From: Eledone cirrhosa
Taxonomy: Eukaryota
Direction: 5' to 3'
Assembly (NCBI GenBank): GCA_964016885.1
Contig: OZ024745.1
Span: 75,702,001 to 75,766,000 of the forward strand
Length of the DNA: 64,000 nucleotides
Shown piece by piece: positions 1 to 64,000 of the stretch. A program made the translations under genes and the position numbers. The stretch's first letter is position 1, and each line of letters begins with the position of its first letter. Below the pieces are notes generated by a model, which was given only the letters and a program-made list of their open reading frames with translations, was not told the origin of the DNA and did no database searches.

Positions 1-183
1 TGGTAAGGAACCAGATGGAGCATAACGCACCAGAGTACTCAATACTAAGGGTAGTAGAGTAGTAGAGTGGGTAATAGGAAAATGTTTGATCCTAACGGCA
101 GAGCTCAAGCCGTTTCGACGGCTATTTCCAGTAATAGCAGTCGAAACGGCTTGAGCTCTGCCGTCGGGGTCAAACATTTTCCT
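1..183. mobile_element. Family A hammerhead-type element, fold-back copy (truncated by window edge)
   Basis: Matches copies at 3327, 22433, 44188, 46318, 56091, 57868. Inverted arms ~75-127 and ~134-183 contain GAAACGGC-ttgagctct-GCCGTC-ggggtc (hammerhead stem III, cleavage triplet, stem I). Ends in (TA)n. Confidence 0.8.
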
Positions 184-1264
184 ATATATATATATATATA
201 TATATATACGTCAATGTATGATATATATATGTTATATCATAAATATATATGTATCATACATTGACGTATATATATATATATACATACATACACACACATA
301 TATATATATATATGCATGGACACACGCATACTTGCATTTATGTGTGTGTATACATACATATAGGTATCTATATCTATGCATGTATCTAAGTATGTATGTT
401 TGGATTGATGAATATATGTGTATATATACATATATGTGGGTGTGCGTATGTTTGTTTGTGTGTGTGTATCTGTATATATATATATATATATATATATTAT
501 ATCATAAATCTAGATTGTTATACCCATAAAGTTAGCTGCTTAGTTCTAAAGTGTTAAGCATATAATTTTTATAACTAACATAAACGCATCAAATCAAATA
601 AAATTAACGGAAGTTTTTCAGATTGAATGTTTGAAGATATTAACAGCAATAGTAAAAGATACCAATAAAACTGCCTCAACCATTGCAAAAGTAATACCCC
701 ATAAGAACTTGTTACAATAGGAGTGGACATAAGATCTTTAACCATGAAAAGGAGAAGCAGAAATCATTGAAAACCTCAGGCGAAGCCAATGGGTCAATTT
801 GTGTAATGGAAACGGACAGTATAACATAGCATAAACATAAATAAGCAACAAATAAATATAGATGATAAAAATAAATGAAATAGATAAGATATAAAAAGAC
901 TAATACAATATATAAGAGTAAGATATGGTATAGAAATATTCAGGAACCCAATAAAAGCAAAACATCCAGATAAAGCGAATATCTAGAAAATCAGCGATTC
1001 ATTTTAGAAATCCAGCAGCACAAATGATGTTAAACGTTTATATTCACCCAAAGAAGCCTTTCAAAATGTAAAGTGAAAATAGTAAGAGAAATAATGTGCT
1101 TGGTTTGAATAAATAGAGAACTCTATTAAGACGGTAGTTTAAGCAACAACAAAAGCTACATCAAAATCATGCAGAAAAACACGTTCATAAAGAAAACACC
1201 CGAGGAGGTTTTTAAATATCGTCATGATCAAACATACAACTATATATATATATATATATATATA

Positions 1265-1790
1265 TAAACGGAAAAATGAAACGAAATTTCATTTCTCACT
1301 CTTAGTACGGCTGTTACTTAAATATAAGTATGTATACGTAGATACATATATGTATACAGACGTACAGTAGTATGTATATATATATACATACATGCACACA
1401 TATATATATGTATGTATGGATTCACTGAACATTTATTATAATGCTCGGTGTGTTTGTAAACAAACATCCCGAATTAAGCCGTACAGTGTCTAGCAACCAT
1501 CGTTGCTCATTTGTTCAACACTGACAAAGGAACGATGTACTAGTTTCAAGCTTATTAGCTATCGTCAGCAACTAGTACAGTGTTCCTTTGTCAGTGTTGA
1601 ACAAATGAGCAACGATGGTTGCTAGACACTGTACGGCTTAATTCGGGATGTTTGTTTACAAACACACCGAGCATTATAATAAATGTTCAGTGAATCCATA
1701 CGTACATATATATATGTGTGCATGTATGTATATATATACATACTACTGTACGTCTGTATACATATATATATGTACGTATACATACTTATA
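1265..1790. mobile_element. Family B hammerhead retrozyme-like element, fold-back copy
   Basis: About 220-bp inverted arms meeting at ~1572, flanked by (TA)n. Same terminus (TATA|aacggaaaaatgaaacg) as copies at 22661 and 37802. Confidence 0.85.
1532..1572 (-). ncRNA. Type I hammerhead ribozyme (family B, stem I clipped by inversion junction)
   Basis: Minus strand: gttg CTGACGA tagct aata agctt GAAAC ta GTA catcgt. Confidence 0.75.
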
Positions 1791-1804
1791 TATACATATA
1801 TATT

Positions 1805-1842
<38 letters not shown>

Positions 1843-2655
1843 ATTAGGGTAAACATTGATGCAATTCAATTCAAGCACTCAACGTACTTTTTCCACATAG
1901 GAGTGACGGAGTAAATATCGAATAAGTAAAAGCGAAGTAGTTTCAGATGTTCAAGTCCTTTAATAATAATGCTGTGATATATATTTCAATGACGACACTG
2001 GCCACACTGTTCTGTGTGCGAGTGTCGTGACATCATCAGACAGCTTGTTACATAATAAGGTTGTTTCCGAGGCAATCCAAATTGAATCGACATGGGAACG
2101 GATGAAGTTCGTGCTTTTGGGTTTTTCATCCGTTCCCTTGTGAGTACCAATTCACCCCCACTGGTCTGCGCAAGCGCATGTCCGAAGGAAGTTGATCATT
2201 AGCACCGCAGATTTCAACGAAATTCGCTGTCAGTGGCCCACCTATGCCTTGCCAAAATTTACTGCTACCCATCGCTACTGTGGCAGTCAGCCGAAAGCCA
2301 GAGGGGATGGGAGGGTGTTAGTTTTTATAGGTCATAATACTACCTTTCACTAAGCGTTGACAGGAAGACTGACCATCAACTCATAAGGTAAAATAAACTT
2401 AATTCTAGGTACTATGGTTTTACATAGTAAGTTAAGAGTGAGAGTTGGGAATAAAAATTAAAATTAAAGGTTAAAATCCTAAATCAAATATCAGAGATTA
2501 TAAATTAAACAGTAAAGAATTCAAAAATTCTAAATTCAAAAATTTTTTTCAAGTGATAATTCGGATTAAGTAAAGATATACATTGAAGTGAGTAAATAAT
2601 ATGGAGAGAGATGTTTTAAAGGACTTGAACATCTGAAACTACTTCGCTTTTACTT

Positions 2656-2659
<4 letters not shown>
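1843..2659. mobile_element. Family I hammerhead-bearing element with short inverted terminal arm
   Basis: (TA)n on both sides. 2616-2659 is the reverse complement of ~1920-1963. Hammerhead at 1971-2044. Confidence 0.65.
1971..2044 (-). ncRNA. Type I hammerhead ribozyme with long stem II
   Basis: Minus strand: GCTGT CTGATGA [tgtc-acgacact..cacac agaaca gtgtg..agtgtcgt-catt] GAAAT atat ATC ACAGC. Perfect 5-bp stem I and palindromic stem III. Confidence 0.8.
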
Positions 2660-2697
<38 letters not shown>

Positions 2698-2738
2698 TAT
2701 ATTATATATATATACATACATACAGACATATGTCTATA

Positions 2739-3258
2739 TCTATATACATAAATGGCAATTTCTGTCTGTTTGTTTGTTTCTGAACCGAAAACTCAAAAAC
2801 TACCAAGCCGACCTTGATGAAACTTGACACGTGTGTGGGACTCATGCCCGTTTGATTTCTTACGTATGTTTCATTTTAATCAAAGGGTTCGCCGGGGTTC
2901 AAACTCCCGCTGAAAACCCCCGCTTAATTTTTTCCCTTCGATTTATATGAAATGTAAACCATAGGTAAATGACAAGATATGATGCCTATTCACAAAATTT
3001 CAGCAGATTTCAATAATCTTAAGACACCCTAATGGGGGTTCTATTTTTGTCCTTATAGCAACACTCAACTTCTCTGACAAACATGTTTTCGCCTGACCAA
3101 TGTAATCAACAATATTTGTTTGTATTATTGTTTCGTAAATGAATTTGTCTTATCTTTTGATTATCTGTCCTATATTTTGATTTCCTGAGAGGCACTGGGC
3201 ATTTTAATGGGAACTGGGAATAACCCCGCTCCCGGGTATTACCGGGTACATCAGCTAG
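2739..3258 (+). mobile_element. Non-autonomous Helitron
   Basis: Starts a|TCtatatacataaatggc followed by a ctgtctgtttgtttg tract. Ends with hairpin cccgggtattaccggg then CTAG|t, the canonical Helitron termini between A and T. Confidence 0.75.
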
Positions 3259-3326
3259 TATATATATTTTCTCTCAGGAAATCAAAATATAGGACAGATA
3301 ATCAAAAGATATATATATATATATAT

Positions 3327-4405
3327 AACGAAGGAAATGTGGTAAGGAACCAGGTGGACCATAACGCACCAAAGTACTCAATACTTAAGGTAGTAGAGGG
3401 GGTAATAGGAACGAGTAGGACCCCGACGGCTGAGCTCAAGCTGTTTCGACGGCTAATTCTGGACTAAATGAACATTTTTATCCTGGTATATGAATAGCCG
3501 AGCTTCTCAGGGGGTAATTCCAAATATGGTAAAAGTGATTGTCACAAAGATTGGTCAAAAGTTTGTTGTTGAGACATAATAATTCTATCATGGCAATTTG
3601 TGGAGGGAGTGGGTAGCTGAACCTGCCAGTAGAAGAAAGAGGGAGAGGGGGTGGAGGAAACCCAGTCGTGCGTTGATAGTGCCAACTACAGCTGGGCAAG
3701 AGGTCAAAGAAGATACTAGGAAGGGGGAGGAAGTCGAAACAATAAGTAAAACAATATGGGGTAAATATATAGAAAAATACCGAGAGTGTTAAAAAACAAT
3801 TAAATGTAAAAAAAAAAAAAACAATTTCTGGTTACTATAACCTAGGGACAGCTATCAAGTCTCTCACTGGTACTGCTAGACTAAAGAAAGGTTTACTAGG
3901 TGGGACGGAATTATAATGAGACCCTTTTAAGAGGTATAAGTAATAAACCGAGTATATCTTACGGTGACGGGTCAACAAGTGTGGGGGCCAAAATACTAAA
4001 GAAACTACCACGAAATAATAATTCAGAGTCCCGAGACCAGTACGAAATAAAGGTTTCTACCCCAGGCACAAGGCCAGCAACCACCCAGTGCAAAAAAAAT
4101 AAACTAATACGAAATAATAATTCCGAATCCCGAAAAATAATACTAATACTATCTCTAAGGGTGCCGCCACGATACAAAAATTCTAGTGCAAACGACATAA
4201 ATGCTCGTACGAAGTATATGAAAAATTTGATACGGAAAATTAATTCAGAATCCCCCCTCCCCGCAGTAACTGAATACTAACCAATACTATTACTAATTTT
4301 TACTTATTCCTAATTAAACTATTTTTCACTGGGAACAATTTGTCAGCATTTTCTTTTCCTTTTACCAATATATCATAACTCGTGTGTTACACCTCTATTC
4401 TTTTA
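3327..4405. mobile_element. Long family A copy fused head-to-head with family H terminus
   Basis: Left end is the family A terminus (TATA|aacgaaggaaatgtgg). Right ~4265-4405 is homologous to the element at 60156-60520, including its terminus (gtgttacacctctattcttttaa|ATATA). Confidence 0.65.
3420..3515 (-). ncRNA. Hammerhead ribozyme-like motif of family A (non-canonical core CUGAGAA)
   Basis: Minus strand: ACCCC CTGAGAA gct CGGCTA[~45 nt]TAGCCG tc GAAACaGC ttgagctca GCCGTC GGGGT. Stems I-III all form, but core positions 7-8 deviate from CUGANGA. Confidence 0.6.
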
Positions 4406-4496
4406 AATATATATATATATATATATATACATATATATATAAATATAATTTATATACATACATACACACAAACACACACACACATATATATATATA

Positions 4497-4532
<36 letters not shown>

Positions 4533-4543
4533 CATACACGCAA

Positions 4544-4643
<100 letters not shown>

Positions 4644-4795
4644 TCGGAGCTGTAACTTCATACACCTCTATTTTGAGTTTCGCATTGTTGTTGTGTGAAT
4701 ATGTATGTGTGTGTATCTATGTTTGTGCACGCTCACATGTGTGTGTAGTGATTTGAGGCCTCACGTGGATAGTGTTAACACTATACGTATCTATT

Positions 4796-4902
4796 GTTAA
4801 AACTATACGTTAAAACTATACGTTAAAACTATACGTTAAAACTATACGTTAAAACTATACGTTAAAACTATACGTTAAAACTATACGTTAAAACTATACG
4901 TT
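4796..4902. repeat. 13-bp tandem repeat (GTTAAAACTATAC)x8
   Basis: Read directly; perfect copies. Confidence 0.95.
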
Positions 4903-6017
4903 CTCTATTGTTTCGATAGCAAAATGCCTCAGAAAACATTTTAGTCCATCGTAGAACAATAATAATCTTTCTACTGCAGAATAATCTATTGCACAATAAA
5001 GTGATCATAAAGTCGTGTTAGTGTAAATTTGAAGAAGCAATGAAGAAAAAAATATATATTTAACAACTTAAAAGTTAACAGTAGCTAACATAAATGGCCT
5101 CTTCATCAAACTTCCACTTCCACATATATTGGTATTACGACATAATACATCTTGGAAAAGGACACATACAGCAGAAATTTGTTATCACTCTAAAATTCCT
5201 GTGTAACGATCAAGGCAAATAGAGCACTTGGCTCTCATTGCACAGAAAAGAAAGAAATATAGCTTGAGCATTTCATGACGTGTTATAGCTATCTAAAGTG
5301 ATGTATAGTGTGTAAAATATTCTCAACACCATTTTAGTAATTTAAACAACAGTATTTGATGCAGAGCTGCGAGCTGCAGTTTTACCGAAGGTGCTGCTTC
5401 AATTTTATACTAATTAGTCACACTCATCATGCATTTTCAATTCCTACACGATTAGCAGAGAGTTGATGCAGTTTTTCACTATTTCTTCAACTGTTGTTGG
5501 ACGTTATGCCAAATTTAGGTGAGAGATTAGTCAAGATGTAAAAAGCTTTATCGATTTCGAAGCCACTTTTCATACATCTTTCTGTCCATATAATTCTGCC
5601 AATCTGCTGTCATTTACTACCCATCTGTCTACTTTTCACAACATCTAATTCAGCCATTTTGTTTTTTATTCTGTTCGTGTGTTTTCAAAATATAAAAACA
5701 TAAAAACAATTTCAAAGTAGCTCAGGAATGTTCAGAAAATACCAGCAAATTGTTTTTTAAAATGCCTGATTACTGTTTCATTGATGGCGTTCTTGATATT
5801 TTTGTTCAAACTGCGCATTTTCCAGCAAGAAGCCTAATACTACTTACATTACAGTGGCTCTCAATTAATTAGCAATGATAGGTAAAACGCTGCACCAAAT
5901 GCCTCTCACAAAGTGGCTTCGTCCTCAACACGATGTTTCAGTTCAATTCCCGATGGTATCTACTTTACATTTAAACCTCTCATGGTTTCCATAAGAGTTA
6001 ATCTATATGATATATAA

Positions 6018-6125
6018 AGGCGTTGAATTGGCAGTATCGGTGGAGAGTCGGACAACATGCTTTATGACATAGAGTTACGGCCTTTTGCTATCTGAGTTCA
6101 AATCCTATCGAGATCACATGTCATT
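6018..6125 (+). mobile_element. tRNA-derived SINE (type 1), partial
   Basis: tggcagtatcggtgg A-box-like and gagttcaaatcc B-box; homologous to 10209 and 39728 copies. Confidence 0.7.
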
Positions 6126-6354
6126 ACTAAGCTGTCATCTTATTTCAATTTGAGGGCTATATCAGGAGGGTGTGATATGCATTTGGATAGTGTTAAGGAT
6201 AAATAATCCCACAAGCTCCACCTTCTCAGCTCTATCATAGCTCCTCGTGGAGAGATCGAATATGGGGTTGCCCACTTCTTTTATTGGATAAGAAACGCCG
6301 TAGCATAATAGTGACTTTCTAGCATCCATTATGATGATGGTATCTAGAAGTGTA

Positions 6355-6485
6355 AGCCGGCGAATTGGCAGAGTCGTTAGAACGTCAGATAGCTTTATGG
6401 TATTCGTTCTGGCTCTTTGAGTTCGAATCCCGCCGAGGTCAACTTTTCGATAAAAAAATTTACCTGTCTAGTATTGGGGTTAATT
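6355..6485 (+). mobile_element. tRNA-derived SINE (type 1), degenerate
   Basis: tggcagagtcgttag...gagttcgaatcccgccgaggtcaacttt. Confidence 0.7.
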
Positions 6486-7230
6486 CTTCCTCTCTCTGGA
6501 AGAAATCTGCTGTACTCAGGTTTGAAGAGGGAAGGGCTCCGCCAGTCTTAAAAATATGCCCAAGAAACGTCGTATGTCAATACGGCGCCCTTATGACTTT
6601 ATCAGGAGTTACTGGACCATAACATTCCGCACCAGACCATCTAGAACAGAAAATATGTTAATGGAATTCCAAGGATTTCGGAATATAAAACTTATTTATG
6701 GAGGGATAAATGTCTACCATATTGAATTATCTGAACCTACAGGATGCCTTCTTTCCAATGCCGTAGAAACTCTTCAAATCGGCGCTGGAGGTCCATTGTT
6801 CTCGTCTCGTAATTTGTTTAACCTTGACGTTGATAGTGACGAGAATGCGCTGGCTAACTATTGCAAAATCGCATTTTGGATGAGTTTAATAACTAACATG
6901 TGGGTGTAGAGCGGATGTTGCCTATATAATGCTTAAGAGTAAACTAGAAAGTGTGCATGGCGGAGCAATCCAAACGGTCTTTTATTTTTAGTTGGCAAGT
7001 TAATTCCTTTGCTGCCAGCATTTATACGTTGGGGTTGTTTTGTTGGCACTGCTTCTTAAGAGGTTAGCGGTGTGTGGTGGTGCTTAGTTAATATATGTTA
7101 AAATCTTAGTCTAAATCTTACGCTTTATATTTTCGATAAGACATATGGACATATATATTTATAGATATATGTGTGTGCGTGTGTGCGTGCGCGTGTGTGT
7201 GTGCGCGTGTGGGGGGAGGTGTATGTATGT

Positions 7231-7344
7231 GTATCAATTTATAAAGTTAACTGTGTCTATTATTTGGCTTATGTTTAATATATAAATATGTACATATAGC
7301 AATATATATACATATATATATATATATATGTATATATTTATATA

Positions 7345-7376
<32 letters not shown>

Positions 7377-7668
7377 AACATCTACACTTGCTCATACAAC
7401 ACAATTATCCGTATGTGTGCAAATATGTGTGTGCATAAGTTTCCACGTATGTATGTGTATATTCGCGAGTATATTTGACAATACGTGTGTGTGGGGGGGG
7501 GGCGTGTGTGTGCGTGTGTGTGTGTGTGTGTGTGTATCAATTTATAAAGTTAACTGTGTCTATTACTTGGCTTATGTTTAATATATAAATATGTACATAT
7601 AGCAATATAAATACATATATATGTATATATATATATGTATAGTATATATGTATATATATATGTATATA

Positions 7669-7750
<82 letters not shown>

Positions 7751-7875
7751 TATGTGCATGTATATATATATATATGTGTGTGTGTGTGCACAATTATCCG
7801 TATGTGTGCAAATGTCTGTGCATAAGTTTCCACGTATGTATGTGTATATTCGCGAGCATATTTGACAATACGTGT
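7231..7875. repeat. Tandem duplication of a microsatellite-anchored unit
   Basis: 7231-7305 matches 7534-7608, and 7400-7490 matches 7789-7875, with different intervening microsatellites. Confidence 0.85.
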
Positions 7876-8269
7876 GTGTGTGTGTATGTGTGTGTATGTG
7901 TGTATGTGTGTGTGTGTGTGTGATAAAACTCATGAAGACAATTTCACACATTTCTAATTGTTGTTTTAACTACTTTTATATTTTTATTCATAAATCGATT
8001 TAAAAAAAAGAAACCTTTAGGATTATTTGTTTCATCTTTTGTTTTTGTGTTTTGTTATTGTTTTTTCTTGTAAATAAATTTTTTTTCCCAACGAAATGTT
8101 TATTACCGAAATTATTATTATTGATGTTGTAGTTCTTATTCGTCTGTCTTCTTTTTCTCCTTTTTATTCTTCTTCTTCTCCCTTTTCTTCTTCTCCTTCT
8201 TCTTCTTCTCTTCTTCTTTTCCTTCTTCTTCTCTTCTTCTTTTTCTTCTTCTTCATCTTCTTCTTCTTA

Positions 8270-8320
<51 letters not shown>

Positions 8321-8462
8321 CAGAATGTCAGACGAAATTGTCGTAGGAGCAGCTGTAGTAGAAGTCAATTGAATGTCTTTAAATATTACCGAAGGTCACT
8401 CACTTCCCTTCCCTAGCTTTTCCTCTCTCTATCTATCTCTATCTATCTATCTATCTATCTAC

Positions 8463-8495
<33 letters not shown>

Positions 8496-9379
8496 TCTCT
8501 CTCTCGCTCTCTCTCTAGCATGCATCATAAACGAAATCAGACGACAGCCTGGCATGTAGAAGAAGCAGGAGAAAACCGCAACTTAATAGGATTATGTGTT
8601 GTCCTTAAACCGTAACACGTCCGAGTAAAGTACATGTCTCATTGCATAACACACCACATAATCCACGATAATCTGGTTTCTAATCTCATCAGTTCCCTTT
8701 TATTCTCGTCTGCTTGATTTTTCCGCAACATACCCTCTAACTCTTAGGTCATCTTGATTTCTTTGTCTAATCTTCCACTTTTCTTCTTTTTTGTTAATGC
8801 CCAGTCTTTATGCTCTCGTTGTATTCTTTTCATTAATAGCATATTGTTGACCACATCAATGTTTTAGTTAACACAAAAGCTTGTGAGAGGAAATAAAATC
8901 GGACAAACTGGCGAAGGGCCGAACAATATCGGAAAAGATAGGTAGCTTATCAGTATAGAATGGTGACGTTGAACTTGCGCATTTTTTAAAATGAAGGAAA
9001 TGCAGATTGTCTTAGATATATGTTATATTGCAGTAGTAGTTGTTAGTCCTACCTGATTGCCAGACATACGGACAAAGGATTTCTAGTCATGACTATCCCG
9101 TAATTTTTCCAGGTTTAGTGCATCCGATGTGTCCCTTTTTAAGAGAGTATGGTGTGGTTTAAGGGGGATTTGGCTGTCACTTCTAACAGATCGAGTGAAT
9201 CTTTTCGATTTCTATAAATGTGAAGATACAGCGAACCTTTTCTCGTCAGAACTAGCTATAACTTTTTACATCTTAGAGGTTATTGTTGTGGTTATCGTTT
9301 TTTAACCTCAAATAAAACATAAGTAATCCATGATAATAAGTATTCCAAACGTAACTCGGTTCAGTGTGGATACAAGCAC

Positions 9380-9540
9380 GGCTGAATGCATATGAAGCTC
9401 ACTTCGCAATTATGAGGTCCACTGTTTGATCTCACTGTGTGGCATTTTGGAATAAGTGACTTTATCATAGCCTTGGGTCACCCAAAACTTTAGGAAGGAA
9501 ATTTTGTAGACGGAAACTGTGTAGAAGCCTGTCGGATGGA
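9380..9540 (+). mobile_element. SINE (type 3), degenerate
   Basis: ctcactgtgtggcattttgg...tagccttgggtcacccaaa...tagacggaaactg...gaagcctgtc. Related fragments at ~23535-23665, ~24670-24745, ~34380-34510 and ~47820-47960. Confidence 0.55.
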
Positions 9541-10208
9541 TTGTACGCACAATTCAAAGCTTCGGCCCTGTCACATATTAATCGGATGAACAATTGATCG
9601 AATGATTGAATATTCATCATCAAAGCAGTCTCGGTTACCCACTATGTATATATACCGATATAATTTTATCGTACACTTCGGCTGCTTAGCGCACTTCTTA
9701 GTATATCTCTTAATTACCTACCAACACGAGCGCAAATTATATGCAAATTAGTACGTCCATTTCAGAATATTAGTATGAGTGAGTGGTTATAATAAATCCA
9801 CCAAATACGTGTTTCGTTGTAGTTGTTTAAATGATAAACCCACTTTGTGGAGGAGACTTAACTAAGTCTAAAAAGCAATAAAAGGTTTTATCATTTTTTT
9901 CAATTTACTGGAAAATTAAAATTTTCTAGCAGGAGAGAGTGATAGAGATGAAGTGAGAGAGAGAAAAGAGAGGCAGAACGAACCCAGTACTCAACTGGGA
10001 CTTTTTTTATCGACCTCGAAAGGATGAAAGGTAAAGTTGACCTGGACGGGATTTGAACTCAGAGGGCAAAGAGTCTACATATATATTATATAAAAGTATT
10101 ATACATACACACACAAACACACACGAATACACACACAAACACACACACAAACACACACACACACACATATATATAAATATATATATATATATAATATTAT
10201 AATTTATA

Positions 10209-10342
10209 AGGCGGGGATTGGCAGTATCGGTAGAGGGTCGAACGCCATGCTTTGACGCATAGAGTTACGGCCCTTGCCATTCTGAGTTCAAATCCCGCCA
10301 AGGTTAACTTTGCCTTTCATCCTTACGGGGTCGATAAAATAA
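10209..10342 (+). mobile_element. tRNA-derived SINE (type 1), running into gap
   Basis: A box tggcagtatcggtag, B box gagttcaaatccc, conserved core cctttcatccttacggggtcgataaaat. Confidence 0.8.
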
Positions 10343-10542
10343 NNNNNNNNNNNNNNNNNNNNNNNNNNNNNNNNNNNNNNNNNNNNNNNNNNNNNNNNNN
10401 NNNNNNNNNNNNNNNNNNNNNNNNNNNNNNNNNNNNNNNNNNNNNNNNNNNNNNNNNNNNNNNNNNNNNNNNNNNNNNNNNNNNNNNNNNNNNNNNNNNN
10501 NNNNNNNNNNNNNNNNNNNNNNNNNNNNNNNNNNNNNNNNNN
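10343..10542. other. Assembly gap (200 N)
   Basis: Run of N. Confidence 1.
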
Positions 10543-10589
10543 TGAACATCTTAACCATTCAGTCAATCTGCGTCAATAAAAGTAATAAT

Positions 10590-10790
10590 GATTTCTACTA
10601 TTTAGCACAAGGCCAGCAATTTTGGGGAGGGGAAAGTCGATTAAATCGACCCCAGTGCACTACTGTGCTTTATTTTATCGACTCCGTAAAGATAAAAGGC
10701 AAAGCTAACCACGACGCGATTTAAACTCAGAACGTAAAGGGACGTAACTATATTCCGCAAAGCATCTTGTCCGACGCTCTACCGATTATG
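10590..10790 (-). mobile_element. tRNA-derived SINE (type 1)
   Basis: Reverse complement of the 39728-39945 copy (gcacaaggccagcaat...tttatcgactccgtaaag...aactcagaacg...gctctaccg). Confidence 0.75.
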
Positions 10791-11910
10791 TTGTAATGAT
10801 ATGGTACAGCTGCATTACCGATTTTTTGACAACTGATAGTCCGGCACTTCTTTTTATCCGGTTATAATTATGACCGGTTCATGAATTTCCCACAACCTAC
10901 CCGATTAGTTAACTTAGATTAGGAGGTTATCTCATGGTGTTAGATTTATGTTTTTTACATTTGCTCCTTCACATTATAAGGAGAACGTTTTCGGCAAAAC
11001 GGATAATCTAATCCAGAATGGGTTTTATCCAAGGATGTCGGAAATATTTTTTGTACCTGTATTACAAAATATGAACATAATCTTCAGGAATAGAAGAAAG
11101 ATGAATATTTACGGAGTAGGAAGAAGAAATAGGATGATATTTTAAAAAAAAAAAACACAGAAAAAATAGTTTACCATTATTGATATTCACTTTAAAGTGA
11201 AGAAAATATTTTTATCGCTTAAGATAACCGTTTAATTATTTTGTGGCTTTTTATCTTACTTAATCACTTTTCAACATCTCTTATCGATTTTATTTTATTT
11301 TGTTGCTATTTTTCTCTTTAGGGATTTTTTTTTTTTTTTTTAAATCAATTTCTTATCTTCTATTATAGTGAACAGAGGAGTTTGCTTGTGATTTTTTCGT
11401 CGTCGTTTCCACACAAAAAAAAAAAGAATAAAAGAAAGAGATAGCGAGAGAAGAATTGCGATATAGACAACTACTTGCAATATTAATATGTGCTGACAGT
11501 GGTATCTTGTTCCTGTCACTTTCTAACTTTGGCAGTGACGAATAACAGATTGATAGGCGACAGATGGCAGACGACATGCGCACAAGCCAATAGATATCAG
11601 TAAGAAATACAGAAGTATATAGATTCCTTATGTCTAGATTAGCACTAAAGATGACTTTAGACTTCATCTGAGAAAAAAAAAAGTTGAGATAAAAGGGATG
11701 AAACTTGCATAGATAACAGTGAAAACGGCTAAAGGCAAATGAAGAGTTCGTTAGAAGTAGAAACATTGGAGTACAGTAAAGGAGAGAACGAACGTCCAGA
11801 ATGTTCGTGTGCGAAAGTGAGAAAAAAAAGAAAAATGTAGAAATGAAGTTAACGGCAGTTTACTGATTAAATAGAGAAGTGATACGGTGGGCAGAGGAGA
11901 TATAGATAGC

Positions 11911-11991
<81 letters not shown>

Positions 11992-12192
11992 GGGTTGTAA
12001 AGAATGGGAGTAAGTCGCTCTGAAATCTTGCCGTGTTCGATAATAATGTGATGAAGTCTTACTGGCACAGTAGTGTGTGTTTTGGAAAGGTGATAAATGG
12101 AAGAGAAGTGAGGGTCAATTTGATGCAGAAGCAAAATAAAGATGATGATGATGATGATGATGATGATGGTGATGATGATAATAACAATAATG

Positions 12193-12255
<63 letters not shown>

Positions 12256-12345
12256 TAACGTGTGCGATAAAAGGTGAAGGAGTAGAGAAGTGTATATAGA
12301 AACCACACCAAGATAGAGAGGAAAATATATAGACACATAACACAT

Positions 12346-12419
<74 letters not shown>

Positions 12420-13477
12420 GAGAGAGAGAAATATATATATACATATATATACATATATATATGTATGTATATATAAATATATATACATATATATGCATAT
12501 ATATATATATATATATACACGGAGAGGGAAAGAGAGAGAAAGTATAGAGCAAGTGTATAGAATACGAGTGAAAGAGAGCAAGAGAAAAAAAAAGCCAGGT
12601 TGTATAATGTACAACATTTATACAGTTAGGTTTGCCGCCAGCGCATTTTACACGCTTTACTTCACACCAAGTTAATCTGTATGATCTACCAGTAACATTA
12701 AAAAACAAAACAAGAAAGAAAAAAAAAAGAAGAGATAAAGATAAAGGACTAAACGGATTTATTGTGGAAACTAAATAAGAGAAAATGCAAGGAGAAAGGT
12801 AAATAAGATGTAGCATATGGTAAATATTCTTAGTCGTACAGGGGTTAACTATAGAGGTCAGTAAAAATAGGAGACAAAGAAAGACAATCTGTGCTGCTTC
12901 GGCATTAATGTCATTAAATCTTGCTTTGCACCACGAAACTTCTCTCGTATATAACATATACGTTATATACGCACTTCTGCCAGGGGAAATTATGTGACTT
13001 GTAGCAACACTGATACACTACATACAACATATAATCTAGTGTTTGAAGGATAATCGTAAGAAAATTTATACTGCGAAGAATCTGAATGAAATATTCAAAA
13101 TTTTCTCTTGTGCAGCGTAAAATAGAAGTGTTTTGTTTGTTTGTTTGTTGTGTTTTCTTTCATTTACGAGTGGCGTTGATAACATATGGCGGACTGTCAA
13201 TACTGAATTAAATATAAAGAAGCAATGAATGGTAAACTGTGTAAAATGATGTCACTTCCGCTTCGACATGAATGCATATTTATTTGATTGTTATATAAGC
13301 ATATGAGGACGTGAAGTTGACCAAGAGACTATATATTCTTATACAGTATTATACACCACAGAACAGCATCTGTCTATGGAGTTTTACGTAATTTTATCAT
13401 TTCTACAGATTTTTTATGTATTACATAGTTTATTTATATATAGAGATAGAGGGTGGAGCGGGAGAAAGAGGGGAGAG

Positions 13478-13661
13478 AGAGTCTGCGGTGTTGAAACCGG
13501 GGAGAACATAATCATGGGAGTACTCAATGCATGGGGAAATGCAAAAAAAAGAGTGGGTATAGAGATATGTAAAATACCGACCGCGGCGCCAAGCGGTTTC
13601 GACTTGTGGCACGAGCTGAAAAGCCGAAACCGCTTGGCGCCACGGTCGCGATTTTACATCC

Positions 13662-13662
<1 letters not shown>
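13478..13662. mobile_element. Family D (distant family A relative) fold-back element with hammerhead 3' half
   Basis: Inverted arms ~13565-13602 and ~13624-13660 contain GAAACCGC-ttggcgcc-(G/A)CGGTC. Shares gagtactcaat...gagtgggta with family A. Flanked by GA/CT/TA tracts. Confidence 0.6.
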
Positions 13663-13699
<37 letters not shown>

Positions 13700-13927
13700 C
13701 CATCCATCTATCTATCTTTCTATCTATCTATATATATTTTTTTTTTTAAGTAAAAAAAAAAAGGTTTTCGCTCTACATGGCTGAATACAATAAATGTAAT
13801 CTGAGTTTTTCGAATATTAATAATAACATTCGATTCGTTTGCAATTATACAAACAAGCCTCATTTTTAAAGCCATGTCAGTAGAATGAACAACTTCATTC
13901 TTGCTCTTGTGTTGGCATGTGAACAGA

Positions 13928-13973
13928 ACTGCAGACACTATTGTTTCTGGGTATCATCCTTCATCAGTACTGC
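13928..13973 (-). ncRNA. Type I hammerhead ribozyme (family C left arm, degenerate stems)
   Basis: Minus strand: gcagta CTGATGA aggatgataccca GAAACA atag TGTC tgcagt. Confidence 0.6.
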
Positions 13974-14223
13974 TCACTGTTCACCTGCGAAAACTTTTTT
14001 ATTTTAATTTGAATGTGGCAAAGCCGGCCATTTATCGCTCGTATACTGTAAACTGACTGGCCAGTCTGCTGATATGCAAATCTGGCTGATCAGTGGATCT
14101 GCTAATATGCAGATCTGACTGATCAGCCGGTCTGATATTATGCAAATCAGGCCGATCAGTCACTGTGTATTTTTGAAAATAGCATATATTTTCACTAGCT
14201 CTGACAGTTGGCAAGTGAACAGT

Positions 14224-14273
14224 GGGCTGTACTGATGAAGGGTAATACCCAGAAACAATAGTGTCTGCAGTTC
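14224..14273 (+). ncRNA. Type I hammerhead ribozyme (family C right arm)
   Basis: GGGCTGTA CTGATGA a GGGT aat ACCC a GAAACA atag TGTC TGCAGTTC. Stem I is 8 bp with wobbles and extends further (gtgaaca/tgtttac, tggca/tgcca). Confidence 0.8.
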
Positions 14274-14409
14274 TGTTTACATGCCATTACAAGAGCAAGA
14301 ATGAAGTTGTTCATTCTACTGACATGGCTTTAAAATTGAGGCTTGTTTGCATAATTGCAAACGAATCGAATGTTATTATTATTATTCAAAAAACTCAGAT
14401 TACATTTAT

Positions 14410-14453
<44 letters not shown>

Positions 14454-15079
14454 GAGAGGGAGAGAGAGAGAAAGAGAGAGAGGTGTGTGTGTATGGTGTA
14501 TGTGTATTTGTGTGTATGTATAAGAATCTAAATGTGGGAAATTAATTACTCTTAATACGACTATAGTTTAAGGGACTATTATTTCATCGTCAGAAGTGAA
14601 ATCATTTCTTTATATATTAATACATTGTTTTGATCAATATTTATTTACATTTATCATAGCTAAGTTTTGATCAATTTGATTTCCGATTGTTATCGATATT
14701 GTGTTTCTGGCTATCGACACAATACCAAACTCTATTCTAACACGGAATATTTATTTCTAAACAGATAATACTGTAGTAACATTCTTATTTTACTATAGCA
14801 CTAATGAAAACAGAGAGGGTAGTAGAACAGTTCACCTATTGGTCCGTAAGAGATTAGGTAATTATCTGTAACAGGTATGTGATATGTTAGAAGGTGGTGC
14901 TTTGAAAATCACCAAGACATTTATAAAGAACCATCTATTGGGTAGAGGATACCTGGTATATTTGGTGTGAGCAGTAAGGTGTTCTTCTGCAATCTCGTCC
15001 TCTCCATGACTGGTACTCGTAGCGGTTTTATATGATTTGTTTAAAATCGTTACCTTTAATATTTATACATGCATACATG

Positions 15080-16340
15080 ATGGCAGCCCCCTCGATATCA
15101 AGTATGGCCATTGCACGATATACCATTATTAATAATTATCAATTAATGCTATCGTGCAATGCCTGTGCGAGAAGATTTTATTTTAAGTTAGGAAAGACTG
15201 TGCACTGAGCCAATCCCACTCCCTGAGCGACAGTAGCTATAACCCGAAAAGAAGAAAAGATCAACATCATCGCTTACTGAGGTGCAGGTTCTATATCGGA
15301 GTTATCCCAGTTTCCTGAGTTGCCTTCACCTAGAAGAATGCCCTGACAAGGGCCAAGGGTCCTTCACTCCCAGCCCGATTATTTCTATGTCCCCGCGCAT
15401 ATACATACATATGCATACACATATATACATATATACATACATATATACACATGTACATACACATTTTTGGATGGCCGTTGACTCTTATGAGTTCTTCTGC
15501 CCTTTGTCAGATCCTATTTTTGTCCTGCGGAGTGTCCAAAATCACCCTCCTCGCTAAGTAAACTTGGTGGGGTTGCCGGTTTAGTCACCGACAACCCGAC
15601 CTAGCGACAGGTTGTACAGGGTTACATGTTACCAGTAGCACTGAAGAGGGACCCGACATACATACATATATACATACATGGTGGCTGCCAACTCGTTTTC
15701 GAGTACGGCCACTACTCTATATCCATGTAGGAGAACCCCTACCGATGCGCTGAACGAGTGTGGCTTTTTAGTCCAGCCAGCGACTTGAAAACTCTGGTAC
15801 AAACACTACACTTGGGACAATTATTGACACACAGTGCTGGGCCCTTGGTACCATGTGACGACAAGTGCAGAGAGATCTCCAGAAATAAAGCAATGCATGT
15901 GCCGTGAAGCTTTTATAGTGAGCAAAGGCACTCCACAAACCCAGTCCCACTCTCTTAACCAAGATGATATTTACCAAAAAGAAGAACAAGTCAACATCAT
16001 TGGATACCATCAGGGTTGCAGATGTTATATCAGAGTTTTCCTTCTCCTAGAATTCTGCCTTGACAAAGGCTAAAGGGTCATCTCTCACGGTGATTTTGGA
16101 TGGCCATTGACTCTTAAGAGTCCTTTGCCCTTTGACAGGTTTTGTTTTTAATCCTGCAGGATGTCTAAAATCACCCTCCTCGTCAAGAAACCTTGGTGGG
16201 GTTGCCAGTTTAGTCGCCAACGACCCGACCATGAGACAGGTTGTACTGGGATACATGTTACCAGTAGCACCAACTGGTGACCTGACATATATACATACAC
16301 ACACACATACATACATTATGGCTGCCCCCTCGTTATCGTT
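15080..16340. repeat. Diverged tandem copies of an unclassified interspersed repeat
   Basis: 15465-15665 matches 16095-16295 (tttggatggcc.ttgactctta...cttggtggggttgcc.gtttagtc...catgttaccagtagcac). The motif tggcWgcc..ctcg recurs at ~15080, ~15683 and ~16319. Confidence 0.6.
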
Positions 16341-16538
<198 letters not shown>

Positions 16539-16800
16539 ATTATTGCTGTTGTTTAACTCTAGGGGAGCTCTGACTCTATTTATGATCAAGAGCATTCAAA
16601 CTGTAACAATCTCATCCTTTTTTACTCCTTTGAAATTTTGTGTATCTAGGACATTATCTACTGCATCATTCCTGTGCTGAGACAGGAGATTTAGCTGCTA
16701 TTTCTAGTATATCATGTGACCTTAAGATTGAAATTTATTATACGGAAAATCTGCAGCCGCCATATACATATATATATATACATATAAATATATATATATA

Positions 16801-17340
16801 AATGGATTTAATGCTCTGAAATAGCGATATATATGTGAAGACAAACATAGAATATTCGAAAATATTCTGTATGTTTATAATAAACATTTTGAAGACCCAA
16901 TCGCTATAGAATAGAATACGTCACGTATTACAATTTGAGATTCTCGATAAAAGCAAGGGAAGTAACCTACGCGTTTCATTCTTATTAGAAATCATCAGGA
17001 TTACATATCCAATGCTTTTATCGAGAACGACACAGCTAGAGACTTATAGAATACTTAGCTGTGTACAGGAACTGGTTTGAAAGAGCGGTAGCCGGTCCGG
17101 CAGAAATTAGAATTTGGATTTAATGCTCTGAAATAGCGATATATATGTGAAGACAAACATAGAATATTCGAAAATATTCTGTATGTTTATAATAAACATT
17201 TTGAAGACCCAATCGCTATAGAATAGAATACGTCACGTATTACAATTTTTTTCTAATTTCTGCCGGACCGGCTACCGCTCTTTCAAACCAGTTCCTGTAC
17301 ACAGCTAAGTATTCTATAAGTCTCTAGCTGTGTCGTTCTC

Positions 17341-17344
<4 letters not shown>
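16801..17344. mobile_element. Family F retrozyme-like element: 1.4 tandem copies of a 312-bp monomer plus inverted arm
   Basis: 16803-16936 is identical to 17115-17248. 17251-17344 is the reverse complement of 17019-17112. (TA)n on both sides. Confidence 0.9.
16962..17004 (-). ncRNA. Minimal type I hammerhead ribozyme (family F)
   Basis: Minus strand: GTAATC CTGATGA tTTCT aata AGAAt GAAAC gc GTA GGTTAC. Palindromic ACGCGT stem III. 15-bp extension ttctcgataaaagca/tgcttttatcgagaa. Confidence 0.9.
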
Positions 17345-17888
<544 letters not shown>

Positions 17889-17975
17889 GAGAGAGAGAGG
17901 GGGGGGGAGAGAAAGTGGGAGAAAGAGAAAATAAAACAAGGACGATTGGTTATTCCGTCATTACGTTTATTGGTT

Positions 17976-18060
17976 GGTGACGCGCGTTTCGCCACTGATC
18001 AACTCAAGGTTCGATCTGTATCGATCTAGCCCGACTCTGTAATCCACGGCTCGTCAGACC
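17976..18060 (-). ncRNA. Type I hammerhead ribozyme (family K) with large stem II insertion
   Basis: Minus strand: GGT CTGACGA GCCgt[~50 nt]gtGGC GAAAC gcgc GTC ACC, followed by aaccAATAAA. Palindromic ACGCGCGT stem III. Confidence 0.75.
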
Positions 18061-18179
18061 CCTTACAATGGTAATGAAAAAAAATATATATATATATAAA
18101 ATAAATATGTCATGTCCGAGACATGCGCCATATCCACTGTAGAATAAGCTCAAAGATTCCAATGAATAGATCCGAGCAT

Positions 18180-18202
18180 TTTATATCAACCAGAAATTGA
18201 TT

Positions 18203-18257
<55 letters not shown>

Positions 18258-18378
18258 AACACATGAAACAATCACAGGGGATAATTTGTAAAGTGTGTAA
18301 GCAAATTACCCACTGTGATTGTTTCATGTGTTTATTTTAGATAGATATATATGTCAATCAATTTCTAGTTGATATAAA
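18180..18378. repeat. Fold-back inverted duplication containing an internal (TA)n
   Basis: tttatatcaaccagaaattgattgacata..aaaataaacacatgaaacaatcacag is mirrored by ctgtgattgtttcatgtgtttatttt..tatgtcaatcaatttctagttgatataaa. Confidence 0.8.
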
Positions 18379-18398
18379 TATATATATACATACACATA

Positions 18399-18482
<84 letters not shown>

Positions 18483-18519
18483 TCTGTGTGTATGCGTTTC
18501 TGTAGCCTAGTAGTTCGAC

Positions 18520-18606
18520 AAAAAGAAATTGATCAAATATTTACCAAAAAAGAGATTGATCAAATATTTACCAAAAAAGAGATTGATCAAATATTTACCA
18601 AAAAAA
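18520..18606. repeat. 27-bp tandem repeat x3
   Basis: caaaaaagagattgatcaaatatttac repeated. Confidence 0.9.
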
Positions 18607-20107
18607 ATACTGAAATCGATATGAACGACTAAATCCCTTTGAGGCAGTGCCCCAGCATGGCCGCAGTTTAATGCCAAAAACCATTCAAAGAAATAGTAAA
18701 ACAAAATAATAATAAAAGAATATTCATGAAATACTTGGCTATTTATTGAGGTTAATAATTTGAGAGAACCTTTTCACAGAGCCAACGCCTGTCCCTAGGC
18801 ATGCTCTGCAATGGGCATCCCTTTTGCCAGTTATGCAGCCCATCCTCTCTAATAAAATAATTTTAACCTACAGTTTGGTAAGGTGACGAACCTAGTTTTT
18901 TAACCAAACTAAAAAAATATTACAAAACCTGCGTTTTTCACTATTTTGTTCACACACACCCACGCCAAATCCTGTGACAGGTCATAAGAACATACGAACC
19001 TCTCCACTGCTTTGGATATTCATACAACGCTGCTATTCCGCAGAGATGTTTCGTGATTTATTTATTGATCGCAGGAAATTATTATATATTTAAATTTAAT
19101 CACACAAATTTGTATAAAACTATAATGCTTTTCTTTAAGGCCTGTGCCCTAATTTGTCTCCATGATAGCACCGTCTCTGCCTACTAACAATATTTAATCA
19201 AGCAAAACGAATGATATTGTCATCTTTAATACAAAATACCACGACCTCTTAAACACAATTTAATAGCAAGTTTTTGAACCGGTAGCATAAAGTTGAACAA
19301 TCATTTCCGGTAAAATGAGAAGAAAGTTATTTAAGTGTACAAGTTGAAGTGTCTGATTACTGCTATTAGATGTCAAAACGGTAGCAAGACAAATAAAGTA
19401 TGGTCAATTTAAATGTCTAATTCGAAATTCAGTGGGAAAATTTGGGAATAATACTCAATATTATTAAAATAATATTTCCGTAGCGTATTCAAATGCATTT
19501 CTTTCATTAATAAGACAGATTCAAGAAATAATTAATGGGATATACAAATCCTTTATAAAAGAAATATAATTATTTTTCTAAAGTTTAGATCACCAAACGA
19601 TGTTTTCTACATTTTATACACGATGAAGGTTTCACGAAAGTGTATGTGGATGATTCAACGATTCACTAAACAAAAAAATACCTTTTAATAATATTAAATT
19701 TTGGGAATGTGGTTCTTAATGAGTTTAATGGCTTAAGTGACACAGATTTTTAAAAAGCTATTTTCAATCCTATCAGGCAACGTTTGAATAGAGATTATCC
19801 ACTTCGTCTACGTTACCCTAGTGACGCATCAATCCTCTTAACTGTTCCTACATGTGGACAAATGAGAAGTTAAATACATAATCAGATAGTAGCAGCAGAG
19901 AACCAGATCAGCAGAGAGTTAAGCTCAGTTTGTTTTCTATACTTGATAAAGCATATATCATGACAGAACATGAACAAACAAAATAAACATACAAAATAGT
20001 TAATATGGTTAGGTTTTTATAAAAATGTATATACATATAAATATACATATATATATATATGTGTGTGTGTGTGTTCTCTATCTTTTTGTTATATATATAT
20101 ATAATAC

Positions 20108-20279
<172 letters not shown>

Positions 20280-20294
20280 TATATATATAATATG

Positions 20295-20360
<66 letters not shown>

Positions 20361-20876
20361 ATATATGTTTATAATATGTATTATATATATATATATATAT
20401 AACAAAAAGATAGAGAACAGCTACAATGGTAGGACATATGACATTTTGATAGGACGGATTTTGATTGCTGGAGGAGGGCTGAGACCGCAAGAAATGCAAG
20501 AATTCTTTTATGCTTTCTCAGTATAAAACTTGAATACCGCTAGCTGCAACACATCATCCTCGTCATCATCATTGTCAGATTATCATTGTTATCATTATCA
20601 TTATTGTTGTTGTCATCATCATCATATTCACCCTTATCTCTATTATCAGCAAGCATCACTGCTCAATGCTTCATCCATCATTATCATCACCGACATCTAT
20701 GTCCTTGTTATTTTATGTTTTATTATTTCCTGGATACAAAATATTGTGGTTCTACCAACAAGCGGTATTAATGGAGATCCTGAAAACATAGAGTTTGTTA
20801 TTTTCTTCTAGAGATTTTCTATTCCAAATAGCCTGCAACTCTTCTCTCTCTCTCTCTCTCACTCTCTCTCTTTTTT

Positions 20877-20927
<51 letters not shown>

Positions 20928-21240
20928 TTTTCTATCTCTCTCTTACACACACACACACACACTTTCTCTCTCCCTCCCCATATATATATATATATACATA
21001 CATATTTATATATATATACATATATGTGGAAATATACATATATACATGCTTATATACATATATACCTACCTATACATATGTATATGTATATATATGTGTA
21101 TGCGTGTCAGTGTGTGTGTGTGTGTGTGTGTGTCAGTGTGTGTCTTTGTATGCGAAAAGTAAACGAAAAACAACATACGAAAACGATAAAGTACAGTGTA
21201 GATGTATATTAGTTTAACATTTGATATAGTAGGAAAATAG

Positions 21241-21276
21241 TTATAACGTTTCGGACGTTAGTCCTTCATCAGAAGA
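21241..21276 (-). ncRNA. Hammerhead core (family L), stem I degenerate
   Basis: Minus strand: tctt CTGATGA a GGAC taac GTCC GAAAC GTT ataa. Homologous copy at 45453-45488. Confidence 0.55.
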
Positions 21277-21408
21277 GAGAATGAATGATAAAAAAAGAAA
21301 CACCAAAACAATTCTTTTAGTCATTTTGGAGAAATGAGGGTCAAAATGTGTCTTCGATGTAAGAGAGTTTTTGAAAGGGAGATAAATACACACACACACA
21401 CAGAGAGA

Positions 21409-21469
<61 letters not shown>

Positions 21470-21470
21470 T

Positions 21471-21524
<54 letters not shown>

Positions 21525-21664
21525 CACATAAATCCTTGCCGGATAGACAGCTTCGCACTCATCCGCTATCGTAGAGTTATTCCCCGCTGAAGAAGTGATG
21601 CAGACATTGGATTGGATAGATGCATGGTGCTGCCGCTGTGAAAGACAAATTGCAATATATATGT

Positions 21665-21707
<43 letters not shown>

Positions 21708-21761
21708 CGTGTGCGTGTGTGTCTATGTGCATGTATCTATGTATGTATAAATGTAAATAAC

Positions 21762-21905
21762 GGTGTACTCATGCCCGTAGATGCTATAAAATACCTTTAA
21801 AATGCGGTGACAACCCTTAAAGACGACAACTTCTTTATTCCGTCTGTAAAGGTCTTTACCCTATTTTAAAAGATATTTTATAGCATCTGCACGCATGAGC
21901 ACACC
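21762..21905. repeat. Imperfect hairpin / MITE-like dispersed repeat
   Basis: ggtgtactcatgc..agatgctataaaata is mirrored by tattttatagcatct..gcatgagcacacc. Related sequence at ~52895-52997. Confidence 0.6.
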
Positions 21906-22003
21906 CCCTCTTCATATCAACTTAATCTCCTCACCACTTTATACGGCTACGTACGTGTTTATACATACTCGTTTCCTGCTATTTCAAGCGTTAAACTTAT
22001 ATA

Positions 22004-22085
<82 letters not shown>

Positions 22086-22121
22086 AGTTTAACGCTATTT
22101 CAATATTTCAAGCGTTAAACT

Positions 22122-22210
<89 letters not shown>

Positions 22211-22432
22211 GAAAAGATTCAGGACCCCGACGGCTGAGCTCCGGCAGTTTCGACAGCTAGATCCGAACTAAAGCGCCAGTATTCGAACGACGGGAATCTA
22301 GTTCGGATCTAGCTGTCGAAACGGCCGAAGCTCAGCCGTCGGGGTCCTGAATCTTTACATATTACCCACTCTACTACCTCAAGTATCGAGTACTCTGGTG
22401 GGTTATGGTCCACCTGGTTTTTTGCCACACCC
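22211..22432. mobile_element. Family A subfamily fold-back copy
   Basis: Arms 22213-22270 and 22297-22356 (tagttcggatctagctgtc GAAACGGC cgaagctca GCCGTC ggggtcc), then a diverged family A tail. Confidence 0.75.
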
Positions 22433-22567
22433 TATCTGATATTCTGGACTAGCCGTCGAAACGGCTTGAGCTCTGCCGTCGGGGTCATACTTTTTCCTAT
22501 TACCCTAAGTATTAAGTACTCTGGTGCGTTATGGTCCATCTGGTTCCTTACCACAATTCCTTCGTTA
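22433..22567 (+). mobile_element. Family A 3' fragment
   Basis: tagccgtcgaaacggcttgagctctgccgtcggggtc...ccttaccacaattccttcgtt|ATATA. Confidence 0.8.
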
Positions 22568-22573
22568 TATATA

Positions 22574-22660
<87 letters not shown>

Positions 22661-22665
<5 letters not shown>

Positions 22666-23230
22666 GGAAAAAATGAAACGAAATTTCATTTCTCACTCTT
22701 AGTATGGCTGTATATATATATGTGTGCATGTATGTAGATACCTATACATACTACTGTATGTCTGTATACATATATGTATGTACGTATACATACTTATATT
22801 TAAGTAACATCCGTACTAAGAGTGAGAAATGAAATTTCGTTTCATTTTTTCCGTTTATCGTTTTCGGTACCCCGGCCGATTAACTCACTCGATATGCAAA
22901 TTAGGCTGCTCAGCTGTTAATATGCATAAGGAAAGTATATACTTTCAGACGTTCAATCATCTGGCAGGAAGGTATACGTTGCTGACGATAGCTAATAAGC
23001 TTGAAACTAGTACAGCGTTCCTTTGTCAGTGTTGAACAAATGAGCAACGATGGTTGCTAGACACTGTACGGCTTAATACGGGATGTTTGTTTAAAACACA
23101 CCGAGCATTATAATAAATGTTCGGGGAATCCATACGTACATATATATATATGTGTGCATGTATGTATATATATATATACATACTACTGTACGTCTGTATA
23201 TATATATGTATGTACGTATACATACTTATA
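22661..23230. mobile_element. Family B retrozyme-like element: short inverted arm plus ~1.2 copies of a 430-bp monomer
   Basis: 22661-22710 is the reverse complement of ~22808-22857. Direct repeat 22721-22797 matches 23151-23230. Complete hammerhead inside. Confidence 0.85.
22976..23018 (+). ncRNA. Minimal type I hammerhead ribozyme (family B)
   Basis: ACGTTG CTGACGA tAGCT aata AGCTt GAAAC ta GTA CAGCGT. Palindromic ACTAGT stem III. Stem I extension ctggca/tgtcag and gttcaa/ttgaac. Confidence 0.9.
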
Positions 23231-23323
23231 TATATATATACGTATATATATATATATATATATATATCAGGCAGATATATATGTTGATGCATACTTATAT
23301 ATATATATCAGGCAGATATGCGT

Positions 23324-23445
23324 ATATGTTGATGTCCTAAGGACAGACACTGGTCTGTTGGAGACGCAGGACATGGCAGCGATAATGAGGGACAGAGACC
23401 GCTGGAGAGAACTCGTCCATGGATCTCGGGAATTTTACCCGCCTT

Positions 23446-23450
<5 letters not shown>
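23324..23450 (+). mobile_element. 5'-truncated RTE LINE 3' end
   Basis: Near-identical (2 mismatches seen) to the reverse complement of 62591-62717; runs into (TA)n. Confidence 0.9.
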
Positions 23451-23535
<85 letters not shown>

Positions 23536-24112
23536 GGTGGGCTGCTACAGTTTACGTCTACCAAATTCCAGTCACATTAGTACGTACTCAATGTACCGCA
23601 CAGCGTAACTGAACCCGGAATCACATGATTGCAAAGGGAACTCCTTAATCACATAGTGATGCCTGTTATTTCTAGCATGGTCGACAAGTACATAGAAGTT
23701 CCTATTGCTATTTATGAACATAGCAACATAGATATCTATTGATTTATCCATTCGCAGATTATTATATAGTCCTAACGTTACTTTGACGACGGCTCTAACT
23801 GCAGTTTACCTTTCATTGCTATATAATAATGGTCAATATCGAAATTGGTCTCGCCCTAAGGGAGTCTGAGGCTCAGAACTAGTGAAGCCCAGGCTCAAAA
23901 CAAGTAGAAATGCAAGGACAACATAAACTATAAACTATATGTATACATTTTTTTATTATATGTTAAGTAATGTTACTCTCAGGGGTGATGTGTATACTTT
24001 GATATCATTTGTTGATAGCATATGTCGGCAATAGTCAAAAAGATTAATCCTTTTCTTTCTACTACCCCCTTTACTGTCTATTAAAATCCGTCTCAATATC
24101 TATCATATATCA

Positions 24113-24151
<39 letters not shown>

Positions 24152-24171
24152 AATGTGTGTGTGTGTGGGTG

Positions 24172-24271
<100 letters not shown>

Positions 24272-24630
24272 TGTGTGTGTGTGAGCGCGCGTGCGTGTGT
24301 GCGCGTGTGTGTGTGTAACGATGTATATATAATTACACCGAATATGAAAAAGCACTTGAAAATATGAGCAATTCACATATTGAGATAAACATATATACAC
24401 ACACATATATACTCACATACATAAATACATACATACATAAATGCATACATACATACATACATACAGACAGACAGACAGACATAAAGACATACATACATAA
24501 TTCATACATTCATACATACATACATACATACATGCATACATACATACATACATACATACATACATACATACATACATACATACATACATACATACATACA
24601 TACATACATACGTGAGTGGGTGTCTGTGTG

Positions 24631-24674
<44 letters not shown>

Positions 24675-24752
24675 GTTTCCATCTAACAAATTCCTTTCAC
24701 AAGGCATGGGTCAACCCGAGGCGTTAGCATAGGACAGTATCTCTGCGGATAT

Positions 24753-24787
<35 letters not shown>

Positions 24788-24829
24788 GGTACATCAAATT
24801 ACTAATACGAGGAAAGAATAGACAAAGAA

Positions 24830-25262
24830 TTACCTTTCTTTTTGAAGCCCCTACTGCAGTTTCATCGACTGGTCTGCAATATTGGTGCACCAAAGAAGTG
24901 CACCAACGCTGTGAAGCTGTCGAATCCTCAAGGAGACCCCTCATTTTGTGGACTGTATCCTGATCCGACCGGGTGCTCTGCTTTTTCTAGCAAATGTGGC
25001 ACTCATCAAATGTCCGGCCTTTGCCTCCCTTCTGTGATCTATACCACGTGACGATTTCTACCTCTAGACCCTTGGTGTGACAAGGGTCCTGGACACCTTC
25101 ACTTTGAAGGACTTCAATGGAGCCTTCACAAAGTGGTTGGAGTACTACAAGTGCATTGAAGTCAGAGAATTCTACTCTGAAAGAGATTAGAATTTTGTAC
25201 TTCTTTGAAAAAAAATGTCTCTCCTGAAGAAGTTTCAAAACTTCCTGAATATACCTTGTGTA
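24830..25262 (+). pseudogene. Mariner transposon remnant
   Basis: ~25077-25190 translates to VTRVLDTFTLKDFNGAFTKWLEYYKCIEVREFYSERD*, resembling the mariner transposase C-terminus (W..RW.KCI...G.YFE). TIR-like end followed by TA. Confidence 0.6.
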
Positions 25263-25265
25263 TAT

Positions 25266-25318
<53 letters not shown>

Positions 25319-25800
25319 AGAGGGGGCCGGAGCCTAACGTCCATATTAACATTATACGAGACGTGGATAATAACACTAAAGCAACATTTTCAACAGCGGA
25401 AAATGGCCAGCTGTCATCTGGCTTATGAACATGAAAATAGTAATATCGTTAGGGTAACCACTAATCTAGAGGAAAGACATGATATAAAACCTGATACAAA
25501 TCTCTTTTCTCGGGAATATTGAAAGACTCCACTCAATACTCGAACAAAATAAAAATTAATGAAGCAATTCGCTAAAAATGTTGTATATAGTATATATGGA
25601 TGGATACGTGAGACGAAAATTACAGACCTTACAGAAGATAAACTACACTAAACGCCTGACACGGAGGTCCGACAAGTTCATAACATCCCTCCTCGAAGGA
25701 TACCTCCATTCAATCCAGTAACAAAAATCTCCAACAAATACTTACTGCACAGTAAGGTCATCCCTTGACAATAAATGTAGGCAGGGCAAAACAATGACTG

Positions 25801-28800
25801 TATGATGTGAGTACCTCACCATGAGTTATGATGTGACTACCTTACTATGAGGTATGATGTGACTACCTCACTATGAGGTATGATGTGACTACCTCACCAT
25901 GAGGTATGATGTGACTACCTCACTATGAGGTATGATGTGACTACCTCACCGTCAGGTATGATGTGACTACCTCACTATGAGGTATGATGTGACTACCTCA
26001 CTATGAGGTATGATGTGACTACCTTACTATGAGGTATGATGTGACTACCTCACTATGAGGTATGATGTGACTACCTCACCATGAGGTATGATGTGACTAC
26101 CTCACTATGAGGTATGATGTGACTACCTCACCGTCAGGTATGATGTGACTACCTCACTATGAGGTATGATATGACTACCTTACTATGAGGTATGATGTGA
26201 CTACCTTACTATGAGGTATGATGTGAGTACCTCACCATGAGGTATGATGTGACTACCTCACTATGAGGTATGATGTCACTACCTTACTATGAGGTATGAT
26301 GTGAGTACCTCACTATGAGGTATGATGTGACTACCTCACCGTGAGGTATGATGTGACTACCTCACTATGAGGTATGATGTGACTACCTCACAATGAGGTA
26401 TGATGTGACTACCTCACTATGAGGTATGATGTGACTACCTCACTATGAGGCATGATGTGACTACCTCACTATGAGGTATGATCTGACTACCTCACCGTGA
26501 GGTATGATGTGACTACCTCACTATGAGGTATGATGTGACTACCTCACTATGAGGCATGATGTGACTACCTCACTATGAGGTATGATCTGACTACCTCACC
26601 GTGAGGTATGATGTGACTACCTCACTATGAGGTATGATGTGACTACCTCACTATGAGGTATGATGTGACTACCTCACTATGAGGTATGATGTGACTACCT
26701 CACCGTGAGGTATGATGTGACTACCTCACTATGAGGTATGATGTGACTACCTAACTATGAGGTATGGTGTGACTACCTCACCATGAGGTATGATGTGACT
26801 ACCTTACTATGAGGTATGATGTGACTACCTCACTATGAGGTATGATGTGACTACCTCACTATGAGGTATGATGTGACTACCTCACCATGAGGTATGATGT
26901 GACTACCTTACTATGAGGTATGATGTGACTACCTCACTATGAGGTATGATGTGACTACTTCACTATGAGGTATGATGTGACTACCTTACTATGAGGTATG
27001 ATGTGACTACTTTACTATGAGGTATGATGTGACTACCTCACTATGAGGTATGATGTGACTACCTCACCGTGAGGTATGATGTGACTACCTCACCGTCAGG
27101 TATGATGTGACTACTTTACTATGAGGTATGATGTGACTACCTCACTATGAGGTATGATGTGACTACCTCACCGTCAGGTATGATGTGACTACCTCACTAT
27201 GAGGTATGATGTTACTACCTCACCGTCAGGTATGATGTGACTACCTCACTATGAGGTATGATGTGACTACCTTACTATGAGGTATGATGTGACTACCTCA
27301 CCGTGAGGTATGATGTGACTACCTCACTATGAGGTATGATGTGACTACCTCACCGTCAGGTATGATGTGACTACCTCACTATGAGGTATGATGTGACTAC
27401 CTTACTATGAGGTATGATGTGACTACCTCACCGTGAGGTATGATGTGACTACCTCACTATGAGGTATGATGTGACTACCTCACCGTCAGGTATGATGTGA
27501 CTACCTCACTATGAGGTATGATGTGACTACCTTACTATGAGGTATGATGTGACTACCTCACCGTGAGGTATGATGTGACTACCTCACTATGAGGTATGAT
27601 GTGACTACCTCACCGTCAGGTATGATGTGACTACCTCACTATGAGGTATGATGTGACTACTTCACTATGAGGTATGATGTGACTACCTTACTATGAGGTA
27701 TGATGTGACTACTTTACTATGAGGTATGATGTGACTACCTCACCGTGAGGTATGATGTGACTACCTCACTATGAGGTATTATGTGACTACTTCACTATGA
27801 GGTATGATGTGACTACTTTACTATGAGGTATGATGTGACTACCTCACTATGAGGTATGATGTGACTACCTCACCGTGAGGTATGATGTGACTACCTCACT
27901 ATGAGGTATGATGTGACTACCTTACTATGATGTGTGATGTGACTACCTCACTATGAGGTATGGTGTGACTACTTCACCATGAGGTATGATGTGACTACCT
28001 CACTATGAGGTATGATGTGACTACCTCACCGTGAGGTATGATGTGACTACCTCACTATGAGGTATGATGTGACTACCTCACCGTGAGGTATGATGTGACT
28101 ACCTCACTATGAGGTATGATGTGACTACCTTACTATGAGGTATGATGTGACTACCTTACTATGAGGTATGATGTGACTACCTCACTATGAGGTATGATGT
28201 GACTACCTCACTATGAGGTATGGTGTGACTACTTCACCATGAGGTATGATGTGACTACCTTACTATGAGGTATGATGTGACTACCTCACTATGAGGTATG
28301 ATGTGACTACCTCACTATGAGGTATGATGTGACTACCTCACCGTGAGGTATGATGTGACTACCTCACTATGAGGTATGATGTGACTACCTTACTATGAGG
28401 TATGATGTGACTACCTTACTATGAGGTATGATGTGACTACCTCACTATGAGGTATGATGTGACTACCTCACTATGAGGTATGGTGTGACTACCTTACTAT
28501 GAGGTATGATGTGACTACCTTACTATGAGGTATGATGTGACTACCTCACTATGAGGCATGATGTGACTACCTCACTATGAGGTATGATCTGACTACCTCA
28601 CCGTGAGGTATGATGTGACTACCTCACTATGAGGTATGATGTGACTACCTCACTATGAGGTATGATGTGACTACCTCACTATGAGGTATGATGTGACTAC
28701 CTCACCGTGAGGTATGATGTGACTACCTTACTATGAGGTATGATGTGACTACCTCACCGTGAGGTATGATGTGACTACCTCACTATGAGGTATGATGTGA

Positions 28801-30073
28801 CTACCTTACTATGAGGTATGATGTGACTACCTTACTATGAGGTATGATGTGACTACCTCACTATGAGGTATGATGTGACTACCTCACTATGAGGTATGGT
28901 GTGACTACTTCACCATGAGGTATGATGTGACTACCTTACTATGAGGTATGATGTGACTACCTCACTATGAGGTATGATGTGACTACCTCACCGTGAGGTA
29001 TGATGTGACTACCTCACCGTGAGGTATGATGTGACTACCTCACTATGAGGTATGATGTGACTACCTTACTATGAGGTATGATGTGAGTACCTCACCATGA
29101 GGTATGATGTGACTACCTCACTATGAGGTATGATGTGACTACCTTACTATGAGGTATGATGTGACTACCTTACTATGAGGTATGATGTGACTACCTCACT
29201 ATGAGGCATGATGTGACTACCTCACTATGAGGTATGATCTGACTACCTCACCGTGAGGTATGATGTGACTACCTCACTATGAGGTATGATGTGACTACCT
29301 CACTATGAGGCATGATGTGACTACCTCACTATGAGGTATGATGTGACTACCTCACCGTGAGGTATGATGTGACTACCTTACTATGAGGTATGATGTGACT
29401 ACCTCACCGTGAGGTATGATGTGACTACCTCACTATGAGGTATGATGTGACTACCTTACTATGAGGTATGATGTGACTACCTTACTATGAGGTATGATGT
29501 GACTACCTCACTATGAGGTATGATGTGACTACCTCACTATGAGGTATGGTGTGACTACTTCACCATGAGGTATGATGTGACTACCTTACTATGAGGTATG
29601 ATGTGACTACCTCACTATGAGGTATGATGTGACTACCTCACTATGAGGTATGATGTGACTACCTCACCGTGAGGTATGATGTGACTACCTTACTATGAGG
29701 TATGATGTGACTACCTCACCGTGAGGTATGATGTGACTACCTCACTATGAGGTATGATGTGACTACCTCACCGTGAGGTATGATGTGACTACCTCACCGT
29801 GAGGTATGATGTGACTACCTCACTATGAGGTATGATGTGACTACCTCACTATGAGGTATGATGTGACTACCTTACTATGAGGTATGATGTGACTAGCTCA
29901 CCATGAGGTATGATGTGACTACCTCACTATGAGGTATGATGTGACTACCTTACTATGAGGTATGATGTGAGTACCTCACTATGAGGTATGATGTGACTAC
30001 TTCACTATGAGGTATGATGTGACTACCTCACTATGAGGTATGATGTGACTAGCTCACCATGAGGTATGATGTG
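25801..30073. repeat. Minisatellite, ~164 copies of 26-bp unit GACTACCTCACTATGAGGTATGATGT
   Basis: Uninterrupted 26-bp period. Internal palindrome TACCTCA-cta-TGAGGTA. Few recurrent variants. Confidence 0.98.
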
Positions 30074-31234
30074 ATAGCTAGAACGATCTGCATTACGGAA
30101 GACGAAAATAAAACTAAATAGGAAGGAATATGTTGAGACTGGTGGCTCAAAAGAATACTGATAGAACATAAAAATAAAAACCGCCACCAAATTTAAATAC
30201 AGTCGACCTGGTTTTGTTGATTTGGACCACATATTAAAAACATGCTCCGTTGTAGAAGTCAGCTGTCTGCTTGATGTCAATGAAGTAAGAAAAATGCAAG
30301 AGAAGGAGTATATCTAGAGACCATTGATAAGGAGTTTGCAGATCCAGTACCCAAAATACATGTTCAGCTTCATTATTGATCTATTAGCCCTACTGAACCA
30401 AGGTATAACTGAACTTAAATTTGTGGAGAAAGAATGTAGCTCCTTAATTCATAAGCTGCAAATGGCCGCGATATCTTGACCCTTTTAAATCTATAAAACA
30501 CTCTACGATTCAAAGGACGGATGCTTACAATGGACGGCGACAATTTCATTTTCTTTACAACCTTGACACCGGGAAGATGGCCGGTCAAAAATAAACTCAA
30601 AATTAAGAGAAAGAGAGAATGTACACTATATGCATACATATAGAGAGAGACCTGTAATAATCGGTGAATATTCGCCGCCACTCCACACATAACAGGGATG
30701 TGATGCCTCCAGTGTGTGTGCGTGTGTGTATGTGTGTATGTGTGTATGTGTGTACATGTGTGTGTGTGTGTGTGCCAGTGATAGTTGCATGACTATTAAC
30801 ACTTCTCTAGTATATCTGATTATTAATGCATTCGTAAGGAAGAACAAGAGAAAAAAATATAGACACACACAAAACAAAACAAGAATAACTCATCCGTCCA
30901 TTCTCTTATTTCTAACAATTGCTAGAAACTTCCCTCTTCTGCCAGTTCATTGCATACCTTATGTTATATGATATAGCAGAGTCACTCCTTTTTATATATT
31001 CCATTTCATTGAGCCGTTGTCTCAGCTATATCACACACCACTCTTGTTATGGCTATAGCCTATCGCCATTCTAACGTTGTACTCAATCTCGTTTTATTGA
31101 AGTCAATTCCCTGAGGACGCTATTCACAAGACTCCAAGCCACTTTTGTTAGTGTGTCCACCAGTTGTGTGTGCTTGCGTATATATATATATATAAGTGTG
31201 TGTACGCGTGTGTATGTACGCGTGTGTGCGCATA

Positions 31235-31286
<52 letters not shown>

Positions 31287-31819
31287 CGTATGTTTATACG
31301 TGTGTGTGTATATGTGTGTATGTATCCTTTTGCCAACACCGTGTAAATGTCTGTGTATGTATATGTGTATGTGTCCTTTGCCAACATTGATCAAACTGCG
31401 CACTCTGACTTTTGCTGTTTGTCAGTAAAAACACTCCCTGGGGAGGCATCAACAACACAGACCCATTTTCATCAATTCAAAGGCTATTGAACCTAACGAA
31501 ACAGCCAACTTGTGCGCATGCCTGCATGAATACATGTATTATCATATATTTGTATAGCTTGTTTCATTGATTGTTCATACGTAATATTTGGTTTTCGAAA
31601 CTCCTCTTCGATCTCAACATTTCCTTCTTTCTTTCCTTCTCACTTTTGTTATTTTTTAGTTTTGTTGTTGCTGTTGTTGTTTGTTTGTATACTCCCATTA
31701 CTGTTATTATTTTTATTTATATCATTATTATTATTATTATACGTTTGATTTTGTATTATTTTTGCGATAGAAATTTCACTGGTAGTCATGAATTCCAACA
31801 GGATTGGTATTTTTATTTC

Positions 31820-32034
31820 TGCTACAGTTTTTGTTGCTGTTATATTGTTTCTGCTGTTGTTGTTGTTATTGTTTCTGCAGTTGTTGGTGTTGTTGGTGTT
31901 GTTATTGTCACTGCAGTTGTTGTTGTTGTTGCTGTTATTGTCACTGTAGTTGTTGTTGCTGTTATTTTTTTCTGCAGCAGTTGTTGTTTCTGTTATTGTT
32001 TCTGCAGTTGTTGTTTCTGTTATTGTTTCTGCAG

Positions 32035-32069
<35 letters not shown>

Positions 32070-32560
32070 ACTGCAGTTTTGTTGCTGTTATTGTTTCTGC
32101 AGCTTTTGGTGTTGTTGTTGCTGTTATTGTCACTGTAGTTGTTGTTGCTGTTATTGTTTCTGCAGTTGCTGTTGTTGTTGTTGTTGTTACTGCAGTTTTG
32201 TTGCTGTTATTGTTTCTGCAGCTGTTGGTGTTGTTGTTGCTGTTATTGTCACTGTAGTTGTTGTTGCTGTTATTGTTTCCGCAGTTGTTGTTGTTGTTGC
32301 TGTTATTGTTACTGCTGTTGTTGTTGTTGTTGCTGTTATTGTTACTGATGTTGTTGTTGTTGTTGCTGTTATTGTTACTGCTGTTTGTTGTTGTTGTTGG
32401 TGGTGTTATTGTTACTGCAGTTTTTGTGGTTGTTGTAGTTGTTGTCACTACAGTTGTTGTTGGTGGTATTGTTACTGCAGTTGTTTGTGTTGTTGTTGTT
32501 GTCACTACAGTTGTTATTGTTGTTATTTTATTGCAGTTGTTTGTGTTGTTGTTGTTATAA
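31820..32560. repeat. Compound (GTT)n-derived repeat with recurring ctgcag/gttattgt units
   Basis: Read directly. Confidence 0.9.
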
Positions 32561-32685
32561 TTGTTTTGTTATTCCATCACTACCACAGTATGTATTCCTG
32601 TGTATTGTTTTAGTTTTTAGTTTTTGTATTTTCATTTCTTTTATATATTTATGTGATATGTGTAAGTATGTAAAGGGTAAAAATG

Positions 32686-32802
<117 letters not shown>

Positions 32803-32807
32803 CAAAC

Positions 32808-32854
<47 letters not shown>

Positions 32855-33539
32855 GTGTGTGTGTGTATCTGTGTGTGTGTGAGTGTGTGTGTGTGCGCAT
32901 TAGTGTGTTTGGGGGTGTTTGTGTATGTGCGTGTATGTCAGTGTGTTTGTTTATGTGTGTGCGTGTATGTGAACATACTAACTAAACTATTTACTCATAT
33001 AATACAGATGAGTGTTATGGTCATAGAAATATTCAAACAATGGTTTGTCCCCACAAACCAAAACCAGACATTTGTAGGGAAGTGGTTTAAAAGATAAAAT
33101 TTAATCCCCACTATATGACAGGTACTCGGTTCAGCAGTAGAACAGCAGTGAAAGAGACAGTCAAACAATCACTATATATGAATTCAGAACTTAGGGACAC
33201 AAAAACTAATGCCTTCAAGACATTCAGGTACTTGTAAAGCTAGTAAATAAGCCGAGACCAGATGTGATATACAGAGCCTTGAAGCTGGTAATAGACCCCA
33301 AGTGAGATATGAAATATATACCCACGAATCCAACTTTAGACTCAGGCTAAATGTAACATATAACCCCCCCCCCCTCCCTCCCTCCCTCCAAAGAAAAATG
33401 GTTCTAGGCTGAGGCCAAATGTGAAATGTTGACAAAATGCCGAGATCGGAATTTATTACTAGTAAATACATAAACCGTGTCAATGACGTTAAGTTTTCTT
33501 GTTATAATGATACAACTAATTTTGAATAACATTAATAAC

Positions 33540-33780
33540 AATTCTCTGAAGCTGTTTGGCTTCGTCAAACGCTCAAATTATCGTCTCCTTGAAATCTCTC
33601 GGGGTGGTATGTTACCTGGAAAAGAATCGAGTAAACCTCAATGGGAGATGAAGAAACCAAACCCTAAAATGATCGCAATGTCCCTTCATGGACAAAGCTC
33701 AATGCAATGACAACAAATAAGAATAAATGGAGGAAATATATTCAGGACATCCTTGCTGTACGTAGGAATAACAGAAGAAT
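33540..33780 (+). pseudogene. Decayed RTE-like LINE 3' fragment
   Basis: LKLFGFVKRSNYRLLEISRGGMLPGKESSKPQW resembles the RTE C-terminal L.WFGHV.R...G...GKR..GRP..RW. Confidence 0.45.
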
Positions 33781-34690
33781 TCTTTCTAATGTTCGTCGCC
33801 CATTAACTATCAAATGGTTTTATGCTAAAAAATAATCGTAATTTTTGTGGTAGTTTTTCGTCAATGTCTGACGTATATAATATACATTTTACGTGGTTTC
33901 TGTGAATGAGAGTCGTATTTCTTCCTGGTGGAATAATGGAACTAAACTTTGAAAGCTAAAAGATTACTCGATGAATTTACAGAGATGCCACAGCTTATAA
34001 AGATACGTTGCACCTCCTAGTGGTATTTGTAAAATATTAGAACATATTTCTGCTTGATCAGGGATGATCTGAGGGCTAAACGTAAACAATGACCTATAAG
34101 CTAACGAAGAGGCCTCTACATAGTCGCTTGACCTAGTATGAATAACAGTCAAATCTCCCACAAATCTCACTCAACTGTTTTAAAGGATGGGGGTGGACAC
34201 AAGATAATGTTCGATCCATTAAATATCCGACCTGTTAAATTAACCTGCAAATGGCTGAGTATTCCATAGATATATGCGTCCTTAGTGTAGTTCCTAAACC
34301 GAACCATGTGACAAAATATGCAAAAAAACTGTCTCTTTGAATTATACAGGAACAATCTACCCAAAAGAATTCTACACAATGTCACTTACAAAGCTTGGAT
34401 CAACCGAGTCTATGGTGAAAGATACTTAACTAAGATACCATGCAAACTATGCAGTAAGGTCGAACCAGAGAACTTATGATTACGAAACAAACTTATTGAC
34501 CTCTCAGTCGTGTATGCGTCCATGGATATACAAAAACATGGGATAATCAAGCTAGACAGTCTTTTGTTACACCCAATCACAACTTCCTCGGGCTAATCAA
34601 CAGCAGGTACAGCTTGTAAGCAGTACTAAACACATATCTTAAAGGAATCTCATATTCTCAGATGATAGCTTAAGTATCTTCATTTTACAC

Positions 34691-35066
34691 GAAGAAGAAG
34701 AAGAAGAAGAAGAAGAAGAAGAAGAAGAAGAAGAAGAAGAAGAAGAAGAAGAAGAAGAAGAAGAAAAAGAAGAAGAAGAAGAAGAAGAAGAAGAAGAAGA
34801 AGAAGAAGAAGAAGAAGAAGAAGAAGAAGGGGGTGGGAGAAGAAGGAAGGGGAGGAGAAGTGAAGAAGAAGAAGGGGTGGGAGAAGAAGGAAGGGGAGAA
34901 GTGAAGAAGAAGAAGAAGAAGAAGAAGAAGAAGAAGAAGGGGGTGGGAGAAGAAGGAAGAGGAGGAGAAGAAGAAGAAGAAGAAGAAGAAGAAGAAGAAG
35001 AAGAAGAAGAAGAAGAAGAAGAAGAAGAAGAAGAAGAAGAAGAAGAAGAAGAAGAAGAAGAAGAAG
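34691..35066. repeat. (GAA)n microsatellite with ggggtgggagaagaaggaag interruptions
   Basis: Read directly. Confidence 0.95.
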
Positions 35067-35619
35067 GTGACAATATCACCCAAAGACAAAGACATGCAGC
35101 TAAAGTATAACTTCCTTATTAACCAATATTTGGTATTTTTGCACAACACTCTTTTTATTACTCCTTGGTTTCGCTCCGATCCAATTTTCTTTAATTCGCT
35201 TACATCCCTCACAGACACACACATACACACACACGCGCGCACACATACGCGCGCACACACACACACTCACATGTACACATGTACAAATAAATATACAAGC
35301 GTCACATGTAAACAGCTAAACATATGTGTATGTGTGTGCGTGTAATGTATAATTATGTATGAGTATAGGCATACGTGTATGTATGCACACAAGTGTATAT
35401 GTTTATTTGAGATGTTTATATATATATATATATAATATTCATACAAACACGCATACACACACACTCATATATATATATAAACATATATATATATATAATA
35501 TTCATACAAACACACGCACACACGCACGCACACACACATATATATATATATATACATAATATTCATACAAATACACACCAACAACACACACATATATATA
35601 TATATATATACATATATAC

Positions 35620-35684
<65 letters not shown>

Positions 35685-35842
35685 TTGGTGCTCTGAAATA
35701 GCGATATATATATATGAATGTATATATAGTGTATTTTGCAATACACTGTATGCTTAATTAAAAGCATTTCGAAGACCTTATGCTATTGTTTTAGAGTAGT
35801 GACAGTCTCACTTACTTTAATTTTCAGCAAACAGGGGAGGTA

Positions 35843-35889
35843 AAGCTGATAGAGGTCTGTTTCGCATTTTGTTATGCTTATCAAAGCTT
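35843..35889 (-). ncRNA. Hammerhead ribozyme, U3-A8 core variant (family G left arm; stem III mismatch)
   Basis: Minus strand: AAGCT TTGATAA GCAT aacaaa ATGC GAAACAG acct CTaTC AGCTT. Confidence 0.7.
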
Positions 35890-36199
35890 ACTCCTCCTGT
35901 TTGCTGAAAATCATGAATGTTTGATTCTTATAGAATTCTTAGTAATAATCAGGAACTGATTATACAGAGCGGTTGCCGGTCAAGCAGAAATTGAAAATTA
36001 GAATTGGTGCTCTGAAATAGCTATATATATATGAATGTATATATAGCGATATAACTATATATATATCGCTATTTCAGAGCACCAATTCTAATTTTCAATT
36101 TCTGCTTGACCGGCAACCGCTCTGTATAATCAGTTCCTGATTATTACTAAGAATTCTATAAGAACAAACATTCATGATTTTCAGCAAACAGGAGTAGTT

Positions 36200-36244
36200 A
36201 GCTTTGATAAGCATAAAAAAATGCGAAACAGACCTCTGTCAGCT
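36200..36244 (+). ncRNA. Hammerhead ribozyme, U3-A8 core variant (family G right arm)
   Basis: AGCT TTGATAA GCAT aaaaaa ATGC GAAACAG acct CTGTC AGCT. Compensatory C3U/G8A change; all three stems pair. Confidence 0.85.
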
Positions 36245-36372
36245 TTATCTCCCCTGTTTGCTAAAAATTAAAGTAAGTGAGACTGTTACTACTCTAAAAC
36301 AATAGCATAAGGTCTTCGAAATGCTTTTAATTAAGCATACAGTGTATTGCAAAATACACTATATATACATTC

Positions 36373-36406
<34 letters not shown>

Positions 36407-36573
36407 ATGTATATATATAAACATGCATATACGTGTAGACATATCTATAAATAAATCTGTGTGTATATACATGTGTGTGTGTGTGCGTGTATATATGTAT
36501 GTGTATGCATATGAATGTGTATGTAAATATTTATGTATTTATATATACATATGTGTGTATATGTATGTGTGTG

Positions 36574-36627
<54 letters not shown>

Positions 36628-36766
36628 AACACTTTGATTTCATTGTTAATCTCTCTTGTGACTTTAAATCACATATCTTCTTTTTTTTGAGCCTATATAT
36701 ATATATATATGATGTATGTTTTATATCTTTCTGTCTCCTCTTATTTTGTCCTCTTTTCTTCTTCTT

Positions 36767-36826
<60 letters not shown>

Positions 36827-37743
36827 TTTGATTTCCTTCAGCCATCTTACACTTTACGTTTCTCCTTTGACAATATTTCCTTTCCTGTTTAGTCCTCTCG
36901 AAATTGCTACTCATCTTCTTAACTCGTCCTTCTTTCGCTTTTTACACCTAACTAGATACCCCTTTTCTCCTTCTTCTACTTCGTCTCCTTCATTTTTTCT
37001 CTTTCTTTATTTTCTTCCTCTCTTTGCTTTTTTTTTTATCTGGGATATCTATTTATTTTTGTTTTGCATTTTGTTTTTTTATTCTACCTTATTTCATTTC
37101 TTCTTCCTTATTTTTGTTGCCATCTTCATTTTTTTTTTTTTTTTTTTTTTTTTTTACCTTCTACTTTCCAATTCTCTATGAATCTATTTCTTCAAAAATT
37201 CCATTCTCTCTCTTTTATTTCATCGGTTGAAACTTGAAGAGATTTCCCAATAGAAATTCCCCAGCAGAAATTAAAAACGTAGAGTAAAAGTAATTTCTAT
37301 TCTAACACCTTTACAATGCATGGCTGCCGGCTCTCTTCGTTCCCTTTGAAAATCTAATCGTATTTTCAGATAAACAGCTATATATGCAGCGTGACGAATG
37401 CGTTTGTGGTTAACGAGTAGAAATTTCGAATAGCTTTCACAAATAAAGTACACATGTTATCAGCGTGCCGATGTCTTTCTTAGTGACTACACTGATAGGT
37501 GTTATTGTAAAAGTACAGCAGGTGCTGTTCTTATAACTCTGTGTTTGTCAAAGATGATACATGAAACTCTCCACAAACTAAACCTTCCTCTTTATCCATC
37601 ATTCGTTCACTTTATTCATTATTCATTAAACGATTTACATTATATTCGCCAGGAGTAATGTCTGGTTGATAGTATCAACAATAAAAAAAGACTAATAGAA
37701 ACATTGCTTCCTTTGTCCGATCTGATGACCAGCTACTTTCCTA

Positions 37744-37801
<58 letters not shown>

Positions 37802-37806
<5 letters not shown>

Positions 37807-38193
37807 GGAAAAAATGAAACGAAATTTCATTTCCCACTCTTAGTACGGCTGTTACTTAAATATAAGTATGTACACGTACATACATATATGTATACAGACG
37901 TACAGTAGTATGTATATATATATACATACATGCACACATATATATATGTACGTGTGGATTCACCGAACATTTATTATAATGCTCGGTGTGTTACAAACAC
38001 ACCGAGCATTATAATAAATGTTCGATGAATCCACACGTACATATATATGTGTGCATGTATGTATATATATATACATACTACTGTATATGTGTGCATGTAT
38101 GTATATATATATACATACTACTGTATATGTGTGCATGTATATATATATATACATACTACTGTATGTATACATATATGTATTTACGTGTACATA

Positions 38194-38198
<5 letters not shown>
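37802..38198. mobile_element. Family B fold-back copy (ribozyme not reached)
   Basis: Same fixed terminus as 1265 and 22661. Hairpin centre ggtgtgttacaaacacacc (~37993). Right arm has a triplicated tgtgtgcatg..catactactgta unit. Confidence 0.85.
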
Positions 38199-38248
<50 letters not shown>

Positions 38249-38475
38249 ATAATAATAAAATTGAAGACTAAAATCCAAAGAGGGCTCGATAAGGAAAATA
38301 TATATCAAATATATAAGAACCGTAGAGCAAATATTTATTAAAATAACAGATTAAAGTTTAAGCAAAGCGATTCTTTGCTTAAACTTTAATCTGTTATTTT
38401 AATAAATATATATATATATATAGTAATAATTAAAATTTGAAGACTAAAATCCAAAGAGGGCTCGATATCATATAT

Positions 38476-38523
<48 letters not shown>

Positions 38524-39727
38524 TGCGTAAATCTGAAGAACAACAAGGAAATACAAAACCGGGGCTCTTATACACCCTATCACTTATAGTTGTGTCCTGG
38601 AATAGACCTACAAATTTACATTAGTGCTCATATTGGTAGTTATATATACTAAGTTATGTGCTAAGCAGCCAGAGTATACGATGAAGTTATATCTGTATAT
38701 ATACAGTATGTAGGTAGTCGAGACTGCATAAATGTGTATATAAATTTACGCATCTTTTAATGAATTTATAGAGAAATGGGAAGAGAAAAAGGAAGAGAAA
38801 AGGGAAGAAATAAAGATATATTCGCGGGTTAAAATGTGTCAACATTGTATGTGAACCAAATCTGCGGGCGTTTTTGTTCAACGATATAAAAATTTAACCG
38901 TGGTCAACGTTGCCTTTCATCCTTCCAGGATCGATAAAATGAAGGCCCGGTCAATTACTTGGGTCGTTATAATCAACTTTTCCCTTTCCTAAAATTGTTG
39001 GTTTTCTACTTAAATTAGAGAGCATCATATACCCCCAGTCTGTGACCGGCAGTCAAACATTTTCGTTTATTTTCTTCTCGTTCAATAATTTATCCTGTTG
39101 TTTTGTTGTGTTCTTTAAATAAAAATTTATGGATCTTCTGTCGGTTTTTGACGATGAGCATACAGGCTTCGATCATCTGAAGGTCCGACTAGGAGATTTA
39201 CATGTAGGTGATTGACTATTCCATAGACACGTGTACGGGTAACGTAATTCCCCAATTTAATCAATTCCACCAATCCGCCCGTCTACCTAATTTCTCTGAC
39301 GAGACTATAGTAAAAGACACTCGCACAAGATGCCACCTAGAAGGATCAAACTTGAGACCTCATGATTGTGAAACGAGTTTCTTCAGCACACAGCCATGCC
39401 TATGTATATAAAAAGTGTGTACATGATGAGACTCTAACCCATTCCATGGCGGCTGGTAGCTCACAATGAGACTGAAACTCAGAATACAATGAGCCATAAA
39501 AATACCGCAAGGCACTCTAAAGGTTCTGCTAGTCTAATGCTTTACATTTGTACTTTATTTATCAAACCCGAAAGGATAAAAGGACAAGTTAACCTGGACG
39601 GTATTTGAACTCAGAAAGCAGGAATAAACACTGCAAGGTATTTCATCCGGTGCTCTAACACTTCTGCCAATTCACCACCTTTATTAGAAGGTGTAGACAC
39701 TGCGCCTCATTAATTAATATTTACTTC

Positions 39728-39947
39728 GGGCAGTGGATTGGCAGTAAGCGGTAGAGCGTCGGATACCCTGTTTCGCAGCATAGAGTTATGGCCCTTTACG
39801 TTCTGGGTTCAAATCCCGCCGAGGTTAGCTATACCTTTCTTCCTTACGGAGTCGATAAAATAAAGTACCAGTAACACACTGGGGTCGATTTAATCGACTT
39901 TCTCCTTCCCTTCAAATTGCTGGCCTTGGGCTTATATTAGAAATCAT
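39728..39947 (+). mobile_element. tRNA-derived SINE (type 1), near full length
   Basis: tggcagtaagcggtagagcg A box, gggttcaaatccc B box, core ccttacggagtcgataaaataaagtaccag, tail ggccttgggc...agaaatcatt. Confidence 0.85.
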
Positions 39948-40104
39948 TGTCGGACATCCTTTCCAGCATAGTTCAAATCCCGCCGAGGTTAACTTTGACT
40001 TTCATCCATACGGGGGTTCGATAAAATAAAGTACCAGTAATGTACTGGGTAATTGCTGGCACAAAGCCAGCAATTACCCAGTACATTACTGGTACTTTAT
40101 TTTA
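39948..40104. mobile_element. SINE fragment ending in a perfect tail-to-tail hairpin
   Basis: aaaataaagtaccagtaatgtactgggtaattgctggc-acaaa-gccagcaattacccagtacattactggtactttatttt. Confidence 0.8.
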
Positions 40105-41176
40105 ATATTCATTTCTCATATTGTCTCAAGGGTCAACATTTTGAGGAAAGGAGTGATTTAATGAATTGACCTAAACCAAGAAGAAGAAAGCTAAAATCGA
40201 AGCGCTGATAAATGAGCACCTACGTAGTCATTCAGTTTGCTAGTAAAAGCAACCAAATAGTCCTCAAATCCCAACTACTTGAAACCGTTTAAAAAAATGG
40301 TACATTAACTAAGTTGGCCCTAAATACAATGTATTTGAATATAAGATGGGATAGTCATGAATGGAATGTTTTAATAATAGGTTTGTTTAGTCAAGTCTGA
40401 TAAAGGTCATCGTGTTAGTCCATGGTCGAGTTTAACTCCAAATTCACTTGGTCTCTGTATAACTTTAACAGAATCTGCTCAGTTTGCAAACATTCTATCT
40501 GGATCTCCAATCTTAGGATAACTTCCTTCCACCTTCCACCCATCATTTTTCTCTCTCCTTTGATAGTAAACAAACAAGAAACACAACAACCATATAAAGT
40601 CAGAACTTAGAAACGAATTGTGAAAGTCGTCAAGGTGCCGGATTAAACGCTTCGGTATTTGTTCTGGCTCACAACACTCTGAGTACAAACAGCGGAGTCG
40701 GAGTCGAAATATAAAGTAGCAGTGTAAGGGCGGAATTGGTAAAGAGTCGGGCGAAGAGCTTTGTGGTATCTGTGTGTGTGTTCTAAATTCAAATCAATCC
40801 CGCCTCTTTCTGTCAGGTTTGGCAGATAGTATCAGCAATGGAAAAACCAATGGAAATATAGTTTCCTTACTCCGTCCGATTTGACGATCGGTTCCTTTCG
40901 TGTTCTTTAAAGAGACGTAATTAAACAACATAATGCACCGATTCAGCTATTCCTCTCCGCTCCTATGACAGGCCATATAAAATTCAGGAGTTGTTATCAA
41001 ATTTGAATCTAATGGTGAGGAAGAAATTAATGTTTTCTGAAATAATGAATATTTTATTGTTGAATTAAGAGAAAAAGTTAATTAATTGCACAAACAGTTT
41101 TATTAAATAAACAATTAAAATATGAAGTAGAAAAGAATTGCGACTAAATTACTTCTCTTAAAAGATTGTTATTGAA

Positions 41177-41296
<120 letters not shown>

Positions 41297-41343
41297 GTGC
41301 GTATGTGTGTGTGTGTTTGCGTGTGTGCGCGTGTGTGTGTGTG

Positions 41344-41441
<98 letters not shown>

Positions 41442-41705
41442 TAAGAGGTGAACACACAAAATAATAATACTAGAGAACAACACAATGTAGTTACACATAA
41501 ACTTTTAATACGAATTTCAATTTATATTTTTTTTTACCTTAGACCGTGCAGGGCCAGATCAGGTTCGACAAAGCATCATGTTCATCACTTTAACAGTTCT
41601 TCCAATTCACCGCTGGAGATCTAAGATGTGTAAAGAATTGCTCACTCGAAAAACTTTGGATGAAGCAACCAGGCTGAAACTTCAAAGTCACTGTTACTTT
41701 TTTAC

Positions 41706-41910
41706 TCTTCTTCTTCTTCATCGCCCACTTATTCCTGAGAGAGTCATGGAGGCAGAGTCCTCAAACATTCCTTCCAGCGGGTCCTGTCAGAAGAAACCGT
41801 CTCCAACTGATCCGGCTGGATCTCCAAGCGAGACCAGCCAAGATCATGGATGTTATCCAACCATCTTGCTCACGGTCTACCCCCAGGTCTCCTGCCGGTT
41901 GGTTTTGCCC
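41706..41910 (-). pseudogene. RTE-clade LINE 3' end (second family) with (GAA)n tail
   Basis: Minus strand: AKPTGRRPGGRP*ARWLDNIHDLGWSRLEIQPDQLETVSSDRTRWKECLRTLPP, followed by gatgaagaagaag. Confidence 0.75.
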
Positions 41911-42424
41911 GTAAAATCTGTCCACCGATTCTTTCCTGAAAATAAAATTTAAACTCTACCTACATGTTTGAATATTAATTCAGTTCAAATCTCACCGAGG
42001 TCAACGCTGTCTTTATTCAAAGTCGATAAATAAAGCAGCCGCCCAAGGAGTGGAAGGTTTGGTAAAATTGATAAAGAGTTATATAGGAGATTCTGCAGTA
42101 TCACGTCCGGCTCTGTGTGTTCTGAGTTCAAATCTCGCCTCCTTCTGCCAAACCTCGCAACCGTCAGCATAGCTTGACGTTCGGTTCCTTTCCTCTTTTT
42201 TTTTCATTTTGTATTAATTGAAAAACACCAAATAAACTAGAAAGGGTGACAGCTACTACATCAAATGATATACTAGGGAATTAGAAACAAAAGGTGGTTT
42301 AACACACACACACACACACACAAACACACATATATAGGAACGATCGACTTTCGTCAAATCGGACCGAGGGAACAATGTTTCCGTTGGTCTTTCCAATTGC
42401 TAATACTATCTATCGGTCGCAACT

Positions 42425-42547
42425 CCAGGTAGAAGGAGCAACGTGAAAATAAAGTGCCTTGCTCAAGGACATAACGCATCGCCTGGTCCAGGAATCGAAC
42501 TCACAACCTTACGATTGCGAATCCAATTCTCTAACCACTCAGCCAAG
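42425..42547 (-). mobile_element. tRNA-derived SINE (type 2)
   Basis: Minus strand: tggctgagtggttagag...gagttcgattcc...tgtccttgagcaaggcactttattttcacgttgctcc. Relatives at 48655-48958 and 60870-61107. Confidence 0.8.
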
Positions 42548-43164
42548 TATAAACACACATATACATAAACAAAATTCTTGTACTTTTGAATTTGGAGGAT
42601 TGCCACAAAGATAATACCAACTTCCCTTGACTCCTGAACACACGAAAAACAGATATGAATTGTCACTGTCCATATTCACTAAACCACTAACACTCGCATT
42701 TTTTTTTTTTTTTTTTTGGCACAAAAGTACCACCAAATTCGGTGCCTAATCCCGTGATCATCCTAAGCCGATCAAATTATACTTTAATCAATTAGCAATT
42801 TGAGCAACGTTTCTGCATACAACAGAAAGAATCATAAAACTCCCGATTTGGGGCACGTAATTATCACAAAATTCGATGCTTAACCACGTGAACTTCTGCA
42901 ACCTATCAAATTTTACATAGCAATCAGAGCCATATATTTTGTATAAAACTGAAAGAAATTCCCAACATCAGTTAGATGCGAGTTATAAGTCCATATAGCC
43001 ACATTTCTCTCCATCTTTCTTAACTTTTGAAAATCATGAAACTTGTGAAACCGGTAAATTTATAAGTTTTAAATAAACTTTCTTAAAGACTGCAATTGCA
43101 TTTTCAACTTTTTTTTTCTATATTTTTACTCGTGTAGGATATATTAAAGAAACCTTACTTTCGA

Positions 43165-43214
<50 letters not shown>

Positions 43215-43729
43215 TATATATATGTGTGTATGTGTGTGTGTGTGTGCGTGTATGTGTGTATATGTGTGTGTATATGTGTGTGTATATACATGTATATACA
43301 TGTATATACATGTGTGTATGTGTGTGTGTGTGTAGTACGTAGTATGAAATGATTGATTGGTGACTGGGCAATGACTCTCCTGAATTGATAATGGATGATT
43401 TATTACACAACGAATTTCGAATTAATCAAATACCTACCTAAAACATGATTGTTTCTACAAACAGAAACATCATCATCATCATCATCATCATCATCATTAT
43501 TATTGTTATTATTAATTCGTTATGTTTTTTATTTTAAATGTATATTTTTTAGTCTTCTTTATAAATCTTCCCTCACACAAAAACCCACACTGTACTCTCC
43601 TGTACCGTCTTTATTGTCCTCTTAATGTAAGCCCTATGTGACTAATAAAGAAGCTATTATTTTTATTTTTATTTTTATTTTTATTTTTATTTTTATTTTT
43701 ATTTTTAATATTTATTTTTATGATGATAA

Positions 43730-43912
43730 GGGCAGTAGGTTGGCAGAATCGGTAGAGTGTCGGACACCATGCTTTACAGCCTAAAGTTATGACCCTTTAC
43801 ATACTTACCGGGTCGATAAAATAAAGTACTAGTAATGTACTGGGATCGATTTAATCGCCTTTCCTCTCCCCCAAAAAGTTGTTGGCTTTGTGCCTAAATC
43901 CGAAGCCATTAT
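43730..43912 (+). mobile_element. tRNA-derived SINE (type 1), internally deleted
   Basis: tggcagaatcggtagagtgtcggac...gggtcgataaaataaagtactagtaatgtactggg. Confidence 0.75.
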
Positions 43913-44187
43913 TATTATTATGCTTTGGGTATGAATTGAAGATACTTTACGGAATATTTGTGCAGTTTCTAGTTGCGTTATTTTCTATATGTTGTCTATA
44001 TTTATAAGTCCTAAGTTTAAGGTTATGATTATATCTGTGTAGGGCTTATTTATTATTTGTAAAGCACCTATTATTGTAGGTGTTGTTTCAATTTTTATCA
44101 TTCAGTTTATCTTTATAACTTTATATTTCGAATTATTATTGCTGTTGTTGTTGATGATATTATTATTTTATATATATATATATATAT

Positions 44188-44418
44188 AATGAAGGAAATG
44201 TGGTAAGGAACCAGGTGGACCATAACGCACCAAAGTACTCAATACTTAGGGTAGTAGAGTGGATAATAGGAACGAGTAGGACCCCGACGGCTGAGCTCAA
44301 GCCGTTTCGACGGCTAATTCTGGAGTAAAAAAAAAAATTTTTTTTAAGATTTTTTTTTTTTTAGTCCAGAATTAGCCGTCGAAACGGCTTGAGCTCAGCC
44401 GTCGGGGTCCTACTCGTT

Positions 44419-44422
<4 letters not shown>
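44188..44422. mobile_element. Family A fold-back copy
   Basis: Fixed terminus at left; arms 44266-44330 and 44358-44422 around an A/T spacer; (TA)n flanks. Confidence 0.9.
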
Positions 44423-44488
<66 letters not shown>

Positions 44489-45452
44489 TTTTTTGAGGGT
44501 TGAGTTTTCCTCTCACTTTAGTCTCTGTAAATAAACCCTTCTCTTTATATTGTATTGTTCTTCTATTTATTGTCCCTGAATCTTGTTTGCCCTTGTGGCC
44601 ATCATTACTATCGTCATTATTGCTATAATAATAATAGTGATAATGAAAATTATTATTATTATTATCATCATTATTGGGCCTAAATCAGAGACCATCATCA
44701 TCATCATCATCATCATTATCATTACTGCTGTTGTTATTGTTATTGTTTTCCGTGAAGAGAGAAAAAAGATTGAGCATTTGCTAATCTATAAAAAACAAGA
44801 TGTCATGGGGGTTAAATAAGTGGAAAAATCTTATGATCGATCTTCTGTGTAACCTCCTGACACACTGAGGCCTAAGCCGTATTCTCATTTATATTGATCG
44901 TTTTATTTTCTATTATATATATATATGTATGTATGTATATGTGTGTGCGTGTGTCATGTTACTTTTTTTTATTGTTGTTGTTTAATATCTCTAACTTCAA
45001 ATTTCAGTGGCGAAATTACTTTGTATAATGTTCAGAGATATCAGACAGAATGTGAAGGAAGATGTGGTACAGGTCAACAGATCGTTGCCAATACTTGGGA
45101 AAACATAAACAAATACTGAATTGATGTGACAGTTTTTTTTAGCTTCTTATTCATGCTTAATAACCAATAAAATACATTTATTTGTTAACCCTTTTGATAC
45201 CAAAACCGCCAGAAACCACCAATGGTTCTACGATACAAAACTATTTATTTTGAAGCGTCTATATTTAACTAAAAACTTTTCATTATAATTTTATGTAAGA
45301 AACTTTGTTATGCTCCAAATACCAACTTAGTAATGAGAAAGTCATTGATATTATTAAACCCCTTTGAACGTTTAATTATTGTTAAAACTATTTTAAAATC
45401 ATATAAAATGATGATATATATTAGTTTACTGCTTGAAATTATAGGAAAAGTG

Positions 45453-45488
45453 TCTTAACGTTTCAATCGTTAGTTCTTCATCAGAAAA
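45453..45488 (-). ncRNA. Degenerate hammerhead core (family L)
   Basis: Minus strand: tttt CTGATGA agaactaacgatt GAAAC GTT aaga. Homologous to 21241-21276. Confidence 0.4.
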
Positions 45489-46267
45489 AGAAATAGAAAG
45501 ATAGAGGAAACGACAAGTAAATGTTTATGGAAGGAAATCATGAGTGCATTAAGTCAGCCATATGAACAAATGAACAGCTGCTTGAACAAATGCCGTATGA
45601 GAAAAGTATTTCTAACTAGCACAAGGCTAGCAATCTAAGGGAAGGAGTACGTAGTAAAATCTTGTTAAAATGATACTCAAAGTTTCAAATTAACTTAAGC
45701 TGAATTTATACCATCTCTGCATCTGTTTTACTCGAGTTTCTACATTCCTACCTAAAAAAAAACACTAACACAAACTATGTTTTTAAACACACATTTTACT
45801 GGCCTCTACCATAGGGATTACTTAGTAAATGGACCTCGATTATGAGCACTCAAGTTATTCAATCAACAGTACAGCCTACTCGTAAAAGCGTGTGAATTAT
45901 CCACAAATACATGTACTCATAACATAATTTTCAGGAACATTAATCGCAATATTGACAAAGCTGACTCGTTAAAATTCCAGGTACAGTCCATCCGTCTTCC
46001 AGATAGTTTCCATCTACTTAATTTCTCCCACAATCCGAGGTATAGGAGAAAAAAAAACACTTACTCAAGATATCACATACTGCGATTGAACCTGAAGCTT
46101 TGTGTATTAAAAAAATAGCTACAACAGGACTAGAACTGTTTCATTCGTATGAATTGAGAAGCCTTTTAACTGTGCCCCCCCCCCCCCGTTTAATTCGGGA
46201 TCACACACACACACATATATATATGGTGCTATCAAGTTAGACATGCCCTGAGCAAAACCTATCAAAG

Positions 46268-46317
<50 letters not shown>

Positions 46318-46319
<2 letters not shown>

Positions 46320-46528
46320 CGAAGGAAATGTGGTAAGGAACCAGGTGGACCATAACGCACCAAAGTACTCAATACTTAGGGTAGTAGAGTGGGTAATAGG
46401 AACGAGTAGGACCCCGACGGCTGAGCTCAAGCCGTTTCGACGGTTAATTCTGGACTAAAATCTATTTTAGTCCAGAATTAGCCGTCGAAACGGCTTGAGC
46501 TCAGCCGTCGGGGTCCTACTCGTTCCTA
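46318..46528. mobile_element. Family A fold-back copy
   Basis: Nearly identical to the 44188 copy; hairpin centre ctaaaa-tcta-ttttag; (TA)n flanks. Confidence 0.9.
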
Positions 46529-47619
46529 TATATATATATATATATATATTAACCTAATATATACCTTCCATATACTATACCGATTGTGTTATTATTTCTG
46601 TTTACCTTTTACATACATATATATATATAAATTTTGGTACCATTGAAATATATATAATAAAATAAATATGGTTTTATAAAGATAGCTTCCATTTATTGAT
46701 ATTATTGGTATATATATATTACAAAGCGAACGTTTTAACCACTCTCCCATGTGTTCATACGAAATACTTACACGTCTCTTATTTCCCTTTTTAAGAAAAA
46801 GAAAATGCGTTCATTAAATTTCAAATTTCTCATTGTTTTTCTCTTCTTTCTTCTCATTTCTTTTCTTTTCTCCATATTTCTTTTTGCATTCTTCAACGGT
46901 TTATCTCCTTCAGTGTATTTCTACATTTCTACAGATCCCTTGTAGCAAAGCATGATTTAAAAAGGGCAGAATTACAGAACATACTCTTCACTCATCATTA
47001 TTCCGTCCTTAGACGTTTTGAAAAAAATATATTTGAGATTTGCTGAAGGCATCTGGTGAAGATTGCGTTAACTTATACACACAAGTACATACTCGTATTA
47101 AACACATATATACACACATATTTATGTATATATTAAATATATATATATATATATACACACATACATATATGCAGACAACATAAACAAACCACCCACACAC
47201 ACATATACATATATACATACACATGTATATATATATGTGTGTGCGTGTGTGTACGCACATACATATACATATTGAGAGAAAGGAGGGAAGAGATATTTTG
47301 ACTTCATTAATTATGCTTTGTTTTGCCCCACTCTAACCCCCCTTTCTCTCTCTCATTCTCTCTATCTATCTATCTATCTATCTATCTATCCATCTCCCAC
47401 TTCATTTAACATAAAGCTGAAGATAAAGCGGAAACATAAAGCTGAAGACGTCCGTGCAAGTGATGGCATTCAAATGTACAACTTCAACAATGAAATATTC
47501 AACAAGTCAAGTACTCGTGAGTGCTCAACTATAGTTCAACATGCTCTTTGCCTTCTTTAATCTAGACACTTACAAATTGGTTACTAAAACTATTTTTCAT
47601 ACGAGTGAGGTTACCAAAT

Positions 47620-47810
47620 AATTGTTTCTACTTTTGGCACAAGGCCAGCAATGACCCAGTGCATTACTGGTACTTTATTTTATCGACCCCGTAAGGATGA
47701 AAGACAAAGTTAACCTCGGCGCGATTTGAACTCAGAATGGCAAGGGCCGTAACTCCATGCGTCAAAGCATGGCGTCCGACCCTTTACCGATACTGCCAAT
47801 CCACTGCCAA
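47620..47810 (-). mobile_element. tRNA-derived SINE (type 1)
   Basis: Reverse complement of the type 1 consensus; forms an inverted pair with 48145-48295. Confidence 0.85.
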
Positions 47811-48144
47811 ATAATAAGTGCGAGTTCGTTGTGAGTTTAAGGATATCGCTTCATATCTAGGTGTTTTCGGGTTCAGTCTCATTTCGTGGCACCAAAGCCT
47901 CCGGTTGACCAATGCCTTGTGGGTAAAACTTGCTAATTGGAATGTATGGAAAGCCGTGGTATATATGTATGGTTTGGTCCTGTAACTCCTGATAGAGTCG
48001 TAGGGGCGCCGTATTGACAAATATAAATATGATATCAGAAAATATAATAACAAAAGGTGACTCAAAAGGTATAAACCTCAGTGTCATTATTTGCATAGAA
48101 TAAATATATATACGCACGAATGCAAAACAATTAAGATTACATTA

Positions 48145-48295
48145 TATGCTTTCCAGCATAGTTACGTCCCTTTGCGGTCTGAGTTCAAATCCCGCCGAGG
48201 TTAACTTTGCCTTTCATCCTTATGGGGTCGATAAAATAAAGTACCAGTAATGTACTGGGTAATTGATGGCCTTGTGCCAAAAAGTAGAAACAATT
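48145..48295 (+). mobile_element. tRNA-derived SINE (type 1), 5'-truncated
   Basis: gagttcaaatcccgccgaggttaactttgcctttcatccttatggggtcgataaaataaagtaccag. Confidence 0.85.
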
Positions 48296-48654
48296 ATATA
48301 TACACACAAATCTTCATATATAAATAAGATCAACCACGCAATCAGAGAATTGCAAAATAAATTAACGAAATCATGACTTACCTATCTAGATCGTTCCTAA
48401 GAATGAATGCGACCATTCTTCAAGACCAAAGAAGAGAAAGTGAGAAACTAAAGACAAAGGCACCACTAGCTGATGCCCTCCAGTCAACTATCGGTCAAAC
48501 TGAAAGACTAGAAAAGGCCTTTAGAATTTTATTACCTCTAAACAAAACTATCAAACAGTAGTAAAGATCTCCCTTTAATTACTACTTCAGTGCAAACGGG
48601 TTAAATTTCTTGTTTCAATGCAATATTACACACCCTTTACTTTTTTTCAAAAAT

Positions 48655-48958
48655 GTCTACTTCCAAGTGTTTGATCGACGGAACAATCTGCTCGTGACAT
48701 TAACGTGCAAGTAGATGAGGATTCCATAGGCATGTGTACCTACAACATGATTCTCATGGACAGTCATCGTAACAATGTGTGTGACAAGGTTGGCCTTTTG
48801 AATGACGAGTACGACTCCTTTTCCAAGCTGAATGGGCTGGGGCAACGTAAAATAACGTGTCTTGCTTAAGAGCACTACCCGCCGTCCCATCCCATCCAGG
48901 AATCCACCTCACGACCTTACGATCGTGAACCGAACACTCAAACCACTAAGCCACGGCT
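48655..48958 (-). mobile_element. tRNA-derived SINE (type 2)
   Basis: Minus strand: gtggcttagtggtttgagtgttcggttcacgatcgtaaggtcg...ttaagcaagacacgttattttacgttgcc. Confidence 0.7.
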
Positions 48959-48974
48959 TTCATAAGTGAAAATA

Positions 48975-49392
48975 ATTGTTTCTACATTAGGCACAAGGCC
49001 TGCAATTTGAAGGGAAGGGAAAAGTCGATTAAATCGAGCCCAAATCATTACTGGTGCTTTATGTTATCGACCCTGTAAAGATGAAAGGCAAAGCTAACCT
49101 CGGCGGGATTTTAACTCAGAACGTAAAATTCCATAACTCCATGCTGCAAAGCATAGAGTCTGACGCTCTACTGATACTGCCAATCCATCGCCCTCTAATG
49201 GTTTCTGATTTAGGCACAAGGCCAACAATTTGGTGGGAGGGGGGAAGTCGATAACCTCGACCACAGTGCATTACTGGTACTATTTTATCGACCCCGTAAG
49301 GATGAAAGGTAACACTAATCTCAGAGGGATTTTACTCAGAGCATAAAGAGCCCTAACTCTATGCCGCACCGACACTGCCAATCCACCGCCCT
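48975..49392 (-). mobile_element. Two tandem tRNA-derived SINEs (type 1)
   Basis: Two successive reverse-complement copies (48975-49195 and 49198-49392). Confidence 0.8.
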
Positions 49393-50031
49393 CACAAGTG
49401 AAAATAATAATTAGAAAAACTTAACGTTTCTATTGTGTATGATTTCTTGAAAAGAAAATAGATCCACCAGGTTCAAACTTTTTTTTTTTTTTTTATTTGT
49501 TGTTGTTGTTGTTGTTTTTTTAGGGGGGGGGGGGGGGGGGGGGGGGGTTCAAGAGCTGTATTCACTTATACAATTAAGAGATGTCAAATGTGTTTCAAAT
49601 CGTACATCACCACAAAGAGATCTAGAAGAACAACAAACTTGAGATTAATTCTGGCATGCTAAAGTTACATTTTTATGATGTTGGAGAGGTTATTTAGTGA
49701 TTGTTTTCAAAGCGACACTAATTTCTTGATGGCTAAACATTTCTCTTCTAGATAGTATTTACATTAATCGCTGCAATCTAGATATGTCTTTTTCGACTCT
49801 GAGACAAGTGAACGCGTTTTATTCTGATTAAGATGTTTCAAACAAAAATATAATTCATTGAAAAATATTTAAAATAGAAATAGGAAATACATTTATAACA
49901 CACACACGCACGCACGCGCACATACACGCACGTCGCACACATACACCCACATACCCACACACCCACAAACACACACACGCATGCACACACGCACACACAA
50001 GCACATATATATATATATATATACACACACA

Positions 50032-50132
50032 CAGGGTGTCCCAAAAAAATGTATACACACGTCAACAGTATTCTAATATATATTGCCTATACAGGTAATC
50101 AAAGTGTGTATACATATTTTGGGGACACCCTG
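50032..50132. mobile_element. 101-bp Tc1/mariner-type MITE
   Basis: TIRs cagggtgtcccaaaaaaatgtatacacac / gtgtgtatacatattttggggacaccctg. Flanks are CA/CA rather than TA/TA. Confidence 0.7.
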
Positions 50133-51405
50133 CATATGTACATATATATATATATATTCTGCAATTCAAACCATTCTATATCCAGTCTGCACTTAACTGC
50201 GTTGTTCATATTTACTGAGACTTTCCTTCCAAATCATCGACTTGCAATCAATTGACAGGCAGTGATTAAAAAATAAATAAATTTCTAATTATGCTAAAAT
50301 TATTGTGAATCAAACCATTTATTTTTATTTGGATTATTTCAATATTACCCTTCCGAGACGACAATATAACTTTTAGTGATTCATTCAGAATTACAGGAGC
50401 CTTAGATTAAGATAATTCATATAAGATTGGCGTTCATATCTTACTTCTTTAAACTATACTAATGAGATCTGTCATGGGCCAAAAAGTTGTTTGATTTTTG
50501 AGCGCTTGTTTGTTAATATAATTTGTTTTTTGTTTTGTTTTTTACAATTTTCTAGTCTTAATCTCTTCTCCATTTTCTGCTGTCACTAGTCGAACGATTG
50601 ACATAAAGAATTAGTGCAGAAGATGGAAGTCAAAAATTATAATCAAAATCAATGTCATTAAGTCGTTGCATGACTTGTTAAATAGTTCACAATTGAATAC
50701 AACATGCAGTCTCTTGAATCAGGATAATGAACCCCCATATTACTTCATAGAGTTGGTAACTCATCTAGTTTGTTAATACATGGTCGCCTAAATCAGGATA
50801 ACAACCCCTTATATTTATGACATAGAGTCGGTGTAGCTATCCAGCCGAGTGGAATGTTCTATCAATTTTAACAGAAGAATATTTATTTTACAAAAGAAAA
50901 TACTGATTTCTGTCATACTCGTTTACGGGATGGATAAACAAGATTAAGCTGGCACCATTTCATATTTGGTACTCATTTTATGAACTAAGAAGAGATAATA
51001 AAAAGATCGACACCAGCATGATTTGAACTTACAATGTAGAGAGTTGAAACTAAGACCGTAGGGTGGTGGTAGCATGTTAACTATTCCACTACTCTAATAT
51101 AGTATTTAATTTCTAACATATGTACATTGGAATGAAAATAGGCATTCTCATATATTTCTTCTGTATACGAAGTAACTAACAAAATGTCTTTACAATTTAT
51201 CCTTTTCACCGTGAGGCTTGTATTAATAATTTAAAATTGTAGTTATACCTACATTAAATGTATTTTAAACTTTTTAACATATGCCGTATATTTTACTTTT
51301 TGCTTTACTTTTATTAACAGGCAAGACAGCGGAACGGAACACACTTTATAACAGAATAACTAGAGACAAGAGAAACATAACCTTACCTCTTCCTTTTAGT
51401 TGTAA

Positions 51406-51680
51406 CTAGCAGAATGGTCCGGCTTTGCTCGGGATTTGCTCTAGGGTTCTTATATATTTGATATATATTTATCCTTATCGAGCCTCGTGAAATAAATACG
51501 TTTGTTTATATTTTGTTGTGTATACAAAAATATCTGTACACGAATATATAATTATATATATATTAAAATAACAGATTAAAGTTTAAGCAAAGAATCGCTG
51601 CTTTCACCCTTAACGGGATCTTCTGAAACTAAAAAAATCAATCTGTGAACGCAGAAGTAAATATTTCGAAAAACGTTACA

Positions 51681-51714
<34 letters not shown>

Positions 51715-52045
51715 TATATATACATATATATACACACACACACATACATATAATGACGTCATAATGTCGTAATACAGACAGCCAGACATACAGACAGATA
51801 TTATAAGGACGCAACGTTATATCTATGTATCTATCTAAAAAGAATGACTAAGAATTATAGAGAGAGATCGTTAAATCGTCTAATGTGGTCCCTAGAGCAT
51901 TGAAAATTTGAAATATTTTTTGCTCAAAACACTCACATGACCATAAGTATTATATGTGTAAAGTTTGAAAAATATCGGTTGAGTGGTTCTCGAGTTTTAG
52001 GGAGTCAGACAGACAGACAGACATTCCCTGTTTTAGATATATAGA
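51406..52045 (-). mobile_element. Non-autonomous Helitron
   Basis: Minus strand starts a|TCtatatatctaaaacagggaatgtctgtctgtctg and ends cccgagcaaagccggaccattctgCTAG|t. Confidence 0.75.
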
Positions 52046-52361
52046 TAAGCTGTTCAGGCGAGACGTTATTTTCCAACACAAGAAAATTCATTAGAGTTTT
52101 CTTGAAATAGCTATTAATTAGTATATATTAACTCTAGTCCAATTAAGAGACATGTAAGTCTTGATTAACTAATTAATTATGTTAATTGGCAAATGTTCAT
52201 AATCATAGCGAAACCGCGATCTAAATTATATTTTTTTCCTTAAATACTACGTTCTTAACAATAATTTAGTATTTTACCTAAACAAAATTTTGAATAACTA
52301 ATGCTCAGAGTTTAGCATATTTGAGCTAAGTTATGGTAAAATATATATATATAAAGAGAGA

Positions 52362-52428
<67 letters not shown>

Positions 52429-52479
52429 AAGAAAAAAAGAAAAATGTATGTGCTCGACCTTAAGTTGGGAAACAAATTA

Positions 52480-52700
52480 CGTATCTGGTGAGCTTTAATT
52501 ACACATTATCTTCGAACTAGACTCCTTGTACCTCTACATACCTGGCCCAGTGATCTTTCCGTTGTTCGAAGCACATCAGGAATGCTTCTTCCGAAATAGC
52601 TCTCATAAAGAAAACAAGGAGTTGGATAATTTTTCGACAGACCACGCATTAATCGTCAGGATTGTCTTGATAATTTGAAACGAATGAAACGGTTCTAGTC
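52480..52700 (-). pseudogene. Mariner transposase remnant
   Basis: Minus strand FMRAISEEAFLMCFEQRKDHWARYVEVQGV*FEDN resembles the mariner C-terminus. Confidence 0.6.
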
Positions 52701-53115
52701 CTGCAAATGTCATTTCTCTGTGAAATAAATGTATACCTTCTGTACTAATGTATATTGAATACTTTATTTAACTGAGGTTCCCTTCCGTTCTTGAGGTTCC
52801 CTTCCGTTCTGCTTTGAAAAGCCATTCTTAAATATAAATATATAGATATACGTAACCGAGAGATCGGACTTCGAAGCGCTGAAAATATAGAATTAATGTA
52901 AAGACGGAAAAAGAAGTTGGCAACCTCTTTTTCCGTGTTTTAAAGGACTTCACCATATTTTATAAGCTATTTTATAGCATCTCTGCGCATGAGAACATTA
53001 GAACATCATCCTTTACATTATATATAGAGAGATAGAGGTATCCACCATTTTAAAAGCGAAAACAAATTTTGTGATATATATATATATACATACATACATA
53101 CATACATACATACAT

Positions 53116-53155
<40 letters not shown>

Positions 53156-53194
53156 ACATACATACATACATACATACATACATACATACATACA

Positions 53195-53225
<31 letters not shown>

Positions 53226-53731
53226 GCATTTCTTTTCTTCTTGTGTTTTCTTGTTATTGATTTGCAGTGGTTGGTGTGTTAGTGTGTTGGTGTGTTGGTG
53301 TGTTGGTGTATGGGGTAGGTGACAACTTAGTATTATTCATTCCTCTGTCACATGAATGAACGAACGACAGAAATGTAACTTCACTTGGTTGTTTAACTGG
53401 GCGAGAAAATGGAATGACGACAAGAAGATGCTAACCGCTTGGTCACACAAACTTAACCGCTTCCATGTGAAAAGAAACAGGCTTTTTACCATTCCTTATA
53501 GACGAAGTAATTTAAATAAAGCCTTCTTAGTATCTTGCCACATCCGCCACACAGCCATACCTCCACATTACTTCATTTCTCCTTCTTCTTCTTCTCCATC
53601 AACATCATAAATCACCATCCCCTGCCTCCTCATCATCATCTGCCTCCTCCTCCTCTTCACGATCATCATCCTTTTTCCTCTTCCTCTTCTTCTTATTCTT
53701 CTTCATTTCCATCATCATCTTCATCATCCAC

Positions 53732-53782
<51 letters not shown>

Positions 53783-54059
53783 TGTTTTGTTTCTTTGAAT
53801 TTTATTTCAGATCCCTTTTTGTCACCAATTCTGCCAACAGATGTAAAGGCAGTGAAGCGAATGGTGACATTGTGAGAGCAGCATGTGACAACTTTGAGTG
53901 CTGTGCTGCTGCTACTGCTGCTGCTGCTACTACTGTTTGTGAAACCAAAGCGAAGTGCTTGGAATCAATCAATACCTTTTCTGGGAATATATCAAAATCT
54001 AATATAAACGAAACTAATCTAATTAGAGTATTGCTAAGTAAGGTTATTGAAACATGCAT

Positions 54060-55573
<1,514 letters not shown>

Positions 55574-55772
55574 GTGTTAAACGATATTCAATGATTATGT
55601 CAAAGAATGAGTTTTACAGTAGATTGGAAGCACTCTACGGAAAATAATTTTCCGGAGTTATTAATATTAAAATATAAATATTAATAAAATAGATGTTCTT
55701 TTTATATCAAAAGAACATCTATTTTATTAATATTTATATTTTAATATATATATATATATATATATATACATT

Positions 55773-55809
<37 letters not shown>

Positions 55810-55904
55810 GTGTATATATATATATATGTGTGTATATATATATGTGTATATATATATATATATATATTTGTGTGTGTGTGTGTATATATATATATATTTA
55901 TGCG

Positions 55905-55939
<35 letters not shown>

Positions 55940-55969
55940 GTGTGTGTGTATATATATATAAATAAATAA

Positions 55970-56065
<96 letters not shown>

Positions 56066-56090
56066 TTATGTATATATATTTATGTATATA

Positions 56091-56210
56091 AACGGCTTGA
56101 GCTTTGCCGTCCGGGTCATACTTGTTCCTATTACCCACTCTACTACCCTAAGTATTGAGTACTTTGGTGCGTTATGGTCCATCTGGTTCCTTACCACAAT
56201 TCCTTCGTTA
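56091..56210 (+). mobile_element. Family A 3' fragment
   Basis: aacggcttgagctttgccgtccgggtc...ccttaccacaattccttcgtta. Confidence 0.8.
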
Positions 56211-56212
56211 TT

Positions 56213-56270
56213 CATGTATATATATATATATATCAAATATATATGTTATGAATATATATATGTGCATGTA

Positions 56271-56332
<62 letters not shown>

Positions 56333-56558
56333 TTTGATAGGATATCTATTTGATAAGATATCTATTATTTCTTCATGTGTGCCTTTTAATCTTATAGCCT
56401 GGTTTAATTGGTTTTTTGTGTGGTTGATTATGCTAATTGGGAGAGGAAATGGTGTATATATCTTATCAAATGATTCTATGGACATAATTTATAGTATATT
56501 GCTCTGATTATTTAATTTATTAATTCATCATTGAGCCACATCGTGAATGGTTGCCAAA

Positions 56559-56593
<35 letters not shown>

Positions 56594-57460
56594 CTTTGTC
56601 TAGTTTGTCTATATGTAAATTTTTATATTTGATAATCTCCCATATGGTTGAGATGCAATTTAGGCAATATTAGGCTGCGCTTTCTAGCAAACAGCCCACT
56701 CGCCGTAAGGCACCAATCACATTCTTTCTGACTTGACCACTGCCACGTCACAGTTCTTAGCCATTTTGAATTCGTTTCTGGCGGGGGATCATTTAAGAAA
56801 AATCTTCGTCCAAGTGAGTTTGTTTCCTGATGAGTTCGAAGCTCGAGAATTTATCCTTGATAGGATATTTCCGAAAGCGAACAAAATCCTAAAGGGTAGA
56901 AACGTAATTCTGGTATGTGTATATGCATTTTTTCTTCTAACTTTAATTTTATACCTAATTGTGTATGGTTGACGATATATTTAATCGATTTCCACGTGCT
57001 ATTGAAATGCTGGGTAAATATTCTATAGCTGTTGGTCGTGAATAGATGGGTGTCGTTTATTTATCTATTATTTCTCCATAGGTGCCTTTTAATCTTATAG
57101 CCTGGTTTAATTGGTTTTTTGTGTGGCTGATTATGCTAATTGAGAGAGGAAATGGTGTATATATCTTATCAAATGATTCTATGGACATAATTTATAGTAT
57201 ATATATATACATACATATATATATATAAATATACATGCACATATATATATATATTCATAACATATATATTTGATATATATATATATATATATATACATGC
57301 ACATATATATATATTCATAACATATATATTTGATATATATATATATATATATATATACATGCACATATATATATATTCATAACATATATATTTGATATAT
57401 ATATATATATATACATGCACATATATATATATTCATAACATATATATTTGATATATATAT
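56213..57460. repeat. Complex rearranged block with direct and inverted duplications
   Basis: 56378-56497 matches 57081-57199. A tacatgcacatata..ttcataacatatatatttgata unit x4 at 57233-57452 is inverted relative to 56230-56275. Confidence 0.75.
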
Positions 57461-57489
57461 ATATATATATACATAATATATATATATAC

Positions 57490-57553
<64 letters not shown>

Positions 57554-57559
57554 ATATAC

Positions 57560-57675
<116 letters not shown>

Positions 57676-57705
57676 ATACATATATAAATATATATATATA
57701 TATAC

Positions 57706-57796
<91 letters not shown>

Positions 57797-57799
57797 TAA

Positions 57800-57830
<31 letters not shown>

Positions 57831-57867
57831 CACACATAAATATATATACATATATATATATATACAC

Positions 57868-57942
57868 AACGGCTATTTATGGAGTCCAGAAATAGCCGTT
57901 GAAACAGCTTGAGCTCTGCCGTCGGGGTCATACTTTTTCCTA
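57868..57942 (+). mobile_element. Family A fragment (stem II/III region)
   Basis: aacggctattt..aaatagccgtt gaaacagcttgagctctgccgtcggggtcatactttttcct|ATA. Confidence 0.75.
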
Positions 57943-58006
57943 TATATGTATATATATATATATATATATATACATATATATATTTGTGTGTGTGTGTGCA
58001 TATGTG

Positions 58007-58047
<41 letters not shown>

Positions 58048-58794
58048 ACGTATATAAAGATTTATTTTATTGGCCAATTGGGCCCAAGACACTTTGGGAC
58101 AATACAATACAAGGGCAAAAACAACACAGTGTGGGGTTTACATCGAATAAAGGAAGGGAACATCAACAGTAGGTATATCAATAATAGAAACTGTAATAAA
58201 AAGTCATGATAACAATAGAAAGCAATAACAAACATCAACTAGGATCGGTTCCCCAATAAGGGTGGGTGGAATGGGCTTTAGGGTAATTCCAGGGAAAACC
58301 CTCAGACAAAGCTCCGCATTAGTCAGTCACCTCATTTCCATTAAAGGTGCCCTCTCTCGGTTTCTTCTCTTCTGCTTAGAAAAGCATAACCATTGTAAGT
58401 TCATTCAGTTTCACAATCTCGCCGCTTTTACATATTTTTCATAAAACACACTAAAAACTAAAGAGGCAGCATCTTCCACAGGAATAGTGGTAATAATTCT
58501 TAGATCTATAAAACCATCTCTAAGATGTGTAAATATCAAATTAAACTGCCTCTGTGTGAGTATGTGTCCGTGAAACATATACATATACACCAGGTACGAA
58601 CACAGAGGAACCAAATTCCCGCTGTCACTGCCTCCATCTCTCCCGCTCTCTCCGTCTCTCACTATTAAGAGCTTATATATATATATATATATACACACAT
58701 ATATATATACATGATATAGGCACACTCTACTATCCCAAGTATTGAGTACTCTATAGAATAATGGTCTTACTGGTTTAATACTAGTTTAATCCTG

Positions 58795-58916
<122 letters not shown>

Positions 58917-59045
58917 ATAAATCTACCAAAATATACGGTTGTGTCCAATCCGTATGAAGAACTCAATGTAATCCAAATATCATGAAAAGAGAAGATGTAT
59001 TTAAAGATTTTTTCGATGAAAATCATAGGAAAACGGAGGCAAGAT

Positions 59046-59315
59046 AAATTAATAAAAACAATTAATAAAAACAAAGAAACAGTTCCTTATATTAAAAAAT
59101 ATTTAAAAATTCATCATTTTACGATCGTTTCTGAAGACAGCATATATATGTGTAGGTATGTATATTCCCTCTGATAGTTTGTAAATTTTTTACATAGATC
59201 TATATGATATACATACCAACACACACATATATATCCTAGAAACGATCGTAAAATGATGAATTTTTTAATATAAGGAACTGTTTCTTTGTTTTTATTCATT
59301 GTTTTTATTAATTTA
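59046..59315. repeat. Fold-back inverted duplication with hammerhead-like 3' half
   Basis: 59046-59132 is mirrored by 59240-59315. Arms begin GAAAC gatc GTA. No CUGANGA 5' half found. Confidence 0.65.
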
Positions 59316-59754
59316 TATATATATAACATAACATATACATATATATATATACACTCACACTTTCGTATGTATACGTTTGGATATATGTAATGTGTGTGTG
59401 CGGGTGTACGTATGTCTCCCATATGTTTCACGAGATTCTGGATCTGCCCCTGGGAAGTTCCTCTCCAAGGGGCAGATCTGATGAAAGTTTCTACAGAAGA
59501 TCTATAGTTTCTTATTCCTGGTAACCTATAACACCAGGAGTTGTCGACAGAATATAGAGCTATGCAGTTTAGGTTAAAACCTTTATTTATTGACCTACAA
59601 GAATGAAACGTCAAGCTGTGTTCCATGACAAAATCATAGCATGTTTTTTCGAACCAGGTTTAAAAAATAATAAATGATCAACTATTTTATATATGCGTGC
59701 GTACGTATTAGTGTATGTGAAGGGGTGGTTACTTCTCTGAAGACCTTCTGCTCT

Positions 59755-59820
<66 letters not shown>

Positions 59821-59821
59821 G

Positions 59822-59866
<45 letters not shown>

Positions 59867-59869
59867 ATG

Positions 59870-59924
<55 letters not shown>

Positions 59925-59943
59925 GTATATATATATGTATATA

Positions 59944-59976
<33 letters not shown>

Positions 59977-59981
59977 ATATG

Positions 59982-60568
<587 letters not shown>

Positions 60569-60869
60569 GTGTATAGGCAGTATTTATTTTCGTATTTTCG
60601 TCTTAGCCACTTATATATTCCAATATATTATCGCTCTAAACATGATTTTATTTCCATATTTGTTGAGTCATTTTCTAAAACGTTTTATGCATACAAAAAT
60701 ATAATTTCGTTATACTTCAGAAATATTTAATTCTATTATTAATATATCAGACCATTTGCAGAGTCGTTAATGCCTCTGTGTTTGCTCTGGCTACAGAGTA
60801 TTTGAGTTCTAAACCTGCTGTTGTCAACTTTACCTTTCTCCCTTTAGAGATCTAAGTCTAATTCTAAAG

Positions 60870-61107
60870 TCTGTCTCATGACAGGAGGCTCATAGGGCCG
60901 GTGCTTATCCCGGTTTCGTAGTGTGGAGCGACTTAGAGTACAAGATTCCCCCTGGACATGAGGCAAGTCAATCGCTGGGTTAAACTCCCAGCTGTTGTTT
61001 GGGTATATTGGAGCGACGTGAAATGAAGGTGTTTCGCTCAAGAACACAACACACAACTCATCCCAGGAATCGAACCCACGACATTATGATCGTAAGTCCT
61101 TACCACT
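60870..61107 (-). mobile_element. tRNA-derived SINE (type 2-related)
   Basis: Minus strand: tagtggtaaggacttacgatcataatgtcgtgggttcgattcctggg...gttcttgagcgaaacaccttcatttcacgtcgctcc. Confidence 0.7.
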
Positions 61108-61697
61108 AGAGATCCATAAATAAATTACCAATTCAGTCCTATAGTCTATTTATCTTCTCTCTGGAAGAAATCGGCTATGTTCAGGAGTGAAAGGAGATGG
61201 GTACCACCAGATTTTAAACACTCAAGCAACGCCGTATGTCAGGACGGCATCTACAATTCCATCTATTTCTATTTTCGAAAATTTGGGGTTTTTGTAAGTA
61301 TTTTACAATTGAATTTATCGATATTCGATTGCATTCGTATCTTTCTGGATATCATTTTCGGTGCAATTTGTCTATATATATGTAGTATTCTTCTCTTAAT
61401 CCGTCCTCTGCTGATAAAAATATCACGTGTGTTACAAACACGAATTAGTGTACCGAGAAAAATATATAAATATCCGTATGTTTTTATAATTTTTGTCGTA
61501 TTACATATAAGTGTGTGTGTGTGTATGAGTGTGTATGAGTGTGTGTGTTCGTGTGTGTGTGTGTGTGTATGTTGTGTGTGTGTGTGCGTATGTGTGTGCG
61601 CACGTATGTATTTACACGTATACATACTAACACACATACATACATACATACATACATGCACACATACATGCATACATACAAACATACATACACACAC

Positions 61698-61744
<47 letters not shown>

Positions 61745-62037
61745 TACATACATACATACATACATACATACATACATACATACATACATACATACATACA
61801 TACATACATACATACATACATACATTTAATACTGCCACCAGATCATTATGCTAACAACAGAAAAGTGTTTTACACAGAGAACCATTAAAGCGACAACAAA
61901 CCGTTAACAATATTCTATATTCTATTGAAATATTGAAACATCAATAAAATATCAGTTTGCAATTTCGGCAGGTGTTTCATAATGGTAGAAACAGTTCCAA
62001 TTAAAGTAAATTAAATATTTTTGAGACAGAAATAATA

Positions 62038-62206
62038 ATTATTTCTACTTTAGGCATAAGGCCAGCAATTACCCAGTACATTACTGGTACTTTATTTTAT
62101 CGACCCCGTAAGGATGAAAGACAAAATTAACCTCGGCGGGATTTGAACTCAGGCTGTAAAGGCACGTAACTATGCTAGAAAGCATGGTGTCTGACGCTCT
62201 ACCGAT
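62038..62206 (-). mobile_element. tRNA-derived SINE (type 1)
   Basis: Reverse complement of the type 1 consensus. Confidence 0.85.
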
Positions 62207-62210
62207 TTAA

Positions 62211-62241
<31 letters not shown>

Positions 62242-62593
62242 AAGAAGAGTGGTGGTGGTGGTGGGGTCTTGGTGGTAGTGGTGGTGGTGGCGGTGGTTGT
62301 TGGTAGTAGTAGTAGTGGTGGTGGTGGTCTTGGTAGTAGTGGTGATGGTGTCGGTTGTCGTTGTGGGGAGTGGTCTTGGTAGTAGTAGTGGTGGTGGTGG
62401 TCTTGGTGGTAGTTTTAACACTCAAGAGAAATAAAACAACACTGAAAACGAAGTCTATGATTAAACTCGTACTTCCCAAACTGTTATCTTAATTTCGATC
62501 AGTTGACATAATCAAATCACATCTTTTGCGCACATATACCTACATACACACATAAATATGCACGCACAAATACATATATAAATATCTATCTAT

Positions 62594-64000
62594 CTAAGGC
62601 GGGTAAAATTCCCGAGATCCATGGACGAGTTCTCTCCAGCGATCTCTGTCCCTCATTATCGCTGCCATGTCCTGCGTCTCCAACAGACCAGTGTCTGTCC
62701 TTAGGGCATCAACATATGTTAACCTTGGTCTTCCTCTTCCAGTGTGTCCATGTAGGGGCTCCCAAAGGAGCACGGAGTGCAATGTCAACTCTGGATGTCG
62801 GTGAGCATGTCCAGCCAACCTCAGTCTCCTCTGTGTCACTTTTGAGCTGACTTTTGGGAGGCTCCCATACAGCTCTGAGTTTTTCATCCTCAGTGTATAC
62901 TGATTAATGTTCAGAGCCATCCTCAGCATTCTCGTGTAGCACCCATCCACCATCTGAGTGAGTCTCTTGGTCAGTGTCCAAGTCTCAGACCCATACAGCA
63001 GCACAGACTCCACTACAGCAATGAAGAGGCGGATTTTCAGGTCTCTACGAAGGTCCGACTTCCACACCGATCTCAAGCTGTGGCACGCCGCCCAGGCCTT
63101 GCTCTTCCTCTCAACCACATCATCTTCCGTATTCCCAATCTTTGCTCCCAAATACAGGAAGTCCTCAACCAATTCCAGCGGCTTCCCGCCTACATTAGTG
63201 ATCCCCTCTGGCTTCTCAACATTCTCTACCAGATATTTTGTTTTAGTCTCATTCATTCTCAGCCCCACACTCATCGACACAGTCTCAACCTCCCGCATCA
63301 AATCCTCTGCCTCCTTCACTGTATTTGTCACCAAAACTATGTCGTCGGCAAATTCAGCATCCGATACCTTTTTCGCCCCAACTCTCCTGCTCTGAGCCGG
63401 TGCTACAGTAAAGCCAGAGTCCTGGTGTTTCTCCAGTGCAAGGCGCATACAATAGTCCACTACGATGATAAAAAGGTAGGGAGCCAATGTATCTCCCTGG
63501 AGCACTCCAGCCAGTATCTCAAAGAACTCTGTCATCCCATCAGGTGTAATGACTTGGGCTTTGGTGTTGGTGTAGAGCAGTGATATCAGGTCCACTATCC
63601 TCTTGGGGATTCCATAAGCCTGTAAGATCTTCATCAGGCAGTAACGGTCCACAGAATCAAAGGCCTTCCTAAAGTCAATGAAAACCATGACCGCAGGAAG
63701 GCACTTTGCTCTAGCTCCCTCTAATATCCTCCTCAGCATCAGGATGTGACTGGTGGTTGATCTACCCTCTCTGAAGCCGTTCTGGTTGTCCCTGAGCTTC
63801 TTCTCCATCTCAGGCTGGATCCTGTTAAGAATCATCCTGTTGAGGGTCTTTGCCACAAGTGACGTCAGTGAGATCCCTCGGTAGTTGTTGGTGTTAGAGA
63901 GATCTCCCTTCTTTGGCACTGGGACGATGTTACTGATCCTCCACTGATTCGGGGCAACTCCTTTCTCCAGTGCCCCGTTACAGAACCCCAGGATGATATC
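62594..64000 (-). CDS. Reverse transcriptase of an RTE-type non-LTR retrotransposon (3' part; ORF open at window edge)
   Basis: 469 codons (including the stop) with no internal stop. Motifs PKKGD..NYRGISL, QNGFR.GRST, FIDFRKAFDSV, GVLQGDTLAPYLF, FADD, FLYLG, LLYGSETW, RRLRLAGH, GRGRP. Stop codon runs directly into a (TAGA)n tail. Confidence 0.95.
   Translation of the reverse strand, partial: DIILGFCNGALEKGVAPNQWRISNIVPVPKKGDLSNTNNYRGISLTSLVAKTLNRMILNRIQPEMEKKLRDNQNGFREGRSTTSHILMLRRILEGARAKCLPAVMVFIDFRKAFDSVDRYCLMKILQAYGIPKRIVDLISLLYTNTKAQVITPDGMTEFFEILAGVLQGDTLAPYLFIIVVDYCMRLALEKHQDSGFTVAPAQSRRVGAKKVSDAEFADDIVLVTNTVKEAEDLMREVETVSMSVGLRMNETKTKYLVENVEKPEGITNVGGKPLELVEDFLYLGAKIGNTEDDVVERKSKAWAACHSLRSVWKSDLRRDLKIRLFIAVVESVLLYGSETWTLTKRLTQMVDGCYTRMLRMALNINQYTLRMKNSELYGSLPKVSSKVTQRRLRLAGHAHRHPELTLHSVLLWEPLHGHTGRGRPRLTYVDALRTDTGLLETQDMAAIMRDRDRWRELVHGSREFYPP

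Follow-up and report, generated by a model that had tools for sequence, protein, structure and literature searches.

The element at positions 16803-17344 of the window (the whole stretch of 64,000 nucleotides that was analysed, C5:75,702,001-75,766,000 of the 3.0-Gb assembly of Eledone cirrhosa) is probably a recent, truncated and non-coding copy of a 312-nt hammerhead retrozyme, laid down by target-primed reverse transcription of hammerhead-sense RNA from both ends of a (TA)n break, with the enzymes of Penelope-like elements (PLEs) as the probable agents. By itself the window copy is a modest result: it is an ordinary, truncated and slightly atypical copy of its family. The 312-nt unit belongs to a very young dispersed family, which is new though of a known type of animal genome parasite, the retrozymes. 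Across that family, the sequences of the insertions provide what we regard as strong evidence that one RNA species was copied by target priming at both DNA ends. A unit-length RNA circle is the best-supported candidate for the template.

The layout of the window copy is given in Table 1. The 134-bp identical direct repeat at period 312, described in an earlier note on this DNA, was recovered exactly (16803-16936 = 17115-17248, 100% identity, spacing 312), as was the identical inverted arm: positions 17251-17344 are the exact reverse complement of 17019-17112 (unit positions 217-310, 94 nt at 100%). The left arm starts at q1 and is therefore of the tail-bearing end type. The outer right end lies at q217, where TATC adjoins (TA)n, which places the window copy among the 7/97 insertions with one non-canonical end. 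Apart from the 312-nt unit, no terminal direct repeats were found in the window copy. The unit has a G+C content of 34.6%, there are no stop-to-stop frames of more than 60 codons inside the element, and a Pfam analysis of 12 window ORFs returned nothing relevant (one sub-threshold match to ZrgA), with no autonomous element in the window. These features are beyond chance, since at least 222 genome places carry the 312-nt unit at 97-100% identity, a count obtained from the 39 scored of 488 candidate places. The complete unit of the window is identical to at least 26 other units genome-wide, and its haplotype is the commonest of the family; this identity supports the proposal, already made in the earlier note, that the insertion is recent.

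Table 1 Features of the window copy, in positions of the window; q, position in the 312-nt unit.
Feature	Position	Strand	Basis or remark
Left flank, (AT)n target microsatellite	16762..16802	.	Tandem Repeats Finder row 16762-16800/16803
Complete 312-nt unit (q1-q312), cDNA sense	16803..17114	+	Tail-bearing end type
'Tail' segment q1-q34, in family insertions at one end only	16803..16836	+	q~311/q1 + q35 pairing, 89/97
Internal 34-nt palindrome (q41-74), recurrent arm-meeting site in sister loci	16843..16876	.	L043, L055, L099
Type I hammerhead motif	16948..17013	-	Rfam HH9, fold, genome-wide core count
Hairpin ACACAGCTA (17030-17038) / TAGCTGTGT (17056-17064), q228-262	17030..17064	.	Sequence; paired in folds
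Partial second unit (q1-134), closes left arm (446 nt = 1.43 units)	17115..17248	+	Sequence comparison
2-nt filler tt between arms	17249..17250	.	Arm-junction analysis
Inverted right arm, q217-310 reverse-complemented, 94 nt	17251..17344	-	Outer end q217 non-canonical
Right flank, (AT)n microsatellite, ~545 bp	17345..17888	.	Tandem Repeats Finder row 17342-17888

The hammerhead core was found on the minus strand, with CUGAUGA at 16998-16992, GAAA at 16977-16974 and a GUA triplet whose predicted cut, between 16968 and 16967, is the one that had been proposed from the letters alone. Helix I has 6 bp and is extended into a longer stem, helix II is formed by UUC/GAA over a U.U at its base, and helix III consists of a single A-U pair closing the palindrome CGCG. 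Comparison with the Rfam model Hammerhead_HH9 gave 20.6 bits (E 0.017 over the 581 nt searched), short of the gathering score, which is 52, and a search of the whole window at the gathering threshold returned no match. The motif folds at -19.5 kcal/mol (z -3.1). The fold of the complete 312-nt RNA has a z of -5.6, with 0/100 dinucleotide shuffles as good, and the circular fold is 58% paired; the additional hairpin pointed out earlier is present (Table 1). The type I motif, the 312-bp unit, the low G+C content, the lack of an ORF and the strongly self-paired RNA all agree with the earlier identification of the element as a non-LTR retrozyme. The claim of one intact hammerhead per monomer holds for the complete unit. 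The motif is absent from the partial unit, which ends at q134, and from the inverted arm, which covers q217-310, so that the locus carries one hammerhead only. Ribozyme-core mutations amount to few events, the copies being so young.

The short helix III has a known counterpart. In newt satellite 2 and in the axolotl HHR_Amex1 and HHR_Amex2, helix III is one base pair with a palindromic tetraloop, and these motifs cleave poorly alone and well as dimers (PMC7229834, partial text). The hammerhead of the 312-nt unit shares with them both the one-pair helix III, here A-U closing CGCG, and the U.U at the base of helix II (PMC7229834, partial text); outside the core, the newt and axolotl sequences are unrelated to the unit. 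Cofolding of two hammerheads gave a domain-swapped duplex as the minimum-energy dimer (-39.2 vs 2 x -18.3 kcal/mol), a result that says nothing either way on a helix III dimer. With its single hammerhead, the window copy cannot release a unit-length RNA by itself. It is predicted to be a dead end, its hammerhead being probably dimer-dependent.

Genome-wide, 511 exact copies of the 38-nt ribozyme core (258 forward, 253 reverse) and 134 exact matches to a 45-nt arm-end motif were found; the reversed control gave 0 in either case. The set of 119 loci analysed consisted of the window, the 38 other scored unit-match places and 80 places reached via the arm-end motif. Among the 100 arm-end matches listed (of 134), 18 were already in the set, 1 overlapped another, 80 were added and 1 was left out. 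The motif-derived loci were selected by their 45-nt q25 end; the unselected set comprises 33 two-armed loci. Arm length ranged from less than 1 to 22 units.

With a requirement for arms of at least 40 nt lying no more than 120 nt apart, 97/119 loci were two-armed. To the eye, about four of the other 22 also have two arms: a run of N occupies the palindrome centre of L019, L082 has 256 nt between its arms, and the second arm of L112 and L148 is shorter than 40 nt. Most of the rest are single 5'-truncated arms abutting (TA)n. The polarity was the same throughout, the left arm being in '+' (cDNA) sense and the right arm in '-' sense in 97/97 insertions, so that on either side the strand with the hammerhead faces outward. 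Among the 119 loci, arm pairs with '-' before '+' were absent within 120 nt; three such pairs, 176-552 nt apart, look like neighbouring insertions. A run of (TA)>=4 within 30 nt was present on both sides of 91/97 insertions, on one side of 6 and on neither side of 0, and such runs make up ~9% of bases in the window and control stretches. The two arms of an insertion were unequal, with no useful trend, and more than half of the arms exceeded one unit. Median length was 446 nt for q25-type and 316 nt for q1-type arms (P 0.026), a difference that permits no inference in a sample chosen by the 45-nt q25 end. Arm lengths and centre differ from one locus to the next, indicating that the copies were made anew and not moved.

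The pairs of outer ends in the 97 insertions were (q1, q25) in 89, (q1, q1) in 1 and (q25, q25) in 0, with one odd end in 7; the corresponding counts for the 33 unselected two-armed loci were 28, 1, 0 and 4. Either end type can occupy the left position (43 vs 46). Arms of the q1 type begin at q310-312 in 81/100 cases, most commonly in the form ...atatatATT|TGGATTT. Arms of the q25 type have their apparent start in the unit's ATATATAT. Position 33, a G in the unit, reads A, which is the base of the microsatellite, in 28/32 outermost units of q25-type arms of the unselected set, and in just 2/398 internal units of both sets. Because position 33 reads A, the first ~10 bases of q25-type arms are the microsatellite's own, with templated synthesis from q35. 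The target-derived bases at these arm ends are direct evidence of priming by the target DNA. With starts at q~311 and q35, 36 nt (q311-q34) are present at one end and absent from the other.

The two arms met at variable points. Junctions were blunt in 15 of the 97 insertions, showed an overlap of 1-9 nt in 55 and of at least 12 nt in 11, and contained a filler of 1-18 nt in 16. The overlaps of 12-35 nt were located at internal palindromes (q41-74, q76-92, q228-262) or at a near-repeat; the arms of L043, L055 and L099 overlap at the centre by 28-34 nt within the q41-74 palindrome, and those of L141 by 35 nt at the q228-262 hairpin. Variable centres of this kind would be expected if two cDNAs of the same sense annealed at their 3' ends. 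One cDNA snapping back to prime itself would give equal arms with the same start; that model was rejected, the arms being unequal and having different unit starts. Collectively, the family data show with unusual clarity that copying was target-primed at both DNA ends.

We favour the following sequence of events, which we consider probable for the window copy. The first step would be a cut in (TA)n by a GIY-YIG endonuclease. Pairing of one DNA end with AUAUAUAU of the RNA would allow copying to start at unit position 35, and the other DNA end would start at position ~311, where just 1-3 nt would pair. The length copied would vary for either cDNA and often exceed one unit, both being made on one continuous template that is most likely a unit-length circle. 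The next step would be annealing of the cDNA 3' ends via 0-9 nt of microhomology or via an internal palindrome, followed by fill-in. In the window copy, the second primer may have started at the unusual q217 next to TA, or a later deletion may have removed the canonical end.

The earlier note had ascribed the window copy to reverse transcription of a 312-nt circle. Retro-insertion is supported in the family, by the target-derived primer bases and by the 97/97 polarity, but 1.4 units do not demonstrate a circle. They show only that the template ran unbroken through the unit junction and the cleavage site, as a circle or an uncleaved oligomer would. The note had also raised the question whether other copies read through the monomer junction, and these cross it hundreds of times.

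Evidence on the template came from sequence variants. Thirteen diagnostic sites define at least 20 haplotypes. The arms of one insertion differ in 5/72 comparable pairs (5/827 site comparisons), as against 2883/3329 pairs (86.6%) for arms from different insertions. Calls departing from the majority within an arm numbered 19/3548 (unit-by-site); units within an arm thus share a haplotype, which excludes mosaic template jumping among mixed linear monomers. Only 1/116 fixed variants was fixed in one arm yet absent from the partner arm. The spectrum of variants (sites with at least 4 units, L054 excluded) was bimodal, with 210 singletons, 97 fixed variants and 27 intermediate ones, 8/27 of the latter stemming from a duplicated arm in L103. 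Variants private to a locus were present in every unit of both arms in L033, L038, L041, L120 and L146, and their fixation in both arms implies that every transposition passes through a bottleneck of one unit. The best-supported explanation of the haplotype data would be that a single unit, most simply a circle, was copied again and again; copying of a multi-unit transcript would not explain them.

The alternative that fares best keeps the same two-ended target priming and puts in place of the circle an oligomer, linear and uncleaved, that was transcribed by read-through from an array already present. We consider it rather unlikely. Intermediate frequencies are seen for about a tenth of the variants within insertions. 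Some of these lie in contiguous blocks (L131, L143) and others are periodic or common to both arms (L021, with the pattern Y-N-N-N-Y, L098, L129 and L056); linked variants recur along the 22-unit arm of L054. The blocks, the periodic variants and the L054 pattern need either post-insertion exchange or conversion or oligomeric templates, and the periodic or arm-shared variants speak for the latter. The ribozyme itself provides a second argument for an oligomer. Every unit of L113 and L136, like 5/6 units of L088, has GUG in place of GUA as its cleavage triplet, a variant carried by 21 units at 9 loci on two haplotype backgrounds. As a hammerhead cleavage triplet, GUG is predicted to be inactive. 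Its fixation throughout several insertions suggests that per-unit self-cleavage may not be required, and this predicted-inactive lineage is readily accommodated by an uncleaved template. The weak helix III, moreover, predicts poor cleavage by single motifs (PMC7229834 and PMC7761336, partial texts), and the newt and axolotl repeats are reported to yield multimeric RNAs too (PMC7229834, partial text). Set against these points are the bimodal variant spectrum and the one-unit bottleneck required by the locus-private fixed variants, which a multi-unit transcript does not give. Many source loci are also shorter than the arms made from them, and just 6/194 arms end near the cleavage site. No other inner arm end is as common as that of these six, which lies 2 nt beyond where the cut is predicted (P 0.014 for a maximum of this size in simulations). 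The peak could reflect run-off on cleaved RNA, but only with 1-2 extra bases, and a pause before the helix III CGCG could account for it equally well.

PLEs are extremely abundant in this genome: a first look gave 10,597 GIY-YIG candidates, 150/150 of those scored passed the cut-off, and 9/12 long ORFs tested contained RVT_1 followed by a C-terminal GIY-YIG domain; the 938-codon frame of L070 is an example of an intact RT-GIY-YIG ORF. The PLE ORFs sampled here thus have a C-terminal endonuclease and differ in order from Naiads (PMC8557442, partial text). As described in the available part of the same work (PMC8557442), PLE insertions consist of a partial tandem and often an inverted 5'-truncated copy at the 5' side and carry a 30-40-bp tail at one end only, Naiads favouring (TA)n. 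All four features of this layout, as given by Craig et al. 2021 (PMC8557442, partial text), are found in the 312-nt family, with 97/119 loci two-armed, the 36-nt tail in 89/97 and (TA)n on both sides in 91/97. The window copy has the tail-bearing end and (AT)n on both sides, its second end (q217) being odd. By analogy, the inverted arm, correctly recognised in the earlier note as an identical copy, is read as the second, oppositely primed cDNA typical of Penelope-like insertions. One autonomous RT-GIY-YIG copy, L074, is itself two-armed with (TA)n on both sides; in this single case one arm stops at ...CTTTATA and the other is ~63 nt longer. Unlike PLEs, the 312-nt unit encodes no protein, and it has no sequence in common with the PLEs sampled: comparison of the unit dimer with PLE downstream regions gave nothing meaningful in the 12 sampled (best 24 nt, E 0.038) of more than 10,000 candidates. 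Taken together, the footprints make Penelope enzymes the likely agents of insertion.

Mobilisation by a non-Penelope reverse transcriptase, for example that of a LINE with twin priming, the resemblance to PLEs being convergent, is improbable in our assessment. Twin priming is known for L1. In human L1, Ostertag and Kazazian (2001) reportedly described how both target 3' ends prime cDNA, with joining at microhomology and inversion of the 5' part. L1 twin priming differs from the present case in its enzyme family and its poly(A); here there is no poly(A), both starts are fixed and the arms often exceed one unit. The failure to find sequence in common with the 12 sampled PLE 3' regions is compatible with such an enzyme, and the 2020 paper leaves LINEs and PLEs both possible (PMC7229834, partial text). 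No poly(A) or LINE-type tail was seen at the arm ends, however, and a one-sided 36-nt tail combined with an inverted copy (~80% of loci) and (TA)n matches the layout that PLE insertions are described as having (PMC8557442, partial text). The autonomous L074 copy shows this same layout within the genome, where PLEs abound, and a preprint ties vertebrate retrozymes to PLE pseudo-LTRs (bioRxiv 10.64898/2026.07.22.740005, partial text).

An origin at the DNA level appears very improbable. It would involve a satellite, a foldback-type DNA transposon, or extrachromosomal DNA that was amplified by a rolling circle and then re-integrated where (TA)n is fragile. On the surface, tandem repeats in inverted arrays look like foldback elements, and some arrays did undergo DNA changes after insertion (the arm duplication in L103, L054, and the blocks in L131 and L143). 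These possibilities are contradicted by the absolute polarity relative to the ribozyme strand (97 vs 0) and by terminal bases that come from the target and not from the unit; a foldback transposon in particular was rejected because the termini are unequal by the 36-nt tail and each locus has its own arm lengths and centre. That the inverted arm is an assembly artefact of long-read chimeras at palindromes is scarcely credible: the run of N exactly at the palindrome centre of L019 does show that such loci are hard to assemble, but fold-backs would yield equal arms with identical ends, whereas 97 independent loci have unequal arms, centre microhomology and a rule-bound asymmetry between q1 and q25.

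Target-primed insertion from both DNA ends can be compared with what is known of retrozymes. The non-LTR retrozymes of metazoans have a type I hammerhead and form tandem repeats whose length is a few hundred bp, with low G+C, self-paired RNA and no LTR, PBS, PPT or ORF (PMC7229834, partial text). The present family resembles them in its hammerhead motif, its 312-bp unit (within the ~150-450 bp range of repeats that occur as dimers up to multimers), its low G+C, its lack of an ORF and its self-paired RNA (PMC7229834, partial text). It differs in layout, since metazoan retrozymes are plain tandem arrays and the insertions found here are mostly two convergent arms in (TA)n with two fixed starts (PMC7229834, partial text). 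RNA circles have been demonstrated for metazoan retrozymes (PMC7229834, partial text); for the 312-nt family a circle is predicted. In the literature on retrozymes and PLEs, as far as its available text extends, we found no description of a two-armed layout for retrozymes; the words inverted, microsatellite and rolling are absent from the text of PMC7229834.

Cervera and de la Pena 2020 regarded PLEs, which co-exist with the repeats, as strong candidates for retrozyme mobilisation (PMC7229834, partial text). Li, Clavereau and Pollet 2026 proposed that vertebrate retrozymes derive, as non-autonomous elements, from PLE pseudo-LTRs (bioRxiv 10.64898/2026.07.22.740005, partial text). Their preprint likewise claims dependence on PLEs and assumes a rolling-circle route; its basis is co-distribution and pseudo-LTR phylogeny in vertebrates, and in the part of it available no insertion footprint (inverted arm, tail or target site) was found (bioRxiv 10.64898/2026.07.22.740005). 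Mobilisation by PLEs via circular RNA was proposed in 2020 and received phylogenetic support in vertebrates in 2026, with no insertion footprints found in the available text of either work (PMC7229834; bioRxiv 10.64898/2026.07.22.740005). The young family described here keeps these footprints nearly undamaged, namely the target-derived primer bases, one fixed start per arm, the centre microhomology and one haplotype per insertion. With them, the mobilisation proposal can be broken down into specific steps that are testable, and the Penelope integration cycle, which is poorly understood, becomes more accessible.

A more far-reaching reading, which we put forward tentatively as a possibility short of probable, is that the two ends of a break made by Penelope are linked by one small RNA circle. 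One end would sit on AUAUAUAU and the other 36 nt downstream on the same molecule, and the two reverse transcriptions would follow one another around it. The stretch separating the start sites would then be the one-sided tail and the second cDNA the inverted copy, for PLE insertions generally. If this is true, retrozyme loci are a natural read-out of the Penelope integration mechanism.

Other hammerhead repeats are two-armed too. One lies in the window, at 13785-13991 / 14208-14414 (93% complementary), and another at L078:8004-8204. In other hammerhead families present in sister loci, helices I and II covary, and several of these families have the palindromic helix III ACUAGU.

A T>C change at position 166 of the 312-nt unit converted the cleavage triplet of its hammerhead from GUA to GUG. 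This variant was found in 21 units from 9 loci (including L088, L113, L136, L154, L101 and G000:C4:67978200-67979659) on two haplotype backgrounds, and in several insertions it was fixed throughout all units. The GUG triplet could be read in three ways: the ribozyme may be inactive yet continue to be copied, the change may be tolerated, or a misreading may have occurred at the ligation junction. The commonest single inner end, where the two arms of an insertion meet, was unit position 167 (6 of 194 arms; L029, L031, L036, L091, L116 and L137), 2 nt past the predicted hammerhead cut. Such ends could be explained by run-off from cleaved RNA with 1-2 nt added, or by pausing ahead of the CGCG in helix III.

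Analysis of individual insertions indicated changes after insertion in some of them. The 22-unit arm of L054 (G000:C2:381019900-381029899) contained linked variants recurring in non-adjacent units, for example in pairs five units apart, a sign of unequal exchange post-insertion; the longest arrays are therefore not purely products of reverse transcription. At L103 (G000:C2:283769756-283775756), a single-armed insertion has undergone segmental duplication: two identical '+' arms of 964/966 nt, both with the same flanks, are separated by 1.5 kb. In L019 (G000:C2:381047953-381051264), a run of approximately 200 N was found exactly at the palindrome centre, the expected meeting point of the two arms; loci of this palindromic kind clearly pose difficulties for assembly.

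An abundant autonomous element encoding an RT followed by a C-terminal GIY-YIG domain was identified at L070, L071, L074, L077 and L078. Its 3' region of about 1 kb is non-coding and includes tandem subrepeats rich in CA, within each of which lies a (TA)n tract. At L074, two copies of this element stood head to head, and just one of the arms carried a tail, of about 63 nt.

The window contained a second two-armed hammerhead insertion, with 207-nt arms showing 93% complementarity and TA-rich flanks. It shares the two-armed layout of the 312-nt element, but the repeat is different; it is an insertion of the same type, but older. The pattern CUGAUGA...GAAA...GUH gave 8 matches in the 64-kb window, versus 1.0 expected. 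An ACUAGU palindrome was seen as the reduced helix III of other hammerhead families in the flanks of loci (L142:710, L122:2658 and L051), in which helices I and II covary. These families suggest that the Eledone cirrhosa genome harbours many dimer-dependent ribozyme repeats. Simple repeats were dense on both sides of the 312-nt element, and runs of (TA)≥4 made up about 9% of the window.

Hammerhead-related and simple-repeat features, in window coordinates
Feature	Position	Strand	Remark
Arms of a different hammerhead repeat	13785-13991 and 14208-14414		ribozyme on minus strand in left arm, plus strand in right
CUGAUGA...GAAA...GUH	8648-8692	-	pattern match
CUGAUGA...GAAA...GUH	21216-21272	-	pattern match
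(GTA)66	16341-16538		
(AT)n	17342-17888		~545 bp
(TG)45	18401-18491		
27-bp tandem repeat	18520-18605
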